Made by a program: the position numbers and the translations under genes. From Alphaproteobacteria bacterium (lineage in GTDB: Bacteria > Pseudomonadota > Alphaproteobacteria > Bin95), in the NCBI GenBank assembly GCA_963665325.3, contig OZ224045.1, positions 1,888,001-1,952,000 on the forward strand: a stretch of DNA of 64,000 nt, in the 5' to 3' direction. This document shows, piece by piece, positions 1 through 64,000 of this stretch. Under the pieces are notes generated by a model. The model had not been told where the DNA came from and did not search any database. It saw nothing but the letters and a program-made list of their open reading frames with translations. Within the stretch, counting starts at the first letter, position 1. Each line of letters starts with the position of its first letter.

Positions 1-373
1 CGAACAGTTGTCCCATATGGCAGAAGGCGTCCCACTGCGAGGAATATTGCAGCGTCATATGCACCCGGTCGTCGCAGCCGACATCGATATGGCGCGGGTC
101 GTCGAGTTGCAGCGGGTAGTTGTAACGCGGCGCGCCGTCCGGCCCCTGGGTCGGCTCCAGCACCGGCGGATGGCGGCGCGGATTGAGAATGTTGCGGCCC
201 GGATAGTCCAGTGGAAGGGACAGGCAATAGACCTCGCCCAGACGGATTTCCTCGCGCGCGGTCAGCACCCGCTCCGGCGTCAGCAGGTTCAGCCGGCCGA
301 GCTGGTCGTCCGGTCCCCAGTCGCCCCAGGTGGACCCGTCTGGCCGTCTTTTCCAACGCGGAGTCTCCGTCAT
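1..373 (-). CDS. Cyclase / kynurenine formamidase-like family protein (3' end runs off the window)
   Basis: Not in ORF track. Manual translation from CAT at 371-373: MTETPRWKRRPDGSTWGDWGPDDQLGRLNLLTPERV...LQYSSQWDAFCHMG. WGxDDQLGxLN and SQWDxxxH are typical of the cyclase family. Confidence 0.85.
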   Translation of the reverse strand, partial: MTETPRWKRRPDGSTWGDWGPDDQLGRLNLLTPERVLTAREEIRLGEVYCLSLPLDYPGRNILNPRRHPPVLEPTQGPDGAPRYNYPLQLDDPRHIDVGCDDRVHMTLQYSSQWDAFCHMGQLF

Positions 374-450
374 GCGTCCCTTTCTCCCGCTTGCCGCCGG
401 CGCAGTTGCGGCTACGGTAACGGAACCCGAATGCATAAGGAAACGCCGAA

Positions 451-1227
451 ATGAGCAATCCCTTCAGCCTCGAAGGCCGCAATGTCCTGGTCACCGGCGC
501 GGCGCAGGGCGTCGGCCGCGAGGTCGCGCGCACCGTCGTCTCGATGGGCGGCCGCGTCGCTGTCGTCGATCTCAACAACGAAGGTATCGACAGCCTTGTC
601 GCCGAACTCGGCGAGGACAAGGCGATGGGTTTCAGCGGCTCGGTCACCGAGCAGAGCCTTGCGGACAGCATCGTCGAGACGATGGTGGACGAGTGGGGTT
701 CGATAACCGGACTGGTGAACAATGCCGGCATCGTCCGCGCCGCCATGATCCACAAGATGAGCCGCGAATACTGGGACGAGGTCATCAATGTGAATCTGAC
801 CGCCGTCTATCTGGTGCTGCAATCGGTCGGCCGCCAGATGATCAAGCAGTCGGAGACGGGTGAGTTCGGCGTCTGCCCCGGCCAGATCGTCAATGTGTCC
901 TCCATCGCCGGCACGGCCGGCACCATCGGCCAGATCAACTACGGCGCCGCCAAGGCCGGCGTGCTCGGCATCACCATGAGCGCGGCGCGCGAATGGGCGC
1001 GCTACGGCGTCTGTGTGAATTCGGTGGCGTTCGGCACCGTTGTCACGCCGATGACCGAGGTGATCCGCGGGCCGAAGTTCGGCGCCCAGACCATGTCCCG
1101 CATCCCGCTCGGCCGTTACGCCGAGACCAGCGATGTGGCGCCGAGCGTCTGTTTCCTGCTCTCGCCGGGGTCGAACTATATCACCGGCAAGAACCTCACC
1201 ATCGATGGCGGCATGACCGCGATGTGA
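451..1227 (+). CDS. Short-chain dehydrogenase/reductase (FabG-like)
   Basis: TGAAQGVG nucleotide-binding motif, NNAG, catalytic YGAAK. Confidence 0.92.
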   Translation: MSNPFSLEGRNVLVTGAAQGVGREVARTVVSMGGRVAVVDLNNEGIDSLVAELGEDKAMGFSGSVTEQSLADSIVETMVDEWGSITGLVNNAGIVRAAMIHKMSREYWDEVINVNLTAVYLVLQSVGRQMIKQSETGEFGVCPGQIVNVSSIAGTAGTIGQINYGAAKAGVLGITMSAAREWARYGVCVNSVAFGTVVTPMTEVIRGPKFGAQTMSRIPLGRYAETSDVAPSVCFLLSPGSNYITGKNLTIDGGMTAM

Positions 1228-1237
1228 GGCAGGGGGG

Positions 1238-2125
1238 GTGAGCACACTTTCGACAGGGCCGTGGCGCAGCTTCCTGTTCGCGCCTGCCAACCATGCCCGC
1301 ATGGCGGAGAAGGTGTTCCAGGCGGGCGCCGACGCGGCCATCCTGGACCTTGAGGATGCGGTGGCGGTCGCCGGGAAACCGGCCGCCCGCGCCGACGCGG
1401 TCGCCGCCTTGCAGCGGCCGCGGCCCTGCAAGGGCTTCGTGCGCGTCAACGCCGCCGAGACCGAATGGTGCTTCGGCGACATGGAGGCAATTGTCGGGCC
1501 CTGGCTCGACGGCATCGTGCTGCCGAAGCTCGAAAGCGCGGCCATGCTCCAGACCATCGACTGGACGCTCGCCCAGCTGGAGCGCAAGGCCGGGCTGGAG
1601 ATCGGCAGCATCGACCTCATGCCCATCGTCGAGACCGGCCTCGGCATCTCCAACCTGAAGGAGATCGCCGCCTGCCGCTCGCGCCTCCGGCGGCTCTGCT
1701 TCGGCGCCGGCGACTACACGCTCGACGTGGGCATGCGCTGGTCGCTGGACGAGACGGAACTGGCGCAGGCGCGCGCCGCGATGGTGGTGGAGTCTCGCGC
1801 GGGCGCGCTGGAGCCGCCGGTCGATACGGTGTTCATCGAACTCCGCGAAACCGAGGCTTTCGAGGCCTCTGCCCGGCGCGTGCTCGCCATGGGATTCCAG
1901 GGCAAGCTCTGCATCCATCCGAGCCAGGTGGGCCCGGTCAACGACGCCTTCTCGCCGACGGAGGAGGAGGCCGAGCGCGCGCGGCGCATCGTCGCGGCGT
2001 TCGACGAAGCCGAGGCCGCCGGCTCCGCTTCCATCCAGGTGGACGGCTATTTCGTCGATTACCCGATAGTCGAGAAGGCGCGCCGAACGCTGGCGCTGGC
2101 GGAACGGATCGCCGCGCGGGGCTGA
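1238..2125 (+). CDS. CitE/HpcH-family CoA-ester lyase
   Basis: RSFLFAP, ILDLEDAV, VRVN, IVET, GKLCIHPSQ motifs. Confidence 0.9.
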   Translation: MSTLSTGPWRSFLFAPANHARMAEKVFQAGADAAILDLEDAVAVAGKPAARADAVAALQRPRPCKGFVRVNAAETEWCFGDMEAIVGPWLDGIVLPKLESAAMLQTIDWTLAQLERKAGLEIGSIDLMPIVETGLGISNLKEIAACRSRLRRLCFGAGDYTLDVGMRWSLDETELAQARAAMVVESRAGALEPPVDTVFIELRETEAFEASARRVLAMGFQGKLCIHPSQVGPVNDAFSPTEEEAERARRIVAAFDEAEAAGSASIQVDGYFVDYPIVEKARRTLALAERIAARG

Positions 2126-2131
2126 GGGCGG

Positions 2132-2929
2132 TCAATCCTCGGACGAAGGCTGCTCCGCCCAGGGAGGTGGGCGCTTTTCGTTGAAGGCGTCTATGCCGGC
2201 GCGGGCGGCGGAGGCGCGCAGCAGGCCGGCGATCGTGCGGGCGGCGTCGTCCAGGGTTTCGTCCACCGGGCGGTCGGTGGCGGAGATGACCAGGCGTTTC
2301 GCCTCGGCGACGGCGTTCGGTTCCGAGCGGCGGACCTGGTCCAGCACCTCGGCCAGCGCCGCATCGGCCTCCTCGGGGCTGGCGGCGAGGATGTGGGCGA
2401 GGCCGTCGCGGAGCGCGTCGCGGCCGTTCAGTATGGCGCCGGTCACCACCAGCCGCCGGGTCCAGCCTTCGCCCATGCGCCGGACAATGTGGGGGATGAC
2501 CTGGGCCGGGATGAAGCCGGAGCGCGCCTCGGGCAGGCCGATCTTCGCGTCCTCGCGCACGATGACGACGTCCGAGCAGCAGGCCATGCCGAGGCCGCCG
2601 CCCGTGCAGGCGCCCTCGACCACGGCGATGACGGCCTGGGGCAGGGCGTTCAGCACCTCCAGCACATGGCCCATCTTGCGGTAGAGCCGGAACAGCGGGT
2701 CGGGGTCCGCGGGCGGGGGAATGTCTCCCAGCATCGACATGTCGCCGCCGGCCGAGAATTGCCCGCCTTCGCCCCGCAGCACGACGGCGCGCGCGTCCGA
2801 GGCCTCTGCGTCCCTGAAAGCGGACAGCAGCGCCTCCATGGTCTCCTGGGTCAGGGCATTGCGGCGCTCGGGCCTTGTCAGCAGGACATGGAGGGCGATT
2901 CCGCGGCGTTCGACCCTGACCGGGCTCAC
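2132..2929 (-). CDS. Enoyl-CoA hydratase/isomerase (AtuE/LiuC-like)
   Basis: FSAGGD, GGGLGM and LPEARSG crotonase motifs; GTG start overlaps the upstream stop. Confidence 0.88.
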   Translation of the reverse strand: MSPVRVERRGIALHVLLTRPERRNALTQETMEALLSAFRDAEASDARAVVLRGEGGQFSAGGDMSMLGDIPPPADPDPLFRLYRKMGHVLEVLNALPQAVIAVVEGACTGGGLGMACCSDVVIVREDAKIGLPEARSGFIPAQVIPHIVRRMGEGWTRRLVVTGAILNGRDALRDGLAHILAASPEEADAALAEVLDQVRRSEPNAVAEAKRLVISATDRPVDETLDDAARTIAGLLRASAARAGIDAFNEKRPPPWAEQPSSED

Positions 2930-4512
2930 GACGGGGACCCGAACCCGCCCGCGCCGGGGGTCTCGACGAGGAGCCGCTCATCCTCATGCACGATGATGCC
3001 CGATGGCTTGGTGGCGAGCGGGGTCTCGGCGCCGTCTGCATCCAGCAGCGCAAACCGGCCGCGGCCGCCGGTGTCCCCGCCGGCGAGGCCCCACGGCGAG
3101 TTCGTGAAGCGCTCGCCCGCGCCGTTGAAGAGGCAGTCGTGCCCGACCGGCCGCACCACGCGGTACAGCCCGCGCCCGCCGCGGAACCGCCCCGCGCCGC
3201 CTGAGCCTTCCAGCAGGCCGTAGCGTTCCACCATCAGCGGGTATTCGGTCTCGATGGCTTCGACGGGCAGGTTGGAGGTGTTGGTGATGCCGACCTGCAC
3301 GCCGTCCTTGCCGTCTCCCCCCGGCCAGCCGCCGGCGCCGCCGCCGAGCGTTTCCAGATAGAGGTAGCCTTCGCCCGTTCTGGGGTCGATGCCCGAGAAG
3401 ACGGCGGTGGTGTTCGCGCCGTTGCCGGCTGCCGGCGCACGGTCCGGCATGGCGGGCGCAAGCGCGCCGAACACGACATCGATGATCCGCTGGCAGGTAT
3501 GCGCCCGCGCCGCCACGGGGGCGGGAAAGACGGCGTTGAGCAGCGAGCCGCGCGGCGCGGAAATCTCCACGCAGTCGATCACCGCCTGGTTGTTCGGCAC
3601 TTCGGGGTCCAGCAGCGCCTTGAGCGTGTAGGTGACGGCTGCGACCGTCGCATTCATGGTCACATTGACGTTGCCGGGGACCTGCGGGGCCGTGCCGGAG
3701 AAATCGAAGCTCGCGCTGCCGCCCTTCTTCTCCACGGTCAGCACGATGGGGATGTCGCGGGTCTCGATGCCGTCATCGTCCATGACATCGTCGAAGCGGT
3801 AGGTGCCGTCCGGGATCGCGCGGATCGCATCCGCCATGCGCCCTGCCGTGCGCGCCAGCATGTCTTCGAAGGCTGCGAGCACCGTTTCGGCGCCGTAGGC
3901 CGCGACGGTCTCGTCCATGCGCCGCACGCCGAGATTACAGGCCGCGACCTGGGCGAAGTAATCTCCGCGCCGCTCGTTCGGCAGCCGCACATTCAGCAGC
4001 ACGAGGTCGAACAACTCGCTTTGCAGCACGCCTTTGCGGAAAAGCTTGACCACCGGCACTCGCAGGCCTTCCTGGTAGATTTCCGACATGCCGCCGGCCA
4101 TCGACCCCGGCGCCATGCCGCCGACATCGGCGTGGTGAGCGATATTGCAGACCCAGGCGACGATGCGCCCGTCGGCGAAAACCGGGGCCGCCATGTTGAT
4201 GTCGGGCAGGTGGGTGCCGCCCGCCGTGTGCGGGTCGTTGGCGATGACGATGTCGCCTTCCTCGATATCGTCGCCATAGCGCGCCAGCAGGCAATCCATC
4301 AGACCGCTCATCGACGCGATATGGATCGGCAGGGACTGCTCCGCCTGGGCAATCAGCCGGCCCCGCGCGTCCATGATCGCGGTCGAGTGGTCGTGGCGCT
4401 CCTTGATGTTGGTCGAATAGGCGCTCTTCATCAACGCGGCGAAGGTTTCGTCGGTGATCGAGCGGAGCGCGTTGGCAAGGATTTCCAGGCCGATGGGGTC
4501 GAGTGCGGTCAT
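2926..4512 (-). CDS. Hydantoinase B / oxoprolinase subunit
   Basis: SAYSTNIKE, NDPH-GGTHLPD, HHADVGG, EIYQEG, ETPGAGGFG. Start taken at MTALDP, overlapping the stop of subunit A. Confidence 0.92.
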   Translation of the reverse strand: MTALDPIGLEILANALRSITDETFAALMKSAYSTNIKERHDHSTAIMDARGRLIAQAEQSLPIHIASMSGLMDCLLARYGDDIEEGDIVIANDPHTAGGTHLPDINMAAPVFADGRIVAWVCNIAHHADVGGMAPGSMAGGMSEIYQEGLRVPVVKLFRKGVLQSELFDLVLLNVRLPNERRGDYFAQVAACNLGVRRMDETVAAYGAETVLAAFEDMLARTAGRMADAIRAIPDGTYRFDDVMDDDGIETRDIPIVLTVEKKGGSASFDFSGTAPQVPGNVNVTMNATVAAVTYTLKALLDPEVPNNQAVIDCVEISAPRGSLLNAVFPAPVAARAHTCQRIIDVVFGALAPAMPDRAPAAGNGANTTAVFSGIDPRTGEGYLYLETLGGGAGGWPGGDGKDGVQVGITNTSNLPVEAIETEYPLMVERYGLLEGSGGAGRFRGGRGLYRVVRPVGHDCLFNGAGERFTNSPWGLAGGDTGGRGRFALLDADGAETPLATKPSGIIVHEDERLLVETPGAGGFGSPS

Positions 4513-6551
4513 GCTGCGATCCGGATTGTGAGGTTGCCGTATGTGTCCACTGTCGCCGTGTCGTCCGGATAGACGATAGCGGTGGCGTCCAGTTGTTCGA
4601 TGACAGCGGGGCCGTCGATGCGGCTGCCCGCGCCGAGTGCGCCGCGGTCGTAAACCGGCGTGCCCGGGCACTCCCGGCCGGTGAAGCGCACGAGCCGGCG
4701 TTCCCTCGGCGCGGGCGGGCCTTCGGCTGGCGGGAGCGTTGTTTGCGGCGCCCTGTAGAGGCGGGCCTTCGCCGTCAGCCTGAGATTGACGATCTCGACC
4801 GGGTCGTCCGGGTTGCGGAAGCCGTAGGCGAACTCATGCGCATCGAGGAAGCGGTCCCGAAGGTCGTCGAGGCTTTCCGGAAGTGCCACGGCGAGTTCAA
4901 AATTCTGCCCGACATGGCGCATGTCGAGCGAAACCTCGGTCTGCCGGTCTTCCGCGGATCCTTCCCCCGCGAACCAGAGCCCGGCCCGCTCCTCCAGTTC
5001 CTCCAGAATGGCGGCGATGCGCGGAAACGCCACGGCCGACACGGCGATGCGCTCGCTCCGGGTGAAGGTCTCGCGCAGGTCCGAGACCAGCAGCCCCTCC
5101 GCGCAGACGATGCCCGGTGCGGGCGGGACCAGGATTTCGCCGATCCCGATGCCGGCGGCCACATCGCGCGCATGCAGCGGCCCCGCTCCGCCGAAGGCCG
5201 CCAGCACATAGCCGCGCGGGTCGTGTCCGCGCTCGACCGAGACCGTGCGGATCGCGCGGATCATGTTGGCGGCCACGATATCGAGCACGCCTTCCGCGGT
5301 GCGCTCGACCGAGAGGCCGAGGCGCGCAGCGGCCGGCTCGAAGGCAGCGCGGGCCCTGCCTTCGTCGAGGCGCATGCCCCCGTCCAGCAGGCCGCGCGCG
5401 CTGAGCCGCCCGAGCAACAGGTTGGCGTCCGTGACCGTCGGTTCCGCATTGCCCCGCCCGTAGCAGGCGGGACCGGGATCTGCGCCGGCGCTCTGCGGGC
5501 CGACCTTCATCAGCCCGTCGCGGTCGAACCAGGCGATCGAGCCGCCGCCGGCCCCGATGGTCGCGATGTCGATCTGCGGCAGGCGGATGGGAAAGCCCGC
5601 AACGGCCCGCTCATAGGCGATATCCGCCTCGCCGCCCCGGATTAGCGCCATGTCCGCGCTGGTGCCGCCCATGTCGAGCGTGACGAGATCGCCGAAGCTG
5701 GCGCTGCGGGCTGCGTGGATCGCGCCGACGACGCCCGCAGCCGGTCCCGAAAGGGCGGTGCGGACAGGAAAGGAGCGCGCGCGGCGGACCGACATCAGGC
5801 CGCCGCTCGACTGGTTGATGCCGAGGTTGGCGCGCGGCACGACGGGGGAGAGGCCTTTTTCCAGCCGGCCGAGATAACGGTCCATCACCGATTGCAGATA
5901 GGCGTTCACGGTCGTGGTGGAGAAACGCTCGAACTCGCGGAATTCGGGCTGGACCTCCGACGACAGCGAGACCTGCAGGTCCGGCAGCGCCGCCCGCAGG
6001 GCCTCGGCCATCGCGCGCTCATGCGCGCCGTTCAGATAGGCGAACAAGAAGCACACGGCGCAGGCTTCGGCCCCGCTCGCGCGGACCTCCTCGACAACCG
6101 CCGCGATATCGGCGGCGGCAGGCGCGCGCAACGGTTCGCCCGCCGCGTCCATGCGCTCGGCAAGCTCGAAACGCCTTTCCGGCGGCACCGGCGGGGCCGG
6201 AAAGGTGCGGCGGAAATCATACATATGCGGGCGCACCTGACGGCCGATCTCCAGCAGGTCCCGGAAGCCCTCGGTCGTGACCAGCGCCACCTTGCCGCCC
6301 TTGCCCTGGAGCAGCGCATTGGTCGCGACCGTCGTGCCGTGCGCCAGACGGGACACCTCGTCCAGCGCGATCCCGCACGCGTCGGCCATTTCCCGGATGC
6401 CCTCGAGGATGGCGCGGCTCGGGTCGTCGGGCGTCGAAGGGCGCTTGAAGATGTGCGTTTCGCCCGTGCGGTCGTTGACGGCAGAGAAGTCGGTGAAGGT
6501 CCCGCCGACATCCACCCCGACAATCCAGGACCCGGCCTCATGCCTATCCAT
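4509..6551 (-). CDS. Hydantoinase A / oxoprolinase ATP-binding subunit
   Basis: GVDVGGTFTD, HGTTVATN, SGPAAG, DMGGTS, GAGGGS, PTVTDA. Confidence 0.93.
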   Translation of the reverse strand: MDRHEAGSWIVGVDVGGTFTDFSAVNDRTGETHIFKRPSTPDDPSRAILEGIREMADACGIALDEVSRLAHGTTVATNALLQGKGGKVALVTTEGFRDLLEIGRQVRPHMYDFRRTFPAPPVPPERRFELAERMDAAGEPLRAPAAADIAAVVEEVRASGAEACAVCFLFAYLNGAHERAMAEALRAALPDLQVSLSSEVQPEFREFERFSTTTVNAYLQSVMDRYLGRLEKGLSPVVPRANLGINQSSGGLMSVRRARSFPVRTALSGPAAGVVGAIHAARSASFGDLVTLDMGGTSADMALIRGGEADIAYERAVAGFPIRLPQIDIATIGAGGGSIAWFDRDGLMKVGPQSAGADPGPACYGRGNAEPTVTDANLLLGRLSARGLLDGGMRLDEGRARAAFEPAAARLGLSVERTAEGVLDIVAANMIRAIRTVSVERGHDPRGYVLAAFGGAGPLHARDVAAGIGIGEILVPPAPGIVCAEGLLVSDLRETFTRSERIAVSAVAFPRIAAILEELEERAGLWFAGEGSAEDRQTEVSLDMRHVGQNFELAVALPESLDDLRDRFLDAHEFAYGFRNPDDPVEIVNLRLTAKARLYRAPQTTLPPAEGPPAPRERRLVRFTGRECPGTPVYDRGALGAGSRIDGPAVIEQLDATAIVYPDDTATVDTYGNLTIRIAA

Positions 6552-6772
6552 CGCTCGATCTCGTCATTGCGGCTTTCCCCCCGGCGTCGGGCTCCAATCT
6601 AGCCCACATGTCCCGCAGGGGTCACGGCTTGCCCGGCGCTGTCGGAGCGCGTGGGCTTGCGTCATGCACCCTCCGCCTTCGCCGGTACGTTCCTGCTGCA
6701 CTTTGGGCGTTGCGGCCATGGGGCAATATCGTTCCGGTGGCGCGGTTGAACGGTCTGGGTTAAGTTCCAATC

Positions 6773-7018
6773 ATGGCTGGAAAGCAGCGCAAACCCGATC
6801 TTCCCAAAGGCACTGAATCGAATGGCCAGCTTGCTGAGGCGGCGCATTTGCAGGTGATCGAAGGGAACTCTCTTTCGCCCGGCGAACTTGCCATGTTCGA
6901 AATGTTCGAACGCGAGCAGTGGGCGTCCGAGGATCGCCGCGCTTATATCGGACAACGGACCGGAGGCCGCGTGCGGCCTTCGGACATTTTGCGGGCGCGC
7001 GACGCGGACCGTAAGTGA
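6773..7018 (+). CDS. Small protein resembling a VbhA-type Fic antitoxin
   Basis: 81 aa; HLQVIEGN resembles the xxxE(G/N) inhibitory helix of Fic antitoxins. Confidence 0.5.
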   Translation: MAGKQRKPDLPKGTESNGQLAEAAHLQVIEGNSLSPGELAMFEMFEREQWASEDRRAYIGQRTGGRVRPSDILRARDADRK

Positions 7019-7121
7019 GCGCTGCCGTGGATGCGTCCGCAGTCGTCGCGGCGCAGGCCGTGACATCGGCGGGACATCCGCGCTAAGGTCCGCGCTCGGT
7101 TCGATCTTCCGGAGGGGGCCG

Positions 7122-8258
7122 GTGGCGAAACGGTTCGAGGATGCGCTCGGCGACCTGTCCAGGCTGAAGCAGTTGATCCAGGCGAGCGAGTTCGATCTCG
7201 TGGTGGCAGCCTCGCCGGAAAACGTGCTCTACACGAGCGACGTCTTCATCTCGACGCAGGTCGATATCCGCGACCGGCTGGCGCTGATCGCCTGGGACGG
7301 GGACCGCGATCCGGTCTTCATTCTCTGCCGGGTGGAGGAGGGCTTCGCGCGGGAGGAAGGCTGGATTACCGACATTCGCGCCTACAAGGAGTTCGTCACC
7401 TCGCCCATCGACATGCTGGCCGAGGTCATCGACGAGTTGGGCGCGGCGAGCGGCTCGGTCGGGCTGGAGCTGGATTACCTGCCGGCGGTCTATTACGAGC
7501 GCCTGCGCTCTCTGCTGCCCAATGCGCGGTTCGGTCGCGCGGAACCGATCTTCGACCGTGCCCGGGTCATAAAGACGCCGCGCGAGCGCGAACGCCTCGC
7601 CGAAGGCTTCCGGGGCACCGAGCGGGCGCTGAAGGAAGCCTTCCTCGCGACGCGGCCCGGCGATACGGAGCGCGACATGTGCTTTCGCCTCGCCGACGGC
7701 ATCCTGCGGCACGGGGCGGAGTCCGTGGCATTCACGCACATCAATGGCGGGCCCAACACCGGCTTTCCGCACAAGGACCCCTCGGACTACCGGGTGAAGC
7801 GCGGCGACATACTCAAGGCCGACGCCGGGGGACGCTACGGGCGCTACTACTCCAATGTCGGCCGCACGGCGAAGCTTGGGCCGCTCAACGACGAGGACCG
7901 GTCCTGGTGGTCGCGGTTGCGGGAAATCCACCATGAGCTGATCGACATGGTCCGGCCCGGAAACACCGGACGGCAGATATTCGACCGCGCCACCGTGCTG
8001 CATGAGCGCCACGGCATTCCCTTCCCTTACGCGCATAACGGGCACGGGCTTGGCCTGCTGGTGCATGAGCGGCCCCTCATCAGCCCGCATGAGGACATGG
8101 CATTCGAGCCGGGTATGATGTCCACCATCGAGACGCGCGTCAGGTGGGTCGGGAAATGCGGCTACCATATGGAGGACCTGCTGGAGGTGACGGAGGGCAG
8201 CCCCGTGCTGCGCTCCGACTATTTCGACAATGAGGAGATTCTGGTCGTCGATGCCTGA
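7122..8258 (+). CDS. M24 family (Xaa-Pro peptidase/creatinase-like) hydrolase
   Basis: GGAGG RBS before GTG at 7122; SPENVLY, DAGGRYGRYYSNVGRT, HNGHGLGLLVHERP, MEDLL. Confidence 0.85.
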   Translation: MAKRFEDALGDLSRLKQLIQASEFDLVVAASPENVLYTSDVFISTQVDIRDRLALIAWDGDRDPVFILCRVEEGFAREEGWITDIRAYKEFVTSPIDMLAEVIDELGAASGSVGLELDYLPAVYYERLRSLLPNARFGRAEPIFDRARVIKTPRERERLAEGFRGTERALKEAFLATRPGDTERDMCFRLADGILRHGAESVAFTHINGGPNTGFPHKDPSDYRVKRGDILKADAGGRYGRYYSNVGRTAKLGPLNDEDRSWWSRLREIHHELIDMVRPGNTGRQIFDRATVLHERHGIPFPYAHNGHGLGLLVHERPLISPHEDMAFEPGMMSTIETRVRWVGKCGYHMEDLLEVTEGSPVLRSDYFDNEEILVVDA

Positions 8259-8311
8259 GTCCCGGCGGGACGGCCGGTAACGGGAACAACGGGAGAAGCT
8301 AGGGAGACACC

Positions 8312-9238
8312 ATGCTGAAACGAATTGCACTGGCCGCCGCGGCGGCAACGGCCTTCGCGGGGATAGCCGGAAGCGCCGGCGCATATCCGGACAAGCCGAT
8401 TACGCTGATCGTGCCCTACAAGGCCGGCGGCACCACCCATACGATGTCGATGGTGCTGTCCAAGGCGCTCGGGGAGGCTCTCGGCGGCAAGGTCGTGGTC
8501 AAGACCCGTCCCGGCGCCGGCAGCGCGGTTGGCATGACCTTCCTTTCCAAGGCGAAACCCGACGGCTACACCATCGCCTATTCGGACCTCGGCAACCTGA
8601 TCTGGAACCCGATGACCAAGAAGGACGTCGCCTACAAGGTCGACGACCTCCGGGTCATCGCCGGCATCAGCGAATACCAGGTGGCGCTTATCACCACGCC
8701 GGACAAGCCGTACAAGACGCTCGACGAGCTGCTGGAATATTCGAAGACCAATCCGCTCAATGTCGCGGACATGGGCGGCATGTCGAAAGTGTTCCTGAAC
8801 TACATCGCGGCGAAGGAAAACGTGAAGTGGACGGCGATCCCGACGCGCGGCGGCGGCGAGATGGTGCCGTTCCTGCTCGGCGGCAAGATCGACTTCGCCT
8901 ATAGCGGCGGTATCCACCAGAAGCACGGCGACAAGATGATCGTGCTTGCCTCCTTCCTGAAGGACGGCCTGGCGAAGGACCCGGACGCGCCCACGACCCA
9001 GGAGCGCTACGGCATCGCCATGCCCGGCAATTCCGTGCTGGTTGCTCCGGCCGGGATATCCGACGAGATCGCCATGAAGCTCGAGGCCGCGGCCAAGGCG
9101 GCGATGGACGATCCCGATTTCACCAAGGTGCTGGCGAACATCCAGTTCCCGAAGCGCTACATCCCCTCGTCCGACATCTCCGATTTCGCGGCGAGCGTCA
9201 CGAAGAGCCTTCAGGAAGTCGTTGCGGCGACGCAGTAG
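8312..9238 (+). CDS. tctC: Tripartite tricarboxylate transporter substrate-binding protein (TctC/Bug)
   Basis: Signal peptide, YPDKPITLIVPYKAGG, RPGAG, KPDGYT. Confidence 0.9.
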   Translation: MLKRIALAAAAATAFAGIAGSAGAYPDKPITLIVPYKAGGTTHTMSMVLSKALGEALGGKVVVKTRPGAGSAVGMTFLSKAKPDGYTIAYSDLGNLIWNPMTKKDVAYKVDDLRVIAGISEYQVALITTPDKPYKTLDELLEYSKTNPLNVADMGGMSKVFLNYIAAKENVKWTAIPTRGGGEMVPFLLGGKIDFAYSGGIHQKHGDKMIVLASFLKDGLAKDPDAPTTQERYGIAMPGNSVLVAPAGISDEIAMKLEAAAKAAMDDPDFTKVLANIQFPKRYIPSSDISDFAASVTKSLQEVVAATQ

Positions 9239-9250
9239 GCCAAGGGGCCG

Positions 9251-9282
9251 GGAGCCGGGGCGCCCTCGGGCGTTCCGGCTTC
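9251..9282 (+). other. GC-rich hairpin between tctC and tctB (possible mRNA stabiliser)
   Basis: GGAGCCGGGGCGCCC-TC-GGGCGTTCCGGCTTC inverted repeat, no U-tract. Confidence 0.45.
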
Positions 9283-9322
9283 GCACGCGCCCTCTTCGCC
9301 CGCCCTGCATGAGGCCGCTTCG

Positions 9323-9817
9323 GTGAGAACAACCCACATCTGGTCGGGAGTGCTGCTGGTCCTGGCATCGCTCTGGTGCCTGTTCTGGGTCATTCCCGAT
9401 AACACGTACCCGCCCGACAGCGAACTCGATCTGGCCCCTGCCTTGGTGCCGTCCATTGCCATCGGCGCGTGCCTGGTGCTGGCGGCCGTCATGGCCTTGC
9501 AGGCCATTCGTGGCAGCACCAGCGTCGGATCGGGCGAGGACCATCTGGACGAGGAGTTCGGCGCAGAGGCGACGGGCGCGAGCGGCCATGTGCTGCTGAA
9601 CCTGCTCATCTGGACAGCCGTCGCTGGTGCATCCTGGTTCCTGATCGAACATGTCGGCTTCGAGCCGGCCATGACGCTCTTCCTGGTCGCGACCATGCTG
9701 TTCGTCGGCGCGAGGAACCCCTGGACCATCGCGCTGGTCTCGGTGGCCACGCCGGTCGTGCTTTCGCTGGCGGCCTACCAGTTCTTCAACACCGAACTCC
9801 CCGCCTTCTGGCGCTGA
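9323..9817 (+). CDS. tctB: TTT small membrane subunit TctB
   Basis: About 4-5 hydrophobic segments; lies between tctC and tctA. Confidence 0.8.
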   Translation: MRTTHIWSGVLLVLASLWCLFWVIPDNTYPPDSELDLAPALVPSIAIGACLVLAAVMALQAIRGSTSVGSGEDHLDEEFGAEATGASGHVLLNLLIWTAVAGASWFLIEHVGFEPAMTLFLVATMLFVGARNPWTIALVSVATPVVLSLAAYQFFNTELPAFWR

Positions 9818-9841
9818 GCGGAACGAGTAGGGGGGCGGTCG

Positions 9842-11395
9842 ATGGACATACTCAACAGCATGCTCGGCGGCTTCGAGGCCGCTTTCACGCTCGTCAACCT
9901 CGCCTATATCTGCGTCGGCATCGTGCTCGGCATCATCTTCGGTGTGCTGCCGGGGCTGGGCAGCGTCACCGCGCTCGCCATGCTGATCCCGATCACCTTC
10001 TATTTCACGCCGCTTGCCGCCATCGCCTTCCTGGTCGGCATCAACAAGGGTGGCACCTCGGGCGGGGCTATTCCGGCCATCCTCATCAATGCGCCGGGAA
10101 CGCCGGAAGCGGCGGCGACCGCGCTCGACGGCTATCCGCTCGCAAAGCAGGGCAAGCCGGAAAAAGCGATGAAGACGGCCCTCTATTCGTCGGTCTTCGG
10201 CGACACGTTTTCCGACATCATCCTCATCCTGCTCGCCGCGCCCTTCGCGGCCATCGCGCTGACTTTCGGGCCCAACGAACTCACCACGATCATCCTCTTC
10301 TCGTTCACCATGATCGCGGCGCTGGCGGGCCGCTCACTCGTAAAGGGGCTGATCGCGGCGGCGCTCGGGCTGTTCCTCAGCACATGGGGCCTCGACCCGG
10401 TGGACAGCACGGAGCGGATGACCTTCGGCACCATCTACCTCTTCGACGGCATTCCGCTGCTGCCCTTCGCAATCGGGACGCTGGCGCTGAGCTCCGTCCT
10501 CTCGCAGCTCTACGACATGCGCCGGGACCGGGGCCAACCGCCGCCGCCGCCGCTTCCGCCCGCATCCCAGTTCCGGGTCGAGAACCGCATCGCGCCCCGG
10601 GAGTTCTGGGGCAATTGGAAGACGCTTATCCGTTCCGCCTGCATCGGCACGGGCGTCGGCATCCTACCCGGCCTCGGCGTCACGCTGGCCGCGTTCCTCG
10701 GCTACGGAGCGGCGCGGCGCGCCTCCCCGCGCGGCGACAATTTCGGCAAGGGCGAGCTCGAAGGCATCCAGGCGACGGAAGCGGCGAACAGCGCCGTGGT
10801 CGGCTCCAACCTCATCCCCACCATCGCGCTCGGCATTCCGGGCAATGTGGCGGCGGCGCTGCTGATCGGCGCGTTCATGATCCACGGCGTCGTGCCGGGG
10901 CCGCTGATGATGGTGAACCACGCCGAGCTCATCTACTCCATCTTCGCGTCCATGCTGATGGCCAATCTCGCCCATCTCATCATCGGGCGCGCGGGCATCC
11001 GCATCTGGGTCCAGTTCGTCAGGATTCCCAAGCACATCGTGCTGCCGACCGTCGTGCTGCTCTGCGTGGTCGGGGTCTATATCCCGACCAATTCCATGTT
11101 CGACGTGGGCATGCTGTTCCTGTTCGCCGGCGTCGGCTACCTGATGCGCAAGGCGGGCTTCTCCATCGTCTGCCTGGTGATCGGCTTCCTGCTCGGCGAG
11201 AATTTTGAGATCTATCTCCGGCAGACGGTGCTCATCAACAAGGCCGACCTGACCGTCCTGCTGACCAACCCCATTTCGCTGGCTTTCCTGTTGCTCACGG
11301 CTTTCTTCATCTGGCATTTCGGCATTCGCGTGCCCCTCAGGCAGAAGCGCGAGCGCGAGGCCGCCGCCAGGGAAGTCGACACAGCATCCGACTGA
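9842..11395 (+). CDS. tctA: TTT large permease TctA
   Basis: GVLPGLG, INAPGTP, LDGYPLA, EAANSA, LGIPG, HGVVPGP. Confidence 0.93.
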   Translation: MDILNSMLGGFEAAFTLVNLAYICVGIVLGIIFGVLPGLGSVTALAMLIPITFYFTPLAAIAFLVGINKGGTSGGAIPAILINAPGTPEAAATALDGYPLAKQGKPEKAMKTALYSSVFGDTFSDIILILLAAPFAAIALTFGPNELTTIILFSFTMIAALAGRSLVKGLIAAALGLFLSTWGLDPVDSTERMTFGTIYLFDGIPLLPFAIGTLALSSVLSQLYDMRRDRGQPPPPPLPPASQFRVENRIAPREFWGNWKTLIRSACIGTGVGILPGLGVTLAAFLGYGAARRASPRGDNFGKGELEGIQATEAANSAVVGSNLIPTIALGIPGNVAAALLIGAFMIHGVVPGPLMMVNHAELIYSIFASMLMANLAHLIIGRAGIRIWVQFVRIPKHIVLPTVVLLCVVGVYIPTNSMFDVGMLFLFAGVGYLMRKAGFSIVCLVIGFLLGENFEIYLRQTVLINKADLTVLLTNPISLAFLLLTAFFIWHFGIRVPLRQKREREAAAREVDTASD

Positions 11396-11426
11396 CCCCC
11401 GTTCCATCCCCCCGACGCGAGGCGAC

Positions 11427-12974
11427 ATGTCCGACCGGCCGAACATCCTCTTCATCACCTCCGACCAGCAGCGCGCCGACTGCTACGGCTTTGCCGGCCG
11501 GCGCGTGAAGACGCCGCATCTGGACCGGCTGGCGGCGGAGGGGACGCATTTCGATGCGTGCATCACGCCGAACCTGGTGTGCCAGCCCTCGCGCGCGTCC
11601 ATGCTGACCGGGCTGCTGCCGCTGACCCACGGTGTTGCGGACAACGGTATCGACCTGCGCCCGGAGACGGGCGAACGCGGCTTTGCGACGGCGCTCAACG
11701 CCAAGGGCTACGACACGGCGTTCATCGGCAAGGCCCATTTCGCGACCAGCAGCACCTTTTCGCCGACCGGCACGCCGGAATGCAGCCACAGCACGGCCGA
11801 TTTCGATCCGTCCTGGTTCGGGCCCTATATGGGCTTCAGCCATGTGGAGCTGATGGTGCTCGGGCACTGGTTCCACCACCGCAAGGAAGGGATAACGCCG
11901 CCGCACGGGCAGCATTTCGAGCGCTGGGCGTTCGAGGAGTCCGGCTATCCGGACATATTCGACCTCTGGGAGGCCGAGACCCAGCCGGGGACGGGCGCGG
12001 CGCAGACCTGGAGTTCCGGCATGCCCGCGGCGGTGCATAGCAGCGCCTGGTGCGCCGACCGCACGATCGAGTGGCTGCAGAACCGGAAATCGGATACGCC
12101 CAGTTGCGCCTGGGTGTCGTTCCCCGATCCGCACCACCCCTTCGACTGCCCGGAGCCGTGGAGCCTGCTGCACCACCCGGACGAGATGGAATTGCCCGTG
12201 GAAGGCGGGAAGGACCTGGACCGTCGCCCCTGGTGGCACCGGGCCTCGCTGGAGCGCGAACCGGTGCTTGCGGACCCGAGTCTCCGCGATTTCCGCGCGA
12301 AGCTCTCGCGCGTGCCAGACCAGACAGAGGCGCAACTGCGCGAGATGACGGCGAACTATTACGGCATGGTCTCACTCATCGACCACTCGGTCGGGCGCAT
12401 CCTCGTCGAGCTCGACCGGCTGGGCATGCGCGACAACACCATCGTCGTCTATTCGACCGACCATGGCGACCTGCTGGGCGACCACGGCCTCTACCTCAAG
12501 GGTCCGACGCCCTACGAGGCGCTGCTGCGCGTCGGGCTGATCGCGCGCGGCCCCGGCATTCCCGCCGGGCGGCAGGCGAAGGACCCGGTTTCCACGCTGG
12601 ATCTGCCCGCAACCTTCTGCGACTACGCCGGCACGGCGCTGGACGAGCGCGCCCAGTCGGAGAGCCTGCGCGGCCTGTTCGAGAACGCGCCGGGCGCCGG
12701 GCGCGAGGTGGCCTACAGCGAATGGAACGTGAATGCGAGCCGCTGCGGCGTGCCGCTGGAGCTGCGCACAGTGCGCACGAAAACGGCGAAGCTGACCTTG
12801 GAGCTGGGGTCGGGCGCCGGCGAGCTCTACGACCTAGCAAGCGACCCGAACGAAATGGACAACCGTTTCGACGACCCGGGCGCCGCTGCGCTCCGCCGCG
12901 AGCTGGAAGAGATGGTGCAGGCGCGGCCGGGCGAGGTGCTGGAGACGTTCGACGAACCCGTCGGCATGGCCTGA
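11427..12974 (+). CDS. Sulfatase (Cys-type, formylglycine-dependent)
   Basis: PNILFITSDQ, TPHLD, CQPSR (CxPxR) then LTG, GKAH, STDHG. Confidence 0.92.
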   Translation: MSDRPNILFITSDQQRADCYGFAGRRVKTPHLDRLAAEGTHFDACITPNLVCQPSRASMLTGLLPLTHGVADNGIDLRPETGERGFATALNAKGYDTAFIGKAHFATSSTFSPTGTPECSHSTADFDPSWFGPYMGFSHVELMVLGHWFHHRKEGITPPHGQHFERWAFEESGYPDIFDLWEAETQPGTGAAQTWSSGMPAAVHSSAWCADRTIEWLQNRKSDTPSCAWVSFPDPHHPFDCPEPWSLLHHPDEMELPVEGGKDLDRRPWWHRASLEREPVLADPSLRDFRAKLSRVPDQTEAQLREMTANYYGMVSLIDHSVGRILVELDRLGMRDNTIVVYSTDHGDLLGDHGLYLKGPTPYEALLRVGLIARGPGIPAGRQAKDPVSTLDLPATFCDYAGTALDERAQSESLRGLFENAPGAGREVAYSEWNVNASRCGVPLELRTVRTKTAKLTLELGSGAGELYDLASDPNEMDNRFDDPGAAALRRELEEMVQARPGEVLETFDEPVGMA

Positions 12975-13046
12975 CCGCCTCGGTTCAAAACGCCGGGGCT
13001 ATGCTCTAAAAGACGCGGCAACGCACTGTAGCGAGGCCCGGCTCCC

Positions 13047-13634
13047 ATGCGCGAAGCGTCGATAGCGCGGAAAACGACGGAAACCGAGATCGATGTCCGG
13101 ATTCGCCTCGACGGCGAGGGTCGTTACAGCATCTCGACCGGCGTCGGTTTCCTCGACCACATGCTCGAACAACTCGCCCGGCACGGCCTTGTCGATCTCG
13201 ACATCGCCGCCGAGGGCGACCTCCACATCGACGCGCACCACACCACGGAGGACACCGGCATTGCCGTGGGACAGGCCGTGTCCGCCGCGCTCGGGGACCG
13301 GAAGGGCATCCGGCGCTACGGCCATGCCTATGTGCCGATGGACGAGGCGCTTGTGCGCGTCGCGCTCGATCTTTCCAACCGGCCCTATCTCATCTGGCGT
13401 GTGGACCTTCCGGCGCAGAAGCTCGGGACGATGGACACGGAACTCTTCCGGGAGTGGTTCCAGGCCTTTGCGCAGCATGCCGGCGCGACGCTGCATGTCG
13501 AATGCCTCTACGGCACCAATACGCACCACATCGTCGAAGCCTGCTTCAAGGCCCTGGCGCGGGCATTGCGCATAGCGGCGGAGATCGACCCGCGCCGCAG
13601 CGACGCCGTGCCCTCCACCAAGGGCAGCCTTTGA
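13047..13634 (+). CDS. hisB: Imidazoleglycerol-phosphate dehydratase
   Basis: [32 protein letters not shown]. Confidence 0.97.
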
Positions 13635-13642
13635 CCGGCGCC

Positions 13643-14002
13643 ATGCGTATCTACACGATTCATCGCCGCAGCCGGGGCGTTCTGGAGGAGCCGGAAATTC
13701 GCGCCGTCAAGGAAGGCTTCTGCTGGCCGGCGCTGTTCTTCGGACCGCTCTGGGCGGCATGGCGCGGCGACTTGGCGGTCGCCGCAGGGCTTCTGGCGGT
13801 CGTCGCGGCAGCGGTCGCTCTTGGCGAATTCCCGTGGCTGTCGCTGCCGTTGCTGCTGCTCGCGGCCTTCTCGGTCGGCTTCGAAGGCAACGACCTGACG
13901 CGCTGGCGCCTCGGCCGGCGGGGGTTCTCCGCAGCCGCGCTCGCGGCCGGGCGGAACGCCGCCGATGCCGAGGCCTGCTTTCTGACCCGGACGCCGCAGT
14001 GA
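13643..14002 (+). CDS. DUF2628-like membrane protein
   Basis: VKEGFCWPALFFGPLW...EGNDL; position between hisB and hisH. Confidence 0.75.
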   Translation: MRIYTIHRRSRGVLEEPEIRAVKEGFCWPALFFGPLWAAWRGDLAVAAGLLAVVAAAVALGEFPWLSLPLLLLAAFSVGFEGNDLTRWRLGRRGFSAAALAAGRNAADAEACFLTRTPQ

Positions 14003-14640
14003 CCGTCGCCATCGTCGATTATGGGTCCGGCAACCTGCGCTCGGCCGAAAAGGCGTTCGCGCGGGCTCTCGACGAGAACGGTGGAGGAGGCCGGGTCGTC
14101 GTGACCTCCGACCCCGACGAGGTGGCCGCCGCCGACCGCATCGTGCTGCCCGGCGTCGGCGCCTTCGGCGACTGCCGCTCGGGCCTGTTCGGGTTGGACG
14201 GCATGGTCGAGGCCCTGGCGGAGGCGGTGACCGGCAAGGGCCGGCCCTTCCTCGGCATCTGCGTCGGCATGCAATTGATGGCGGAGCGGGGGCTCGAGCA
14301 CGGCGTGCATGAGGGCCTCGGGTGGCTGCCCGGCAGCGTTGTCGCGCTGGAGCCGGGCGACCCGGCCTGCAAGGTGCCGCATATGGGCTGGAACGGCCTG
14401 TCGGCGGTCGCTGACCATCCGGTTCTTGCCGGGCTCGGCAACGGAGGCTACGTCTATTTCGTGCATTCCTACCGGTTCGCGCCGGCGGAGGACGGGCACA
14501 TGCTGGCAGAGAGCGACCATGGCGGCCGGTTTGCCGCCGTCGTCGGTCGTGGCAATTTGATCGGCACGCAATTCCATCCCGAGAAGAGCCAGGTATATGG
14601 GTTGCGTCTGATTGCGAACTTCCTCGATTGGCGGCCGTGA
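13999..14640 (+). CDS. hisH: Imidazole glycerol phosphate synthase, glutaminase subunit
   Basis: IVDYGSGNLRS, LPGVG, GICVGMQ, PHMGWN, YFVHSY, QFHPEKS. Confidence 0.96.
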   Translation: MTVAIVDYGSGNLRSAEKAFARALDENGGGGRVVVTSDPDEVAAADRIVLPGVGAFGDCRSGLFGLDGMVEALAEAVTGKGRPFLGICVGMQLMAERGLEHGVHEGLGWLPGSVVALEPGDPACKVPHMGWNGLSAVADHPVLAGLGNGGYVYFVHSYRFAPAEDGHMLAESDHGGRFAAVVGRGNLIGTQFHPEKSQVYGLRLIANFLDWRP

Positions 14641-14641
14641 C

Positions 14642-15184
14642 ATGGAAAAGTTTCAGGTGGAGCGCCTCGAATCGCTGAGCGAGACCGACCTGTTCGATCT
14701 CTGCGAAGCGACGGATGCGGCGATTCTGGACGGCGGCGGGTTCGGTTTCGTGTCCCCGCCCGAGCGCAATTGGCTCGAACGCTACTGGCAGGGCGTGCTG
14801 CTGGTGCCTGAGCGCAGCCTGTTCGTCGCTCGGCGCGAGGGAACGATTTGCGGCTCCGTGCAGATGGTCGCTCCGCCGCGCAACAACGAAGCCCAGAAGT
14901 CGATTGTCGCGGTGCAACATCTCTTCGTTGCACCCTGGGCGCGCGGCCTGGGCGTCGGTCGGCTGCTGATGGAGGCGGCTGAGGCCGAAGCCAAGACCCG
15001 CCGCTTCAAGGTCATCAATCTGGATGTGCGGGAAACCCAGACCCAGGCGATCGCCATGTACGAGGCGCTCGGCTACCAGCGCTGGGGCCTGCACCCGAAA
15101 TATGCCCATGTCCGGGGCAACTGGGTGCCGGGCATCTATTTCTTCAAGGATGTGCCGTCTGCCGGAAAACGGCGGGCCGGATGA
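14642..15184 (+). CDS. GNAT acetyltransferase
   Basis: [12 protein letters not shown] acetyl-CoA motif, [10 protein letters not shown]. Confidence 0.85.
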
Positions 15185-15915
15185 TCGTCTTCCCCGCCAT
15201 CGACCTCAAGGACGGTTCCTGCGTGCGTCTGGTCCAGGGCGATATGGGCCGGGTGACGGTCTTCAACGACGATCCCGCCGACCAGGCCGGCCGGTTCGAG
15301 TCGGCGGGGTTTTCGTGGCTGCACCTGGTGGACCTGAACGGCGCGGTGGAGGGCGAGCCGGTCAATGCCGAGGCTGTGGAGGCCGTGCTTGCGGCGGTCG
15401 GTCTGCCGGTCCAGCTCGGCGGCGGCATCCGCGATATGGCGACCATCGAGACGTGGCTCGGCAAGGGCGTGCGGCGGGTCGTGCTGGGCACGGCGGCACT
15501 TACCGACCCCGCTTTGGTCCGGGCCGCCTGCCGGCAGTTCCCCGGGCGGATCGTCGTCGGCATCGATGCGCGCGACGGCATGGTCGCAACAAGGGGCTGG
15601 ACCGAGACCTCGGAAACCCCGGCTCTCGATCTTGCGCTCCGCTTCGAGGATGCCGGCGTCGCGGCCATCGTGTTCACCGACATCGCCCGCGACGGGGCGC
15701 TGGGCGGCGTCAATATGGACGCTACGGTGGATCTTGCATGGGCGCTGACCACCCCGGTCATCGCGTCGGGCGGGGTGGCGGACCATGACGATCTCCGCGC
15801 AATCTATGCCGAACGGGGTTCGGGCATCGAAGGAGTGATTTGCGGGCGGGCGCTTTACGACGGGCGGATCGACCCGGCGACCGCGCTGCACATCGCGACG
15901 GGCGGCGAATGCTGA
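15181..15915 (+). CDS. hisA: ProFAR isomerase
   Basis: [37 protein letters not shown]. Confidence 0.96.
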
Positions 15916-16679
15916 CCGTGCGCGTCATCCCCTGTCTCGACGTCGATGCCGGCAGGGTCGTGAAGGGCGTCAATTTCGTGGACCTGCGGGATATGGGCGA
16001 CCCCGTCGAGCAGGCCCGCTTCTATGACGCATCGGGTGCCGACGAACTCTGCTTCCTCGATATCACCGCGAGCCATGAGCAGCGCGACACGATCCTCGAC
16101 GTCGTACGCCGCACCGCCGACCGTTGCTTCATGCCGGTGACGGTCGGCGGCGGAATCCGCACGGTGGAGAATATCCGCAACCTCCTGCTGGCCGGCGCGG
16201 ACAAGGTGTCGATCAACACGGCCGCCGTTTCCCGCCCGGAGTTCGTGCGCGAGGCGGCCCGCAAGTTCGGCACGCAATGCATAACGGTCGCGGTCGATGC
16301 AAAGCGCGCCGGGACCGGCCGGTGGGAAGTCTTCACGCATGGCGGGCGGCGGCCGACCGGCATAGAGGCTGTGGGCTGGGCGGAGCGCATGATCTCGCTG
16401 GGAGCGGGGGAAATCCTCCTTACCTCCATGGACCGTGACGGCACCAGGGACGGCTACGACCTGGAGCTCACGCGCGCCGTTGCCGATGCCGTGCCGGTGC
16501 CGGTGATTGCCTCCGGCGGCGTGGGATCGCTTGAGCACCTGTCGGAAGGTGTGGCGGACGGCCATGCCTCGGCCGTACTCGCCGCTTCGATCTTCCACGA
16601 CCGCATCTACAGCATCGCGGAGGCCAAGCGGGCCATGGCCGCGGCCGGCATCCCGGTGCGTCCGGAGCCCGGCGCATGA
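15909..16679 (+). CDS. hisF: Imidazole glycerol phosphate synthase, cyclase subunit
   Basis: [36 protein letters not shown]. Confidence 0.97.
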
Positions 16680-16990
16680 ACGACAACGACATAATCGACA
16701 GGCTCTACGCTGTGATCGAGAGCCGGCGGGGCGCCGACCCCGAGACCTCGCGCACGGCGCGCTACTTCCACCTGGGCCGGGAGAAGATTGCGCAGAAAGT
16801 GGGCGAGGAGGCCGTCGAGACGGTTATCGAAGCGGTGCGCGGCGACCGGGACCGATTGATCGAGGAAAGCGCCGATCTGCTCTACCACCTGCTGGTGCTC
16901 TGGGCCGATGCGGGCGTGGCGCCGGACGATGTGCGGGCGGCGCTGGCCCGGCGCGAGGGCAAATCCGACGCAAGCGAGCGATCCCGATGA
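16676..16990 (+). CDS. hisE: Phosphoribosyl-ATP pyrophosphatase
   Basis: [16 protein letters not shown]. Confidence 0.95.
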
Positions 16991-17346
16991 GCTATGACGA
17001 CGACAACATCTTTGCGCGCATCCTGCGGGGCGAGATTCCCTGCGACAAGGTGCATGAAAGCGACCATGCGCTCGCCTTCCGCGACATCGCGCCGAAGGCT
17101 CCGAGCCATGTGCTGGTGATTCCCAAGGGCCGCTACGAGACGCTGCACGAGTTTGCGGAGAAGGGCAGCGACGCCGAACTGGCCGGCTGGGTGCGCGCCA
17201 TGGCGGCGGTCGCGCGCGCCGAGGGCGTTACCGAAGGCGGCTACCGCGCGACCGTCAATAACGGCCGCCACGGCAACCAGGAAGTGCCGCACCTGCATGC
17301 GCACATAGTCGGCGGCCGCCAGCTCGGCGGTGCGCCGCGCGGGTGA
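16987..17346 (+). CDS. HIT family nucleotide-binding protein
   Basis: NIFARILRGEIP, QEVPHLHAH histidine triad. Confidence 0.93.
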   Translation: MSYDDDNIFARILRGEIPCDKVHESDHALAFRDIAPKAPSHVLVIPKGRYETLHEFAEKGSDAELAGWVRAMAAVARAEGVTEGGYRATVNNGRHGNQEVPHLHAHIVGGRQLGGAPRG

Positions 17347-17352
17347 CGCCTG

Positions 17353-18705
17353 CTACTCCGCTGCCTTCTGCGGCTTGATACGATTCAGAATGTCCTGGGC
17401 CCGATGCCAGTCGGCGGAGTTCTCGGGAAACTTGCGGACGGCGCGGCCGGCGAGGGCGACCGCGCGGCGGGCATCGCCGGTGAGCAGGGCGTGTTCGGCA
17501 AGCGCAAGGTCTGCCAGAGCCGGCCGGCCCGAGCGCCCCTCCGCAATGCCGAGCCAGTACCAGGCGCCCGCGCTTCGCGGACTGCGGCGAACGACCTCGC
17601 GCAGGTTGCGGACCGCCTCTTCGAGCGTGTCCCGCGTGCCGGACTCGATGGCGGCGCGGCCAAGCTCGACGCGGATCAGGCCCGCACGGGGGGCGAGGCG
17701 AACGGCTTCGCGGTAGGATTCCAGCGCCTCCGCGCCGCGGCCGTTCTCGAACAGCATCTGGCCCCGGAGTTCGTGGAAGTAGGGGTCTTTCGGCGCCTCC
17801 GCGATGAGGCCGTCGATCAAGGCGAGCGCTTCAGCGAGGTTCGGGACGCGGTAGTGGGCGATGGCGCGGGCGTAACGCGCCGCGACGCTTTTGTCGGAAG
17901 CGTCGTAACGGGCAAGCGTCTCTTCGGGGGGATTGAGAAATCCGTCCAACTTGGCGACCATCCGGGCATGGCGCCGGTAGAAATCGTCCGGCAGGTCACT
18001 GTCGGCCCAGGGAGACTCGGCGGTATGCTCGCGCACGATCTGGATGCGCTCTTCCGTGAGCGGATGGGTGCGCCGGTAGACATCCCCCCCGCCGCCGGCG
18101 ATCGTTTCCCGGTTCTCCAGAATCCCGAGGAATTCCGCGAAGCCGCGCGACGAGATTTTCGACCGGTCGAGATATTGCAGCGCCGCCTGGTCCGCAGCCG
18201 ACTCCTCGGTCCGGGAATGGCGCAAAAGGCCCCGCTCGGCAAGCGTGACGCCGCCCGATATCACCGCCTGTGCGACACGGGGGTCCCCCGTCGCGATGCC
18301 CGCTGCGGCGCCGAGCGCCGTTGAGATGATCGCCTGTGCCGTCCGGCTCTCGATTTCGCCCTTGAGACGCGCGAGATGTCCGCCGACGATATGGCCCGTC
18401 TCATGCGCGATCACGCCGATAACCTGGCCGGGGCTCTCGCTGACCCGGAGCAGTTCGGTGTACAGGAATATCTGCATCCCGTTGGAAACAAAGGCGTTCA
18501 CCTGGTCGCTATTCACGAGATGCAAGCGTATGCTTTCCGGCGAAATACGGGCCGCGCGGAAGACCGGATCCGCGTACAGGCGGAGCGTTTCCTCTATCTC
18601 CGCGTCCCGGACCATATTGAGCGATCGGGCTTCCGAGGGCGCGGCGCCCGAGAACGCAAGCAGAGCGGCGAAGAGGCCGCAGAGAAGGGAGCGTATGGGC
18701 CTCAT
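17353..18705 (-). CDS. M48 zinc metalloprotease with TPR repeats (BepA-like)
   Basis: Signal peptide, VNAF, HETGH, EESAADQ, THP, TPR-like C-terminus. Confidence 0.9.
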   Translation of the reverse strand: MRPIRSLLCGLFAALLAFSGAAPSEARSLNMVRDAEIEETLRLYADPVFRAARISPESIRLHLVNSDQVNAFVSNGMQIFLYTELLRVSESPGQVIGVIAHETGHIVGGHLARLKGEIESRTAQAIISTALGAAAGIATGDPRVAQAVISGGVTLAERGLLRHSRTEESAADQAALQYLDRSKISSRGFAEFLGILENRETIAGGGGDVYRRTHPLTEERIQIVREHTAESPWADSDLPDDFYRRHARMVAKLDGFLNPPEETLARYDASDKSVAARYARAIAHYRVPNLAEALALIDGLIAEAPKDPYFHELRGQMLFENGRGAEALESYREAVRLAPRAGLIRVELGRAAIESGTRDTLEEAVRNLREVVRRSPRSAGAWYWLGIAEGRSGRPALADLALAEHALLTGDARRAVALAGRAVRKFPENSADWHRAQDILNRIKPQKAAE

Positions 18706-18754
18706 GGATGGCGACCTCGCAGGGCGTTGGACACAAGCTAGGCGCCGGTCCGGA

Positions 18755-20158
18755 TTGCGTCAATTGGCGCCGGCAGTTCTGGTCCCGCTGTTCCTTGGCG
18801 CGTGCGGAACTGTCCCCGGCGTCGATCCGGCGGCCGTTCCGCGTCAGAACTATCTGGGCAGTGTCGTCGCCGGCGAGCCCAACGCTGCGCTGACCGCCCG
18901 GGACATTCTGAAAGCCGGCGGTTCCGCTGCAGATGCCGCGGCGGCGCTGGCCATGACGCTGGCCGTGACGAGGCCTTCCAGAGCCAGCCTCTGGGCCGGG
19001 GGCATCTGCATCGTGAATGACTCGAAAGACGGGGACCAGTGGGTCTATTCCTTCATCCACCCCGCGAGCGGGGAAAGCGAAGCGCCGCCGCCCATGCTGG
19101 TGAGGGGGGTGGCGCTTTTGCATGCAGCGCACGGCCGTCTGCATTGGGGCGCGGTGCCGGCGGCGGCGGAGCGTCTGGCGCTGCTGGGCCATCCGGTGTC
19201 GCGGGCGCTTGCGCGGGACATCGGGACCGCGCCTGAACGATTCGCGACGGCATTTTCAGGACGGCCTCTCGGGGAAGGCGACCTGCTGGTGCAGCCGGAG
19301 CTGGGCCGGATACTGAGCCGGATTCGCCTTGCCGGGCCGGGCGTGCTCTATGGCGGCCCCCTGGCGGCGGCGCTGATGCAGGGAGCGGCCGCTGCGGGAT
19401 ACCGGCTGGATGAGGCGACGTTGGGACGCGGCCTCCCGTCGGATCGGGAGCCGCTGTCTGCGGAAGGCGACCCGTGGCGGGCCTGGTTCGCCGCCGACGA
19501 GGCGAGCGCCGGGCCGGGGCAGGCTGCTTTTTGGGCACAACTTGTCGAGGACGACCGGATCGACGACACCGCTTTGCCGGTGCTTCCGCTCGTTGATGAC
19601 GGCGAAGCGGGGGAGGCGCCCGAGGACGGCGGCGGGACAGGCTTTGCGGTTGTGGACGCCGACGGGCTTGCGGTTGCCTGCGGCCTGACCATGAACGCGC
19701 CCCTCGGGACAGGCCGGATGGCTGGGGACACGGGAATAACGATTGCCGCGCCCAGGCCAGCGGGTGCGGCGGACCCCGCGCTTTCTCCGTTTCTGGTAAC
19801 GCTTGAGGCCGGCGACGAAATCCGCTTCGTCGGCGCCGGTTCCGGCGTGGGCGCCGAGCGCATCGGACCGGCCATTGCGCTGCGGACGCTGCTGGAAGCG
19901 GACACGCTGGATGCAGCAATCGCCGGCCCGCGGGCGGTGCGCGGCTCCGGGCAGGAGATAATGGCGGAAGCGGCGGTCCCGGAGGCCGTGCGCGCCGGGC
20001 TGCTGAAGGACGGCCATACCCTCTCGGAGGTCGAACGGATCGGCTTTGTTGCAGCGATTCGCTGCCGGGCGACGGACCCGGGCAGTCCCGGCCCGGTTTG
20101 CCGGGCCCATGCGGATCCGCGCGGCGCGGGCCTCGCGATCCAGGTCTTCGGAGAGTAG
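18755..20158 (+). CDS. Gamma-glutamyltransferase-like lipoprotein (start uncertain: ATG 18704 or TTG 18755)
   Basis: Lipobox LGAC; GGSAADAA, GHPVSRALA, GDLLVQPEL, VVDADGLAVAC-TMNAPLGTG. Confidence 0.75.
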   Translation: MRQLAPAVLVPLFLGACGTVPGVDPAAVPRQNYLGSVVAGEPNAALTARDILKAGGSAADAAAALAMTLAVTRPSRASLWAGGICIVNDSKDGDQWVYSFIHPASGESEAPPPMLVRGVALLHAAHGRLHWGAVPAAAERLALLGHPVSRALARDIGTAPERFATAFSGRPLGEGDLLVQPELGRILSRIRLAGPGVLYGGPLAAALMQGAAAAGYRLDEATLGRGLPSDREPLSAEGDPWRAWFAADEASAGPGQAAFWAQLVEDDRIDDTALPVLPLVDDGEAGEAPEDGGGTGFAVVDADGLAVACGLTMNAPLGTGRMAGDTGITIAAPRPAGAADPALSPFLVTLEAGDEIRFVGAGSGVGAERIGPAIALRTLLEADTLDAAIAGPRAVRGSGQEIMAEAAVPEAVRAGLLKDGHTLSEVERIGFVAAIRCRATDPGSPGPVCRAHADPRGAGLAIQVFGE

Positions 20159-20164
20159 GCGGCC

Positions 20165-21319
20165 GTGGCATTTCAGGTTTCCCGCCGGGGCGGGATCGAC
20201 CCCTTCATCGTCCTGCAGGTGCTGCGGGCGGCGGGTGAGCGCGCGTCTGCGGGCAAACCGGTCTTTCCGCTGCAGATCGGTCAGCCGAGCACCCCCGCGC
20301 CTTTGGGAGCCAGGGAAGCCGCGAAGGCCGCTATCGACGAGCAGGTGCTTGGCTACACCGACGCGCCGGGTATCGAGCCGTTGCGCCGGCGCATCGCGCT
20401 GCATTACCGCGAACGCTACGGGGAAGAAGTCGCCCCGGAACGGGTGTTCGTCACGACCGGGTCGTCCGGCGGCTTCGTGCTCGCTTTCCTCGCTGCGTTC
20501 GATGCCGGCGCTCGGGTGGTGCTTACCGACCCGAGTTATCCCTGTTACCGCAATGTGCTGTCGGCGCTCGGCATAGAGACAGTGCAGGTGCCCACAGGCC
20601 CGGATACACGCTTCCAGCCGACTCCGGAGCTTCTGGAGGGCGTCGAGGGGTCGGTGGACGGGCTGGTGATCGCGAGCCCGTCGAACCCGACCGGCTCCAT
20701 GCTGTCGCCGGATGCGCTCGCCCGCCTTGCGGCATGGTGCCACGACCGGGGCGTCCGCCTGATCTCGGACGAGATCTACCACGGCATCGCATACGGCATG
20801 AAAGAGGCGACGGCGGCCGGCTGGCCCTCCGCAGTCGTCGTCAACAGCTTCTCGAAATACTTCTCGATGACAGGCTGGCGGGTCGGCTGGCTGGTGCTGC
20901 CGGAAGACCTGTCGGTCGCGGTGGAACGGTTGGGCCAGAACCTGTTCCTGAACACGCCGACAGTTTCCCAATATGCCGCGCTCGCGGCATTCGAGTGCCG
21001 GGAGGAGCTGGAGGAGAATGTCCGGCGCTATGCGCGCAACCGCGAGATTCTGCTGTCAGCCCTGCCGGCCATGGGCATCGGCGAGTTCGCCGCGCCGGAC
21101 GGCGCGTTCTACGTCTATGCCGATATCGGCCACCTGACGAATGACAGCATGGCTTTCTGCCGGCGGCTGCTGGACGAAACCGGCGTCGCCATCACTCCCG
21201 GCGTCGATTTCGACCGCGAGCGGGGCAGCCGGACGGTTCGCCTCAGCTATTGCGCCGCGACGGAGGAGGTCGAGGCGGCCATGGACCGCCTCGCCGCTTT
21301 CCTGCGTAGGCCGGGTTAG
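20165..21319 (+). CDS. Class I/II PLP aminotransferase
   Basis: SPSNPTG, SDEIYH, NSFSKYFSMTGWRVGW, GAFY. Confidence 0.93.
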   Translation: MAFQVSRRGGIDPFIVLQVLRAAGERASAGKPVFPLQIGQPSTPAPLGAREAAKAAIDEQVLGYTDAPGIEPLRRRIALHYRERYGEEVAPERVFVTTGSSGGFVLAFLAAFDAGARVVLTDPSYPCYRNVLSALGIETVQVPTGPDTRFQPTPELLEGVEGSVDGLVIASPSNPTGSMLSPDALARLAAWCHDRGVRLISDEIYHGIAYGMKEATAAGWPSAVVVNSFSKYFSMTGWRVGWLVLPEDLSVAVERLGQNLFLNTPTVSQYAALAAFECREELEENVRRYARNREILLSALPAMGIGEFAAPDGAFYVYADIGHLTNDSMAFCRRLLDETGVAITPGVDFDRERGSRTVRLSYCAATEEVEAAMDRLAAFLRRPG

Positions 21320-21340
21320 GACCGCCTCCGCGGAATCCGT

Positions 21341-22141
21341 TCAGCGGCCTGAGAACGCGGCCGGGCGCTTTTCGCGGAAGGCAGCGACGCCTTCCTCATA
21401 ATCCTGCGTCTGTCCGGCAGCGGTCTGGGTGTCGGCCTCCGCCTTGAGCTGGGCGCTGTAGCCGTTTTCCAGGCTCTGCCAGTAGAGCCGGCGGATCATG
21501 CCGAGCGAGGCCGGGCCGCCAGCGAGCCGGCGCGCCATCGCCATTGCCTCGTCCATCAGCGCCTCGTCGTCCACAACCCGGTTGACCATGCCCCATTCGA
21601 GCGCCGTTTCCGCCGGCAGCCGTTCGGCCAGCATGGAGAGCTCCATCGCACGGGCCATGCCGACAAGGCGCGGCAGGATCCATGTCGCCCCGCCATCCGG
21701 CACGAGGCCGATGCGGGCGAAGGCCTGCAGGAAATAGCCGGACCTGGCGGCTATGCGGATGTCGGCCGAAAGCGCGAAGCTCATGCCGATGCCGGCGGCG
21801 ACGCCGTTGACCGCGGATACGACCGGAACGGGAGAGGCGCGCAATCGCTCGAGGGTCGGGTTGTACCAGCCTTCCAGGTCGCTCTTCTGCTCGCCCCTGG
21901 CCTCCGCCTCCCGGTCGCGGGGCGGGCGGTCGGGGTCGTTCAGGTTCGCGCCCGAGCAGAACGCCCGGCCGTTGCCCGTCAACAGGATGCAGCGCGCGTC
22001 GCTGGCTTCGATGCGGTCGAGCGCAGCGGAGAAGTCCTCGCGCATCCGGTGGCCGATGGCATTCAGCACATCCGGATCGTTGAATGCGAGGATGGCGACG
22101 CCTTCGTCGAATCGCAGCTCCATCTTGCCATTGCTTGTCAT
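21341..22141 (-). CDS. Enoyl-CoA hydratase/isomerase (PaaG-like)
   Basis: FCSGANL, NGVAAGIG, IGLVPDGG, EKRPA. Confidence 0.9.
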   Translation of the reverse strand: MTSNGKMELRFDEGVAILAFNDPDVLNAIGHRMREDFSAALDRIEASDARCILLTGNGRAFCSGANLNDPDRPPRDREAEARGEQKSDLEGWYNPTLERLRASPVPVVSAVNGVAAGIGMSFALSADIRIAARSGYFLQAFARIGLVPDGGATWILPRLVGMARAMELSMLAERLPAETALEWGMVNRVVDDEALMDEAMAMARRLAGGPASLGMIRRLYWQSLENGYSAQLKAEADTQTAAGQTQDYEEGVAAFREKRPAAFSGR

Positions 22142-22169
22142 GGCGCGGTCGGGTCCTCTCGTTTCGGGT

Positions 22170-24677
22170 TCAGACCAGGTTCAGTTGCCGCCGCCACCAT
22201 CCGCGCCGGCGAGGCGCTTCCGCGTCCTCGGCGGCCGGGGCGGCCTCAGCTTCCGGCTCGTTGGCCGGGGCGGCCTCGGCTCCCGGCTCGGCGGCCGGGG
22301 CGGCCTCAGCTTCCGGCTCGTTGGCCGGGGCGGCCTCGGCTTCCGGCTCGGCGGACTCGGCCTCCGGCTCCGCGGCAGGGGCGGCTTCCGGTTCCGGCGC
22401 CTCTTCCTGCAAAGGAGGCTCCGGGGCAGGCGGCTCCGCTGCGGACGGCTCGGGCGCGGACGACTCGGAAGGCTGTGCCTCCGAAGCGGCGGCCTCCGGA
22501 GCCTCTTCCTTCTTGCGGCGCGTGCGCCGCCGCCTTGGCTTCGGGGCTTCCTCCGGCGCTTCGGCAGCGACCGCCTCCGCCGGAGGGCCTGCGTCCGCCT
22601 GCTCCGCGGCAGGTTCGGCAGCCGCTTCGACCGGCGCTTCTTCCTTCTTGCGCCGCGTGCGCCGCCGCCTCGGCTTGGGAGCTTCCTCTACGGCCTCTGG
22701 GGTCTCTCCCTCGGCAGCGGGGGCAGCCTCGGGCTCCTGCGTCTTCGGATCCGGCTCCGCAGGAGCGGCGGCGCGGCGTCGCCGGCGCGGCGGCTTGGGC
22801 GCTTCCTCGGCAACCGGCTCAGCAACCGCGGCCTCCGGTTCGCCGGCGTCGGAAGTCTCGCCTGCCTCGACCGTCTCGGATTCGTCGGAAGCCCCGCCTC
22901 TCCGCCGCCGGCCGCCGCGGCGGCTGCGCCGCCTGCGCTTCGCGGCGCCTTCCTCGTCCTCGTCCTCGAGTTGGGGCGCCTCCTCCGCTGCCGGGCCGGC
23001 ATCGTCCGGCTCTGCATCGACAACCTCGTTCCGGGATTTCGGCGCCAGGCTTTCGAAGCGCCAGGTGCCGGGCGGCTGCGAATCATCGCGCTGGAGCAGG
23101 ATTTCGACGCCGTGGTCGCTGGCGAGGCGGTTCAGCAGGTTCCGCTTGTAGTTGAGCAGATAGAGCGCCGTATCGGTGGAGAGATATACCGACAGCACGC
23201 CGTGGCCGCCGCTCAGCGCCTCCTGCTCGATGGCGCGGGCGGTCTGCAGGGCGCTCGATTCGACAGACCGCATGAAGCCCGTGCCGTTGCAATGCGAGCA
23301 GGCGACAGTGCTGCTTTCGTGAATGCTCGGCCGCAGCCGCTGGCGCGACATCTCCAGCAGTCCGAGCGCGCTGATCCGCCCCACCTGTACGCGGGCCCGG
23401 TCGTTGCTCAGCGCATCCTTGAGCCGGCGTTCGACCTGGGAGTTGTTGCGCCGTTCTTCCATGTCGATGAAGTCGATGACGATGATGCCGGCAAGGTCGC
23501 GCAGGCGAAGCTGGCGGCCCACTTCGTCCGCTGCCTCGAGGTTGGTCTTGACGGCAGTCTCCTCGATATTGCGCTCGCGCGTCGACCGCCCGGAGTTCAC
23601 GTCGATGGCGACCAGCGCTTCGGTCGAATCGATGACCAGATAGCCGCCGGACGGAAGCTCCACCCGTGCCGTGTGCAGGTCGTAGAGCTGGTCCTCGATA
23701 CCGTGGGCGATGAACAGCGGCTCGGCCTCGTCCTTGTATTGCTGCACCCGCTTTGCATGGCTCGGCATCAGCGCCTTCATGAAATCCTTGGCGCTGCGGT
23801 AGGCCCGGTCGCCCTCGACCAGCACCTCGTCGACGTCACGCCCGTAAATGTCGCGGATCGCGCGCTTCACGAGGTCCGCTTCCTCATAGATGAGCGCCGG
23901 CGCCGTGCTCGACAGCGTGTCCTCGCGGATGTGCTCCCAGGTGCGGGTCAGGAAATCGTAGTCGCGCTTGATCTCTGTCTTGGTGCGCTTGACGCCGGCG
24001 GTCCGCATGATGACCGCCGTGCCGTCGGGGACCTCGAGGCTCTCGACAATGCCCTTCAGTTTGCGCCGGTCGGTCGCATCGGTGATCTTGCGCGAGATAC
24101 CGCCGCCATGCCCGGTATTCGGCATCAGCACGCAATACCGTCCGGCAAGCGAAAGATAGGTGGTCAGCGCCGCCCCCTTCGTGCCGCGCTCTTCCTTGGA
24201 GACCTGCACGAGCACGATCTGGCGGCGCTTGATGACCTCCTGGATTTTGTATTGCCTGCGTAGCCTGTTGGCCCGGCGCCTGTCTTCCTGTGGCTCGTCC
24301 CGGCCGTTGGCCTGGCCGTTGGCCTGGGCGTCGGCTTCCTCGGCGTCGTCATCTTCGACCTCACCGCCTTCGAGGTCGCTTTCGCGGCGCGCGGCCGCTT
24401 CCTCCTCGATCAGCGCCTGGCGGTCTTCCTGGGGCAGCCGGTAGTAGTCGGGATGGATATCCGCGAACGGCAGGAAACCGTGCCGGTTGCCGCCGTAATC
24501 GACGAAGGCTGCCTGCAGCGAGGCTTCGACGCGGGCGATCTTGCCGAGATAGATATTGCCTTTCAGGGTCGTCCGGGCAGCGGCTTCGTAGTCGAAGTCC
24601 TCAAGCCGGCGTTCGTTTACGACAGCGATCCGGGTTTCTTCCGGATGCGCTGCGTCGATGAGCATGCTCCTGGTCAT
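22170..24677 (-). CDS. rne: Ribonuclease E
   Basis: MLIDAAHPEETR, GNIYLG, RHGFL, IDVNSG, LRDLAGIIVIDFIDM, CSHCNG Zn-link, acidic/Arg-rich tail ending RRGWWRR. Confidence 0.96.
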   Translation of the reverse strand: MTRSMLIDAAHPEETRIAVVNERRLEDFDYEAAARTTLKGNIYLGKIARVEASLQAAFVDYGGNRHGFLPFADIHPDYYRLPQEDRQALIEEEAAARRESDLEGGEVEDDDAEEADAQANGQANGRDEPQEDRRRANRLRRQYKIQEVIKRRQIVLVQVSKEERGTKGAALTTYLSLAGRYCVLMPNTGHGGGISRKITDATDRRKLKGIVESLEVPDGTAVIMRTAGVKRTKTEIKRDYDFLTRTWEHIREDTLSSTAPALIYEEADLVKRAIRDIYGRDVDEVLVEGDRAYRSAKDFMKALMPSHAKRVQQYKDEAEPLFIAHGIEDQLYDLHTARVELPSGGYLVIDSTEALVAIDVNSGRSTRERNIEETAVKTNLEAADEVGRQLRLRDLAGIIVIDFIDMEERRNNSQVERRLKDALSNDRARVQVGRISALGLLEMSRQRLRPSIHESSTVACSHCNGTGFMRSVESSALQTARAIEQEALSGGHGVLSVYLSTDTALYLLNYKRNLLNRLASDHGVEILLQRDDSQPPGTWRFESLAPKSRNEVVDAEPDDAGPAAEEAPQLEDEDEEGAAKRRRRSRRGGRRRRGGASDESETVEAGETSDAGEPEAAVAEPVAEEAPKPPRRRRRAAAPAEPDPKTQEPEAAPAAEGETPEAVEEAPKPRRRRTRRKKEEAPVEAAAEPAAEQADAGPPAEAVAAEAPEEAPKPRRRRTRRKKEEAPEAAASEAQPSESSAPEPSAAEPPAPEPPLQEEAPEPEAAPAAEPEAESAEPEAEAAPANEPEAEAAPAAEPGAEAAPANEPEAEAAPAAEDAEAPRRRGWWRRQLNLV
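22231..22350. repeat. 4 x 30 bp tandem repeat (2 x 60 bp higher order) in the rne tail
   Basis: Units gcggccggggcggcctcagcttccggctcg and ttggccggggcggcctcggct(c/t)ccggctcg alternate; they encode EP(E/G)AEAAPA(N/A). Confidence 0.9.
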
Positions 24678-25032
24678 TTAGTCGGGGCTCCGGGAATGCG
24701 GCAGCGCCGGTGCGGGGGCAGCGATCCGGCAGGCACAGGACAGTCATGGACTTGGCCTCCGATCGCGCAGGCTCGACCGCCCGGGCGCTCCGTGGATGGG
24801 AAGTTGAACACTCATTGCCAATCCGTGTAGACCCCGGCCGGCCGGACTTTCGCTGGCGGCGCAAACGAAAAAGCGATTTCGGATGGCGACAGGAACGGCC
24901 CGCTCGGCACGAGAACACAGACCAGCAAGCGTGCGCTACATTAGCGCGACCGGCGGCCGGCGGCAATCTCTAATCTGGGCCGCGGGGAACAGGCCTTGAT
25001 TTTGCCACGATGTTCGTCTGTATCCGGGTGAA

Positions 25033-27417
25033 ATGATTCGTCTGTTGCGCTTCTTCTTCTGGCTTGCCGCCGTGGGCACGGTGCTGGGCGGCATCGCCGG
25101 CCTGTTCGTGGTGGACCATTTTGCCCGCGGCCTCCCGGCCTATGGCTGGCTTGCGACCTATGAACCGCCGGTTGCCACCCGCGTCCATGCCGGCGACGGT
25201 CGGCTTCTGGCCGAGTTTGCGGTCGAGCATCGTCTGTTCGTTCCGGTCGAGGCGATCCCGAAGCGGGTCGTCGATGCGTTCCTGTCTGCGGAAGACAAGA
25301 CCTTCTACGACCATGCCGGCCTCGATCCGGCCGGTCTGTTTCGCGCCGTCTATACGAATATTCGCAGCAAGCTGTCCGAGTCGGCACGGCGGCCGGTGGG
25401 CGGATCGACGATCACGCAGCAGGTCGCCAAGAATTTCCTGCTGAGCGCGGAAGTCTCCGTCGAGCGGAAGATCAAGGAGGCGATCCTGGCCTTCCGGCTC
25501 GAAAAGGCGCTGCCCAAGGATGCCATCCTCGAGCTCTACCTGAACCAGATTTACCTGGGATACGGCTCCTACGGCGTTGCGGCCGCGGCGCTCAACTATT
25601 TCAACAGCTCGCTCGACGATCTCACGATTGCCGAAGCGGCCTTCCTTGCCGCCCTGCCCAAGGCGCCCAACAACTACCACCCCGTCCGGCGCCGCCCGCA
25701 GGCGCTTGCGCGCCGCAACTGGGTGGTCGGGCGGATGCTGGACGACGGACGCATATCGCCGGTCGAGGCGGAGGAGGCGATCCGGGCTTCGCTCGAGACC
25801 CGGTCCCGCAAGGCGACGGAGTTCTTCGAGGCCGAATGGTTTGCCGAGGAAGTCCGTAGGGAGCTGATGGAGGTCTTCGGACAGGAGAAGCTCTATTCGG
25901 GCGGATTGTCCGTCCGGACGACCATAGACCCGAAACTGCAGCGTATCGGGGAGCATGCCTTGCGTTCTGGTCTTCAGGGCTATGATCGCCGCCACGGCTG
26001 GCGCGGTCCTCTCGCGCGCCTCGACCGGGACGATCTTGCAGCTGCGCTGGCGTCGGCGTCCGAGCCGCCGGGGCTCAGCCCCTATCGCCTCGCGGCGGTT
26101 ACCGGCGTTTCGGCGGACGCCGCCGCCATTCTCCTGAAGGACGGCAGCGCCGGTCGCATCCCGCTGGCGGAGGCCGAATGGGCGAGGCGGTCGCTTCCAA
26201 AGCAGAGGGTCGGCGCGGCGCCGAAGCGCATGCACGGGATTTTGAAGGCGGGCGACCTGGTTGCGATCGAACCGGCCAATGGGGGACCCGACGGCATGTG
26301 GGCGCTGCGCCAGATCCCGGATATCGAAGGCGCGCTGATCGCGATGGACCCGCATACCGGGCATGTGCTCGCAATGGTCGGCGGCTACGACGCCGAGCGC
26401 AGCGAGTTCAACCGCGCGACCCAGGCGATGCGCCAGCCCGGATCGGCCTTCAAGCCGTTCGTTTACCTGGCGGCCCTCCAGGAGGGCTACACGCCGGCCA
26501 CGCTGCTCGCCGACATGCCGATCGTCATCGACCAGGGCGGCGATCTCGGCCTCTGGCGGCCGCAGAACTACGCCGGTTCCTTCCACGGGATCGTGCCGAT
26601 GCGAATCGGCATCGAGAAGTCCCGCAACCTGATGACGGTGCGCCTGGCGCAAGCCGTCGGCATGAACCGGGTCGCCGCTGTCGCTGGCCGGTTCGGCATA
26701 CAGGAGGAGATGCCGGAGGTGCTGTCGATGTCGCTCGGGGCGGGCGAGACGACGCTCGCCCGGATGACGGCCGCCTACGCCATGCTCGCAAATGGCGGCC
26801 GTCGCATCTCGCCGACGATCGTCGACCGCGTGCAGGACCGGCACGGGCGCACGGTCTTCCGCCATGAGCAGCGGACATGCGCGGGCTGCGACACGCTCGA
26901 GGAGCTCGGTCCGAAGGTGCCTTACCCGCCGGATCCGCGCGAGCGGATCGCCGACCCCCAGAGCGTCTACCAGGTAGTGTCCATGTTGGAGGGCGTCGTG
27001 CTGCGGGGAACCGGGCGCCGGCTGCGGGCGGTCGGCAAGCCGCTTGCCGGAAAGACGGGCACAACCAGCGACTATGTCGATGCGTGGTTCGTGGGCTTCG
27101 CCTCCGATCTCGTCGTGGGCGTGTATGTCGGTTTCGACCGGCCGCGCACGCTCGGCCATGCGGAGACGGGCTCGTCGGTGGCGGCGCCGGTCTTCGGTGC
27201 CTTCATGCGCGAGGCGCTCGACCGGACGCCGGCGGCGCCGTTCCGGATTCCGCCGGGCATGTCGTTCCTGCGCGTCGGCCGCACCAGCGGCAAACCGGCG
27301 GAACCCGGCGAGGCCGACATCATCCTCGAGGCCTTTAGGCCGGGGACCGAGCCGCGCCCCGAAGGGCCCGGCCGCCTGCCGGCGGGCAGCGGCGAGCGAA
27401 TTTCCGGTATATACTGA
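25033..27417 (+). CDS. mrcA: Penicillin-binding protein 1A
   Basis: AEDKTF, GGSTITQQVAKN, RKIKE, LYLNQIY, SAFK, SRN, KTGT. Confidence 0.95.
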   Translation: MIRLLRFFFWLAAVGTVLGGIAGLFVVDHFARGLPAYGWLATYEPPVATRVHAGDGRLLAEFAVEHRLFVPVEAIPKRVVDAFLSAEDKTFYDHAGLDPAGLFRAVYTNIRSKLSESARRPVGGSTITQQVAKNFLLSAEVSVERKIKEAILAFRLEKALPKDAILELYLNQIYLGYGSYGVAAAALNYFNSSLDDLTIAEAAFLAALPKAPNNYHPVRRRPQALARRNWVVGRMLDDGRISPVEAEEAIRASLETRSRKATEFFEAEWFAEEVRRELMEVFGQEKLYSGGLSVRTTIDPKLQRIGEHALRSGLQGYDRRHGWRGPLARLDRDDLAAALASASEPPGLSPYRLAAVTGVSADAAAILLKDGSAGRIPLAEAEWARRSLPKQRVGAAPKRMHGILKAGDLVAIEPANGGPDGMWALRQIPDIEGALIAMDPHTGHVLAMVGGYDAERSEFNRATQAMRQPGSAFKPFVYLAALQEGYTPATLLADMPIVIDQGGDLGLWRPQNYAGSFHGIVPMRIGIEKSRNLMTVRLAQAVGMNRVAAVAGRFGIQEEMPEVLSMSLGAGETTLARMTAAYAMLANGGRRISPTIVDRVQDRHGRTVFRHEQRTCAGCDTLEELGPKVPYPPDPRERIADPQSVYQVVSMLEGVVLRGTGRRLRAVGKPLAGKTGTTSDYVDAWFVGFASDLVVGVYVGFDRPRTLGHAETGSSVAAPVFGAFMREALDRTPAAPFRIPPGMSFLRVGRTSGKPAEPGEADIILEAFRPGTEPRPEGPGRLPAGSGERISGIY

Positions 27418-27447
27418 ACCGATCCCGGTTTCGGTGGAGACTGCTCG

Positions 27448-28570
27448 ATGCGTGCAGAAGCGCAGGCCCTGGTGGATGACATCCGCGACAGCCTTACCCT
27501 GATCCGGAGGCATCTTTGACTGGGATGCATCGCTCGCGCGGCTGGAGGCGCTGAACGCCGAGGCCGAAGCCCCCGAACTCTGGAACGATCCGGCCCGCGC
27601 GCAGGAGGTGATGCGTGAGCGGACGCGGCTGGCCGACGGGCTGGAGGGCTTCCGCGCGCTTGAGACTGCGCTGGACGACGCGGTCACGCTCTATGAGCTA
27701 GGCGAGGCGGAAGAGGACGAGGGCGCGCTTGAGGAAGCCGAAGCCGAGCTTGAATCGATCCGGGAGCGGGCCGCCCGCCGCCGGCTGGAGAGCCTGCTTG
27801 CCGGCGAGGCCGACGGCAACGACTGCTACCTGGAGGTCAATGCCGGCGCGGGCGGCACCGAGGCGCAGGACTGGGCGCAGATGCTGCTGCGCATGTATGT
27901 TCGCTGGGCCGACGCCGGCGGCTACAAACTGGAATGGATCGAGGAAAGCCCCGGCGAGGAAGCGGGCATCAAGTCCGCATCCGTGCGGGTGAAGGGCGAC
28001 AACGCCTATGGCTGGCTGAAGACGGAGAGCGGTGTCCACCGCCTGGTGCGCATCTCGCCCTTCGACAGCCAGTCGCGCCGCCACACCAGCTTCGCCTCGG
28101 CCTGGGTCTATCCGGTGGTGGACGACCGGATCGAGGTCGAGATCGACGAGAGCGAGCTCCGCGTCGATGTCTATCGGGCATCGGGCGCCGGCGGGCAGCA
28201 TGTCAACAAGACGGAGAGCGCCGTCCGGATCACGCATATGCCGACCGGCATCGTGGTCCAGTGCCAGAACGACCGCTCGCAGCACCGCAACCGGGCAACG
28301 GCCATGGGGATGCTGAAGGCGCGGCTCTACGAGCACGAACTCCAGCGCCGGGAGGCCGAAGCGGCGGCGGAGCAGGCGGCGAAGGCGGATATCGGCTGGG
28401 GCAACCAGATCCGCTCCTACGTCCTCCAGCCCTACCAGATGGTGAAGGACCTGCGCACCGGCGTGGAGAAGGGCAACGCCCAGGGCGTGCTCGACGGCAA
28501 TATCGACGACTTCCTGAGCGCGGCGCTGGCCGCGAGAGTGGGCGCAGACCGGTCGGCGGAAAAGGGTTGA
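27448..28570 (+). CDS. prfB: Peptide chain release factor 2 (programmed +1 frameshift)
   Basis: ATG 27448 reads [23 protein letters not shown] to CTT-TGA-C; the +1 frame carries [11 protein letters not shown] and GGQ. Confidence 0.97.
27506..27520 (+). promoter_or_regulatory. prfB +1 frameshift cassette
   Basis: Internal SD-like GGAGG (27506-27510), then CAT CTT TGA C. Confidence 0.93.
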
Positions 28571-29481
28571 TACCTCTCGACGACAAGAGGTTCCGCCCTC
28601 TGGAGGGCGCGCCGGACTGGAGCGAAGAGGTCTTCGATAGGTGCGCGGAACTCACGGAGCTTCTGGAGGCGCATTCATATCGCTTCGCCCGGACGATGCC
28701 CGGTGCGCCGCATTCCTACACGCTCAAGCGGACCTGGGAGAGCGAAGACCTGTTCGTCGAGGCGCTCCGGAAAATGCGGGCCGTGGAGCGCGTCGAGGAG
28801 TTGTTCGGGGGCCGGTGGTACCGCCGTTTCACCGCCAACGGCTACAAATACTGGACCATGGGGGCCGGGCTCGACCACATCCTCATCAACCGGGCCATCC
28901 ACGATGCCGGTTTCGACCCATATGCGGTCGTCGCCGACGCCTACGACCTCGGCATCCACAGAAGCAGGTCCGAAGTCGAGCGCACGCAACGGATTTACGA
29001 TTCGGTCGGGATCGATCCCGGCGCCGACATTCTCGACATCGGTTGCGGTACCGGGACTCTTGTCGATTTCCGCTTCAAGGACATAGCACCGGAGCGCTAT
29101 ACTGGTATCGATCCAAGTCGAGGGATGCTGGGCGTCTTCGCGGACAAGCACCCCGAATTCCGGGATCGCCTGATCCGAACCCGGTTTGAGGATTACTGGC
29201 CGAAGCCGGGGCGGAAATTCGATCTGGTCGCGGCGCTGTTCGGTGCGCCTTCCTATCTCGCGGACCCCGATTCCGTTTCCCGGAAAATAGGCTGGCTTCT
29301 CAAACCCGGCGGCGCAGCTGTGCTCATGTATTACAACGGGAAGCCCCAGGATACGGAAATATACCGGCGCCTTGGTATGCAGCCTCCCGCCGCATACGGC
29401 GAGCGCGTAAGCGGCGAATTTTGGACTGTTCGGGAGGAAATCAGTGCCGGCTGGCTTACACTTGTTGGCAGCAGGACTTGA
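28567..29481 (+). CDS. Class I SAM-dependent methyltransferase with an uncharacterised N-terminal domain
   Basis: TTG start overlaps the prfB stop; [22 protein letters not shown]; N-terminal [12 protein letters not shown]...YWTMG...INRA. Confidence 0.8.
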
Positions 29482-29486
29482 CTGCG

Positions 29487-30503
29487 CTAACTATCCGGAA
29501 TCGTGTCTTGTAAAGCGTCGGAGATTCGCTTTATTTGCGCGGCGGCGTCTTCTATGACCCGCTCCTGTTCGACGCCGGCCTTCAGCCGAATGGGAATGCA
29601 CGGTCTTTCATTGGGAACTTTCACGTCCGTGAAGCTTCCACAAATCATTTCGAAAGCGTCGACGGTGCCATGCTGGGGCACCAACCACAACGGCGAGATT
29701 CCATGATCGCGCCATATCTTGAAGACAATCGCTAGAGATAGTTCAAACTTGTCGTGCGTACGGAAATACCGGCGGATATAATCGAAAGTAGCAGTAGGCA
29801 TATAGCCTTTTGTATCAGCTATTCCGTCGTCCACGAGCTTGTTTACGATCCCATTTATCAATCCGATGTAGTTCATTAATCGGCGCACTATCTCCTGATC
29901 GGTGACTTCATCTTCGCGCAGCGGCAGGAATGCCTCGGAGTCAGTCCAGTTCGTCAGCGCCTGTAACTGGAGGAGGTCGGCCCTAACCTCGTCATGCCCC
30001 TTGGAACGGGCAGCGTCCAGTAATGTCTCCAGGACATATTTCCAACTGGCGACCAGCATAGTCTTACCGCCGACACGGGCGCGATTGCCGGCCGCATCCT
30101 TCCATTCGAGTCCCGCGTCACTGCATCGCGCCCTGAGTTCGTGCCAGACCGTCGAAATTCTCTGCTCGGGAACGATGAACACAAGGGCTGACGGAGGGTC
30201 TTCTACGAGGTGGCCGAGATAAGACACGGGTTGCGCGTCGGTCAGCCCGGCCCAGAATTTGTTCTCGACGAAGACCCGCACACAACCGTTGCTGTCATGG
30301 ATCGTAAGGTCCGGTTGGCCCTCTCCATGTTCCAACTCGGCCTCGATGCGCCCGGGCTCGAACTCGATATCTGCGTCTCGCAGCATTTCGACGAACGCCT
30401 TGGCGATGTCCGGTTTCGATTTCAGTATGTAGGCCAGAGCCTGCGTCGCGGCGGGCTCGTTCTGTAGCGCCCCTCCAAGAACGACATGCGCCAACACGCT
30501 CAT
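29487..30503 (-). CDS. PD-(D/E)XK nuclease family protein
   Basis: QPDL...FVENKFWAGLTDAQPVSY (PD..ExK, Q..Y); visibly lower GC than its neighbours. Confidence 0.75.
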   Translation of the reverse strand: MSVLAHVVLGGALQNEPAATQALAYILKSKPDIAKAFVEMLRDADIEFEPGRIEAELEHGEGQPDLTIHDSNGCVRVFVENKFWAGLTDAQPVSYLGHLVEDPPSALVFIVPEQRISTVWHELRARCSDAGLEWKDAAGNRARVGGKTMLVASWKYVLETLLDAARSKGHDEVRADLLQLQALTNWTDSEAFLPLREDEVTDQEIVRRLMNYIGLINGIVNKLVDDGIADTKGYMPTATFDYIRRYFRTHDKFELSLAIVFKIWRDHGISPLWLVPQHGTVDAFEMICGSFTDVKVPNERPCIPIRLKAGVEQERVIEDAAAQIKRISDALQDTIPDS

Positions 30504-31024
30504 AGAGCTTACCCCCCGTTCTGTCGGTCCAGAGGCTTTCCGCCGGATGGCGGGCGGCTCGACCGGACCGGGCCGTGCCGGAGCCGCATCGGACGGCATT
30601 TCGGGCCGGACTGCAACCCTGCCCTGGTGAAGATGGTATTTTGTTCCAGGAATTATGAAATAATTCTCCATAAAGGCTAGACGTCAGGGCAACCAGCCAC
30701 TATATAGGACTACACGGAGCGGCATCCGGAGGCCGCCCCGTCCTCCGCGTCGGCGCCGGCGCGAAAAAATGCCCCTGAGAAACGCATGGGAGAGGTGCGT
30801 CCTGCGTCTCGCGCGCGCAATCAGGCGCGCGAGCCGCGCCGCCGCGAAGCGCGCGCGGGCGGGCACAGGCGCGGCTCGCGCAGGATACGCGCGAATCAGG
30901 GTCCCGCCGCACCGGGAAGCCGGGCGGAGGGACGAACGGAACGGAGTGGAACGAATCGCGATGGAGGAACGATCATGCAGCATACCCCTCTCCGTCACCC
31001 CGGCCGGAGGTCCGCATGCCTCTT

Positions 31025-31126
31025 GCGTCACCCCGGACGGCGCGCCAGCGCCGAGCCGGGGTCTCCGGACGAAGGGTTGCCCTTGTTGCACGAAGCCCCG
31101 GCTTCCCCGCTCGGGGGCGGGGACGG
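31025..31126. repeat. REP-like palindromic element
   Basis: cgtcaccccggacgg...gagccggggtct followed by gaagccccggc...ggggacg; partial copy cgtcaccccgg at ~30993. Confidence 0.45.
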
Positions 31127-31234
31127 GCGCGGTCCTGGGCGACGCAAAGGGAACGCGCACCTGCATCCTGAGCAGTTACAATAGGATATGAGCCATCCGC
31201 ATGCGGATCATGACATCTCTCGAGTAACTAACGC

Positions 31235-32611
31235 TCACGCCATGGCCCTATCACCATCGGGCGCTTGCATGTCCTGGGCGGGGTGGATCAGTTGGTAGCC
31301 GAGGGTTCGAGCCTTGCGCCGCAGGTTGGCGAGGGAACGGTCGATGCGCCGTTTTTCGTAGGCTTGCATGCCTTTTTCGACATATTGCTCACCCCGCGTC
31401 ACTATCAGATAGATCAGGCAAGCCAGTTCGCGGGCGGTCGCGGTTATCGCGACGGGAGTGTCCTTTCGGGCGAGCCGGGCGCGATGTTTGGCGCCGATGA
31501 AGGTCTGGCTCCTTCGTGCCGACATGGCTGCCATGCGCAGGGCCTGTCCGACCGGGTTGACCACCTTGTGCGTCCGGCCCGGCAAAGGCTTGCCGCCGCT
31601 GATCCTGGTGCCCGGCGCCACCCCCAGCCAGGAGCAGAAGTGTTGGGCGGAAGGGAAGGCGGAGAAGTCCGGGCCGATCTCGGAAGCGATCGTCAGAGCG
31701 GTTCCGGGACCGATGGTCGGGATCGCGGTCAGGTCGGTGCCCATCATGGCGGTCAGGGCCACGGTCAACGCCTTGTCGGTCATGGGGCCGACCGCGCGGA
31801 GTGTTTCGTGGGATGCGTCACCGCCGCCCGGCCCGTCCGGTGGCGTCAGATCGTCGATCTGCTCCGCGATCCGCGCCTCGCAGTCCTCGATCTGCCGGTC
31901 GAGGAAGTCATAGCGCTGCACGGCCTGCTCCAGGGCGAAGAGATGCTCCTCGCGCCAGGTGCCTTCCAGGCTCGCGGCGATTGTGTCCGCGCTGGCCTTG
32001 ATCCGCCGGTGCCGGAACGATGCCAGGCGCTGCGGGTCGCGTTCGCCGTCGACGATCGCCCGCAGGATCTTCATGCCGGTCTGCCCCGTGATGTCGGCGA
32101 TCGCCGAGTCCAGCCGGACATTCATCTCGGTCAGCGCCTTCTGCATGTGCTGCACGCAGCGCGAGCGGTCTTCAGTCAGGCGCTTCATCTGGCGCACATA
32201 GGAGCGAAGCGGGCAGACCGCATCGCCAGGACGGAAGGCGCCCCGCAGCAACCCGTAGGACAGAAGCTGCCAGATCCACTGGCAATCGAGCACGTCGCTC
32301 TTGCGACCGGCAATCTGCTTCGTCATCCGCGGGGGCACCAGGAGCACCTCGAAGCCGGCGCGTTCCAGCACCTCGTAGACCGGGATCCAGTAAACCGAGG
32401 TCGACTCCATCGCCACCTTCGTCACGCCGCACGACGAAAGCCAGTCCGCCATCGCCCGCAGATCGCAGGTGAAGCCGCCGAACGCCCGGACCGGGTCCGA
32501 AGTGCGCGCCGGATCGACGGCCACGAAGTGACGGTCCTTACCGATGTCGATCCCGGCGCAATCCGGGTTCACAACCCTCAACCGCTGCCTCTTCCCGGTC
32601 TTGCGCGCCAT
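31235..32611 (-). CDS. IS110 recombinase/transposase (458 aa)
   Basis: GIDIG, AMESTS, KSDVLD (DEDD tetrad); IPTIG; FCSWLGVAPG..ISGG. Confidence 0.95.
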   Translation of the reverse strand: MARKTGKRQRLRVVNPDCAGIDIGKDRHFVAVDPARTSDPVRAFGGFTCDLRAMADWLSSCGVTKVAMESTSVYWIPVYEVLERAGFEVLLVPPRMTKQIAGRKSDVLDCQWIWQLLSYGLLRGAFRPGDAVCPLRSYVRQMKRLTEDRSRCVQHMQKALTEMNVRLDSAIADITGQTGMKILRAIVDGERDPQRLASFRHRRIKASADTIAASLEGTWREEHLFALEQAVQRYDFLDRQIEDCEARIAEQIDDLTPPDGPGGGDASHETLRAVGPMTDKALTVALTAMMGTDLTAIPTIGPGTALTIASEIGPDFSAFPSAQHFCSWLGVAPGTRISGGKPLPGRTHKVVNPVGQALRMAAMSARRSQTFIGAKHRARLARKDTPVAITATARELACLIYLIVTRGEQYVEKGMQAYEKRRIDRSLANLRRKARTLGYQLIHPAQDMQAPDGDRAMA

Positions 32612-32642
32612 GCTGGTCCCCATTTTGTGTGCCGGTGCGGAC

Positions 32643-32787
32643 GGGGAAGAACCACGCAACAATGCCCAATCTCTCGAACGAGGTCGCGGCGAACCGCGCC
32701 ATCAGTGACAGAAGCCGATCGTGGTTCGGGCCAAGCTCATGAACGGGCGCTACATGCACACCAGTGATTCTCCGGCCTCCATTCCCC
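32643..32787 (-). ncRNA. Putative bridge RNA of the IS110 element
   Basis: Closing stems GGGGAA/TTCCCC and GAACCACG/CGTGGTTC; two loops TCAC-TG(G/A)...hairpin...GTT-guide; the guides match the element junctions. Confidence 0.7.
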
Positions 32788-33203
32788 AGACCGACCTCAA
32801 ATCACAACACCGCCGCCAAGGCCACAAGGCCCCGTTACTTGCGCGACAGGGCCCACGCCCCGCGCGGGTGGGTGCTCATGACACTTCCGCAGGGGGTTCG
32901 CTGCATGCAGGGGCCGGTCGCGGGAAGATCGGAACAAAAACGGATTGAAACGCGATGAGGGAGCGGCATTCGGGATGTGGAGAAACTGGGGTTCGGAAGG
33001 ATGGGGCTGCCGCCGCGAAATCTTCTCTCCCGCGCGCGGGCTACCGGATTCACACTTCTCCGCCCGGTGGCGTCGCATCGCATGTTCACCAACCTCACGC
33101 CCCGGCCCCGGACCGCAGCCCGGGGCAAGCTACCCTCGCAGGCGAGGGAGGGAGACAGACAGCGATCTCATGTCCGAAAGGACCACAGGACATGCGTCAC
33201 GAG

Positions 33204-33245
33204 CATGGGAATCATGACAGACCATGACATCCCATGACACTTCCG
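33204..33245. repeat. Three CATGACA heptamers at 10-bp spacing; second copy of the IS target motif
   Basis: atCATGACAgacCATGACAtccCATGACActtccg. Confidence 0.8.
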
Positions 33246-33345
33246 GGGGCGTGTTGCCGCAGTCGTGCCGCGCAATCTCCACCGGATGCCGGCCGCCGGT
33301 GGTTCTCCCCCGAAGGGCCGTCGGATCGTCCGGGTCGAATCGCCC

Positions 33346-35490
33346 CTAAGCCGCCGGTGCCACCCGGCAGGGGATGCCCTTGAAGTGGGGGATGCCTTGC
33401 TCGCGGTCGAGGAAATCCTCGTCGTCGGGGCAGAGTTGGGCGTCGGCCATTTCCCAGGCGCTCTCGAGCCCGACCTCCGGCAGCCACCAGCCATGCGGAA
33501 TCCGCACCAGGCCCCTCTGCATGTCGTCGCGGACGGCGGCCTTCATGTGCACGCGCCCCTGCGCCGTTTCGGCGACGGCGGGCTCGCCGTCCGCTATGCC
33601 GGCTTCGGCAGCATCGTCGGGGTGAAGGAAGAGCAGGGGCTCAGGCGCGCGGGCCCGCAGGGCTGCGATATGGCGGTGGCCGGTCTGGAAATAGGCGTCC
33701 TCGCGCAGGCCCGTGAACAGGCGGAGCGGCATGTTTTCGGGCGCCGCCGGCTCCTCGCGCCAGTAGGGCAGGGGGTCGAAGCCGAGCTCGGCCAGCACGG
33801 AGGACGAAAGCTCGACCTTGCCGGACGGCGTGGCGAAGCCCGTCTCTTCGTATTTCCGGAACTGGAGGCCGTCCGTATGCAGGGCGTGCTGCCGGGCGAA
33901 GCTGTCGAAATCCATGCCGAGGGCCGCCACGCGGTGATCCAGCACGGCGTCCGCCGTTTCCCACGGAAAATGGTTGCCGAGGCCGAACCGGACCGCCAGG
34001 CCGCGCCAGAAATCGTAAACGCTGCGCGCCTCCCCGGGCGGCTCCGTGGCCTGCTGCGAGGTGCGGCAAAGTGCGGTCCAGCCAAATCCGTCCGCCAGCG
34101 CCTTGCGCTCCGTCCAGGCATCGCCCGGCAGGATGTAATCGGAGAGCGCGGCCGTCGGCGTCTTCATGTGCTCGAAGGTGACGAGAAGGTCCTGGTTCAG
34201 GAGCGCCCTCTGGATCAGCTGCATGTTGGCGAAGCTGAGCAGCGTGTTGTTGCCGAGCGCGAAGAACGCCTTGACCGGATAGGGCTCGCCGTCCGCCATC
34301 GCCCGGAACACCGCCGACGGCGTGGCCATGTAGCAGCCGGAGACGATGTTGGCGTATCGCCGGCCCCATACGCGGAGCGTCGGCTCTTCCAGGGGTGCGG
34401 CGCCGCGATAGGTGAACACCGGATGGGTGTCGGACCCCAGCTGCTTGGCCTTCTGCGCTTCCGGCAGCGCGTCGTGAAGCTCCAGGTCCGTCTCCGGCAC
34501 GATGCGCGGGTGGAAGCCGTGCAGCACATCGCCGCCCGGAACGTCGAGATTGCCGCAGATGGCGCGCAGGATCGCCTGCAGCCGGATGGCGGAGGTCGAA
34601 TTGCGCTGCTGGTCGGTGATCGGCGACCACGGGATCACTGCGGGACCCGACTGCGCATAGAGGCGCGCGGCCTCGGCGATCTGGTCAGGCGCAACGCCGG
34701 TGATCTCCGCGACCCGGTCCAACGGAAACTCGTTGACGCGCGCACGGAGTTCGTCGAACCCCGCCGTCCACCGCTTGACGAAATCCCGGTCCCAGAGGCC
34801 TTCGTCCATGATGACCTTGAGCCATCCGAGGCACATGGCGGCGTCGGTGCCGACCTTGAGAGGCAGCCAGATGTCGGCGAGCTCGGCATTCTCCGACCGG
34901 CGCGGATCGAGCACGATCAGCTTCGCGCCGCGCTCCTGTGCGCGGCGGATGGCGTTGTATTCCGGCGTCCAGGAATGCGGCTTCGGATTGTGCCCGAACA
35001 GCACGATGCACTGCGTCTTGGTGAAGTCCGGATAGGGGAACCAGCCATAGACCAGTCGGTTGACGGCGGCCGTATTGCCGGCGCAGAGCGCCACGCCGGA
35101 AATCCAGTTGGGCGAGCCGACAAGGTTCATGAAGCGCCGGCACATGCCGTTGTCGGTCTGCGTGTTCCAGGAACTCGTCGAGACCGCGAACCCCTCCGGT
35201 CCATAGCGGTCGACAACCCGATGAAGGCGTTCGGCGATGTCGTCGAGCGCGCTGTCCCAATCGACCCGCTCCCATTCCCCGGAGCCGCGCGGCCCCTTGC
35301 GGCGGAGCGGATGCAGCACCCGGTCGGGATGAACGAAGCCGGAGGGCGCATGCACGCCCTTCATGCAGATATTGGCGCGTCCCGGCCTCGGGTCCATCGC
35401 CTTGACCCTGGTGACCTGCCCCCCTTCGGTCTCGACCGTAACCTGGCAGTAGATGTCGCAGGATGAGCAGAGCGCGCGCGCTTCGGGCAT
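33346..35490 (-). CDS. Bis-MGD Mo/W enzyme, acetylene hydratase-like
   Basis: CSSCDIYC..CMK 4Fe-4S motif, RRFMNLVGSPNW, LCAGNT, IPWSPITDQQRNS, ILPGDAWTER, GLRED, LDREQGIP. Confidence 0.88.
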   Translation of the reverse strand: MPEARALCSSCDIYCQVTVETEGGQVTRVKAMDPRPGRANICMKGVHAPSGFVHPDRVLHPLRRKGPRGSGEWERVDWDSALDDIAERLHRVVDRYGPEGFAVSTSSWNTQTDNGMCRRFMNLVGSPNWISGVALCAGNTAAVNRLVYGWFPYPDFTKTQCIVLFGHNPKPHSWTPEYNAIRRAQERGAKLIVLDPRRSENAELADIWLPLKVGTDAAMCLGWLKVIMDEGLWDRDFVKRWTAGFDELRARVNEFPLDRVAEITGVAPDQIAEAARLYAQSGPAVIPWSPITDQQRNSTSAIRLQAILRAICGNLDVPGGDVLHGFHPRIVPETDLELHDALPEAQKAKQLGSDTHPVFTYRGAAPLEEPTLRVWGRRYANIVSGCYMATPSAVFRAMADGEPYPVKAFFALGNNTLLSFANMQLIQRALLNQDLLVTFEHMKTPTAALSDYILPGDAWTERKALADGFGWTALCRTSQQATEPPGEARSVYDFWRGLAVRFGLGNHFPWETADAVLDHRVAALGMDFDSFARQHALHTDGLQFRKYEETGFATPSGKVELSSSVLAELGFDPLPYWREEPAAPENMPLRLFTGLREDAYFQTGHRHIAALRARAPEPLLFLHPDDAAEAGIADGEPAVAETAQGRVHMKAAVRDDMQRGLVRIPHGWWLPEVGLESAWEMADAQLCPDDEDFLDREQGIPHFKGIPCRVAPAA

Positions 35491-35602
35491 CGGCCGAACC
35501 TCCGGGCAGTCGGGATGGCGCCATCTTGACCCGGGAGCCCGAAAGCGGTCAATAACGGGACACAACCGCCGCCGGAGGGGCGTCGGAGAGAGGAGAACGC
35601 CC

Positions 35603-35914
35603 ATGTCCAGGGTCCACGTCATCGCCGTCATCCAGGCCAAGCCCGGCCGCCGGGCCGAGATTCTGGAGGCCTTCAACGCCAATGTGCCGGCGGTGCATGC
35701 AGAGGACGGGTGCATCGAATACGGCGCGGCCGTGGATGCCGAGGCGGGCGCGATCCAGACGAAATACGGCGAGGACACCTTCGTCGTCATCGAGAAATGG
35801 GCCAGCCTGGACGCGCTCCGCGCGCATGGCGCGTCGGCCCACATGGCCGCCTACGCGGCAAAGACGAAGGAGCTGATCGCCAGCCGGACGATCCACGTGC
35901 TGAACGACGCCTGA
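35603..35914 (+). CDS. ABM / putative quinol monooxygenase
   Basis: AGGAG RBS; EDGCIEY, IEKWASLDALRAH..SAHM. Confidence 0.88.
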   Translation: MSRVHVIAVIQAKPGRRAEILEAFNANVPAVHAEDGCIEYGAAVDAEAGAIQTKYGEDTFVVIEKWASLDALRAHGASAHMAAYAAKTKELIASRTIHVLNDA

Positions 35915-35918
35915 GCCT

Positions 35919-36725
35919 TCACCGGTCGAAGGAGAACGTCTCGATCTCCTTTCCGTCGATGCGCGCGATCGTTAGGCGGCCGTAGCCTGGCCGGTCGATA
36001 TGGACGCCGGTGTCGATCCCGAGGATGTTCCCGTGCCATGTCGGCTGCCGGCATGAGGTGTGGCCGGTGAGCACCGCGCGCACGCCTTCGACCGGGCCCA
36101 GATATTCACCGCCCGTCTCCCCGATCTCGCGCTGCACCCAGCCGTGATACACGCGGCTCCAGAGCGCGCGCGTGCGGGCGAGATGGCTGGCTGGCTCGTC
36201 GCCCTCCAGCGCGTTCTCGAGTTCCCGCCAGGACCGGTGCACGGGGCAGGCATGCACGAGCCCGACCGGTCCGTGCGGGGTCTCGACCCGGGCCGCGAAG
36301 GGAAGCGTTCGGAGGGCGGCCATCCAAACCTCGGCGCTGTCTTCCGCGTTTCGGAAGTGCCACCAGTTCCCGCCGTTCATCTGCCAGAGGGCCCAGGCGT
36401 CCGTGCCCGGGAGCCGCCCTGGAGGCAGTTCGCCCACCTCGTCCAGCGCCTCCAGCATCAGCTGTTCGTGGTTGCCGCGGAGCACCAGGTGGAAGCCCGG
36501 CCCCTCAATCCAGGCTTTCGCCTCGAAGGAACGCGGGCCGCGGTCGATCAGGTCGCCGAGCGAGAACAGGCGGTCGTCCGGGCCTACTTCCAATTCGTCC
36601 AGCGCGCGGCGCAGCGTGGCGAAATGGCCGTGCAGATCGCCCACGACCAGGTCGCGGCCCCCGGGATTCGGCCCAAGACGGACGCTGAGCGGCGTGCCCG
36701 GCGGGGCGAAGCTGTCGGTTCTCAC
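35919..36725 (-). CDS. PPP-family metallophosphoesterase (PphA / lambda-phosphatase-like)
   Basis: GDLHG, LGDLIDRG, RGNHE, VHAC, GHT, IDTG; GTG start with GAGG RBS. Confidence 0.88.
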   Translation of the reverse strand: MRTDSFAPPGTPLSVRLGPNPGGRDLVVGDLHGHFATLRRALDELEVGPDDRLFSLGDLIDRGPRSFEAKAWIEGPGFHLVLRGNHEQLMLEALDEVGELPPGRLPGTDAWALWQMNGGNWWHFRNAEDSAEVWMAALRTLPFAARVETPHGPVGLVHACPVHRSWRELENALEGDEPASHLARTRALWSRVYHGWVQREIGETGGEYLGPVEGVRAVLTGHTSCRQPTWHGNILGIDTGVHIDRPGYGRLTIARIDGKEIETFSFDR

Positions 36726-36899
36726 GGTGTCCGTTTCCTCGACGCGGGTGGCTGCCGCGCAGGATAGGCCGGCGGCCCGGAATTCTCGAACGGGAACGAC
36801 AAGGGCGGCATGGATGCGGCGGCCGGCCTGCGGGCCCGCCCGGTTGAAACAGGTTTCCGCATCCGGTCCCGAGGCGGGGCGCGGCGCAGGCGGCCGCCA

Positions 36900-37440
36900 T
36901 TGGCCGCGCTCGGCACGATGCTCGTCTTCGCCGTCATTCTGCTGCGCTCGCTCTGGGGTACGCTTGCCATCGTCATCATGCCGGTCGCCGTCCTCGCTTC
37001 CACGATAGGCTTTACCGGCTGGACCGGTATGAAGTTTTTCGGCGAGAGCGGCGCCGCGCTGTTCGTGCTGATGGCGGTCACCGTTGCGCATTCCGTGCAT
37101 GTATTCGAGGGCATGGCTACGGGCCTGCGCCGGGGCCTGGACCGCAAGGAAGCGGCGATTCAGTCGCTCCGGGTCAGTCTGTGGCCGGTTTTCCTCACAT
37201 CGCTCACGACGGCAATCGGATTCCCCAGCCTGAGTTTCGCGGATATGCCGCCCATCCGCTCGGTGGGCAAGGCGCTGCTGGCGACGACCGTCTTGTTCGG
37301 ACTGGGGTTCATGGTGTTCGGGGTGTCGGGTCTGGTGACCAACCAGGCGCTGGGGCTACCGGCCGGCATCACCGTCGTCATCGCCCTGCCGGCGGACTTC
37401 CTGTTCCTGCCGCCCCTGCTGATGGTCCTCGACGGGACCA
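36900..37440 (+). pseudogene. MMPL/RND transporter remnant (5'-truncated and internally deleted)
   Basis: First-half TM block (...PVFLTSLTTAIGF..DMPPIR) fused directly to the C-terminal block (SVGKALLATT...DFLFLPPLL); sits upstream of a LolA-like gene, as intact MMPL genes do. Confidence 0.7.
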
Positions 37441-37567
37441 GGGAGACGAGCGGACAGATCAGGGAACGGCTGCAGCGGGAAGCCGGCCAGCCGGGCGGAT
37501 TGTGCTATCCTGCGGGAAAAGGCTTCGGCGGGGGCGCACGCACCGCAGCCGCCGATAGGAGGAAACG

Positions 37568-38377
37568 GTGATTGGCGCATTTCTCTCCCGCCCGCTGCCT
37601 ATGCTGTTCGGGCTGTTGTTCGCGGTCTTCGCATGGCCCGCCGGCCTGGCGGCCGAAAGCGCCGAGGAAGCCGGGCTCAGGATCGCGACGGACGCCCGCG
37701 AACGGCAGAAGGGCTTCGGCAATTTCATTGCAGGCATGACCATGACGCTCCGCAACAAGCGGGGCCAGGAGAGCAAGCGCGAAGTCCGCCTGAAGGTCAT
37801 CGAGGTAGAGGGAGACGGCGACCGGACCGTGTTCGTGTTCGACCGGCCGCGCGATGTCAGGGGAACGGCGTTCCTCGTCCACGCCCACAGGGAGGAGGCC
37901 GACGAGCAGTGGCTCTATCTTCCCGCCCTGAAACGGGTCAAGCGCATCAGTTCCTCTAACCAGTCGGGCTCCTTCATGGGCAGCGAGTTCTCATACGAAG
38001 ACCTGGGCACTCCCGAGGTCGAGAAATTCACCCACCGGGTTCTGCGCAACGAGCCCTGCGGTGAACTCGAATGCATCGTCTCCGAACGTATTCCGGTCGG
38101 CCGCGACTCGGGATACTCGCGCCAGCTGGTCTGGCTGGACCGGGAGGAGTTGCGCATCATGCAGATCCAGTTCTTCGACCGCAGGGACGCGCATCTCAAG
38201 ACGATGGTCGTGGAAGGCTACAACAAATATCTGGACCGCTTCTGGCGGAGCAGCAAGATAACGATGACCAACCACCTCACGGGAAAAAGCACCTTGCTGG
38301 ACTGGTCCGACTACGAGTTCGGGGCCGACCTCGACCTCGGCGACTTCACCCGAACGGCACTGAAACGGGTGCGGTAG
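37568..38377 (+). CDS. Outer-membrane lipoprotein-sorting (LolA-like) protein
   Basis: PRDVRGTAFL, QWLYLPALKRVKRI, SFMGSEFSYED, MTNHLTGKST. Confidence 0.88.
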   Translation: MIGAFLSRPLPMLFGLLFAVFAWPAGLAAESAEEAGLRIATDARERQKGFGNFIAGMTMTLRNKRGQESKREVRLKVIEVEGDGDRTVFVFDRPRDVRGTAFLVHAHREEADEQWLYLPALKRVKRISSSNQSGSFMGSEFSYEDLGTPEVEKFTHRVLRNEPCGELECIVSERIPVGRDSGYSRQLVWLDREELRIMQIQFFDRRDAHLKTMVVEGYNKYLDRFWRSSKITMTNHLTGKSTLLDWSDYEFGADLDLGDFTRTALKRVR

Positions 38378-38427
38378 CGCAAGGTCCCGACCTGTCGAAC
38401 CGTGGCTGCCATTTCGGCCGGCACATA

Positions 38428-38730
38428 TCAGACGGGCAATTCGCACCTCTGCTCGGCGATGTGGAATTTCAGCTTCTTCGTCGGCTTCATCGAGGGAACC
38501 GGGTTGAACCGGAACTCATAGTCCGAATAGGCGAGGCTACCTCACCGTTCGACCGCCTCGGCTATGGAACGGCCGATCAGGTCCATCTTGCAGATGGTCC
38601 CGATACGCTCTTCCGCCTTCTCGTCGAGATCGAATATGAAGCGAAAGACATCGCACGTATTGACGAGACAAATGATGTTCGTGTCCCTTGGATCGGGAAT
38701 CGTGTCGCCAGGCTTTCGGTGGCGGCCTGA
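38428..38730 (-). pseudogene. Remnant of an unknown gene with an in-frame stop
   Basis: Minus frame reads IPDPRDTNIICLVNTCDVFRFIFDLDEK...AVER*GSLAYSDYEFRF...CELPV*; TGA at 38542-38544. Confidence 0.4.
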
Positions 38731-38951
38731 ACACGGGCCCGGCGCGGGTAGCGTCCCTCCTTGCTGCGGCGGTGCGATTGCAGAATGCCCTCTTCCCGGC
38801 CCCGACGGGCGAGGGAGGCCGCGGACGTCCGGTTCGCCCCGCTTGCCATGGCCGGCGAGCCTATGTATCCAGCTTTTCGACCCGTATGGCGGGATGCGCG
38901 GATGGAGAGCGGCGCCCCGGGGCGCGAAAGAGAAAGGGCCTCAATAATGCA

Positions 38952-39027
<76 letters not shown>

Positions 39028-39192
39028 AATCCGCGCGGCTTCTAGCCGCTCTGCACGGACGGGTCAAGCAAGCGGACCGGCGTTTCGGAAAGGATGCAGA
39101 CATGCGAGAGATCGTGGCGATCGCCCTGTTTGCTCCTCGGCTTGCGTTCGCCGGCGCGGCAGGTCTCGGCGAGTAGGGGGCAGCAAGCGACA

Positions 39193-40816
<1,624 letters not shown>

Positions 40817-40836
<20 letters not shown>

Positions 40837-41665
40837 GCTCGCCGAAATTGTCCATGAATGGCAGCGCCTTTTCCGTATAGCGGGGCGCCACCAGCACGGC
40901 GCGCTCAATGCGCGGATTCTCTGCAAGCCTGCGCAGTCCGTCTTCATTGGCGCCGTTGAAGGCGAATACCGAGACGGAAATCGACTCCGGATCACGGCCC
41001 GCTTCGGCGGCCAGCCGATTAAGCTCGGCGACGGCGGCGGGAAAATCTTCCAGCAGCACATCGATCGGCATCCAGCCGTCGCAGTAGCGGACCGTTCGCT
41101 TCCGCCCGAGCGGAGTTGCGCCGCCATAGATGATCGGCGGGTGCGGGCGCTGGACGGGCTTCGGGTAGGAAACGATGCGGTCGAAGCGGACGAACTCGCC
41201 CCGATAGGTCGCCTCTTCTTCCGTCCAGATCGCCTTCATGGCCTCGACGCGCTCCCGCAACACCTGCCAGCGGCGCCCGAAGTCGGTGCCGTGATTGGCC
41301 ATCTCCTCGGCATTCCAGCCGCCGCCGATGCCGAGCAGCAGCCGTCCGCCGGAGAGATAGTCAAGCGTTGCCGCCGCCTTGGCCAGCACGATCGGGTCGT
41401 GCTCGATCACCAGGCACACGGCCGTGCCGAGCTTGATGGTCGAAGTGGCGCCCGCCGCGGCCATGAGCGACACGAACGGGTCGGCCATATGATAGTAGGG
41501 CTTCGGCAGATGATCGCCGCCGGGATAGGGCGTCTCGCGGCTTGCGGGAATATGGGTGTGCTCGCCGACCCAGAAGGACTCGAAGCCCCGCTCCTCGGCG
41601 GCCCTGGCCAGATCGTCGGGCCGGGTCCCGTATTCGGTGTTGTAGCTGAAAATGCCGAGCTTCAT
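40817..41665 (-). CDS. LLM-class oxidoreductase (Rv2161c-like, possibly F420-dependent)
   Basis: EHTHIP, DPFVSL, LAKAAATLD, GWNAEE, PKPVQRPHPP. Confidence 0.85.
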
Positions 41666-41812
41666 TGCCGCCCCCTTCGTAACGCCGGGGAAGCCTAAAG
41701 AGATTCAGGCGTGGGGAAAGGCCCTCTGGCCGGGGCGGGGATATCCTTTCGCACGGCGGTCGGCCGGGATAGGGTTGGGAAACGACCCGTCGAAGCGGAA
41801 GGCAGGCATCCG

Positions 41813-42586
41813 ATGCAGGGACTGGCGCAGCGCTTGTGGGAGGCCCGGCGTGGCGGAACTCTGGTTGAGGCGGCCGCCAGGCGGGAGCTCGCCGGTCTGG
41901 ACGATGCCTACCGAGTCCAGGACGGGGCGGTGCAGGCGTCGGGCCATGCGCGCGTCGGCTGGAAGGTCGGATCGACCAGTGCCGAAGCCCGGCGCAAGCT
42001 TGGCACCGACCGGCCCGGCGCCGGCGCGCTGCTCGAGCCCTATTGCTTCGAGGACGGCGCGGATGTGCCGGTGTTCGCTGCGCATGCGCCGGCTGTGGAA
42101 GGCGAGTTCGTCTTTGTCATGGGCGAGGGCCTGCCGCCGCGCGAGACGCCTTTCGAACGCGCCGAGGTTCTGTCTGCGGTCATGGGCGTCGCAGGCGGCA
42201 TCGAGGTCGTCGGCTCGCGCTTCGAAGGCGGGCTCGCCGGGCTCGGCCGGGAGGGCGTGACGGCCGATTTCGGCGCCAATATCGCTTTCGTCGAGAGCGA
42301 GGCGCGGCCCGACTGGCGGGACCGGGACCTGCGCGAGGCCGGCGTGACGCTCTCGGTGGATGGAGAAGCGCTGGCCGAAGGGACCGGGGCGCTCGCGCTC
42401 GGCGACCCGGCGCTGGTGCTTCTCTGGCTCGCCAACCATTTGCGCGAGCGCGGCGACGGGCTGCGCGCCGGGGACCGTGTGACGACCGGAACGTGTACCG
42501 GAGTGGCCGCGATCCGACCCGGAGCTCAGGTCCTCGCGGATTTCGGCCCGCTCGGGCGGGTGGGTTTCACCGCCATTCCGGCGTAA
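41813..42586 (+). CDS. 2-keto-4-pentenoate hydratase-like (FAH superfamily)
   Basis: AYRVQ, GWKVG, EGEF, EVVGSRF, ADFGAN, TTGTC. Confidence 0.83.
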   Translation: MQGLAQRLWEARRGGTLVEAAARRELAGLDDAYRVQDGAVQASGHARVGWKVGSTSAEARRKLGTDRPGAGALLEPYCFEDGADVPVFAAHAPAVEGEFVFVMGEGLPPRETPFERAEVLSAVMGVAGGIEVVGSRFEGGLAGLGREGVTADFGANIAFVESEARPDWRDRDLREAGVTLSVDGEALAEGTGALALGDPALVLLWLANHLRERGDGLRAGDRVTTGTCTGVAAIRPGAQVLADFGPLGRVGFTAIPA

Positions 42587-42631
42587 GCAGCCGGTCTCGC
42601 TGCGATTGCCGTCTCGCCCGGAGAGCCAACC

Positions 42632-44188
42632 ATGAGCAAGATCGTCACGGCCGCGGAGGCGGCGGCGCTGGTCCCGGCCGGCGCAACGCTGGGGGTGGAC
42701 GGGTTCGTCGGTTCGGTCTGCCCGGAAGAACTGCTGCTCGCACTGGAAGCGCGCTTCCTGGAGACAGGCGAGCCGGAAGGAATGACCGTCATTGCCTCGA
42801 CCGGCTCCGGCGACACCCGTGGACGCGGGCTCGACCGCTTGCGCCATGACGGGATGATCCGCCGCCTCGTCACATCCTATCTCAACCTCAACCGGATGCT
42901 TCAGCGCCGGCTGATCGACAACGAAATTGAGGGCTATCTGCTGCCGCTCGGCGTCATCGTGCAGCTGTACCGGGAGATTGCAGCGGGGCGGCCCGGCCTC
43001 GTGACCCATGTCGGTCTCGGCACGTTCGTCGATCCGGAGCATGGCGGCGGCAGGGTGAACGCCCGCACGGTCGAGGGCTATGTGGAGCGCGTGCGGCTCA
43101 GCGGGCGGGATTGGCTGTTCTACCCGTCCATGCGGCTCGATGCCGGACTGCTGAGGGGCACGACGGCGGACCCGGACGGCAATATCACCATGGAGCGCGA
43201 GATCGGCACCTTTCAGGGGCCGAGTTTCGCGCAGGCCGTGCGGAACTCGGGCGGCACCGTGCTGGCGCAGGTCGAGCGCATCGCGGAGCGCGGTTCGCTC
43301 GATCCGAGGAAGGTTGTGATTCCCGGCCATCTCGTGGACCGGGTGGTCGTGGCGCGGCCCGAGAACCATCCGCAGACCTTCGCGACCGCCTACGACCCGG
43401 TGTTCTCGGGCGAGGTCCGCGCGGACATGAGCGCGCGGCAGCCGCTGCCGCTGACGGTCAAGAAGGTGATCGGCCGGCGCGCGGCGATGGAGCTTCGCCG
43501 GGGCGATGTTGTCAATCTGGGCGTCGGCGCGCCCGAATATGTGGCGACCGTCGCCGGCGAGGAAGGCTGCGGCGACGCCTTCACGCTCACGGTCGAGTCC
43601 GGCGCAACGGGCGGTTATCCGGCCTACGGACTTTCCTTCGGCGCCGCGATCAATCCGAGTTCGGTCATCGACAACACCTACCAGTTCGACTTTTACGACG
43701 GCGGCGGGCTGGACATCACTTTCGTTGGCATGGCGGAGCTCGATGCCGCGGGCAATGTCAACGTGTCGAAGTTGAAGACGCGCATCCCCGGCATCGGCGG
43801 CTTCTTCAATGTGACGCAGGGCGCGAAACGGGTCGTGTTCTGCGGCCAGTTCTCGGCCGGGGAGTCGGATATCCGCGCAGTCGGCGGGCGCCTCGATATC
43901 CGGCGCGACGGGGACCCGGTCAAGTTCGTCGAGGCGGTCGAGCAGATCAGCTTCAACGCCCGCGCCGGCTTGGCGCGCGAACAGTCGATCATGGTCGTGA
44001 CAGAGCGTTGCGTCTTCGCCATCGACGAGGCCGGACCGGTTCTGACCGAGATTGCGCCCGGTGTCGATTTGGAAGGCGACGTGCTGACGCGGATGGCCTT
44101 CCGGCCCCGCGTTGCCGACGATCTTTGCGAAATGCCGGCGGCTCTCTTCCACGACGAGCCGATGGGCCTGGCGGCGCGGCTTTCCTGA
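42632..44188 (+). CDS. Family I acyl-CoA transferase (fused, YdiF/Pct-like)
   Basis: VGLGTFVDP, NLGVG, TVESG catalytic Glu, GNVNVSK, TERCVF, EIAPG. Confidence 0.9.
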   Translation: MSKIVTAAEAAALVPAGATLGVDGFVGSVCPEELLLALEARFLETGEPEGMTVIASTGSGDTRGRGLDRLRHDGMIRRLVTSYLNLNRMLQRRLIDNEIEGYLLPLGVIVQLYREIAAGRPGLVTHVGLGTFVDPEHGGGRVNARTVEGYVERVRLSGRDWLFYPSMRLDAGLLRGTTADPDGNITMEREIGTFQGPSFAQAVRNSGGTVLAQVERIAERGSLDPRKVVIPGHLVDRVVVARPENHPQTFATAYDPVFSGEVRADMSARQPLPLTVKKVIGRRAAMELRRGDVVNLGVGAPEYVATVAGEEGCGDAFTLTVESGATGGYPAYGLSFGAAINPSSVIDNTYQFDFYDGGGLDITFVGMAELDAAGNVNVSKLKTRIPGIGGFFNVTQGAKRVVFCGQFSAGESDIRAVGGRLDIRRDGDPVKFVEAVEQISFNARAGLAREQSIMVVTERCVFAIDEAGPVLTEIAPGVDLEGDVLTRMAFRPRVADDLCEMPAALFHDEPMGLAARLS

Positions 44189-44212
44189 GCGGAAAACCGC
44201 GCCGGCCCGGCT

Positions 44213-45529
44213 CTATGCCGTGATGTTCTGGATCATCAATCGCGGCAGCCAGAGCACGATGCCCGGGAAGGCGACGAGCACGGCGACCGTGATGATGTCC
44301 GCCACGAAGAACGGCCAGATTCCCTTGAAGACGTCCTCAAGCGGAATATCCGGGCGCACGCCGTTGACCACGAAGCAATTGAGTCCGATGGGCGGCGTAA
44401 CCAGGCAGACCTCCACCATCTTGACGATGATGATGCCGAACCAGACCGGGTCGTAGCCGAGCGCCGTGACCGCCGGATAGACGACCGGCAGGGTCAGGAG
44501 CAGCATCCCGATGCCGTCCATGAACATGCCGAGCACAATATAGGCGAGCAGGATCAGGATCATCACGACGATGGGCGGCACATCGAGGCCGACAACAAAA
44601 TTGGCGAATGCCTCCGGCAGGCCCGAGAAGCCGAGGAACCGCACATAGATCAGGATCGACCAGATGATCGTGAAGATGAAGACCGTCAGCTTCGCGGTCT
44701 CCATAAGCGATTCCCGGAGGTTTGCGGGTCCCATATTCCGCTTGGCAAGCGCAATCAGGAAGATCACGAATGCCGCGACCCCGCCAACTTCGGTGGGTGT
44801 CATCCAGCCGGTGTAGATGCCGCCCAGGATGATGACGATCACGAAGAAGATGCCGGAAGCGCCGCCGAGAGACCGGACCTTTTCTCCGAAAGGAACGGCT
44901 GAAACGGGCGCACCCAGCGAAGGGTTCAGCTTGCAGCGGAAGATGATCAGCATCGCATAGATCACCGCCGAAAGCGCGCCCGGGATGAAGCCCGCCAGCA
45001 GCAGGGCGCCGACCGATTCCTCGACGATGATCGCATAGATCACCAGGATGGCGCTCGGCGGAATCAGCGAGGCCAGCGTGCCGCCCGCTGCGACCACGCC
45101 CGCAGCGAGGCTGCGGTCGTAGCCGTATTTCAGCATTTCGGGAATGGCGACCCGGCTGAACACTGCTGCAGTCGCTGTCGAGGCTCCCGAAACGGCCGCA
45201 AAACCGGCGGTCGCAAACACGGTTGCGACGGCCAAGCCGCCCGGCAAGGTGCCGAGCCAGCAACGCGCCGCGTAGAACGCACTCTGCGTCAGCCCGGCAT
45301 AGAAGGCCAGAAAACCGATGAGGATGAACATCGGCAGCACCGAGAGCGTGACATGACTCACCTCTGAATGCGCTAGCAACCCGGCGAGGCCGGCGCCGGG
45401 GTCGTAACCCCGCAGCCAGATCAGGCCGATAACGCCTGCAATTCCCGAGGCGTAGGCGACGCGGACCCCGAGCACCACCATGCCGATGATGATGACGACC
45501 GAGAGCAAACCTGCATTGAACGGATCCAT
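44213..45529 (-). CDS. dctM: TRAP transporter large permease
   Basis: GGLAVA, LIPPS, TPTE, DPVWFG, TPPIG. Confidence 0.93.
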   Translation of the reverse strand: MDPFNAGLLSVVIIIGMVVLGVRVAYASGIAGVIGLIWLRGYDPGAGLAGLLAHSEVSHVTLSVLPMFILIGFLAFYAGLTQSAFYAARCWLGTLPGGLAVATVFATAGFAAVSGASTATAAVFSRVAIPEMLKYGYDRSLAAGVVAAGGTLASLIPPSAILVIYAIIVEESVGALLLAGFIPGALSAVIYAMLIIFRCKLNPSLGAPVSAVPFGEKVRSLGGASGIFFVIVIILGGIYTGWMTPTEVGGVAAFVIFLIALAKRNMGPANLRESLMETAKLTVFIFTIIWSILIYVRFLGFSGLPEAFANFVVGLDVPPIVVMILILLAYIVLGMFMDGIGMLLLTLPVVYPAVTALGYDPVWFGIIIVKMVEVCLVTPPIGLNCFVVNGVRPDIPLEDVFKGIWPFFVADIITVAVLVAFPGIVLWLPRLMIQNITA

Positions 45530-45543
45530 ATCCCTCTACCCCC

Positions 45544-46206
45544 TCAAGCCTGCGTGCCGCCGTCGGGGCGGTTGTCGCGCTCCTGCGCTTCCTTGCCCAT
45601 GACTTCCTCAATCTCTGCGCGCGCATGCGCCGCCGCGTCCAGAATGACAGGCACAGCTACCGGCGCCTTGGCCGGATCGAGGAAGAGGCGGGCGTACCCC
45701 CAGACCTGTATGGACAACCGGATGCACAACAGCACCAACGCGAACGGAACGACCAACTTCCCGGGCCATGTTTGCAATTGCACATCGATGGTGCTGTCGC
45801 CGTCGATATAGGCGCGCAGGAAATGTTCCCAGCTCTTGTCGATGATAATCAGGCAATAGATAACGCCGATGATGACCGCAAAACACTCGGAAGCCCATAG
45901 AAACCGGCCTCGCATCTTGGAGATCACCAACTCCATCCGAACATGCACGCCGAGCCGTTGGGCGTATGCCGCAGGCAGGAACGCAAAAATCGCCATATAG
46001 ACTTCCACCCAGTCGATCGCGCCCGGAATCGGATGGTTGAAGAGTTTTCGTCCCAAGACTTCCACGACAACGAAAAACATCAAAATGAAAATCGTCCCTG
46101 CCGCAAACAGCGTCACAGCGTCTTCGACACGACTCATATGGCGGTCAATTGTAGCCAAGGCTCCGCTACCCTGACCCATGTTCGTTTCGTTGGAAGTCCC
46201 GACCAT
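45544..46206 (-). CDS. dctQ: TRAP transporter small permease
   Basis: GRKLFNHPIPG, HVRMEL, 4 TM segments; operon position. Confidence 0.88.
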   Translation of the reverse strand: MVGTSNETNMGQGSGALATIDRHMSRVEDAVTLFAAGTIFILMFFVVVEVLGRKLFNHPIPGAIDWVEVYMAIFAFLPAAYAQRLGVHVRMELVISKMRGRFLWASECFAVIIGVIYCLIIIDKSWEHFLRAYIDGDSTIDVQLQTWPGKLVVPFALVLLCIRLSIQVWGYARLFLDPAKAPVAVPVILDAAAHARAEIEEVMGKEAQERDNRPDGGTQA

Positions 46207-46248
46207 GGCAGTGCTTGCCTTCCACCCATTACCTAAAAGAAGTTAATC

Positions 46249-46285
46249 AAAGAAACGGGGCCGTCTCTGGGAAGAGGCGGCCCCG
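46249..46285 (-). terminator. Intrinsic terminator/attenuator after dctP
   Basis: On the minus strand: stem CGGGGCCGCCTCT/AGAGACGGCCCCG followed by TTTCTTT. Confidence 0.7.
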
Positions 46286-46305
46286 CGCAGTAGCCCGTTC
46301 CGACG

Positions 46306-47340
46306 TTATGCTGCCTTGTTGTGGACGGCTGCACGCTCGAGAATGAAGTCAAGCAGTGCCTGGGACGGAATCTTGCCGGCCCATTTTGCTACCCACTCGT
46401 TCCAGACCGGCTCAGCGCCGACCTTCTTGAGCTCGGCATGCTGTTCCTTCGAGAACTTCACGACCTGCATCTGCTTGTGGTAGAGCGGAATCCACTTCTC
46501 GTCAGCCTTTTTGTAAGCCGCGATCAGCGCATTGTAGGAGTTCCACTTCAGATCCGAATCGAACAGCGCACGATGTTCATCCGACAGGGCGTTATAGGCG
46601 TTTACATTCATAACGATGGGGCAGTTGACCGCACCCAGCGCCATGCCTTCGGTGAACCATTTCCCGACCTCGTTCAGCCTGTAGGCGCCAAACGTGTAGC
46701 TGTAGGGGAAAGAAATAGCCTGGACGATTCCGCGCTCCAGGGCCGTGTAGGTTTCCGGAGCCGGCATCGTGGTCGGCACGGCTTCCAGCTTCCGCATCGC
46801 ATCGCCGATGCCGCCGAGCGCGCGAACCCGCATGCCCTTGAAGTCCGAGGCGTCCTTCGGCGCGTCGCCGACGCCCATGAACTCATACTGCGGCAGGATG
46901 CCGGAGAAGATGGGAATGGCGTTCCAGCGTTTCATCTCCTTCTTCCATTCCGGATGGCCGTAGAAGTCCTCATGCACCTTCGCCTGGACCGTCAGCTCGG
47001 CGATGGGCAGGAACGGCAGGTCCAGCACCGTGCCGGCAGGGTTCTTGCCGGGATGGTAGGAGGTGCAGAAGTTCGCGGCCTCGTGGCTGCCGATCTTGAT
47101 GCCGTCGAGATTTTCCTTTGGAGGCGAGATCGCGCCGCCGTAATGGATCTTGAGCTTGAAATTGCCGCCCGACTTCTCGGCAAGATAGTCGCGCATCGCT
47201 TCCATGCCGGCAGTGAATGCACGCGGCTTGCCCCAGGTGGAGAAATTCCAGTTCACCTCATCTGCGGCGGAAGCGGACATGGCGACGCCTCCCACCATGG
47301 CCACCGCGGCAACGCCGCATGCCAGACGTACGATCTTCAT
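46306..47340 (-). CDS. dctP: TRAP substrate-binding protein
   Basis: Signal peptide, LDLPFL, DFKGMRVR, ETYTALERG. Confidence 0.9.
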   Translation of the reverse strand: MKIVRLACGVAAVAMVGGVAMSASAADEVNWNFSTWGKPRAFTAGMEAMRDYLAEKSGGNFKLKIHYGGAISPPKENLDGIKIGSHEAANFCTSYHPGKNPAGTVLDLPFLPIAELTVQAKVHEDFYGHPEWKKEMKRWNAIPIFSGILPQYEFMGVGDAPKDASDFKGMRVRALGGIGDAMRKLEAVPTTMPAPETYTALERGIVQAISFPYSYTFGAYRLNEVGKWFTEGMALGAVNCPIVMNVNAYNALSDEHRALFDSDLKWNSYNALIAAYKKADEKWIPLYHKQMQVVKFSKEQHAELKKVGAEPVWNEWVAKWAGKIPSQALLDFILERAAVHNKAA

Positions 47341-47560
47341 GTTTGCACTCCCTTGGTCGCTGGTTTTGTCCGTTCGAGCCCGCAAGCCGGTACCCCCGCC
47401 TCACGCTTCGACAGGACTTCAGCCTGTCAATCTCCCACCATAGCAAGTCCGTCCGTAGAGTCGCAACCCGGTCGCGATACGGCCTCATGAAAGGGAATTC
47501 GTTTTGCCGGCGCGGGTTAACCCGGAGTGCGCGCTTTGGTAGCTTCCCGGGATGGGATGT

Positions 47561-48232
47561 ATGGAAGACCGTAATGCCGCCGAGCGGCTGGCGGCGGTGA
47601 CAGGCCGCATCGGGGCAGCTGCCGAGGCCGCCGGGCGAGACCCTTCGTCCGTCCGGCTGGTGGCGGTGTCGAAGCTGCAGCCGGAGGCGCGCGTCGCGGG
47701 GGCGCTGGAAGCCGGGCACCGGCTCTTCGGGGAGAACCGGGTGCAGGAAGCCGAGGAACGCTGGCCGGCGCTGAAGGAGCAATACCCAGATATCGCGCTC
47801 CACCTGATCGGCGGGCTGCAGACGAACAAGGTCCGGGCGGCCGCGCGGCTGTTCGACGTCATTGAGACGGTGGACCGGCCCCGGCTTGCCGCGGCACTGG
47901 CGCGCGAGTTCGAGTGGACGGGCAGGGCGCTTCCCTGCTTCGTGCAGGTCAATACCGGCGACGAGCCGCAGAAGGGCGGCGTGGCGCCGTCAGCGCTCGA
48001 CGGTTTCCTCGACGAGTGCCGAACGGGATACGGCCTCGATGTGGTCGGGTTGATGTGTATTCCGCCAGCCGAGGATCGGCCCGGGCCGCATTTCGCTTTC
48101 CTGCGAGAGGCAGCCCGACGCAACGGCCTCGGCGGACTGTCGATGGGCATGAGTGCGGATTTCGAGACCGCGATCCGCTTCGGCGCAACCCATGTGCGGG
48201 TGGGCAGCGCGGTTTTCGGGGCGCGCGGCTGA
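47561..48232 (+). CDS. yggS: PLP homeostasis protein (YggS family)
   Basis: [46 protein letters not shown]. Confidence 0.95.
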
Positions 48233-48329
48233 GGCCGTTCCGCCGCTCTGTCTCACTCCCCGGAATCGCCTCGTTTCCGGAGTTGTGATAGCGTTTGCGT
48301 GGATACCTCCCCTTCCGGAGACCGGCAGG

Positions 48330-49013
48330 ATGGCGCGCACGATTTTGCTCGTGGACGACGACGAAACGCTGCGCGGCGTGCTTGCCGAGCAATTGCAGTT
48401 GCGAGACGAATTTGCGACGCAGGAGGCAGGCACGGCCAGAGAAGCCGTCGAGGCCGTAGAGTCGGGGCAGTTCGATGCCGTGATTCTCGATGTCGGCCTG
48501 CCGGACATGGACGGGCGCGAGCTGTGCCGGGCGATGCGGAGCCGGGGGGTGAAGGTGCCGATCGTCATTCTGACGGGTGTCGATACGGATGCCGACGCCG
48601 TTCTCGGCTTCGATGCGGGCGCGAACGACTATGTCACCAAGCCGTTCAGGTTCGAGGTCCTGCTGGCCCGGCTCAGGGCGCATCTGCGCCAGCACCAGCA
48701 GAGCCACGACGCCGCCCTCGATATCGGCGGCTACAAGTTCCGCCCCGCCTATAAACAGCTCCTCGACGGGACGGGCGGGAGGACGGTGCGCCTGACCGAG
48801 AAGGAAACGGCCATCCTCCAGTATCTCTACCGCGCCGGCGGGGCGACGGTCAGCCGGGAGACGCTCCTGCGGGAGGTCTGGGGCTACCGCCCCGGCGTGA
48901 CCACGCACACGCTCGAAACCCATATCTACCGCCTGAGGCAGAAGATCGAGCGCGACCCTTCCCATACCCGGATCCTGGTGACCGAACCGGGTGGATACCG
49001 GTTGGCGTCCTGA
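48330..49013 (+). CDS. OmpR-family response regulator
   Basis: LVDDD, LDVGLPD, GANDYVTKPF, LTEKE, THIYRLRQKIE. Confidence 0.94.
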   Translation: MARTILLVDDDETLRGVLAEQLQLRDEFATQEAGTAREAVEAVESGQFDAVILDVGLPDMDGRELCRAMRSRGVKVPIVILTGVDTDADAVLGFDAGANDYVTKPFRFEVLLARLRAHLRQHQQSHDAALDIGGYKFRPAYKQLLDGTGGRTVRLTEKETAILQYLYRAGGATVSRETLLREVWGYRPGVTTHTLETHIYRLRQKIERDPSHTRILVTEPGGYRLAS

Positions 49014-49014
49014 C

Positions 49015-49842
49015 TTGTCCGCTTCTTTCGAAGTCCGTTTTCGCGGGGTGCGTGGCAGCATCGCCTGTCCGGGACCGGGAACGGCCGGATATGGCGGCAA
49101 TACAGCCTGCATCGAACTGCGCTGCGGGGAACGGCTCGTGGTTCTCGATGCAGGCACCGGCCTGAGGGGACTGGGCGCAGACCTGGCCGGCGAGGGGCCG
49201 TTCGAAGCAGACATATTGCTGAGCCACACGCATCTGGACCATGTGGTCGGCCTGCCGTTTTTCGCGCCGCTGTTCGACGCCCGCAACCGGTTCGCCCTTC
49301 GCGCGGGCCATCTGGCGGACCGCGGCGGTGTGCGGCAGGTGCTGGAGCGGTTGCTATCGCCGGAACTGTTCCCGGTGCCGCTGGAGGGCTTTGCAGCCGA
49401 ATTGCGCTGCCTCGACTTCCACGCCGGAGAAGCCTTTGCACTTGGAGACGGCATCCAGGTACGCACGGCTCCGCTCGACCATCCGGGCGGCGCCACGGGC
49501 TACCGGGTGGAGTTCAGCGGGAGGTCCGTCTGTTATGTCAGCGACACCGGCCATAAGCCAGGCGAGCCGAACGGGCACATTCTGGGGCTCATCGAGGGCG
49601 CGGATATCGTGATCTACGATGCGATGTTCACCGAGGAGGAATTTGCCCGCCGTCCGGACTGGGGGCATTCGACCTGGAACGAGGGCGTTAGGCTCTGCGA
49701 GGCGGCAGGGGCTGAGACGCTGGTGTTGTTCCACCATGACCCGCGCCGCGACGATGAAGCGATGGTCCGCCTGGGCGCGGAAGCGGCCGAGCGCCGGCCG
49801 GGCACGCTGGTCGCGCGGGAAGGCGCGGTACTGAGCCTCTGA
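49015..49842 (+). CDS. MBL-fold metallohydrolase (start uncertain)
   Basis: GVRGS, YGGNTAC, DAGTG, SHTHLDH, WGHS, FHHDP. Confidence 0.88.
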   Translation: MSASFEVRFRGVRGSIACPGPGTAGYGGNTACIELRCGERLVVLDAGTGLRGLGADLAGEGPFEADILLSHTHLDHVVGLPFFAPLFDARNRFALRAGHLADRGGVRQVLERLLSPELFPVPLEGFAAELRCLDFHAGEAFALGDGIQVRTAPLDHPGGATGYRVEFSGRSVCYVSDTGHKPGEPNGHILGLIEGADIVIYDAMFTEEEFARRPDWGHSTWNEGVRLCEAAGAETLVLFHHDPRRDDEAMVRLGAEAAERRPGTLVAREGAVLSL

Positions 49843-49859
49843 AGCGGCAGACGCGCCGC

Positions 49860-50432
49860 TCAGCTTTCTTCCGGCTCCCGCCAGCGGCGGACGGTGCCGA
49901 GGTCGACGTCGAACAGGTCGAGGGCGCGGCCGAGCGTGTGGTCGATCATCTCGTCCAGGCTCTGCGGGCGGGCGTAGAAGGCCGGGACCGGCGGCATGAC
50001 GATGGCGCCGTTCTCGCTTGCGGCCGACATGGCGCGGAGATGGCCGGTATGCAACGGCGTCTCGCGCACGAGCAGCACCAGCCGTCGGCGTTCCTTCAGC
50101 GTCACATCCGCGGCGCGGGTCAGCAGGTTCGTCGTCGTGCCCCAGGCAATCTCGGAGAGCGACCGGACCGAGCAGGGTGCTACCACCATGCCGCGCGTGC
50201 GGAACGAGCCGGAGGCGATGGCGCCCGCAATGTCGCGGGGGTTGTACACCCGGTCCGCGAGCGCCTTCACCTCCGCGGCCCTGCGGTCGGTCTCGTGCGA
50301 AAGCGTGACCTCGGCGGACGCGGTCATCACCAGGTGCGTTTCGATCGCGCTCGCTGCCAGAAGCTCCAGCAGGCGGACGCCGTAAACGACGCCGGAGGCG
50401 CCGCTGATGCCGATGACGAGACGGTCTGTCAT
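49860..50432 (-). CDS. ubiX: Flavin prenyltransferase
   Basis: GISGASG, ASGSF, APCS, RAADVTLKERR, RETPL, PAFY. Confidence 0.94.
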   Translation of the reverse strand: MTDRLVIGISGASGVVYGVRLLELLAASAIETHLVMTASAEVTLSHETDRRAAEVKALADRVYNPRDIAGAIASGSFRTRGMVVAPCSVRSLSEIAWGTTTNLLTRAADVTLKERRRLVLLVRETPLHTGHLRAMSAASENGAIVMPPVPAFYARPQSLDEMIDHTLGRALDLFDVDLGTVRRWREPEES

Positions 50433-52012
50433 GCCGACTGCAGCCTCGCCGATGCGGCCGGTTCCTGCAAGCCGGCGCGCGCCATGACGAAGGCGGGCAG
50501 GAGACCGGCGAAAGCCAGCAGGCCGACCGCCACGAACACGTCCTGGAAAGCCTGCGCCTCGGCCTGCGCCAGCACGACTTCGCCCAGATAGCGCGCCGCG
50601 GTCGCGCTCGCCTCCTCGGGCCCGAGCCCGCCGATGGCGGCCAGCCGGCCCACGCCCTCCAGCATCGCCTTGCTGGCGGCGTTGGCTGCCGTCTGCGTCG
50701 CCGTGAAGGCCTGGGCGAATACGCCCGTGCGCATTTCCAGCAGCACCACCAGCAGGTTGATGCCGCAGGCGCCGCCGAGCATCCGGGTAAAGTTCACCAG
50801 TCCCGATCCCTGCTGCAACTGGTCCGGGCGCACCGCTCTAAGCGACCCGGTGTTGAGAGAGGGGATGACGAAGGAGAGCCCGAAGCGGTTAATCATGATG
50901 AAGAACGCAAAGGTCCAGAAGGGCGTGTCGGCGTCGGCCGTGGACATGAGCAGGAAGCCGAGCCCGAATACGGCAAGCCCGGCCATGATCGGCCAGTGCG
51001 CCGGCACCATGTCGCTGATCCGCCCCGCGACCGGGAACATGACCGCCATCAGCAGGCCCGCCGGCACCATCAGCAGGCCCGCCCGCGTCGCCGTGTAGCC
51101 CTGCACTTCCTGCACGAAGACCGCGATGAGGTAGATCGAGCCGAACATGCTGAAGCCGAAGATGAAGCCGACGGCGAAGGCGGAGGCGAAACGCCCGTTG
51201 CGGAACAATGTCAGGTCGAGCAGGGGCGCCCGCGCTGCCAATTGGCGGAATATGAAGCCTGCCGTGGCGGCCGCGCCGAGGGCGAGTTCGAAGACGATTC
51301 TGTCTGAGCTCCACCCGATGCGCTGGCCGCTGGCGAGACCGTCGAGAAGGGCCACGATGGCCGTGACCAGAAGCAGGAAGCCCGGCCAGTCGAAGGCTGT
51401 GCGCGGGCCGACGGCCTCGCGCTCGGGCATGAAAACGAGGCCGAGCGGCAGGGCCGCCACGACGCCCGGCAGAGGGATCAGGAAGACCCAGCGCCAGTCG
51501 AAGCCGTCGATGGCGAGCCCGCCGAGCGCCGGGCCGAACGCCGGCGCCAGCACGACGCCCAGGCCGAATAGTCCCATCGCCGTGCCGCGCCGCTCGGGCG
51601 GGAACACGCGGAACAGGATCTGCATGGACAGCGGCTGCAGCAGCCCGCCGCAGGCGCCCTGGACGACGCGGGAAAGGATGACGACATCGAGGCTGGGCGC
51701 GGCCGCACCCGCGAAGGCGGCAGCGGTAAAGGCAAGAAGCGTCCCGGTGAGTACTGCCCTGGCGCCGAAATGGCGGACCAGCCAGGCATTGAGCAGCATG
51801 CCGGCCGTCATGGCGGCGAAATAGCCGGTTGCGACCCATTGCGCGCGGTCCTGCCCCACGCCGAATGCGCCCATGATGTGCGGCACGGCCACGGTGACGC
51901 TCGTCGCGGAGAGCACCATGGCGATCATGGCGACCAGCGCCGTGCCGCTCGCCCACCACCGATATTGCGCCCCGAAGCGCTCCGTCAGGACCTCAACGGT
52001 CTCGGACGTCAA
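50429..52012 (-). CDS. DHA2 MFS efflux permease (EmrB-like)
   Basis: QWVATGY, RVVQG, FPPERRG, APAFGP, WRWVF; 14-TM pattern. Confidence 0.9.
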   Translation of the reverse strand: MTSETVEVLTERFGAQYRWWASGTALVAMIAMVLSATSVTVAVPHIMGAFGVGQDRAQWVATGYFAAMTAGMLLNAWLVRHFGARAVLTGTLLAFTAAAFAGAAAPSLDVVILSRVVQGACGGLLQPLSMQILFRVFPPERRGTAMGLFGLGVVLAPAFGPALGGLAIDGFDWRWVFLIPLPGVVAALPLGLVFMPEREAVGPRTAFDWPGFLLLVTAIVALLDGLASGQRIGWSSDRIVFELALGAAATAGFIFRQLAARAPLLDLTLFRNGRFASAFAVGFIFGFSMFGSIYLIAVFVQEVQGYTATRAGLLMVPAGLLMAVMFPVAGRISDMVPAHWPIMAGLAVFGLGFLLMSTADADTPFWTFAFFIMINRFGLSFVIPSLNTGSLRAVRPDQLQQGSGLVNFTRMLGGACGINLLVVLLEMRTGVFAQAFTATQTAANAASKAMLEGVGRLAAIGGLGPEEASATAARYLGEVVLAQAEAQAFQDVFVAVGLLAFAGLLPAFVMARAGLQEPAASARLQSA

Positions 52013-53129
52013 TGTTCACTTCCACCATCATTCCCGGCAGGAGCGTCATGTCGTTGCGCTCCAGGGCGATGCGCACGGGCACGCGCTGGGTGATCTTGGT
52101 GAAATTTCCGCTCGGGTTGGGTGTGGGAAGCAGGGCGAAGTTGGCGGTGGTGGTGCTGCCGATGCGCTCGACGGTGCCCGTGAACTCGGTGTCGGGATAG
52201 GCGTCCACGGAAACGGCCACCGCCTGGCCAACCCTGAGCCGGCTGAGCTCAGTCTCCTTGATATTGGCTTCGATCCAGAGCTCGCCCGGGTCGTGAAGCA
52301 TCAGCATGCGTTGGCCGTCATTCACGTATTCGCCCTGCTCGACGAAGATACGGTCGATCAGTCCGTCGTTGGGTGCGCGCAGCAGCCGGTCGTCCACATC
52401 GACCCGCTGCTGGTCGAGCTCCGCCATCAGCCGGGCGGTCCGGTGGTCCAGCATGGCGAGCTCGGAATCGGTCACTTCGAGGCGCCGGCGCTCCGCCTCC
52501 GCCTCGGCCATCTGGGCGCGTGCGGCCTGGGTTTCGGCATCGACCTTCTGCAGGTCGGCCTCGATCCGGTCCACTTTGGAGTTGGCCTGGTCGAGGGCAT
52601 GTTTCGAGACGACCCGACGCTCGTAGAGCGCCCTGGCGCGGCGGAGTTCGGAGCGCGCGAGGTCGAGGTCCGTCAACAGTACCGAGCGGCCGGCCTTGCT
52701 CGCACGGACATCGCTCTCGCGGCTGAGCATCCTTGTCGAGGTCTGCGCATCCATGACGCCGCGCTCGACGAGCAACCGGCGCCGCTCCGCTTCGAGCCCG
52801 GCCAGTTCGGCTTCGATGCCTTGCACCCTGAGCTTCGGGATCCGGTCGTCGAGGCGCGCCAGCACCTGACCGGTCTCCACGCGGTCTCCTTCATCGACCG
52901 CTAGTTCGAGGATTACGCCCTCCACCTTGCTCGCAAGCGTCACCATGTTCGCCTTGATGCGCGCATCGTATTCGTGGACATGCGTGAAGCGGTCCCACAC
53001 CTCGCGCCCGCCATAGGCCAGCGCCGCGCAGGCGATGACGGCAATGGCGAGATAGCGCAGCCGCCGCATGGCGCCGCCGCGTCGCGCCGGCGGCGGGGGC
53101 GCGGCAGCGGTCTCAGGCGTTTCAGCCAT
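51993..53129 (-). CDS. HlyD/EmrA-type membrane fusion protein
   Basis: ANIKET, VDAYP, NPSGNFTKITQRVPVRI, PGMMV. Confidence 0.92.
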   Translation of the reverse strand: MAETPETAAAPPPPARRGGAMRRLRYLAIAVIACAALAYGGREVWDRFTHVHEYDARIKANMVTLASKVEGVILELAVDEGDRVETGQVLARLDDRIPKLRVQGIEAELAGLEAERRRLLVERGVMDAQTSTRMLSRESDVRASKAGRSVLLTDLDLARSELRRARALYERRVVSKHALDQANSKVDRIEADLQKVDAETQAARAQMAEAEAERRRLEVTDSELAMLDHRTARLMAELDQQRVDVDDRLLRAPNDGLIDRIFVEQGEYVNDGQRMLMLHDPGELWIEANIKETELSRLRVGQAVAVSVDAYPDTEFTGTVERIGSTTTANFALLPTPNPSGNFTKITQRVPVRIALERNDMTLLPGMMVEVNIDVRDR

Positions 53130-53610
53130 GGTCCCTGTCCTCGTTCAGCCCTTCGAGACGGTTCCGTATTGCGTTGAAGACATGGAGGCAGACGTCGAGT
53201 TGCTGCGGGTCGATATCCTGCGTCAGCTCCTGGCGAAGCTCCCTGCCGACCCGGTCGATCTCCTCCAGCAGTGGCAGGGCAGCCGGCGTCAGCCGGACCG
53301 TCTTGGCGCGCCGGTCGCTGGGCGAGTCCCGCCGCTCGATCAGCCCGTCGCGGGCGAGCGCGTCGAGCTGCGGCACGAGCGTCGAGTCCCTGATGCCGAC
53401 GCGGAGCGCGAGGCGGCCCTGCGTCAGCCCATCGGGATAGGCGCTGAGATGGATCAGCGCTGCCCAGCGCGCCTGCGAGACGCCGAGCGGCTTCAGCCGC
53501 GCGTCGAGCGCCTGGCGCCAGAGCCGCGATAGCACCGCCAGCTTCAGGCCGAAGCGGTGGTCGCTCTCCAGTCCCGACGTGCTGCCTGTCTTCGCTTCCT
53601 CATAATTCAT
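53122..53610 (-). CDS. MarR/SlyA-family regulator
   Basis: LGVSQARW, LTQGRLA, DRRAKTVRLT. Confidence 0.9.
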   Translation of the reverse strand: MNYEEAKTGSTSGLESDHRFGLKLAVLSRLWRQALDARLKPLGVSQARWAALIHLSAYPDGLTQGRLALRVGIRDSTLVPQLDALARDGLIERRDSPSDRRAKTVRLTPAALPLLEEIDRVGRELRQELTQDIDPQQLDVCLHVFNAIRNRLEGLNEDRDHG

Positions 53611-53786
53611 TGCCTATATATTAGGACACAAAAGATTCGTATGGAAGGGTTTTTCAGCGGGTTCATGTGCAGCTCGAACTTGAAATGCGGGCAACCGATT
53701 GACAGCCGCGGTACGATCCACACCGTCGGCCTTGCAGTGGCAGGAAGCCCCTATATAATGAAGATTATATAGGTGGGAGAAGTCGG

Positions 53787-54014
53787 ATGCTTTCCTTCAA
53801 GGTCACCAGGATTGGCGCATCGTCCGGCGTGATCCTCACCAAGGAGGTAATGGCACGGTTGCGGGTGAAGAAGGGCGACACACTTTACCTGACGGAGGCA
53901 CCGGGCGGTGGCTACCGGCTGACGCCCTACGATCCCGATTTCGAGCGGCAGATGAAGCTGGCCGAAGAAATCATGCACGATGACCGGGAGGTGCTGCGGG
54001 CGCTGGCGAGGTGA
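53787..54014 (+). CDS. AbrB/MazE-type antitoxin
   Basis: KVTRIGASSGVIL, GDTLYL, PYDPDFERQM; overlaps the toxin start. Confidence 0.85.
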   Translation: MLSFKVTRIGASSGVILTKEVMARLRVKKGDTLYLTEAPGGGYRLTPYDPDFERQMKLAEEIMHDDREVLRALAR

Positions 54015-54412
54015 CCGAACCGCGCGGTGGCCCGTGGCGTTGGGTCCCGGCGACGGTCGTTTTCGCCGTCCACGACAGCCAAATCGCCGAGCACGGTGGC
54101 GCTGGCGGCCTGCGAGACGGTGGCGCACTGGAGGCCGCTTTGGCGCGCCCCCTGAATCTCGAAGCCTATGGCCGACCCGACATTGCAGACCTGGCGGCAG
54201 CGTACATCTACGGCCTTGCCAGGAGCCACGCCTTTACAGACGGCAACAAGCGCACGGCCTGGGTTACCGGCCGCCTCTTCCCGGCCGACAACGGGGCCCG
54301 CCTCGAATTCGATCCGTACGATGCGATCCGCCTCATGGAGAGCGTAGCCGCGGACAAGGTCTCCGAGACCGAGCTCGCTGTCTGGCTCAGATCGCGGCTG
54401 GCAAGCCCGTGA
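54011..54412 (+). CDS. doc: Doc/Fic-family toxin
   Basis: GGLRDGGALEAALARP, HAFTDGNKRTA. Confidence 0.87.
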   Translation: MTEPRGGPWRWVPATVVFAVHDSQIAEHGGAGGLRDGGALEAALARPLNLEAYGRPDIADLAAAYIYGLARSHAFTDGNKRTAWVTGRLFPADNGARLEFDPYDAIRLMESVAADKVSETELAVWLRSRLASP

Positions 54413-54419
54413 CGATTGG

Positions 54420-55280
54420 CTAGTCCTTGGGCCTGTCTTCCCAGGAGACGACCGTCTGGCGGGCTTCGCCGAGACCTTCTATGCCGAGATGGACCTCGTC
54501 GCCGACATCCAGGAAGCGCGGCGGCTTCATGCCGCCGCCGACGCCGGGCGGCGTGCCGGTCATGATGACATCGCCGGGCATCAGCGTCATGAAACGGCTG
54601 GCATAGGCGACGGCCTGGACCACCGAAAAGATCATCTTGCCGGTGTTGCCGGTCTGCATCCGCTCGCCGTTCACATTCAGGAACATGTCGAGGTTCTGCA
54701 CGTCGGCGATCTCGTCCGTCGTCACCAGCCAGGGGCCGATGGGGGCGAAGCTGTCATGGCTCTTGCCCTTGGTCCACTGGCCGGACCGTTTGGTCTGGAA
54801 CTCGCGCTCGGAGACATCGTTGCCGAGCGCGAAGCCCGCCACATGGTCCATGACCTCGCTTTCGCCGATATATTGCGCCTTCGTGCCCATGACGACGACA
54901 AGCTCGACCTCCCAGTCGAGCATGGTCGCATCGACCGGCTTGACGATGGGATCGTTCGGTCCTGTAAGCGCCGTAATCGGCTTCTGGAAGTAGATCGCGT
55001 CCTTCGGGATCGGCGCGCCTACCTCATTGGCATGGTCGATATAGTTGAGGCCGACGCAGAGCACCTTGGCCGTGCCGGCAATCGGCAGGCCGAGGCGCGG
55101 CGACCCGGAGACTTCCGGCAGGCCGGCCGGGTCGAGGCCCGCCAGACGTTCGAGGCCCGCGGGCGAAATCGCTTCCGGTCCCAGATCGGCAATCGTGCCG
55201 GAGAGGTCGCGAATGGCGCCTGCCGCGTCGAGCAGGCCCGGCTTCTCCTGGCCCCTCGGGCCGTAACGCAATAATTTCAT
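54420..55280 (-). CDS. Fumarylacetoacetate hydrolase-family protein
   Basis: CVGLNY, DWEVEL, NDVSER, KGKS, TGTPPGVG. Confidence 0.92.
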   Translation of the reverse strand: MKLLRYGPRGQEKPGLLDAAGAIRDLSGTIADLGPEAISPAGLERLAGLDPAGLPEVSGSPRLGLPIAGTAKVLCVGLNYIDHANEVGAPIPKDAIYFQKPITALTGPNDPIVKPVDATMLDWEVELVVVMGTKAQYIGESEVMDHVAGFALGNDVSEREFQTKRSGQWTKGKSHDSFAPIGPWLVTTDEIADVQNLDMFLNVNGERMQTGNTGKMIFSVVQAVAYASRFMTLMPGDVIMTGTPPGVGGGMKPPRFLDVGDEVHLGIEGLGEARQTVVSWEDRPKD

Positions 55281-55283
55281 CTT

Positions 55284-56492
55284 CTACTCCGCCGCTTCGG
55301 CCGTTGTTTCCGTCATCTCGCCGACGGCTCCGGCCGCCACGAGCTCTTCCACCTGCCCCGGCGTCCAGCCTTCGCGGAGCAGGATTTCGCGCGAGTGCTC
55401 GCCGATATGCGGGGCCGTGTCGAGCGCCTCGTCGGAACCGACTTTCGGCAGTCCCGGAACGTTCGAGACCGGCAGGGCGCCCGGCATGCCGGGATGCTCT
55501 AGCCAGGCGACGCTCTCCACCGCCTTCACATGCTCGTCGGCGAGGAAGCGGTCATAGGTCGAAACCAGCGCATTCATCACGCCGGCCTCGGTCAGCGCCT
55601 CGGCCCATTCGGCAGTCGTGCGCTTCATGAACTCGGCCCGGACGATCGGCATCAGCTCCGCCTCGCGCTCGATGCGCTTCTCGCGGGCGTTGTAGCGCGG
55701 GTCGTCGGCCAGTTCCTCGCGTCCCAGCACCTTGCAGAGCGAGACATAGTGGTGCTCGCGCATGGCGGTGACATTGATGAATCCGTCGGCGGTCTGCATC
55801 GTGCCGACCGGCACGTAAAGCACCTGCGGCGCGCCGCCTTCCAGGTGATGCTCCATGACCTTGGCGGACTGGAACGCCGCCGCCGACTGCATCAGCGAGC
55901 AGTCGATATAGGCGCCCTTGCCGAAGCGGAACTTGCGCAGCAGCGCGGATGATATGGCCTGGTAGGCGTAGAGCCCGGTCATCACGTCGATGGCGATCAT
56001 GCCGATGCGCTGCGGTGTGCCGGAGGTGTCGCGGTTGATCGACATCCAACCCGAGAACGCCTGGATCACCGAATCGGTAACCGGCAGGCGGTTGTAGGGG
56101 CCGTCCTGGCCGAAGCCGGTGACCGAGAGGTAGATGACCTCCGGATTGACGGCCTTCACCTGCTCATAGCCGATGCCGAAGCGCGCCATGACGCCGGGGC
56201 GGAAGCTCTCGACGACGACATCGGCCTCCGAGGCGAGCTTGAAGGCGACCTCCTGCGCGGCCTTGTTCTTCATGTCCATCGCGAGCGATTTCTTGCCGCG
56301 GTTGAACACGACGGAATGGGCGCACTGGTCTCCGTAGGTCTTGCCTAGCGTGCGCCCCCAGTCGCCGTCGAGCGGCTCCAGCTTGGTGACTTCCGCGCCG
56401 TGTTGCGCGAGCAGCATCGTGCTGTGCGGGCCGGCGACGCCCTGGGTGGCGTCGAAGACCTTGACGCCCTCCAGGGGCAGGGGTGTCGGCAT
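55284..56492 (-). CDS. Class III CoA transferase (CaiB/BaiF)
   Basis: AGP, GAEVTKLE, NRGKKS, ESFRPG, GFGQDGPY, APHIGEH. Confidence 0.92.
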   Translation of the reverse strand: MPTPLPLEGVKVFDATQGVAGPHSTMLLAQHGAEVTKLEPLDGDWGRTLGKTYGDQCAHSVVFNRGKKSLAMDMKNKAAQEVAFKLASEADVVVESFRPGVMARFGIGYEQVKAVNPEVIYLSVTGFGQDGPYNRLPVTDSVIQAFSGWMSINRDTSGTPQRIGMIAIDVMTGLYAYQAISSALLRKFRFGKGAYIDCSLMQSAAAFQSAKVMEHHLEGGAPQVLYVPVGTMQTADGFINVTAMREHHYVSLCKVLGREELADDPRYNAREKRIEREAELMPIVRAEFMKRTTAEWAEALTEAGVMNALVSTYDRFLADEHVKAVESVAWLEHPGMPGALPVSNVPGLPKVGSDEALDTAPHIGEHSREILLREGWTPGQVEELVAAGAVGEMTETTAEAAE

Positions 56493-56641
56493 GGCTCGAA
56501 TGTCTCCTCGCCCGCATGAGGGCGTGCAGCGAAAAGCGGATTCGCGGAATATCGGGCGGCGGCAGCAGCGAAGTCAATGCGCTTGCCGGGCGGCGCATGC
56601 GCGCGGCAGAGTGGGGCAATCGAGCGGGGAGGAGCCGACCC

Positions 56642-57406
56642 ATGCGCCTGCGCCTCAGGCAGATTTGCCTTGTTGCCCGCGACCTGGAGCCGGTCGTGGC
56701 GGACCTGAAGCGCGTCTTCGGGCTGGAGGTCTGTTATGTGGACGATGCCGTTGCGGCCTACGGCCTGGTGAACGCGTTGCTGCCTGTCGGCCACCAGTTC
56801 CTGGAGGTCGTTGCGCCGACGCGGCCGGGCACCGCCGCCGGACGTTATCTGGACCGGCGCGGCGGCGACGGCGGCTACATGGTCATCACGCAGTGCCCCG
56901 ACCTGGGGGCGAGGCGGCACCGGGTCGCCGAGCTCGGCGTGAGAATCGCCAACCCGCTGGAGCACGGCGATTTCCAGGGTATGCAGCTTCACCCCAAGGA
57001 CACGGGCGGCGCCTTCTTCGAGATCGACTGCCAGCAGGGAGGCGAGGCGGAGGACGGCCCTTGGCATCCCGCGGGTCCCGGGTGGAAGCCTCATGTCCGC
57101 ACGGACATCGTTTCCGCGATTGTCGCCGCCGAGCTGCAGAGCCCCGATCCCGAACGGCTGGCCGCCCGCTGGAGCCAGATCGCTGAAATCCCGCTCGAAC
57201 GGGACGGGCAGGGCGCCGTGGTAATGCCGTTCGACAATGCCGAGTTGCGGTTCGTCGAGGCCGTGGACGGGCGCGGCGAAGGGCTGGCCGGGCTCGACCT
57301 CAGGGGCGAGGACGCCGAGGCGGCCTTTGCCAATGCGCGGGCGGCGGGACTGCCGGTCGAGGACGGCGTCATCGCGCTCGGGGGCATGCGCTTCCGCCTC
57401 GTGTGA
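56642..57406 (+). CDS. VOC/glyoxalase-like protein
   Basis: LRQICLVARDL, FLEVVAP, GGDGGYMVI, QLHPKD. Confidence 0.8.
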   Translation: MRLRLRQICLVARDLEPVVADLKRVFGLEVCYVDDAVAAYGLVNALLPVGHQFLEVVAPTRPGTAAGRYLDRRGGDGGYMVITQCPDLGARRHRVAELGVRIANPLEHGDFQGMQLHPKDTGGAFFEIDCQQGGEAEDGPWHPAGPGWKPHVRTDIVSAIVAAELQSPDPERLAARWSQIAEIPLERDGQGAVVMPFDNAELRFVEAVDGRGEGLAGLDLRGEDAEAAFANARAAGLPVEDGVIALGGMRFRLV

Positions 57407-57449
57407 CGGCTGCTATGCTTTCCGGCGAAAGAAGTTGGGAGGCGAGGCC

Positions 57450-58532
57450 ATGGATTTCGGCTATTTCGGCCTGATGGGCTACCGCGAGCGGGGCACCCCG
57501 CCGCAGCGCGTGTTCGAGGAGCATATCGAGCAGGTGCGCCAGGCGGATCGGCTCGGCTTCGGAATCGCGTGGTTCGCGGAGCACCATTTCTCCAACTACT
57601 GCATCTGCCCCTCGCCGCTGCTGATGGCGGCGCGCTGCGCCGGGGAGACGCAGCGGATCAAGCTCGCCCCGGCCGTCGTGGTGACGCCGCTTTACCAGCC
57701 CGCGCGGGTGCTGGCCGAGATCGGCATGGTGGATGCCTGCTCGGAAGGCCGGCTCGTCCTCGGGGTCGGCAGCGGCTACCAGCCTTACGAGTTTGAGCGC
57801 TTCGGCCAGGACCTCGCCGAGGCGCGGCCGCGGCTGGAAGAGTTCCTCGACATGATGGAGCTCGCCTTCGACAACGAGACCTTCAGCTACGAAGGCAAGC
57901 ACTACCGCATGCCCGAGACCCATATCAGCGCGCGCCCGGTCAATGGCCGGCCGGATGTCTGGGTCGCCGGAGACGGGGATGTCGGCCACCGCCTCTGCGC
58001 CCGGCGCGGCTATTCGCCCATGTTCACCGGAAGGTGGCTGGGCGCGGAATACCTGGCCGGGATGCGCGAGCGCATTGCCGAGGCCTACCGGGCCGAGGGC
58101 TGCGACCCGGAGACGATGCGGATCGGCTTCCAGCGCTTCCTCTGCGTGACCGAAAGCCGCGCCGAGACGCTAGCCTATGTCGATAATGCCCGCCACCAGA
58201 TGCGTCTCGCCTCGGCCTTGCGCCGGCGCGCCGAGGTCATGGACGGGGCGATGATGACCGAGGTGCCGATGCCGAACGAACTGTCTCTCGAAGAAATCGC
58301 CGACAATCTGCTGGTCGGCGACTGCGAGACCATCGCGGAGCGGCTTTGCGCCGAAATCCGCGCCGCGCGGCCGGCCCACATAATGTTCCACTTCCAGGTC
58401 GGCGGCTCCTCGCACAGCGCGGCGCTCGACAGCATGGAGAAGCTGATGACCGACATCCGCCCGATGGTGGAGAAGGAACTCGGGCCGCTTGCCGACTACG
58501 GCGCGCCGTCTCGCCCGCAGGCGGCGGAGTAG
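57450..58532 (+). CDS. Luciferase-like flavin-dependent oxidoreductase
   Basis: WFAEHHFS, GRLVLGVGSGYQ, LVGD. Confidence 0.88.
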   Translation: MDFGYFGLMGYRERGTPPQRVFEEHIEQVRQADRLGFGIAWFAEHHFSNYCICPSPLLMAARCAGETQRIKLAPAVVVTPLYQPARVLAEIGMVDACSEGRLVLGVGSGYQPYEFERFGQDLAEARPRLEEFLDMMELAFDNETFSYEGKHYRMPETHISARPVNGRPDVWVAGDGDVGHRLCARRGYSPMFTGRWLGAEYLAGMRERIAEAYRAEGCDPETMRIGFQRFLCVTESRAETLAYVDNARHQMRLASALRRRAEVMDGAMMTEVPMPNELSLEEIADNLLVGDCETIAERLCAEIRAARPAHIMFHFQVGGSSHSAALDSMEKLMTDIRPMVEKELGPLADYGAPSRPQAAE

Positions 58533-58537
58533 GGCCC

Positions 58538-59329
58538 ATGTCCGACCATCTGCTGGAGCGCCATGAGAACGGCGTCGCCTGGCTGACTCTGAATCGGCCC
58601 GAGCGGCTGAACGCGCTGACCGACGACATGCTGGACGGCCTGCTTGCGGTCATGCAGCGTCTTTCGGCGGACCGGGAGACCGGATGCGTCGTGCTCTCCG
58701 GGGCCGGGCGCGGCTTTTCCGCCGGCGGGGATGTGAAGGGCATGGCTGCCGGTTCGCACCAGGACGACACGCTGGAGGGTCGCACGCAGTCGCTCCGCAA
58801 CCGCATGGAGGTGAGCCGGATCGTCCACGAGATGCCGAAGCCAGTCATCGCCATGATCCGCGGCCCGGCGGCTGGCGCCAGCCTGTCGATCGCACTCGCC
58901 TGCGACATGCGGGTCGCCAGCGAAACGGCGCTGATTACCACCGGATTCGCGCAGGTGGCGCTCTCCGGCGACTTCGGCGGCTCCTGGTTCCTGACCCGGC
59001 TCGTCGGCCCGGCAAAGGCGAAGGAACTCTACATGACGGCCGCGCGCCTCGGCGCGGAAGAGGCGCTGGCGCTCGGCATTCTGAACCGGGTCGTTCCCGA
59101 TGACGCGCTGGAGGCGGAGACGGCCGCGCTGGCGGAGAGCCTCGCCGCCGGCCCGCGCATCACGCTCGCCTACATGAAGCAGACGCTCAACGGCGCGGTC
59201 ACCGCCTCGCTGTCCGAGACGCTCGACACGGAAGCCCGCAACCATTCCCGCTCCGGCCTGACAGAGGACCATCTCGAAGCGGCAAAGGCCTTCGTCGAAA
59301 AGCGCAAGCCGGTCTTCTCGGGGCGGTAG
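58538..59329 (+). CDS. Enoyl-CoA hydratase/isomerase
   Basis: LNRPERLNAL, FSAGGDV, ALACDMR, SGDFGG, EKRKPVF. Confidence 0.9.
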   Translation: MSDHLLERHENGVAWLTLNRPERLNALTDDMLDGLLAVMQRLSADRETGCVVLSGAGRGFSAGGDVKGMAAGSHQDDTLEGRTQSLRNRMEVSRIVHEMPKPVIAMIRGPAAGASLSIALACDMRVASETALITTGFAQVALSGDFGGSWFLTRLVGPAKAKELYMTAARLGAEEALALGILNRVVPDDALEAETAALAESLAAGPRITLAYMKQTLNGAVTASLSETLDTEARNHSRSGLTEDHLEAAKAFVEKRKPVFSGR

Positions 59330-59352
59330 CGGCCAGCGGCGTTACTGTCCCC

Positions 59353-62300
59353 TCAGCTGCACCCGTCCGTCTGGCCGCAGGTCATGCATTTCATGCAGGT
59401 GCCGTTGCGGACCATGGTGAAGTTTCCGCAGCCGCCGCAGGCATCGCCTTCATAGCCCAGCATCCGCGCATGGCGGATCGCCGCGTCGTGGGAGCCGGCC
59501 CCCACCGCCGCCGGCATGGGCGCATCGACGAACGACGCCTCCGCGGCGTCCCCGGCGATTGACGCGGTATCGTTACGGCCGCCCGAGAGCACATAGAGGT
59601 TGTCGCGCACGAAGCCGCGGCTGGCGGCGGTCGGGATTGGCTGGCCCATTTCGCGTTCGGTCAGCGCCGCCTCATTCTCGCCGGCGCCCAGGCTGTCGGG
59701 GCGCAGGTCGTCCGACATCACGTGGCTGAGGTCGCCGCGACCGAGATAGGAGATCGCAAGCTCGCGGAACAGATAGTCCAGGATCGAGGTGGACATCTTG
59801 ATCGCGTCGTTGCCTTCCACCAGGCCGGACGGCTCGAAGCGGGTGAAGGTGAAGGCCTCGACATATTCCTCGAGCGGCACGCCGTATTGCAGGCCGATGG
59901 AGATGCCGATGGCGAAATTGTTCATCAGGCTGCGGAAGGCGGCGCCCTCCTTGTGCATGTCGATGAAGATCTCGCCGAGCTTGCCGTCATCGTATTCGCC
60001 GGTGCGCAGATAGACCTTGTGGTTCCCGACCGTGGCCTTCTGCGTGTAGCCCTTGCGGCGGTCCGGCAGGCGCCTGCGTTCGATCAGGCGCCTTTCGACG
60101 ATGCGCTCCGCCAGAACGGCCGCGCGGCCCGCGGCGGGCTCGTCCGCGACCTCCTCCGCAAGATCGCCGCCGAGCACGGTTGCCGCCAGCGGCTGCGAGA
60201 GCTTCGAGCCGTCGCGGTAGAGCGCATTCGCCTTGAGGCCGAGGCTCCAGGACAGGAGGTAGGCGTCGATGCAGTCCTGCACGGTTGCGCCGTTTGCCAT
60301 GTTGACGGTCTTGGAGATCGCTCCCGAAATGTAGGGCTGCACGGCGCCCAGCATCCGGATATGGCTCTCCGTCGAGAGGTACCGGACGCCGTTCCGGCCG
60401 CAGGGGTTGGCGCAGTCGAAGACGGGCAGGTGCTCGTCGCGGAGGTCCGGTGCGCCCTCGACCGTCATGGCGCCGCCGCAATAGAGGTTCGCGGCCTCGA
60501 TCTCCGCTTTTGAGAAGCCGAGCGCGCCCAGCAGATCGCTGCTTTCCAGCTGCTCGTCGCCCAGGCCGAGCGCCTCGCGGCAGGCCTCCTCGCCGAGCGT
60601 CCAGCGGTTGAAAACGAAGCGGATGTCGAAGGCGCTCGGCAGCGCGGCCTCCACCGCCTCGATCATTTCCGGCGTAAAGCCCTTCGAAGCCAGCGCCTCA
60701 TGGCCGATGGCGGGTGAGTCCTTGAGAGTGCCCCGGCCGACGGCATAGCGCTCGATGGCCTCGACCCGCTCCTCGTCGTAGCCGAGCGCGGCCAGCGCCT
60801 CGGGCACAAGGCTGTTGATGATCTTGAAATAGCCGCCGCCGGCGAGCTTCTTGAACTTCACCAGCGCAAAATCCGGCTCGATGCCGGTGGTGTCGCAGTC
60901 CATCACCAGGCCGATCGTGCCGGTGGGCGCAATGACGGTGGCCTGCGCATTGCGGTAGCCGTGCTTTTCGCCGGACTCCAGCGCAGCGTCCCAGGCGGTC
61001 CGCGCGGCTTCGGCGAGGCCCTCGAAGGGGCAGGCATCGGCGTCGAGCGGCTGCGGATCGGTGTTCAGCCCCTCATAGCCCCCGGCCTCGCCATGCGCCG
61101 CGCGGCGATGGTTGCGCATGACCCGCAGCATCGCCTCGGCATTGGCGGCATAGCCCTCGAACGGGCCGAGTTCGCCCGCAATTTCCGCCGATGTGGCATA
61201 GGCGGTGCCGGTCATCGCCGCGGTTATGGCGCCGGCGGTCGCGCGGCTCTCGTGGCTGTCATAGGCGATGCCCGACGCCATCAGCAGCCCGCCGATATTG
61301 GCGAAGCCCAGGCCGAGCGGCCGGTAGCGGTAGGACCTCTCGGCGATACGCCGCGACGGAAACTGCGCCATCGACTCGGAGATTTCGAGCGCGGTAGTCC
61401 AAAGCCGGACCGTGTGCCGAAAGCCCTCTATGTCGAATCCGCCCTCCTCCGTGCGGAAGGCCATCAGGTTGATCGACGCCAGATTGCAGGCGGTGTCGTC
61501 CAGGAACATGTATTCCGAACAGGGGTTCGAGGAGTCGATCCGCCCTTCGGCCGGGCAGGTGTGCCAGTCGTTGATGGTGGTGTCGAACTGCACGCCGGGG
61601 TCCGCCGAGGCCCAGGCGGCGTGGGCGATCCTGTCCATGAGGGCGCGCGCCCGCACGGTGTCCGAAACCTCGCCGTCCGTGCGCCGCGTCAGCTTCCACT
61701 CGCCGTCGTCCTCGACGGCGCGGAGGAACCCGTCCGTCAGCCTGACGGAGTTGTTGGAATTCTGACCGGCGACTGTGCGGTAGGCCTCGCTGTCCCAGTC
61801 CGTGTCGTAGGTGCGGAAATCGATCGCGGTGAAACCCTGGCGGGCGAACTGGATCACCCGCTGGATATAGCCTTCCGGTATGGCGGCTTCCCGCGCGCCC
61901 GTCACCGCCTTGCGCAGCGCCCGGTTCCGCTTCGGGTCGAACCGGCCGGACTCGCCGGTGCCGCCCGGGGCGCAGGCGGCGATGACGCGGCCCAGATGCT
62001 TCTCGCAGGCCCTGGAGCCGGCGACCAGCGCGGCGACCTTCTGCTCCTCGACCACCTTCCAGTCGATATATTCCTCGATGTCCGGGTGGTCGATGTCGAG
62101 CGTGACCATCTTGGCGGCCCGCCTCGTGGTGCCGCCCGACTTGATGGCGCCCGCCGCGCGGTCGCCGATCTTCAGGAAGCTCATCAGCCCGGAGGAGCGC
62201 CCGCCGCCGGAGAGCGGCTCGCCTTCGCCGCGCAGCTTCGAGAAGTTGGTGCCGGTGCCGGACCCGTATTTGAACAGCCGCGCCTCGCGCTGCCAGAGGT

Positions 62301-62922
62301 CCATGATCCCGCCTTCGTTCACCAGGTCGTCGGAGACCGACTGGATGAAGCAGGCATGGGGCTGCGGGCGCTCATAGGCCGAATCGGAGGCGCGGCACTC
62401 GCCCGTCGCGAGATCGACGAAATAGTGGCCCTGCGCCGGCCCGTCGATGCCGTAGGCCCAGTTCAGGCCGGTGTTGAACCATTGCGGCGAGTTCGGCGCC
62501 GCCATCTGCCGGGCGAGCATGGCGCGCATCTCGTCGTAATAGACTTGTGCGTCCTCTTCGCTCGAAAAGTAACCGCCCTTCCAGCCCCAATAGGTCCAGG
62601 CGCCGGCAAGCCGGTGGAAGACCTGGCGGGCATCGCGCTCGCCGCCGGGGGTGGCGCCCTCGGCAGGCCGGCGGCGCTGGAGCCAGTCCGGCACGCCGTC
62701 CTCGGCGACCGGTTCCGTGAGGTCCGGAACGCCGGCCTTCCGGAAATATTTCTGCGCCAGCACATCGACCGCCACCTGGGACCACCCCTGCGGCGCCATG
62801 ATGTCGTCGGCAATGAACACGGGAGTGCCGTCGGGATTACGGATTTCGCTGTTTCTGCGAACGAACGCAACGCCGTCATAGGCCGAGGCGCATCCGCCAG
62901 TGTGGTGACGCTGGAAACGCAA
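59353..62922 (-). CDS. nrdJ: Class II (adenosylcobalamin-dependent) ribonucleotide reductase
   Basis: [39 protein letters not shown]-terminal CGGC/CMTC. Confidence 0.96.
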
Positions 62923-62977
62923 GCGAGCTATCCTCGAAACAGTTAAGCCGTGAACAGAAGATCAGCTTAACTGAAGT

Positions 62978-63024
62978 TCGCTAGATTTTGTAGACAATCT
63001 TAAGGAAAACGCTATTGGCAGTAT
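62978..63024. promoter_or_regulatory. Candidate tandem NrdR boxes upstream of nrdJ
   Basis: tCGCTAGATTTTGTa (62978) and weaker aCGCTATTGGCAGTa (63009), 31 bp apart; resemble the acaCwAtATaTwGt consensus. Confidence 0.5.
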
Positions 63025-63127
63025 CTGCAGGCCATGACGCGTCAAGCGAAAAAGCCTGTTTTCTCTGGACATTGACCCAACCGACTGGGTAATGCGATAA
63101 CCGCCGAAGTTCTGGAGAGACCCGCTT

Positions 63128-63487
63128 GTGACTTCCATCGGAACGCGGCTTTATACGTGGATGCACGGCGAGTTTGTCGGCGAGGACGAGCAGGGCAACC
63201 GCTATTTTCGCAGCCGTCGGGGCCGCCTGCACGGGCGCGAGCGGCGCTGGGTCGTCTATGACGGCCAGGTGGAGGCTTCGCGCGTGCCGCCGGAATGGCA
63301 TGCCTGGCTGCACCGCATGGTGGATTCGCCGCCGGCCGCCGACCGGCCGCGCTATCCCTGGCAGCTGCCGCACGAGCCCAACCTTACCGGCACGCCGGAG
63401 GCCTACCGGCCGCCGGGGCACGATTTCGCCGGCGGACGCCGCGCGGCGGCGACGGGCGACTACGAGGCCTGGACGCCGGAGCAATGA
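63128..63487 (+). CDS. NDUFA12 / 17.2 kDa complex I accessory subunit family
   Basis: VGEDEQGNRY, RRWVVY, VPPEWHAWLH, PNLTGT, DYEAWTP. Confidence 0.93.
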   Translation: MTSIGTRLYTWMHGEFVGEDEQGNRYFRSRRGRLHGRERRWVVYDGQVEASRVPPEWHAWLHRMVDSPPAADRPRYPWQLPHEPNLTGTPEAYRPPGHDFAGGRRAAATGDYEAWTPEQ

Positions 63488-63939
63488 GGCGCAGCCTGCT
63501 GGAAACGATTACCGGCGCGGCGGTGCTGCTGGCCGCGGCGGCGTTCGTGTTCTTTGCCTATTCGACGGCCGATATCGGGCGCGGCGGCGGCTATGAGATC
63601 ATGGCCGAGTTCGACAATATCGGCGGACTTGCGGTCGGCGACGACGTGCGGATGAGCGGCATCAGGATCGGCGCTGTCTCTGGCCAGCGGCTGGACACGG
63701 ACACTTTCTCGGCGGTCGTTACCTTCTCCATCGACTCCTCCGTCAAGCTGCCGACCGACAGTTCCGCCAAGATCGCCAGCGAGAGCCTGCTCGGCGGCAA
63801 GTATGTCCAGATGACTCCCGGCGCCGAAGACAAGACTATCCCGCCCGGCGGGCGCATCGCGTTTGCGCAGTCGTCGGTGAGCCTCGAGGACCTGATCGGC
63901 CGCTTTATCTTCAGCGGCGCCGATGACAAGAAGAACTAG
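63484..63939 (+). CDS. mlaD: MCE-domain lipid asymmetry protein
   Basis: ETITG, AEFDNIGGL, SGIRIG, LPTDSSA, SLLGGKY. Confidence 0.9.
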   Translation: MRRSLLETITGAAVLLAAAAFVFFAYSTADIGRGGGYEIMAEFDNIGGLAVGDDVRMSGIRIGAVSGQRLDTDTFSAVVTFSIDSSVKLPTDSSAKIASESLLGGKYVQMTPGAEDKTIPPGGRIAFAQSSVSLEDLIGRFIFSGADDKKN

Positions 63940-64000
63940 CCGGCTTTTCTCATCGATGCTGGCGTTGCTGTTGTTGCTGGCGGCCGGCGCGGCGAATGCC
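63923..64000 (+). CDS. Start of a secreted protein (DUF2155-like by usual synteny); runs off the window
   Basis: MTRRTSRLFSSMLALLLLLAAGAANA signal peptide. Confidence 0.5.
   Translation, partial: MTRRTSRLFSSMLALLLLLAAGAANA

What the first reader, a model, noticed from the sequence alone, without database searches (positions are those of the whole stretch)
32612..32883. IS110 non-coding end folds into a two-loop bridge-like RNA whose guides match the element's own junctions
Seen: on the recombinase strand the leader reads GGGGAA..GGCC[GGAGAATCAC-TGG-hairpin-GTT-CATGAGC]..GGCC-GAACCACG[..CTTCTGTCAC-TGA-hairpin-GTT-CGAGAGAT]..CGTGGTTC-TTCCCC. The closing stems pair 32649-56 with 32720-27 and 32643-48 with 32782-87. 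The segments after GTT equal the junction sequences: gctcatga (32735-42) = 32874-81, and atctctcga (32669-77) = 31215-23. Both contain the proposed CT core. Known: IS621 bridge RNAs have target- and donor-binding loops of similar layout. Inference: this is an intact RNA-guided recombinase system, here with a long (458 aa) IS110 recombinase.
Basis: partly seen in the sequence, partly recalled or inferred. Interest (0 to 1): 0.8.

Follow-up and report, generated by a model that had tools for sequence, protein, structure and literature searches.

The report
Bridge RNA of an IS110-family element
The non-coding leader of this insertion sequence encodes a two-loop guide RNA that matches both its insertion site and its own end, a known kind of RNA-guided recombinase system, here arranged in an unusual way.

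Summary
Window 31217-32876 (minus strand) is an intact IS110-family element: a 458-aa DEDD/Ser recombinase preceded by a 265-nt left end. A second copy in the same genome is 100% identical.

A 165-nt core of the left end folds as an outer stem enclosing two internal loops. In 19 related elements, 98.6% of pair cells form standard pairs, and 7 of 31 pairs show two-sided changes.

- **Loop 1** is hypervariable and tracks the flanking target. Its 3' side equals left flank plus core in 14 of 17 families. Its 5' side pairs with the right flank (permutation p<0.0002).
- **Loop 2** is conserved. Its 3' side tracks the right end of the element.
- **The core** is AG on the RNA-sense strand (CT opposite). 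It becomes AA in both loops and both junctions in a distant lineage.

Three things differ from IS621:
- The guide order is the one reported for IS1111 seekRNAs, although the RNA lies upstream of the gene.
- The 5' side of the donor loop has no identified partner.
- The window's own 5' target guide fits its two sites poorly, so these look like half-match insertions.

Evidence of expression is weak. I file it as a variant of a known kind.

The parts
31217..32876 (-). Whole IS110-family element, counted with a core dinucleotide (CT on +, AG on -) at both ends; 1660 bp
   Evidence: The second copy in the same genome is 100% identical over exactly this span and differs outside it.
31235..32611 (-). 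Recombinase gene, 458 aa (stop codon included)
   Evidence: Pfam DEDD_Tnp_IS110 (E 8.7e-22) and Transposase_20 (E 5.3e-14). D22, E69, D106, D109 and S338 align with the catalytic residues of IS621. The predicted fold's best matches are IS621 (E 1.7e-10) and ISCro4.
32630..32795 (-). Bridge-RNA core: an outer stem enclosing the target loop and the donor loop (three-way junction)
   Evidence: Covariance model R1 scores 157.5 bits here. The structure is kept in 19 related elements with compensatory changes.
32767..32773 (-). Target loop, 5' guide (GGAGAAU), followed by the constant CAC at 32766-32764
   Evidence: In 18 families this 7-nt segment pairs antiparallel with the sense strand of the right flank, guide position 7 with flank position 1. 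Score 63.5 against a permuted 42.8, sd 4.4, p<0.0002. In the window only 2 Watson-Crick pairs and 2 wobbles form.
32735..32742 (-). Target loop, 3' guide: UCAUG (32742-38), core AG (32737-36), handshake C (32735)
   Evidence: Identical to left flank + core + first nt of the element. In 17 families 81 of 85 positions are identical and 14 families are perfect, against a permuted mean of 29.4. The nt after the core equals the first nt of the element in 17 of 17.
32705..32719 (-). Donor loop, 5' strand (AUCGGCUUCUGUCAC); conserved, partner unknown
   Evidence: Nearly invariant across families. No complementarity to either end next to the core. Its resemblance to left-end positions +21 to +32 is not significant (p 0.10).
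32669..32677 (-). Donor loop, 3' guide: UCGAG (32677-73), core AG (32672-71), then AU (32670-69)
   Evidence: Identical to the last 5 nt of the right end plus core. It tracks the four right-end variants TCGAG, TCAAG, TCGGG and TTGAG: 84 of 85 positions, 16 of 17 families perfect.
31217..31223 (-). Right-end donor arm (sense UCGAG-AG) including the core at 31217-18
31224..31229 (-). Right-end copy of a short sub-terminal inverted repeat (sense AGTTAC)
   Evidence: Covaries with its left-end partner in four sequence types across families.
32834..32839 (-). Left-end copy of the inverted repeat (sense AGTAAC), 36-41 nt inside the left end
32796..32874 (-). 5' part of the left end (G+C-rich hairpins, conserved GTCGCG..AGTAAC); role unknown
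32877..32884 (-). Left target flank (sense GTGTCATG), one unit of a 10-bp-periodic TGTCATG array
31209..31216 (-). Right target flank (sense ATGTCATG), the next unit of the array

Best explanation
This is an intact, probably recently active IS110-superfamily insertion sequence that uses a bridge (seek) RNA encoded in its left end.

The RNA is on the recombinase strand. Its 165-nt core forms an outer stem that encloses two internal loops, each interrupted by a small hairpin.

**Loop 1 selects the target.**
- Its 3' side (UCAUG-AG) pairs with the antisense strand of the left flank plus core. One further nt (C) matches the first base of the element, like the handshake guide of IS621.
- Its 5' side (7 nt, followed by a C opposite the core G) pairs with the sense strand of the right flank.

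**Loop 2 holds the donor.** Its 3' side (UCGAG-AG) pairs with the antisense strand of the element's right end plus core.

Recombination crosses at the shared dinucleotide, AG on the sense strand and CT on the strand bound by the 3' sides, as in IS621. It joins an excised RE-AG-LE junction to TGTCATG-AG-ATGTCATG sites in a dispersed repeat array.

**Shown:** the structure with its covariation; guide/flank and guide/end covariation; the ends; the catalytic residues.

**Inferred:** that the RNA is made, binds the recombinase and guides recombination; that a circle forms.

The guide order (top-strand complement first) is that of IS1111 seekRNAs, although the RNA lies upstream of the gene as in IS110-type elements.
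For: **Protein.** Both IS110 Pfam domains are present. All five catalytic residues align with those of IS621 and are invariant or nearly so in 41 homologues. The best fold matches are IS621 and ISCro4.

**Ends.** Two copies are 100% identical over 1660 bp and lie in different flanks. Head-to-tail RE-AG-LE junctions occur in relatives.

**Structure.**
- 31 pairs in 6 helices, with 98.6% of 586 cells paired against 94.8% in shuffles (0 of 500 reach it).
- 27 cells changed on both sides against 9.5 (0 of 500).
- Slid controls pair in 39-51% of cells.
- G-U pairs (for example 35:56 in 19 of 19, and 79:153 as UG/CG/UA) fit only the sense strand.
- Model R1 finds the RNA upstream of the gene in 25 of 29 loci searched. 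It also finds it in three cultured-strain plasmids whose proteins are about 48% identical (E 2e-7 to 8e-7).

**Guides.**
- Loop 1 3' side against the left flank: 81 of 85 positions, with 13 distinct 5-mers.
- Loop 1 5' side against the right flank: p<0.0002 in one register only.
- Loop 2 3' side against the right end: 84 of 85.
- In Dinoroseobacter and Roseivivax elements both loops and both junctions read AA instead of AG. Their loop 1 5' guides differ G/C where their right flanks differ C/G.
- Copies are inserted exactly at the DNA that encodes another copy's loop 1 3' guide (L007, L039, L043).
Against: - No transcript is demonstrated. Contigs from RNA libraries of one study cover 32648-32828 and 32667-32883 at 94-97% identity, but they come from relatives and DNA carry-over is not excluded.
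- No sigma-70-like promoter or terminator was found in 32550-32950.
- No Rfam family matches.
- The fold energy is no better than shuffles.
- The window's own 5' target guide pairs with only 2 of 7 flank positions plus 2 wobbles.
- Three unoccupied sites identical to the occupied one exist.
- The donor loop's 5' strand matches nothing at the left end, so donor recognition is only half explained.
- The families compared are related to one another, so the counts are not independent events.
Confidence: 0.85

Rival explanations
1. The element is a stranded, no longer mobile copy. The RNA structure is inherited but the guides have drifted, so nothing is guided today.
For: - The 5' target guide fits the flank at 2 of 7 positions plus wobbles.
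- Only 2 copies exist in 5.6 Mb.
- At least three identical unoccupied half-sites exist, and one site (G000:C1:2429037) fits both guides with one wobble.
- No promoter is predicted.
Against: - The two copies are 100% identical over 1660 bp in different flanks.
- The reading frame and catalytic residues are intact.
- A 98%-identical element in another genome (L010) sits in the same kind of site.
- One-arm (half-match) recombination is reported for IS621 (passages read).
Confidence: 0.08
2. Only loop 1 is a guide, making this a target-seeking seekRNA. Loop 2 is a protein-binding scaffold, and the element's ends are recognised by the protein and the sub-terminal inverted repeat rather than by RNA.
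For: - The 5' strand of loop 2 is conserved but has no complementary partner at either end.
- The first 7 nt of the left end vary among families while loop 2 does not.
- A covarying inverted repeat links right-end positions -12 to -8 with left-end positions +37 to +42.
- Siddiquee et al. describe short seekRNAs that carry only target matches (passages).
Against: - The loop 2 3' side follows every right-end variant seen: TCGAG, TCAAG, TCGGG, TTGAG, ATGAA, ATGAG, ATAGG, TTAGG-AA and TCAGG.
- It changes its core together with loop 1.
Confidence: 0.06
3. The leader is an ordinary 5' untranslated or regulatory region, and the matches to the junctions are chance or DNA-level terminal repeats.
For: The fold energy is not better than shuffles. 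An 8-mer or 9-mer match in a leader of this size is not very improbable taken alone.
Against: - Flanking host DNA differs in every family, yet it is mirrored inside the element in 14 of 17 families.
- There are compensatory changes in five helices.
- The protein is homologous to RNA-guided recombinases.
Confidence: 0.01

Closest known systems
IS621 / ISEc21-type (IS110 group) bridge RNA
   Same: - A DEDD + Ser recombinase.
- The RNA is encoded in a long left end upstream of the gene.
- Two internal loops, the first for the target and the second for the donor, each with an inner hairpin.
- Each 3' side ends in AG pairing with a CT core, followed by a handshake nt matching the other DNA.
- The 5' guide is about 7 nt plus core, and the 3' guide is 5 nt plus core.
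   Different: - Relative to the gene, the strands are swapped. In IS621 the 5' side is identical to left flank plus core. Here the 3' side is (against 31, 62).
- An outer stem encloses both loops.
- The donor loop's 5' side does not match the donor.
- The protein is 458 aa against 326, with about 90 extra residues between the RuvC and Tnp parts.
- The proteins are only distantly related in sequence (E 1.4e-5).
IS1111-family seekRNA / bridge RNA (ISEc11, ISPa11, ISKpn4)
   Same: - Guide order: the segment complementary to the top strand precedes the bottom-strand match (passages).
- Sub-terminal inverted repeats are present, with a 7-bp extension beyond one of them.
[quoted passage not shown]
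   Different: - The non-coding region is upstream, not downstream, of the gene.
- The inverted repeat is 5-9 bp, not 11-13 bp.
- The other extension is 36 bp, not 3 bp.
- The protein is about 458 aa, not about 340 aa.

Siddiquee et al. mention exceptions with an upstream region (ISMtsp17). In the passages I read, their guide order is not described. Figures and supplements were not seen.

Membership tests
IS110 superfamily DEDD recombinase | N-terminal RuvC-like DEDD domain and C-terminal Tnp domain | tested here: met
   PF01548 at 78 bits (cut-off 29) and PF02371 at 52.8 bits (cut-off 21.3).
IS110 superfamily DEDD recombinase | Catalytic D, E, D, D and Ser | tested here: met
   D22, E69, D106, D109 and S338 align with IS621 D11, E60, D102, D105 and S241 (residue roles taken from passages). 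They are conserved in 41 homologues.
Bridge RNA, IS621 type | Structured RNA in the long non-coding end with two internal loops | tested here: met
Bridge RNA, IS621 type | Both sides of the target loop covary with the target flanks and include the core | tested here: met
   The core changes in concert in L086 and L088.
Bridge RNA, IS621 type | Both sides of the donor loop pair with the donor (right end and left end) | tested here: not met
   The 3' side matches the right end. The 5' side matches neither end.
Bridge RNA, IS621 type | [quoted passage not shown] | tested here: not met
   The order is reversed relative to the gene orientation (against passages).
Bridge RNA, IS621 type | RNA expressed, bound by the recombinase and required for recombination | not testable with these tools
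   Only contigs from RNA libraries of relatives.
IS1111 family | Top-strand complement lies 5' of the bottom-strand match in the RNA | tested here: met
   the definition comes from the passages.
IS1111 family | Long non-coding region downstream of the gene | tested here: not met
   The left end is 265 nt and the right end 18 nt.
IS1111 family | Sub-terminal inverted repeats of 11-13 bp, with 7-bp and 3-bp extensions | tested here: not met
   The covarying repeat is 5-9 bp, with extensions of 7 bp (right end) and 36 bp (left end).

The most novel reading that the evidence does not exclude
This lineage has thousands of metagenomic homologues, and members occur in Dinoroseobacter, Roseivivax and Burkholderia plasmids. 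It may be a third architectural class of RNA-guided DEDD recombinase elements, with these features:
- The bridge RNA lies upstream of the gene but has IS1111-type strand order.
- Both loops sit inside a three-way junction.
- RNA reads the donor on the right-end arm only.
- The left-end arm is recognised by something else. Candidates are the covarying inverted repeat 37 nt inside the end, the extra roughly 90 residues of the long recombinase, or an RNA-RNA contact of the conserved donor-loop 5' strand.
- The core dinucleotide slips at the right-end junction, leaving (AG)n tracts.
Probability: 0.3. Interest if true: 0.6.

Novelty: new variant of a known kind. Interest (0 to 1): 0.45.

Why it matters
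Bridge and seek RNAs are the basis of a new class of programmable recombinases, and the natural range of their designs sets what can be engineered.

This family shows that guide order and the position of the RNA gene are separable. It uses a compact rule of 5+2 and 7+1 nt. It gives natural examples of retargeting, for instance the G/C guide change matched by a C/G flank change between two Roseobacteraceae plasmids, and a target loop redirected to the element's own junction.

It also records in genomes the consequences of one-arm (half-match) recognition: insertions into guide-coding DNA, and head-to-tail arrays.

Members in cultured strains make these points testable. For the genome itself it is an ordinary mobile element with two copies.

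Tried and rejected
- **Rfam.** An E-value search of 30500-33500 gave no match.
- **Promoter and terminator scan** of 32550-32950: none found.
- **Fold energy against shuffles:** uninformative.
- **Alternative registers** for the loop 1 5' guide (position 6 or 8 opposite flank position 1): not significant, p 0.10 and 0.19.
- **Loop 1 5' guide read as identical to the flank:** rejected by inspection.
- **Donor loop 5' strand.**
  - Complementarity, wobble allowed, to any place in the element found only itself and one 8-mer inside the gene (32259-32266), which I take as chance.
  - Identity to left-end positions +21 to +32 scored 99 against a permuted 92.1, p 0.10.
  - Pairing with the sense strand just after the left-end inverted repeat gives wobble-rich, inconsistent matches by eye. 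I leave it as a lead only.
  - In L077 the strand is complementary to left-end positions +4 to +11 (8 of 8), but this does not hold in the other families.
- **Two nt after the core in loop 2 as a handshake guide for the target:** 10 of 34, about chance.
- **RNA evidence.** Four RNA-library runs were laid. They are contigs, so no start, end, strand or level can be read. Parts without cover mean nothing. One contig ends at 32828 next to letters that I recall as sequencing adapter, which I do not count as an RNA end.
- **The best-fitting two-arm site** (G000:C1:2429037) is a single AT-rich intergenic place, not in an array, and is unoccupied. The three TCATGACATTCTCC hits were not all read. The one I fetched looks like coding sequence.
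- **Names for the protein family:** only 'IS110 family transposase'.
- **Supplements and figures** of the papers were not seen. They may already show elements of this layout.

**Selection to disclose.** In one search the right flank used for the L020 family was that of copy L023, the best-fitting of five copies seen. L027 was left out of the tables for lack of a recognisable left junction. L069 was left out for lack of a right end.

Full report
**What is in the window.**
Between 31217 and 32876 lies a 1660-bp element on the minus strand. It holds a 458-aa gene (31235-32611) with both IS110 Pfam domains. The gene is preceded by a 265-nt non-coding left end and followed by 18 nt.

A second copy in the same genome (G000:C1:1706708-1708415) is 100% identical over exactly 31217-32876 and differs outside, apart from one extra CT at the 31217 end.

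Both copies sit between two units of a 10-bp-periodic TGTCATG array. With up to 2 mismatches the genome has 153 tandem two-unit sites, against 0 for the reversed pattern. Uninterrupted TGTCATG-AG-ATGTCATG sites exist. On the recombinase strand the target is therefore ..GTGTCATG-AG-ATGTCATG.. and the donor junction is ..TTACTCGAG-AG-CACCCACC...

**Structure.**
The search for related loci confirmed 485 relatives, of which the best 80 were kept as 78 loci. Nineteen distinct left ends were aligned (A1).
- RNAalifold recovers an outer stem, a closing stem and inner hairpin for loop 1, and the same for loop 2. It shows two-sided changes at 8:167 (10 sequences), 9:166 (4), 23:69 (2), 21:71 (1), 78:154 (5), 76:156 (1) and 105:120 (4).
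- For my 31-pair structure, 98.6% of 586 cells pair against 94.8% in shuffles (0 of 500). Cells changed on both sides number 27 against 9.5 (0 of 500). Partners slid by 1-3 columns pair in 39-51% of cells.
- Invariant or frequent G-U pairs fit only the recombinase strand.
- A covariance model (R1) finds exactly two matches in the own genome, the two copies.
- It finds a match upstream of the gene in 25 of 29 sources searched. No match at E<=0.001 came from L017, L019, L074 or L080, and L080 lacks upstream DNA.
- With filters off it finds matches in three plasmids of cultured strains whose proteins are about 48% identical: Burkholderia vietnamiensis G4 pBVIE04 at E 1.8e-7, Roseivivax at 2.4e-7 and Dinoroseobacter shibae pDSHI01 at 8.3e-7.
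- Fold energy alone is unremarkable and Rfam has no match.

**Guides.**
Loop 1 is hypervariable on both sides and loop 2 is conserved.
- **Loop 1, 3' side.** In 17 families with both junctions defined, the 5 nt before AG are identical to the last 5 nt of the left flank at 81 of 85 positions. Fourteen families are perfect and there are 13 different 5-mers. The permuted mean is 29.4 and the maximum 53.
- **Handshake nt.** The nt after AG equals the first nt of the element in 17 of 17 families (16 C, one T). Among the distant families it agrees in L075 and L077 (T) but not in L073 or L079/L081.
- **Loop 2, 3' side.** It equals the last 5 nt of the right end at 84 of 85 positions and follows its variants. 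The one exception (L007, G for A) would still give a G-T wobble.
- **Loop 1, 5' side.** The 7-nt segment pairs antiparallel with the sense strand of the right flank, position 7 opposite flank position 1. The score is 63.5 against a permuted 42.8 (sd 4.4; 0 of 5000). Runs of 4 or more pairs occur in 7 of 18 families. Neighbouring registers are not significant. See Tried and rejected for one choice of copy.
- **Core.** In the Dinoroseobacter and Roseivivax elements both loops read AA where the others read AG, and both junctions carry AA. Their loop 1 5' guides differ G/C where their right flanks differ C/G.

**Polarity.**
[quoted passage not shown] The RNA is transcribed from the left end, whose junction is LT-RD (passages).

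Here the segment identical to left flank plus core is on the 3' side. The physical scheme is preserved: the 3' side ends in AG, pairs with CT, and is followed by a handshake nt. The site, however, is inverted relative to the genes.

Siddiquee et al. report just this difference of order between IS1111 seekRNAs (top-strand complement first) and the IS110-type ISEc21. They place the non-coding region downstream in IS1111 and upstream in IS110, with a few exceptions such as ISMtsp17 (passages). The present family combines IS1111 order with an upstream RNA. In the passages I read this combination is not analysed. Searches brought no other description, but figures and supplements were not seen.

**What does not fit.**
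1. **Donor loop 5' strand.** The strand (CUUCUGUCAC) is nearly invariant, while the first 7 nt of the left end vary among families. I found no convincing partner.
2. **Inverted repeat.** A short inverted repeat does covary. Right-end positions -12 to -8 pair with left-end positions +37 to +42 as GTTAC/GTAAC, TTTTAC/GTAAAA, TGTTCC/GGAACA and TGTTTG/CAAACA, and the repeat reaches 8 of 9 positions in L086. It resembles the sub-terminal repeats of IS1111, but it is shorter and lies 36 nt from the left terminus.
3. **The window's own 5' target guide.** GGAGAAU pairs with its right flank at only 2 positions plus 2 wobbles, in both copies and in the 98%-identical L010 element. One-arm 'half-match' recombination is reported for IS621 (passages) and would explain this.
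4. **Expression.** It is not shown.

Half-match recombination would also explain two further observations in relatives. Copies are inserted into the DNA encoding another copy's loop 1 3' guide (L007, L039, L043). Head-to-tail arrays occur (L022, L026, L030-32 and many L033-family loci).

**Protein.**
phmmer finds IS621 (8wt6) at E 1.4e-5. D22, E69, D106, D109 and S338 align with its catalytic residues. About 90 extra residues lie between the two domains and about 50 at the C-terminus.

An AlphaFold model (mean pLDDT 66.7) has IS621 (E 1.7e-10, TM 0.41 on the target) and ISCro4 as its best PDB matches. The word-based search scored 7788 proteins at E<=1e-10 among the 8000 candidates it examined, almost all unnamed.

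**Verdict.**
The finding is real and correctly read as an RNA-guided IS110-superfamily element. It is a variant rather than a copy of the IS621 design. For this genome it is an ordinary mobile element. Its interest lies in the family's layout and in the open question of how the left-end arm of the donor is recognised.

Noticed in passing
window 31180-31216 and 32877-32920; G000 genome-wide: The genome carries a dispersed repeat made of 10-bp-periodic TGTCATG units next to short GCATGC-type palindromes. With up to 2 mismatches there are 153 tandem two-unit matches, against 0 for the reversed pattern. Its function is unknown. It is the insertion site of this element here and in the MAG holding L010.
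   Followed up: partly
L068:~2925-2950; L020, L021, L023; L059; L064; L079; L082; second copy L002: Extra copies of the core dinucleotide stand at the right-end junction only: 11 in L068, 3-4 in the L020 family, 3 in L064, 2 in L059 and L079, and 1 in L082 and in the window genome's second copy. This suggests slippage or repeated strand exchange at the core.
   Followed up: partly
L036-L048, L054, L056 (OZ253557.1); L030-L032; L022, L026; L075, L077, L078: Head-to-tail tandem copies are joined RE-AG-LE with a single core. This is the same junction expected for the excised circle.
   Followed up: partly
L007:~1100-1250 and ~2930; L039, L043:~1060-1200 and ~2890: A copy is inserted exactly at the AG of the DNA that encodes another copy's loop 1 3' guide. 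The guide-coding DNA therefore acts as a one-arm target mimic.
   Followed up: partly
L077, L078 (OZ241893.1), RNA at ~1287-1465: In this variant the loop 1 3' guide (AUAGG-AG) equals the loop 2 3' guide and the element's own right end, and the copies stand in tandem. The target loop looks redirected to the element's own junction.
   Followed up: no
L086 (Dinoroseobacter shibae pDSHI01) and L088 (Roseivivax plasmid): Related elements use an AA core (TT on the other strand) and insert at ..CCTAAAA-AA-G.. sites. Two near-identical elements differ by one base in the 5' target guide and by the complementary base in the flank.
   Followed up: partly
window 31265-32767 (+): A 500-aa open frame runs antisense through the whole recombinase gene. 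I take it to be a by-product of the high G+C content. It was not examined.
   Followed up: no

What the first reader, a model, noticed from the sequence alone, without database searches (positions are those of the whole stretch)
32701..33221. Left-hand guide positions break IS621 rules but match both halves of a neighbouring palindromic site
Under IS621 logic the segments before TG(G/A), AGAATCA-CT and TCTGTCA-CT, should equal the left flanks of target (atgacat-CT) and donor (gtgggtg-CT). They share only the CT. Instead, GAATCA and the reverse complement of TCTGTCA sit side by side at 33209-33221 (GAATCA|TGACAGA), split at the centre of a TCATGA palindrome. Partial matches occur at both junctions (gATCA|TGACA, cTCA|TGACA). 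An alternative boundary model with TCATGACA duplicated (31208-15, 32876-83) also fits. Inference: guide usage may be non-canonical, or this may be a post hoc coincidence.
Basis: partly seen in the sequence, partly recalled or inferred. Interest (0 to 1): 0.7.

Follow-up and report, generated by a model that had tools for sequence, protein, structure and literature searches.

The report
Bridge-RNA guide mismatch is mostly misregister
An IS110-type jumping gene with a guide ("bridge") RNA sits between short repeats, and the puzzling match of two of its guide strands to a nearby site mostly reflects a two-base reading error and a conserved motif, although one guide strand really departs from the textbook rule.

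Summary
The element is a 1658-bp IS110-family insertion sequence on the minus strand (31217-32876) with a two-loop bridge RNA in its left end. It is inserted between two TGTCATG 10-bp iterons of a dispersed repeat family (89 arrays in the genome).

I compared 158 related loci. In this clade the 3' strand of each loop carries the long guide, which is the sense copy of the left flank plus the AG core. The 5' strand of the target loop pairs only with the first four bases right of the core. The pairing bases are the four bases just 5' of an invariant CA (z 4.5-6.7; 93 insertions, 61 guides).

TCTGTCA in the donor loop occurs in 12 of 20 close-clade guide sets, which carry 11 different target guides. 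It therefore cannot be reading this genome's iterons. The 13-mer at 33209-33221 lacks an AG core and is absent near the second copy and near the closest relative. I read it as a probable coincidence within the target repeat family.

One real departure from the IS621 rule remains. The donor loop's 5' strand does not pair next to the core. Instead it co-varies, in the same sense, with a subterminal left-end segment.

The parts
31217..32876 (-). IS110-family insertion sequence, including the AG core copy at each end. It runs 1658 bp from the first left-end base (32874) to the right-end core G (31217).
   Evidence: A second copy at 99% identity is in the same genome. Junctions of both copies were compared. 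The clade-wide right end is TTACTC(A/G)AG-AG. The parsed length of 1658 lies within the family range of 1590-1771.
31235..32611 (-). Transposase / bridge recombinase gene, 458 aa, counted from the ATG at 32611.
   Evidence: ORF list. Pfam PF01548 E 8.7e-22 and PF02371 E 5.3e-14. NCBIfam NF033542 'IS110 family RNA-guided transposase', 282 bits against a cut-off of 140.
32875..32876 (-). Left-junction core dinucleotide AG (CT on the plus strand).
31217..31218 (-). Right-junction core dinucleotide AG (CT on the plus strand).
   Evidence: (AG)n expansions occur at this junction in relatives.
32639..32828 (-). Bridge RNA: a target-binding loop module followed by a donor-binding loop module.
   Evidence: RNAalifold on 28 relatives gives 28 pairs, 13 of them with compensatory changes. 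A 198-nt contig in a size-fractionated metatranscriptome covers 32648-32828 with adapter letters at both ends. The contig is a weak hint only.
32763..32773 (-). 5' strand of the target loop, GGAGAAT-CA-CT. GAAT (32770-32767) is the short right-target guide. CA (32766-32765) is invariant. The T at 32763 belongs to the inner stem.
   Evidence: Covariation v7-v4 against RT1-4 gives z 4.8, 6.4, 6.7 and 4.5. Stem assignment.
32735..32743 (-). 3' strand of the target loop, TTCATG-AG-C. It is the sense copy of the left target flank plus the core plus the first left-end base (handshake position).
   Evidence: It matches the flank GTCATG-AG-C in both copies. The same rule holds in 5 multi-copy families whose ends are set by copy comparison. 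The handshake base equals RD1 in 58 of 65 cases.
32704..32714 (-). 5' strand of the donor loop, CTTCTGT-CA-CT. It is conserved across the clade and is not complementary to the left-end start.
32670..32678 (-). 3' strand of the donor loop, TTCGAG-AG-A. It is the sense copy of the right end (CTCGAG-AG).
   Evidence: G/A co-varies with the right end: CTCGAG against CTCAAG.
32843..32851 (-). Subterminal left-end segment CCCTGTCGC ('X'). It has the same sense as the donor loop's 5' strand and co-varies with it.
   Evidence: Anchored test: 4.65 of 7 against a null of 3.81, z 5.3, 0 of 2000 shuffles reaching it. Positional scan peak at +22 to +27, z 5.9-6.5. Within-clade shuffles: 73, 77 and 117 of 3000.
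32834..32839 (-). Left arm of the subterminal inverted repeat (AGTAAC), 35 nt inside the left end.
   Evidence: The arm is 5-10 bp long and changes sequence together with its partner across clades.
31223..31228 (-). Right arm of the subterminal inverted repeat (GTTACT), 4 nt from the core.
32877..32883 (-). Iteron TGTCATG forming the left target flank.
31190..31216 (-). Right target flank A-TGTCATG-ATCCGCATGCGG... This is the second iteron plus the conserved repeat body.
33209..33239 (-). Neighbouring unoccupied three-iteron array, TGTCATGGGA TGTCATGGTC TGTCATG ATTC.

Best explanation
What it is. An ordinary, probably active IS110-family element whose left end encodes a two-loop bridge RNA. 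The transposase strand is the window's minus strand. On that strand the crossover dinucleotide is AG.

Guide layout in this clade. It is reversed relative to IS621.
- The 3' strand of the target loop is the long guide. It is a sense copy of 5-6 nt of the left flank, plus AG, plus one handshake base.
- The 3' strand of the donor loop is a sense copy of the right end plus AG.
- The 5' strand of the target loop is a short guide. The four bases just 5' of an invariant CA pair with the first four bases right of the core.

This copy. Its guides specify TCATG-AG-AT(T/G)(C/T). In this genome that sequence is found mainly in the AGA spacer between TGTCATG iterons of a dispersed repeat family. Both genomic copies, the closest relative and a fourth copy in a public run all sit there.

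1. A 2-nt register error: CT was taken as the core complement instead of CA.
2. The donor-loop strand TCTGTCA is a clade-conserved motif that happens to resemble the iteron.
3. The neighbouring site is simply another member of the target repeat family. It lacks the AG core and is not a substrate.

Shown and inferred. Shown: the boundaries, the loop architecture, the covariation and the conservation. Inferred: that the base pairing happens in the enzyme, and how CA sits on the AG core.
For: - Family.
- Boundaries and core.
- Two internal-loop modules with compensatory pairs.
- Target-loop 3' strand equals LT + AG + RD1. This holds in copies A and B and in the L013, L020, L033 and L061 multi-copy families.
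- Target-loop 5' strand. The right boundary was set only by the donor-loop 3' strand, so it is independent of this guide. v7-v4 are Watson-Crick complementary to RT1-4 in 48-59% of weighted rows, z 4.8, 6.4, 6.7 and 4.5. Twenty-six of 93 rows have 4 or more WC matches of 7, against 6.0 expected. Within the close clade alone the score is z +4.5 at offset 0, and no other offset exceeds z 1.6.
- The window copy has 2 WC + 2 GU of 7. That is about the median of the observed distribution.
- TCATGAGAT occurs 10 times in the genome, 5 of them in or next to iteron arrays, plus the two occupied sites.
- A fourth independent insertion has the same RT ATGTCATG (run X2).
- TCTGTCA is in 12 of 20 close-clade guide sets, which carry 11 different target guides.
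- The composite 13-mer is absent near copy B and near L010.
Against: - Under a crude conditional model the 13-mer is not likely. Only 3 of 36 TGTCATGAT sites are preceded by TC, and only 1 of 36 is followed by TC. Both array instances of TCTGTCATGAT lie next to the two IS copies, which I cannot explain except by chance.
- The window copy's 5' guide matches its right flank only weakly (2 WC of the 4 co-varying positions).
- By my simple score the iteron sites rank mid-table (8 on a scale whose top is 12.5).
- Per-position pairing across the family is only about 50-60%. The rule is therefore statistical, and many natural insertions may be half-matches.
- Boundaries in single-copy metagenome loci were called from the guides themselves, so the LT/LD agreement there is circular.
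- Shuffle tests do not remove relatedness between sequences.
Confidence: 0.75

Rival explanations
1. The two 5' strands, one from each loop, jointly recognise a TCTGTCA|TGATTC site split at the TCATGA palindrome. The neighbouring site would then be a functional docking or target site.
For: - There is a perfect 13-nt composite, unique in the genome.
- Partial versions occur at both junctions.
- Copy B also has TTCTGTCATGAT 12 nt beyond its right junction.
- The donor loop's 5' strand does behave non-canonically.
Against: - The clade scan shows no same-sense or antisense enrichment of the donor-loop 5' strand in the target flanks. The right-end frame from -150 to +30 scores z 1.8 or less for sense matches. 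In the left-end frame no flank position (-30 to 0) reaches the six highest sense scores.
- There is no target-loop signal at offsets 6-7.
- TCTGTCA is conserved in relatives with unrelated targets.
- The site has no AG core.
- The composite is absent near copy B and L010.
- The RT7-12 bases differ among the four insertions.
Confidence: 0.07
2. The element ends are 8 bp further out, and TCATGACA is a target-site duplication.
For: An identical 8-mer lies at 31208-15 and 32876-83.
Against: - In copy B the two 8-mers differ by one base, and an extra AG sits at the right junction.
- Relatives with unrelated flanks end at the same TTACTC(A/G)AG-AG (67 of 80 records).
- They begin at AG-C...ACC.
- The 8-mer is the iteron of the target repeat.
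Confidence: 0.02
3. The iteron insertions are half-match (left-flank only) events, and the cognate full-match target lies elsewhere. An example is TTCATG-AG-ATTTTCC at contig C1 position 2429042, outside the window.
For: - That site scores highest genome-wide: LT 6 of 6 and RT 6 WC + 1 GU of 7.
- Half-match insertion is reported for IS621 (abstract of bioRxiv 10.64898/2026.08.31.748434).
- Relatives inserted into the DNA that encodes their own 3' guide (L007, L043). This shows that a left-flank match can suffice.
Against: - The score distribution has a smooth tail (counts 9, 5, 2, 1, 1 at scores 10.5 to 12.5), so the top site is not clearly beyond chance.
- That site is unoccupied.
- All four readable insertions are in iteron spacers.
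- The covariation gives no signal beyond RT4.
Confidence: 0.15

Closest known systems
IS621 / ISEc21 (IS110 group) bridge RNA or seekRNA system
   Same: - A DEDD + Tnp_20 recombinase.
- A guide RNA encoded in the left end, upstream of the gene.
- Two internal loops, each with a stem-loop.
- A 2-bp core that reads CT on one strand.
- A handshake base after the core in the 3' guide.
- Insertion into a dispersed repeat.
- Rules taken from passages of PMC11208158 and PMC11208160.
   Different: - The recombinase is only remotely similar (phmmer E 1.4e-5 to 8wt6_A) and is 458 aa against 328 aa.
- The strand order is reversed. Here the 3' strand is the long, sense guide for the LEFT flank, and the 5' strand is a short antisense guide for the right flank.
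- An invariant CA sits where IS621 has CU.
- The donor loop's 5' strand does not pair next to the core.
- The inverted-repeat arms are asymmetric: 4 nt against about 35 nt from the core.
IS1111-group seekRNA elements (ISEc11, ISPa11, ISKpn4)
   Same: - The order of matches in the RNA is the same: the top-strand complement lies 5' of the bottom-strand match (passages of PMC11187229).
- Subterminal inverted repeats are present.
   Different: - In IS1111 elements the non-coding region lies downstream of the transposase gene. Here it lies upstream.
- Their repeats are described as 7-17 bp (PMC11208160). Here they are 5-10 bp and placed asymmetrically.
- I did not test phylogenetic placement against named IS1111 members.
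Repeat-targeting IS110-family elements. IS621 and ISPpu9 insert in REP sequences. IS4321/IS5075 insert in transposon terminal repeats.
   Same: They insert in one orientation at a fixed position in a short dispersed repeat.
   Different: Here the target is the spacer between 10-bp-period TGTCATG iterons. The examples named are taken from reference lists and abstracts and from recall, and I did not compare them here.

Membership tests
IS110 family RNA-guided transposase (NCBIfam NF033542) | Whole-protein score above the curated cut-off | tested here: met
   282.2 bits against a cut-off of 140
IS110 family RNA-guided transposase (NCBIfam NF033542) | N-terminal DEDD (RuvC-like) domain and C-terminal Transposase_20 domain | tested here: met
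   PF01548 at residues 19-163 and PF02371 at residues 294-369
Bridge RNA system of the IS621 type | Non-coding RNA with two internal loops, each interrupted by a stem-loop | tested here: met
   RNAalifold on 28 sequences gives 28 pairs, 13 of them with changes on both sides
Bridge RNA system of the IS621 type | First loop co-varies with both target flanks | tested here: met
   The 5' strand against RT1-4 gives z 4.5-6.7. The 3' strand equals the left flank in five multi-copy families
Bridge RNA system of the IS621 type | [quoted passage not shown] | tested here: not met
   The order is reversed. The 3' strands are sense copies of the left halves, and the target loop's 5' strand is antisense to the right half
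Bridge RNA system of the IS621 type | Second loop pairs with both donor halves next to the core | tested here: not met
   The 3' strand matches the right end. For the 5' strand against RD1-4, the observed pairing fractions are 0.08, 0.27, 0.18, 0.38 against a null of 0.12, 0.37, 0.23, 0.27
Bridge RNA system of the IS621 type | Conserved CT core dinucleotide at both ends | tested here: met
   The core is AG on the transposase strand, which is CT on the other strand. The right end finishes in ...AG-AG in 67 of 80 records
Bridge RNA system of the IS621 type | Recombinase-RNA complex recombines donor and target | not testable with these tools
Two 99-100% identical copies and a fourth insertion in a public run suggest recent activity
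IS1111 group | Long non-coding region downstream of the transposase gene | tested here: not met
   The region is about 260 nt upstream and about 17 nt downstream of the gene
IS1111 group | Subterminal inverted repeats of 7-17 bp | tested here: inconclusive
   Arms of 5-10 bp were found in 61 rows, 6 bp in this copy, and they are placed asymmetrically

The most novel reading that the evidence does not exclude
In this branch of the IS110 family the 5' strand of the donor loop is a real donor guide of a new kind. It does not pair with the right donor half beside the crossover. It reads a subterminal left-end segment about 23-30 bp inside the element, on the strand complementary to the transposase strand, immediately core-side of the left inverted-repeat arm. 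Both donor guides would then pair with the same DNA strand. That would fit a looped, or single-stranded (copy-out), donor intermediate.
Probability: 0.3. Interest if true: 0.75.

Novelty: new variant of a known kind. Interest (0 to 1): 0.42.

Why it matters
For the finding as written, the result is mostly deflationary. The neighbouring 'palindromic site' is another copy of the repeat that the element targets, and the apparent rule-breaking of the target loop disappears once the register is set by covariation.

Three points may interest people who engineer bridge recombinases.
1. A left-end-encoded bridge RNA can carry the IS1111-like guide order, with the long programmable guide on the 3' side and only about 4 nt on the 5' side.
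2. An invariant CA, not CU, sits at the core position of both 5' strands.
3. The donor loop's 5' strand tracks a subterminal left-end segment rather than the crossover-proximal donor half.

If point 3 reflects base pairing, the donor requirements for reprogramming this branch would differ from those of IS621.

Tried and rejected
- **Rfam.** A scan of 30500-34000 at E up to 1 gave no family.
- **Single-sequence fold.** The left end folded alone gave z -1.42, which is uninformative.
- **Alternative registers for the target-loop 5' strand.** I tried no bulge, an A bulge, and offsets 1-12. None gave a signal beyond z 1.9.
- **Canonical pairing of the donor-loop 5' strand with RD1-7.** I tested it at shifts of -1, 0 and +1. 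No excess appeared except at the conserved RD1 position.
- **Unanchored best-identity search for the donor-loop twin.** It was weak: 5.29 against 5.13. I replaced it with anchored tests.
- **A conserved hairpin between the left-end start and segment X.** I thought I saw one by eye. RNAalifold found no consensus pairs across 32 sequences. Minimum-free-energy z-scores against shuffles averaged -0.14, with 6 of 58 below -2. I withdraw the hairpin.
- **A 'cognate' full-match target at C1:2429042.** It is the top score, but the tail of the distribution is smooth, so it is not significant.
- **c1 pairing with the last left-flank base.** It scores z 3.5 overall, but by eye only about 5 of 17 close-clade sets fit. 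I treat it as weak.
- **RNA runs X16 and X17.** They covered only parts of the transposase gene. Parts without cover carry no meaning.
- **Not used or not available.**
  - Complex prediction, structure prediction and the protein searches were not used.
  - Supplements of papers were not requested. [quoted passage not shown] - **Literature basis.**
  - No description of this guide layout turned up in searches, judged from the listings.
  - PMC11208158, PMC11208160 and PMC11187229 were read as passages only.
  - PMC13626964, 10.64898/2026.08.31.748434 and 10.1101/2025.10.25.684509 were read as abstract and outline only.
Full report
**What is there.** Window 31217-32876 holds, on the minus strand, an insertion sequence of the IS110 family.
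- It has a 458-aa gene (32611 to 31235) with the DEDD_Tnp_IS110 and Transposase_20 domains. The protein scores 282 bits against NCBIfam NF033542, 'IS110 family RNA-guided transposase', cut-off 140.
- It is only remotely like the solved IS621 recombinase (E 1.4e-5). The best plasmid-borne relatives are about 48-50% identical and are annotated simply as IS110 family transposases.
- The same genome has a second copy at 99% identity.
- Upstream of the gene lie about 260 nt of non-coding left end. Downstream lie only about 17 nt.

**Boundaries.** I fetched 78 related loci from genomes (transposase 57-98% identical) and 80 from metagenomes (47-65% identical).
- Of the 80 records examined (the 78 genome loci plus the two copies in this genome), 67 carry TTACTC(A/G)AG followed by AG. 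Beyond that point, copies of one family diverge.
- Several copies carry (AG)n runs at that junction.
- On the left, multi-copy families share sequence from AG-C...ACC inward and diverge outside it.
- The crossover dinucleotide is therefore AG on the transposase strand, which is CT on the window's plus strand. It lies at 32875-76 and 31217-18.
In copy B the two 8-mers differ and an extra AG is present.
- The repeat arises because the element sits between two neighbouring TGTCATG iterons. The reconstructed empty site is ...GGAAG TGTCATG AG A TGTCATG ATCCGCATGCGG.

**The target repeat.**
- TGTCATG occurs 710 times, against about 308 expected. TGTCATGAT occurs 36 times, against about 8 expected.
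- A pattern for two or more iterons with a 10-bp period finds 89 arrays on four of the five contigs; none was found on C2. Typically there are three iterons, often preceded by GGGGCCCACTCCA and followed by a conserved body.
It lies 330 bp from the one the element split.

**The RNA.** An alignment of 28 relatives folds into two modules. Each is an internal loop closed by an outer stem and interrupted by a stem-loop. There are 28 pairs, 13 of them with compensatory changes. This is the IS621 architecture as described in PMC11208158 (passages).

A size-fractionated metatranscriptome holds a 198-nt contig that covers 32648-32828. It has adapter letters at both ends and a higher depth (137.6) than the gene-body pieces (20-30). 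This is a weak hint of an RNA of about 181 nt comprising just the two modules. Contigs cannot prove RNA ends.

[quoted passage not shown] Here the order is reversed.
- The 3' strand of the first loop (TTCATG-AG-C, 32743-32735) is a sense copy of the left flank, plus the core, plus the first base of the element. The same holds in copies A and B and in four further multi-copy families whose ends are fixed by copy comparison (L013, L020, L033 and L061 families). The base after AG equals the first left-end base in 58 of 65 distinct cases. The left boundary call used that base as a tie-breaker, so this figure is slightly circular.
- The 3' strand of the second loop (TTCGAG-AG) is a sense copy of the right end. 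Its G/A tracks CTCGAG against CTCAAG.
- This order, with the top-strand complement 5' and the bottom-strand match 3', is the one that PMC11187229 reports for IS1111-type seekRNAs and contrasts with ISEc21. Yet the non-coding region here is upstream, as in the IS110 type.

**The 5' strand of the target loop.** I parsed loops in 134 of 160 records. I set the right boundary only from the donor loop's 3' strand (100 elements). After removing tandem and self-insertion cases and duplicates, 93 insertion rows with 61 distinct 5' strands remained.
- A position-by-position complementarity matrix with guide shuffling gave one clean anti-diagonal. The four bases immediately 5' of the CA are complementary to RT1, RT2, RT3 and RT4 (z 4.8, 6.4, 6.7, 4.5; 48-59% paired).
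- CA is nearly invariant: 78 of 80 sets, and it is also conserved in the regex-free alignment.
- Twenty-six of 93 rows have 4 or more Watson-Crick matches of 7, against 6.0 expected.
- In the close clade alone (17 guide sets), offset 0 with CA skipped gave z +4.5.
The C is a variable linker base (A in 39, C in 26, G in 9 and T in 6 of 80 sets). The T is the first base of the inner stem.
- How the invariant CA lies on the AG core cannot be settled by covariation. The options are C pairing with G and A unpaired, or both bases bulged.

**This copy.** Its short guide is GAAT, which predicts RT ATTC. The real RT is ATGT. That is two Watson-Crick pairs plus one G-T among the four co-varying positions (2 WC + 2 GU over all seven), about the family median.
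- Together the guides specify TCATG-AG-AT. TCATGAGAT occurs 10 times in the genome, 5 of them in or next to iteron arrays, besides the two occupied sites. Iteron spacers are therefore the commonest sites that fit.
- The four insertions I could read (A, B, L010 and a contig of run X2) all have RT ATGTCATG. They differ further out.

**The 13-mer.**
- On the minus strand the site reads GG TCTGTCA TGATTC CC. Its right part, TG-ATTC, does contain the ideal RT ATTC. However, TCATG is followed directly by ATTC, with no AG core, so under the clade's rules it is not a substrate.
- Its left part matches the donor loop's TCTGTCA. That motif is present in 12 of 20 close-clade guide sets, which have 11 different target guides. 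It was therefore not shaped by this genome's iterons.
- The composite is absent from the flanks of copy B and of L010.
- A positional scan finds no enrichment of donor-loop-like sequence in target flanks across the family.
- I rate the match a coincidence within the target repeat family, with some discomfort. Only 3 of 36 TGTCATGAT sites are preceded by TC, and the two that lie in arrays are both next to IS copies.

**What remains non-canonical.** The donor loop's 5' strand (CTTCTGT-CA-CT) shows no complementarity to the first bases of the left end. Observed fractions are 0.08, 0.27, 0.18, 0.38 against a null of 0.12, 0.37, 0.23, 0.27, from 57 rows and 36 distinct strands. Two features emerged instead.
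1. **A subterminal inverted repeat.** Its right arm lies 3-5 nt from the core. Its left arm begins 31-39 nt inside the left end in most rows. In this copy the arms are GTTACT at 31228-31223 and AGTAAC at 32839-32834. The arm sequence changes in step across clades (AGTAAC, AAGAAACA, CAAACA, CGAACAA and others).
2. **A same-sense twin of the donor-loop strand.** The variable part of the donor loop's 5' strand has the same sense as the segment just core-side of the left arm, and is similar to it (CCCTGTCGC, 32851-32843).
   - Anchored test: 4.65 of 7 identical against 3.81 expected, z 5.3, with 0 of 2000 shuffles reaching it. The antisense control was reached by 605 of 2000 shuffles.
   - A scan from -30 to +120 around the left end and from -150 to +30 around the right end peaks only at +22 to +27 (z 5.9-6.5). 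A weaker antisense echo appears at +29 to +32 (z 3.2-3.8).
   - Shuffling within each of three clades still gives 73, 77 and 117 of 3000.
   - Clear co-changes include CGATG/CGATG against CAATG/CAATG (L108, L131), CTTTC (L068), CTCGGTC (L033), GATAAAC (L154) and GCTTCGTC (L028).

Same-sense identity would mean one of three things:
- the RNA pairs with the complementary DNA strand of that segment;
- both are recognised by the same protein surface;
- both pair with a third partner that I did not find.

If the RNA of about 181 nt is real, the left-end twin lies outside it and would act as DNA. This part is inference, and relatedness inflates shuffle statistics.

**Verdict.** Its interpretation as a split, palindrome-centred guide usage is not supported. 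The element is an ordinary member of the IS110 family by protein, and a variant of the bridge-RNA design by RNA logic.

**Novelty.** I found no description of this layout in the searches or in the passages read. Figures and supplements, which may show other IS110-group patterns, could not be seen.

Noticed in passing
window 33213-33239, 32877-32883 and 31190-31216; genome-wide: There is a dispersed repeat family. It has two to four TGTCATG iterons with a 10-bp period, often preceded by GGGGCCCACTCCA and followed by CCSCATGCG..GGCNCATRT..TTCGGGCATGA. I found 89 arrays on four of the five contigs (none on C2). The iteron resembles a Pho-box half-site (from recall), but the period is 10 rather than 11 and there are far too many copies. 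Its nature is unknown.
   Followed up: partly
L063, L066, L067, L068, L020, L023 (right junctions): (AG)n tracts of up to 13 repeats lie between the right end and the flank. Copy B in this genome has one extra AG. This looks like repeated core slippage or repeated rounds of recombination at the core.
   Followed up: no
L007 and L043 (right flank); L022, L026, L030-32, L036-L056: Some copies are inserted into the DNA that encodes their own target-loop 3' guide. Their right flank continues with the sequence that follows the guide. Many others form head-to-tail tandems with a genomic RE-AG-LE junction. This is self-targeting by a left-flank match alone.
   Followed up: partly
window 32834-32839 and 31223-31228: The subterminal inverted repeat is asymmetric. 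One arm lies 4 nt from the core and the other 35 nt from it. The arm sequence co-varies across the family.
   Followed up: yes
window 31348-31415: In run X15 a 68-nt piece inside the 3' part of the transposase gene forms an 85-nt contig with adapter letters at both ends. Its depth, 418, is the highest of any piece. It may be an abundant small RNA fragment or an artefact.
   Followed up: no
G000 contig C1 position 2429042 (outside the window; locus L164): This is the best genome-wide match to both target guides (TTCATG-AG-ATTTTCC). It lies in an intergenic stretch at the edge of a low-GC region (0.42-0.54 against 0.67). It is unoccupied and is not statistically beyond the tail of the score distribution.
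   Followed up: partly
run X2, contig laid at window 31209-32883: A related organism carries the element (32 differences over 1675 nt) in a different iteron array. Its right flank reads ATGTCATGTTTTGTCATGGGGCGGGG. This is a fourth independent insertion of the same type.
   Followed up: partly
window 32884-33208: The roughly 325 bp between the two arrays ends in CCTCATCGCGTTTCAATCCG...TTCC. That resembles the sequence downstream of the split array (30900-31000) and the sequence beside copy B. The iteron arrays therefore seem to head repeat units of about 330 bp, arranged here in tandem.
   Followed up: no

What the first reader, a model, noticed from the sequence alone, without database searches (positions are those of the whole stretch)
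33346..35490. Acetylene hydratase homologue with catalytic Asp intact but Ile142 replaced by Ala
Compared from memory with Pelobacter (Syntrophotalea) acetylenicus tungsten acetylene hydratase, the protein is colinear. CSSCDIYC vs CQSCDINC (catalytic Asp13 kept); CMK (Lys48); RRFMNLVGSPNW vs RRFMNLLGSPNW; LCAGNT vs MCIGNT (W-ligand Cys141 kept, pocket Ile142 to Ala); HSW, IPW and GDAW Trp residues; GLRED; LDREQGIP. There is no Tat signal and no electron-transfer subunit nearby, which fits a non-redox cytoplasmic hydratase. The characterised enzyme comes from a strict anaerobe. Inference: an enlarged pocket here may accept a bulkier alkyne, nitrile or other substrate, i.e. a new activity in an alphaproteobacterium.
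Basis: partly seen in the sequence, partly recalled or inferred. Interest (0 to 1): 0.78.

Follow-up and report, generated by a model that had tools for sequence, protein, structure and literature searches.

The report
Acetylene-hydratase-like enzyme of unknown substrate
This gene encodes a molybdenum enzyme that closely resembles acetylene hydratase but belongs to a large, untested group found in oxygen-breathing bacteria, whose differently shaped active-site pocket suggests it adds water to some small molecule other than acetylene.

Summary
Window 33346-35490 (minus strand) encodes a 714-aa cytoplasmic bis-MGD/[4Fe-4S] protein. It is 45% identical to Pelobacter acetylene hydratase (AH; PDB 2e7z: E 2e-204; model TM 0.95). 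The FeS cysteines, Asp13, Lys48 and Cys141 are kept, and Ile142 is Ala.

The 'GDAW' Trp is AH Trp462, not Trp472.

The variant is not special to this genome. Trp113/Ala142 occurs in 208 of the 236 sampled relatives. The gene is present in 15 of 16 other genomes of the genus.

Trees give three Asp-bearing clades:
- A: Pelobacter AH plus Gordonibacter/Eggerthellaceae homologues.
- C: the AH-like proteins of Rhodococcus opacus DSM 44186 (plasmid-borne, flanked by IS elements) and Bradyrhizobium sp. I71. I recall both as aerobic acetylene users. This clade keeps Leu142 and Trp472.
- B: this gene.

So it is an AH-family member outside both acetylenotroph-linked clades. I read it as most likely a stand-alone non-redox hydratase with an unknown, non-acetylene substrate (about 0.45). 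True acetylene hydratase (0.2) and a redox enzyme (0.3) remain open.

The scan held no look-alike window. Its other AH-like findings concern different clades.

The parts
33346..35490 (-). Gene for the 714-aa acetylene-hydratase-like bis-MGD/[4Fe-4S] protein (P0003), stop codon included
   Evidence: ORF and translation. Pfam PF00384 and PF01568, weak PF04879. 2e7z E 2e-204. Model TM 0.95 to 2e7z.
35446..35469 (-). Codons for Cys8-x2-Cys11-Asp12-Ile13-x-Cys15. These are three FeS (FS0) ligands, the Asp equivalent to catalytic Asp13, and Ile equivalent to Ile14.
   Evidence: Alignment to 2e7z and P0284. Codon check. Cys and Asp invariant in alignment A1.
35359..35367 (-). Codons Cys42-Met43-Lys44. 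Cys42 is the fourth FeS ligand (= Cys46) and Lys44 equals Lys48.
35167..35169 (-). Trp108 codon, the position of AH pocket residue Ile113 (Ile to Trp)
   Evidence: Trp in 119 of 121 and in 225 of 236 sampled clade members.
35080..35085 (-). Cys136-Ala137 codons. Cys136 is the predicted Mo/W ligand (= Cys141). Ala137 takes the place of Ile142.
   Evidence: Cys in 121 of 121; Ala 110, Ser 9, Met 2 of 121.
34084..34086 (-). Phe469 codon, the position of AH pocket residue Trp472 (Trp to Phe)
   Evidence: Variable in the clade: F 138, W 46, Y 28, L 19 of 236.
35499..35503 (-). GGAGG Shine-Dalgarno-like sequence, separated from the ATG (ending at 35490) by 8 nt
   Evidence: Sequence read directly
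35526..35552 (.). Inverted repeat TTGACC-N15-GGTCAA in the 112-bp spacer between this gene and the divergent ABM gene. It is a candidate operator and/or promoter.
   Evidence: Only match in the window, 0 expected in 100 shuffles. Both arms are identical in all 9 genus sequences aligned. Its function is inferred.
35603..35914 (+). Divergent 103-aa ABM-domain (antibiotic biosynthesis monooxygenase-like) gene, the only neighbour conserved within the genus
   Evidence: Pfam PF03992 E 4.4e-17. Adjacent and divergent in 8 of 8 genus genomes examined. Not next to the homologue in any of 80 loci from other taxa.

Best explanation
The gene encodes a cytoplasmic, single-subunit molybdenum (less likely tungsten) bis-MGD enzyme with one N-terminal [4Fe-4S] cluster. 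It belongs to the Asp-bearing 'acetylene hydratase-like' superclade of the DMSO-reductase (MopB) family.

Within that superclade it sits in a very large, biochemically untested clade, here called clade B. This clade is typical of aerobic Proteobacteria, Actinobacteria and Myxococcota. It is distinct from clade A (Pelobacter AH plus Gordonibacter/Eggerthellaceae homologues). It is also distinct from clade C, which holds the AH-like proteins of Rhodococcus opacus DSM 44186 and Bradyrhizobium sp. I71.

Inferred mechanism, by analogy with AH:
- Cys136 binds the metal.
- A metal-bound water or hydroxide is activated by Asp12, which sits next to FeS ligand Cys11.
- The water is added across an unsaturated bond of a small hydrophobic substrate.
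- The substrate is held in a ring formed by Ile13, Trp108, Ala137, Trp174, Trp288 and Phe469.
- There is no net electron transfer, so no partner subunit is needed.

Three of the six ring residues differ from AH in a clade-wide, coupled way. The clades tied to acetylene users keep the AH ring. The physiological substrate is therefore probably not acetylene but another alkyne-like or otherwise unsaturated compound.

Shown: family, fold, residue conservation, clade placement and genomic context. Inferred: cofactor loading, non-redox chemistry and substrate class.
For: Homology and fold:
- 2e7z E 2e-204.
- 45% identity to near-identical AH P0284.
- Model TM 0.95 to 2e7z.

Catalytic set: FeS Cys x4, Asp, Lys and metal Cys are invariant in alignment A1 and in 118-121 of 121 close relatives.

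Phylogeny:
- The Asp-bearing superclade is monophyletic: FastTree 1.0 with 173 sequences, and IQ-TREE SH-aLRT 100 with 52 sequences.
- Clade B has support 0.999/99.
- AH groups with the Gordonibacter/Eggerthellaceae proteins at 1.0/100.
- The R. opacus plasmid protein groups with P0125/P0126 at 92.4 (clade C).
- Bradyrhizobium sp. I71 protein P0367 is 67% identical to P0125.

Pocket signatures:
- Clade C has Leu142 in 34 of 35 and Trp472 in 33 of 35.
- The query group has 113/142 = WA 208, WS 9, AM 8, WM 5, WL 3, AL 2, SM 1 of 236.
- All 11 sequences with a small residue at 113 have Met or Leu at 142.
- An Ile-to-Ala pocket mutant of Pelobacter AH shows marked loss of activity. AH converts no acetylene derivatives, nitriles or ethylene (review PMC6013536, section 10 read).

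Stand-alone gene:
- No FeS or flavin partner in this window.
- No conserved partner gene in 67 clade-B loci.
- 27 of the 67 have an adjacent HxlR, MarR or TetR regulator.

Cofactor supply in the genome: mobA 200 bits against a cut-off of 152, and modA 179 against 62.5. No WtpA tungstate-binding protein was found.

Conservation: the orthologue is present in 15 of 16 other genomes of the genus at 86-97% identity.
Against: - No member of clade B has been assayed, so 'hydratase' rests on analogy alone.
- Asp13, Lys48, Trp179 and Trp293 are also kept in the Gordonibacter/Eggerthellaceae homologues. Characterised relatives of these are reductive catechol dehydroxylases (PMC7028382, passages read). 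The catalytic set therefore does not discriminate hydratase from redox chemistry.
- Stand-alone MopB enzymes with only FS0 can still be redox enzymes fed by soluble donors (general knowledge, for example assimilatory nitrate reductases).
- Trp113 plus Ala142 roughly conserves the combined side-chain volume of Ile plus Ile. A small acetylene-sized pocket is therefore not excluded.
- I had no model coordinates, so the pocket geometry was not measured.
- That DSM 44186 and I71 grow on acetylene is recalled, not read in a held paper.
- The sequence samples are the top hits of three searches. They are related to one another, so the counts are not independent events. I see only about 2-3 independent 113/142 switches on the tree.
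Confidence: 0.45

Rival explanations
1. It is a genuine acetylene hydratase of an aerobic, molybdenum-dependent type. Trp108 fills the space freed by Ala137, the pocket stays acetylene-sized, and the product acetaldehyde is oxidised by housekeeping aldehyde dehydrogenases.
For: - 45% identity to AH and the best PDB match by far.
- All catalytic residues are kept.
- 113/142 size co-variation is consistent with a preserved small pocket.
- Clades A and C, both linked to acetylene users, bracket clade B on the tree. Acetylene hydration could therefore be ancestral.
- Aerobic acetylene hydratases are reported as Mo-dependent and immunologically distinct from the Pelobacter enzyme (mBio paper PMC7858054, passages read).
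Against: - The AH-like proteins of the two aerobic strains I recall as acetylene users are in clade C, not B. They keep Leu142 and Trp472.
- They lie in mobile contexts with IS elements and their own Moco genes. This gene does not.
- Clade B proteins occur in ordinary Bradyrhizobium, Paraburkholderia, Cupriavidus and many marine bacteria. Acetylene use is described as rare: 15 known strains (PMC7858054).
- The Ile-to-Ala pocket mutation lowers AH activity markedly.
- An aldehyde dehydrogenase is the immediate neighbour in only 2 of 67 loci, and one of these matches is weak (E 1.8e-11).
Confidence: 0.2
2. It is a redox enzyme acting on an aromatic, quinone-like or other oxidised compound. It could be a reductive dehydroxylase like the gut catechol dehydroxylases, or a hydroxylase or reductase. 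It would draw or deliver electrons through FS0 from a soluble donor that is not encoded next to it.
For: - Catechol dehydroxylases are the closest characterised relatives of AH (PMC7028382).
- Their Gordonibacter/Eggerthellaceae-type homologues nest with AH and keep the Asp.
- Neighbours in this and other genomes are of kinds often tied to aromatic, quinone or electrophile metabolism:
  - the ABM-domain gene, conserved in the genus;
  - HxlR, MarR or TetR regulators in 27 of 67 loci;
  - Rieske oxygenase alpha subunit in 2 loci, SnoaL-like in 2, CMD family in 2, nitroreductase in 1, GST in 1.
- FS0 and Lys44, the usual electron path, are intact.
Against: - No FeS, flavin or membrane-anchor partner gene is conserved.
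- The hosts are mostly aerobes. Reductive dehydroxylation is known from anaerobes.
- The gene is not inside the Gordonibacter/Eggerthellaceae subclade.
- AH itself keeps FS0 and Lys48 without redox turnover, so they are not diagnostic.
- The neighbour families are common and varied, so the association is weak.
Confidence: 0.3

Closest known systems
Tungsten acetylene hydratase of Pelobacter (Syntrophotalea) acetylenicus, PDB 2E7Z, EC 4.2.1.112
   Same: - Same fold (TM 0.95), 45% identity, colinear.
- Monomeric and cytoplasmic.
- Same FS0 cysteines, Asp13, Lys48 and Cys141.
- Same Ile14, Trp179, Trp293 and Phe611.
   Different: - Pocket residues Ile113 to Trp, Ile142 to Ala and Trp472 to Phe; also Ala137/Met138 to Gly/Val.
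- Different clade.
- Aerobic-type host with molybdate uptake genes and no WtpA, so probably Mo rather than W.
- Widespread and vertically kept within a genus, not rare.
AH-like proteins of aerobic acetylene users (clade C): Rhodococcus opacus DSM 44186 plasmid pRop44186_a protein WP_120661552.1, and Bradyrhizobium sp. I71 protein (P0367)
   Same: - Same Asp-bearing superclade, about 42% identity to the query.
- Aerobic hosts, one of them an alphaproteobacterium.
- Cytoplasmic and stand-alone.
   Different: - Clade C keeps Ile14, Leu142 and Trp472.
- It carries a 3-residue deletion near position 113.
- It sits among IS elements, integrases and dedicated Moco genes such as MoeZ, MoaA and MoaE.
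- The window's gene has none of these traits.
- Neither protein has been assayed. The acetylene phenotype of the strains is recalled from Rosner et al. 1997 and Akob et al. 2022, which I could not read here.
Catechol dehydroxylases of Eggerthella/Gordonibacter (Dadh, Cldh, Dodh, Hcdh; eLife 2020, PMC7028382)
   Same: - Same superclade. They are described as the closest characterised relatives of AH.
- Homologues from these taxa keep Asp13, Lys48, Cys141, Trp179 and Trp293.
   Different: - They are redox (reductive) enzymes of strict anaerobes.
- Their homologues cluster with AH in clade A, not with the query.
- Pocket positions 14/113/142 are Gly/Leu/Met in most.
- I did not verify that loci L077 and L080-L082 are the characterised enzymes themselves.
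Metallopterin-dependent ergothioneine synthase MES (Caldithrix abyssi; PMC9516567)
   Same: The N-terminal module is related to acetylene hydratase, and its chemistry is not an oxygen-atom transfer.
   Different: - Only 27% identical to AH, against 45% for the query.
- It is fused to a C-terminal cysteine desulfurase. That domain is absent here (714 aa, Pfam).
- It occurs in anaerobes only.

Membership tests
Acetylene hydratase sensu stricto (EC 4.2.1.112) | DMSO-reductase-family four-domain fold with the AH-type arrangement | tested here: met
   Foldseek places 2e7z first: TM 0.95/0.94, rmsd 2.0 A over 733 columns. The next entries reach TM 0.83 or less.
Acetylene hydratase sensu stricto (EC 4.2.1.112) | N-terminal [4Fe-4S] ligands Cys9/12/16/46, metal ligand Cys141, catalytic Asp13, Lys48 | tested here: met
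   Cys8/11/15/42, Cys136, Asp12 and Lys44 are aligned without gaps. They are invariant in A1.
Acetylene hydratase sensu stricto (EC 4.2.1.112) | Hydrophobic substrate ring Ile14, Ile113, Ile142, Trp179, Trp293, Trp472. The list is recalled from Seiffert et al. 2007. All but Ile14 are named as residues of the 6-8 A active-site models in PMC7970554. | tested here: not met
   3 of 6 are kept (Ile13, Trp174, Trp288). The other three changed: Ile113 to Trp108, Ile142 to Ala137, Trp472 to Phe469.
Acetylene hydratase sensu stricto (EC 4.2.1.112) | Clusters with enzymes of acetylene-using organisms | tested here: not met
   The query is in clade B (0.999/99). Pelobacter AH is in clade A. The R. opacus DSM 44186 and Bradyrhizobium I71 proteins are in clade C.
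Acetylene hydratase sensu stricto (EC 4.2.1.112) | Hydrates acetylene to acetaldehyde; W (or Mo) bis-MGD bound | not testable with these tools
   This needs enzyme assay and metal analysis. The genome has mobA and modA and no WtpA.
Asp-bearing AH / catechol-dehydroxylase superclade of the bis-MGD (MopB) family | Pfam Molybdopterin plus Molydop_binding domains, Cys metal ligand, Asp directly after the second FS0 Cys, and monophyly against other MopB proteins | tested here: met
   Pfam. By my motif scan, Asp follows the second Cys in only 11 of the 150 best 50%-cluster representatives. Superclade support is 1.0 and 100.
Catechol dehydroxylases (Dadh/Cldh type) | Clusters with Eggerthella/Gordonibacter enzymes | tested here: not met
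   Gordonibacter (L077) and Eggerthellaceae-type proteins (P0127) group with AH at 100, away from the query.
Catechol dehydroxylases (Dadh/Cldh type) | Electron-transfer partner (FeS subunit, membrane anchor) encoded alongside | tested here: inconclusive
   There is none beside the query and none conserved in 67 clade-B loci. My crude ORF calls also found no FeS partner in the Eggerthellaceae loci, so the contrast is not established.
Metallopterin-dependent ergothioneine synthase (MES) | C-terminal PLP cysteine desulfurase fused to the metallopterin module | tested here: not met
   The protein is 714 aa with only PF00384, PF01568 and weak PF04879. MES is 27% identical to AH.

The most novel reading that the evidence does not exclude
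Clade B enzymes, including this one, are molybdenum-dependent hydratases for terminal alkynes larger than acetylene. Candidate substrates are the acetylenic lipids and polyynes made by sponges, plants, fungi and bacteria.

In this reading, the shift of bulk from positions 142 and 472 to position 113 opens a side exit for the alkyl chain, while the C-C triple-bond end still reaches the Mo-bound water and Asp12.

This would make non-redox molybdenum hydratases a widespread detoxifying or catabolic enzyme class in aerobic bacteria, each switched on by its own HxlR, MarR or TetR sensor.

Weak hints:
- Acyl-CoA ligase, enoyl-CoA hydratase, acyl-CoA dehydrogenase or fatty-acid-desaturase genes lie near some homologues.
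- Contigs matching the gene occur in RNA libraries labelled sponge metagenome.
Probability: 0.15. Interest if true: 0.8.

Novelty: new variant of a known kind. Interest (0 to 1): 0.52.

Why it matters
Acetylene hydratase is so far the only characterised non-redox enzyme of the Mo/W bis-MGD family. It is treated as a rarity of strict anaerobes.

This gene stands for hundreds of sequences from aerobic soil and marine bacteria. They keep the whole catalytic apparatus but carry a different, internally coupled pocket. They are separate from the enzymes found in the known acetylene users.

If they are hydratases for other substrates, water addition to unactivated triple bonds (or related chemistry) would be a common bacterial capability. 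It would also offer oxygen-tolerant biocatalysts. If instead they are redox enzymes, they extend the catechol-dehydroxylase type of chemistry into aerobes.

Either way, the three-clade picture gives a practical rule for genome annotation. Acetylenotroph-linked clades keep Ile/Leu142 and Trp472, whereas clade B has Trp113 with Ala142. 'Acetylene hydratase' hits in aerobes should not be read as evidence of acetylene use unless they are of the clade A or C type.

Tried and rejected
Papers I could not read:
- Five were not held: Akob 2018, Seiffert 2007, tenBrink 2011 (tried by DOI and by PMC id) and Liao 2010. Their content is cited only through a review, a DFT paper, or from recall.
- Searches for 'I142A', for 'acetylenotrophic' plus 'I71', and for 'DSM 44186' found nothing.
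- The last paper search was badly framed and useless.
- No searchable paper discusses Ile142 variation in homologues. The only hit was a DFT study.

Conserved operon: clustering of neighbours in 80 loci found none. The ABM gene is a neighbour only within this genus.

Genomic island at tRNA-Phe: rejected. The gene and the ABM gene sit between the RF2-like gene and the acyl-CoA ligase in 8 of 8 genus genomes. Only the IS110, methyltransferase, 394-aa ORF, phosphoesterase, MMPL fragment and LolA-like gene are variable inserts.

MES relationship: too distant, and the fusion is absent.

Partner-subunit contrast with the Eggerthellaceae loci: not established.

Plasmid search: only one hit at E 1e-100 or better, but it was useful (R. 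opacus).

I replaced it with -fast plus SH-aLRT.

RNA evidence:
- Short contigs from four RNA libraries match parts of the gene and of the ABM gene at 90-99%.
- X1 and X2 gave identical contigs, so they may be one data set.
- Contigs from RNA libraries do not prove transcription, so I draw no conclusion on expression.

Earlier findings: a search by sequence gave none.

Pocket volume: not measurable, because model coordinates are not exposed. My rough sum from recalled residue volumes is +61, -78 and -38 A3, a net of about 55 A3 more room. That is arithmetic, not geometry.

NCBIfam: no equivalog reaches its cut-off.
Full report
WHAT IS THERE. The minus-strand ORF 33346..35844 contains the gene. 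It is preceded by GGAGG at 35499-35503, and orthologues in related genomes match from residue 1. The 714-aa product (P0003) carries Pfam Molybdopterin (PF00384, E 4.9e-35), Molydop_binding (PF01568, E 1.3e-16) and a weak Fe4S4 domain. No NCBIfam equivalog reaches its cut-off. Against all PDB sequences the best match is acetylene hydratase 2e7z_A: E 2e-204, 684 bits, query 6-705 on chain 4-718. The next is polysulfide/thiosulfate reductase at 3.9e-64. P0284, found later, is about 99% identical to 2e7z (1708 bits). BLASTP of the query against it gives 45% identity over 715 columns. An AlphaFold2 model built on a 20-sequence alignment (pLDDT 87.8, pTM 0.91) matches 2e7z at TM 0.95/0.94 and rmsd 2.0 A. 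All other entries reach TM 0.83 or less.

RESIDUES. The PDB chain numbering is the published numbering minus 3; P0284 carries the full numbering. On that basis:
- Cys8/11/15/42 = Cys9/12/16/46
- Asp12 = Asp13
- Ile13 = Ile14
- Lys44 = Lys48
- Cys136 = Cys141
- Ala137 = Ile142
- Trp174 = Trp179
- Trp288 = Trp293
- Phe601 = Phe611

Two corrections apply. The 'GDAW' Trp (Trp459) aligns with AH Trp462; pocket residue Trp472 aligns with Phe469. So three of the six ring residues differ. I recall the ring list (Ile14, Ile113, Ile142, Trp179, Trp293, Trp472) from Seiffert et al. 2007. A DFT paper that I read in passages names all but Ile14 as residues of its 6-8 A active-site models (PMC7970554). There is no Tat motif: the first cluster Cys is residue 8.

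HOW COMMON IS THE VARIANT. The 5.8-billion-protein search returned 2035 hits among the candidates scored. The best 120 are 63-95% identical. Where named, they come from Paraburkholderia, Cupriavidus, Bradyrhizobium, Variovorax, Hydrogenophaga, Mameliella, Sulfitobacter, Albimonas, Hyphomicrobiaceae and Myxococcota. Among the query plus these 120:
- Asp12 is present in 118; the other 3 are N-terminally truncated.
- Trp108 is present in 119.
- Position 137 is Ala in 110, Ser in 9 and Met in 2.

A scan of one genome per species returned 571 confirmed relatives, of which 80 loci were kept. The 'WNT ... CAGNT' signature runs through the loci that are 55% or more identical. These include Zavarzinia, Parvibaculaceae, Sphingomonadaceae, many marine Gammaproteobacteria, Mycobacterium persicum and a Variovorax megaplasmid.

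In a pooled set of 390 sequences, 236 Asp-bearing ones are closest to the query at 50% identity or more. Their 113/142 pairs are WA 208, WS 9, AM 8, WM 5, WL 3, AL 2 and SM 1. All 11 sequences with a small residue at 113 have Met or Leu at 142. Of 225 with Trp113, 217 have Ala or Ser at 142. On the tree the A/S-113 plus M-142 forms nest inside W/A lineages. So the two positions switch together, though I see only about 2-3 independent events. Position 472 is loose: F 138, W 46, Y 28, L 19.

IN THIS GENOME AND GENUS.
- The window lies on contig C1 of a 5.58-Mb, 5-contig genome.
- The orthologue is found in 15 of 16 other genomes of the genus at 86-97% identity.
- It is found in 0 of 8 genomes of two sister genera and in 0 of 16 other families of the class, among those searched.
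- In 8 of 8 genus genomes examined, the gene lies between an RF2-like gene and an acyl-CoA ligase / luciferase-like / FAH / CoA-transferase block. It is always divergent from a 103-aa ABM-domain gene.
- In two genomes it follows the RF2-like gene directly.
- The IS110 transposase, methyltransferase, 394-aa ORF, phosphoesterase, MMPL fragment and LolA-like gene of this window are variable inserts. The gene is therefore not part of a recent island.
- The spacer between this gene and the ABM gene holds an inverted repeat, TTGACC-N15-GGTCAA, at 35526-35552. Its arms are identical in all 9 sequences aligned.
- The genome has mobA and modA. No WtpA was found. TupA was not tested.
- A second, 54-56% identical paralogue lies on contig C4.
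- The class label 'alphaproteobacterium' is consistent with the data. The paralogue is 93.9% identical to a protein in a record titled 'MAG: Alphaproteobacteria bacterium'.

PHYLOGENY. I pooled the hits, the loci proteins and the first 37 of the 150 50%-cluster representatives as outgroup, and removed sequences 78% or more identical to one already kept. That left 173 of 321. I built a FastTree LG+gamma tree. I then built an IQ-TREE -fast LG+G4 tree with SH-aLRT on 52 chosen sequences, including the R. opacus protein. The results (FastTree / IQ-TREE):
- The proteins with Asp after the second cluster Cys form one clade: 1.0 / 100.
- Clade C branches first: P0126, P0125 and R. opacus (92.4).
- A and B come together: 0.993 / 98.2.
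- Clade B (query, paralogue type and all W/A sequences): 0.999 / 99.
- Clade A as a whole is weak: 0.80 / 52.6.
- The subclade holding Pelobacter AH (P0284), a Clostridiaceae/Bathyarchaeota type (951 bits to 2e7z) and the Gordonibacter/Eggerthellaceae proteins is solid: 1.0 / 100.

The query is therefore inside the AH-like superclade. It is outside the group that holds AH itself.

THE ACETYLENE USERS. A tblastn search of 72,556 plasmids gave one hit at E 1e-100 or better. It is a 786-aa 'molybdopterin-dependent oxidoreductase' on plasmid pRop44186_a of Rhodococcus opacus DSM 44186 (soil, Tuebingen). It is 42% identical to the query and to AH. It lies between IS630 and IS5 transposases, with a ferritin-like gene, ferredoxin FdxA, MoeZ and three integrases nearby. 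I recall DSM 44186 as strain MoAcy1, the aerobic acetylene degrader of Rosner et al. 1997. No held paper confirms this.

A search with its clade-mate P0125 listed a protein named by NCBI as from Bradyrhizobium sp. I71, 67% identical to P0125. I recall I71 as the aerobic, acetylene-using isolate of Akob et al. 2022, whose putative AH was said to be flanked by transfer elements. That paper is not held.

Clade C keeps Asp13, Ile14 (30 of 35), Lys48, Cys141, Leu142 (34 of 35), Trp179, Trp293, Trp472 (33 of 35) and Phe611. Two other clade C loci carry MoaA, a ThiF-rhodanese (MoeZ-like) gene, MoaE and an ISL3 transposase next to the gene.

So two distant clades tied to acetylene users share the AH pocket, with a conservative Ile-to-Leu change. 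Ordinary Bradyrhizobium species carry clade B genes. No clade A or C gene was found in the window's genome or in the 16 other genus genomes at E 1e-100 or better.

WHAT THE LITERATURE ADDS.
- A review (PMC6013536, section 10 read) reports from tenBrink et al. 2011 that Asp13Ala nearly inactivates AH, that Asp13Glu does not, and that an Ile-to-Ala pocket variant loses much activity. [quoted passage not shown]
- The mBio paper (PMC7858054, passages) states that only the Pelobacter enzyme is characterised. It adds that aerobic enzymes are Mo-dependent and immunologically distinct, and that 15 acetylenotroph strains were known.
- The eLife paper (PMC7028382, passages) states that gut catechol dehydroxylases are most closely related to AH, and that a large uncharacterised group surrounds them. 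I came to it through earlier scan notes. In my alignments the Gordonibacter/Eggerthellaceae homologues keep Asp13, Lys48, Trp179 and Trp293. These residues therefore do not by themselves prove hydratase chemistry.
- MES (PMC9516567) is only 27% identical to AH and is a fusion protein. It is not a close relative.

CONTEXT ACROSS TAXA. My own crude ORF calls on the 80 loci gave no conserved operon. Of 67 clade-B loci, 27 have an HxlR (7), MarR (8) or TetR (13) regulator as immediate neighbour; one locus has two. Other immediate neighbours are varied:
- DUF7009: 4 loci
- enoyl-CoA hydratase: 3
- PhyH: 2 (paralogue type)
- Rieske oxygenase alpha: 2
- CIA30: 2
- metallo-beta-lactamase fold: 2
- CMD family: 2
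- SnoaL-like: 2
- aldehyde dehydrogenase: 2 (one weak)

Within the 8-kb flanks, acyl-CoA ligase-like genes occur in 8 of 80 loci and enoyl-CoA hydratase-like genes in 11 of 80. These families are common, so I give them little weight. The picture is of a stand-alone gene with its own small-molecule-sensing repressor.

READING. Placement in the family, the fold, the intact catalytic set and the cytoplasmic single-subunit nature are shown. The rest is inference. I commit to a non-redox hydratase acting through a Mo-bound water and Asp12 on a small hydrophobic unsaturated substrate other than acetylene (0.45). My reasons:
- The apparatus is intact and under strong conservation.
- No electron partner is conserved.
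- The pocket differs in a coupled, clade-wide way.
- The enzymes of the acetylene users keep the AH pocket.

A true acetylene hydratase (0.2) is not excluded, because Trp113 plus Ala142 roughly keeps the volume of Ile plus Ile. A redox enzyme of the dehydroxylase kind (0.3) is not excluded either, because such enzymes share the same conserved residues.

NOVELTY AND SCORE. The gene is an ordinary member of its clade. Nothing is unique to this window, and an AH-like gene in an aerobic alphaproteobacterium is already on record. The clade itself is uncharacterised. In the searchable library I found no description of its Trp113/Ala142 signature or of its separation from the acetylenotroph-linked clades. 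I could not read Akob et al. 2018 or 2022 or their supplements, which may bear on this. I rate it a new variant of a known kind, with interest 0.52.

Noticed in passing
Own genome contig C4:280328-282454 (+), locus L002:1438-3825: A second AH-like paralogue, 54-56% identical to the query. It keeps Asp, Lys and Cys but has Gly14, Ala113, Ala142 and Ile472, so it is the one with a truly opened pocket. It also has a C-terminal extension of about 80 aa. It lies between a PhyH-type dioxygenase gene and an enoyl-CoA hydratase gene. It is present in most of the genus genomes searched (13 of the 16 others). PhyH is also the neighbour in loci L058 and L066.
   Followed up: partly
window 35526-35552: Inverted repeat TTGACC-N15-GGTCAA between the AH-like gene and the divergent ABM gene. 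Its arms are identical in 9 of 9 genus sequences. It is the only match in the window, with none in 100 shuffles. It is a candidate operator; no regulator gene lies beside it in this genus.
   Followed up: partly
window 28642-32662 and 35919-38377: Variable cargo inserted on both sides of the conserved AH-like/ABM pair. It comprises a methyltransferase, a 394-aa ORF without a Pfam match, an IS110 transposase (31235-32662), a metallophosphoesterase, a truncated MMPL/RND fragment (36810-37571) and a LolA-like gene. These are absent or different in the other genus genomes.
   Followed up: partly
L106 (R. opacus plasmid NZ_CP082159.1, 628111-648306); L076; L078: Clade C AH-like genes travel with IS elements or integrases and their own molybdenum-cofactor genes (MoeZ/ThiF-rhodanese, MoaA, MoaE), plus a ferritin-like gene and ferredoxin in R. 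opacus. This looks like a mobile 'acetylene hydratase plus cofactor' module.
   Followed up: partly
window 25464-25555 (-): ARAGORN calls a 92-nt tRNA-Ala(ggc) inside the long ORF that reads by eye as a class A penicillin-binding protein (25033-27417, +). This is probably a false call. tRNA-Phe at 38952-39027 looks genuine.
   Followed up: no
window 27608-28570 (+): RF2-like ORF; a GGQ motif is seen by eye in the translation. It starts at a GTG and seems to lack its N-terminal part, as expected if the usual programmed frameshift of prfB applies. Not checked.
   Followed up: no
window 33346-35914: Short contigs from four RNA-library runs, two of them labelled sponge metagenome, match parts of the AH-like and ABM genes at 90-99% identity. 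X1 and X2 gave identical contigs. This does not prove transcription.
   Followed up: partly
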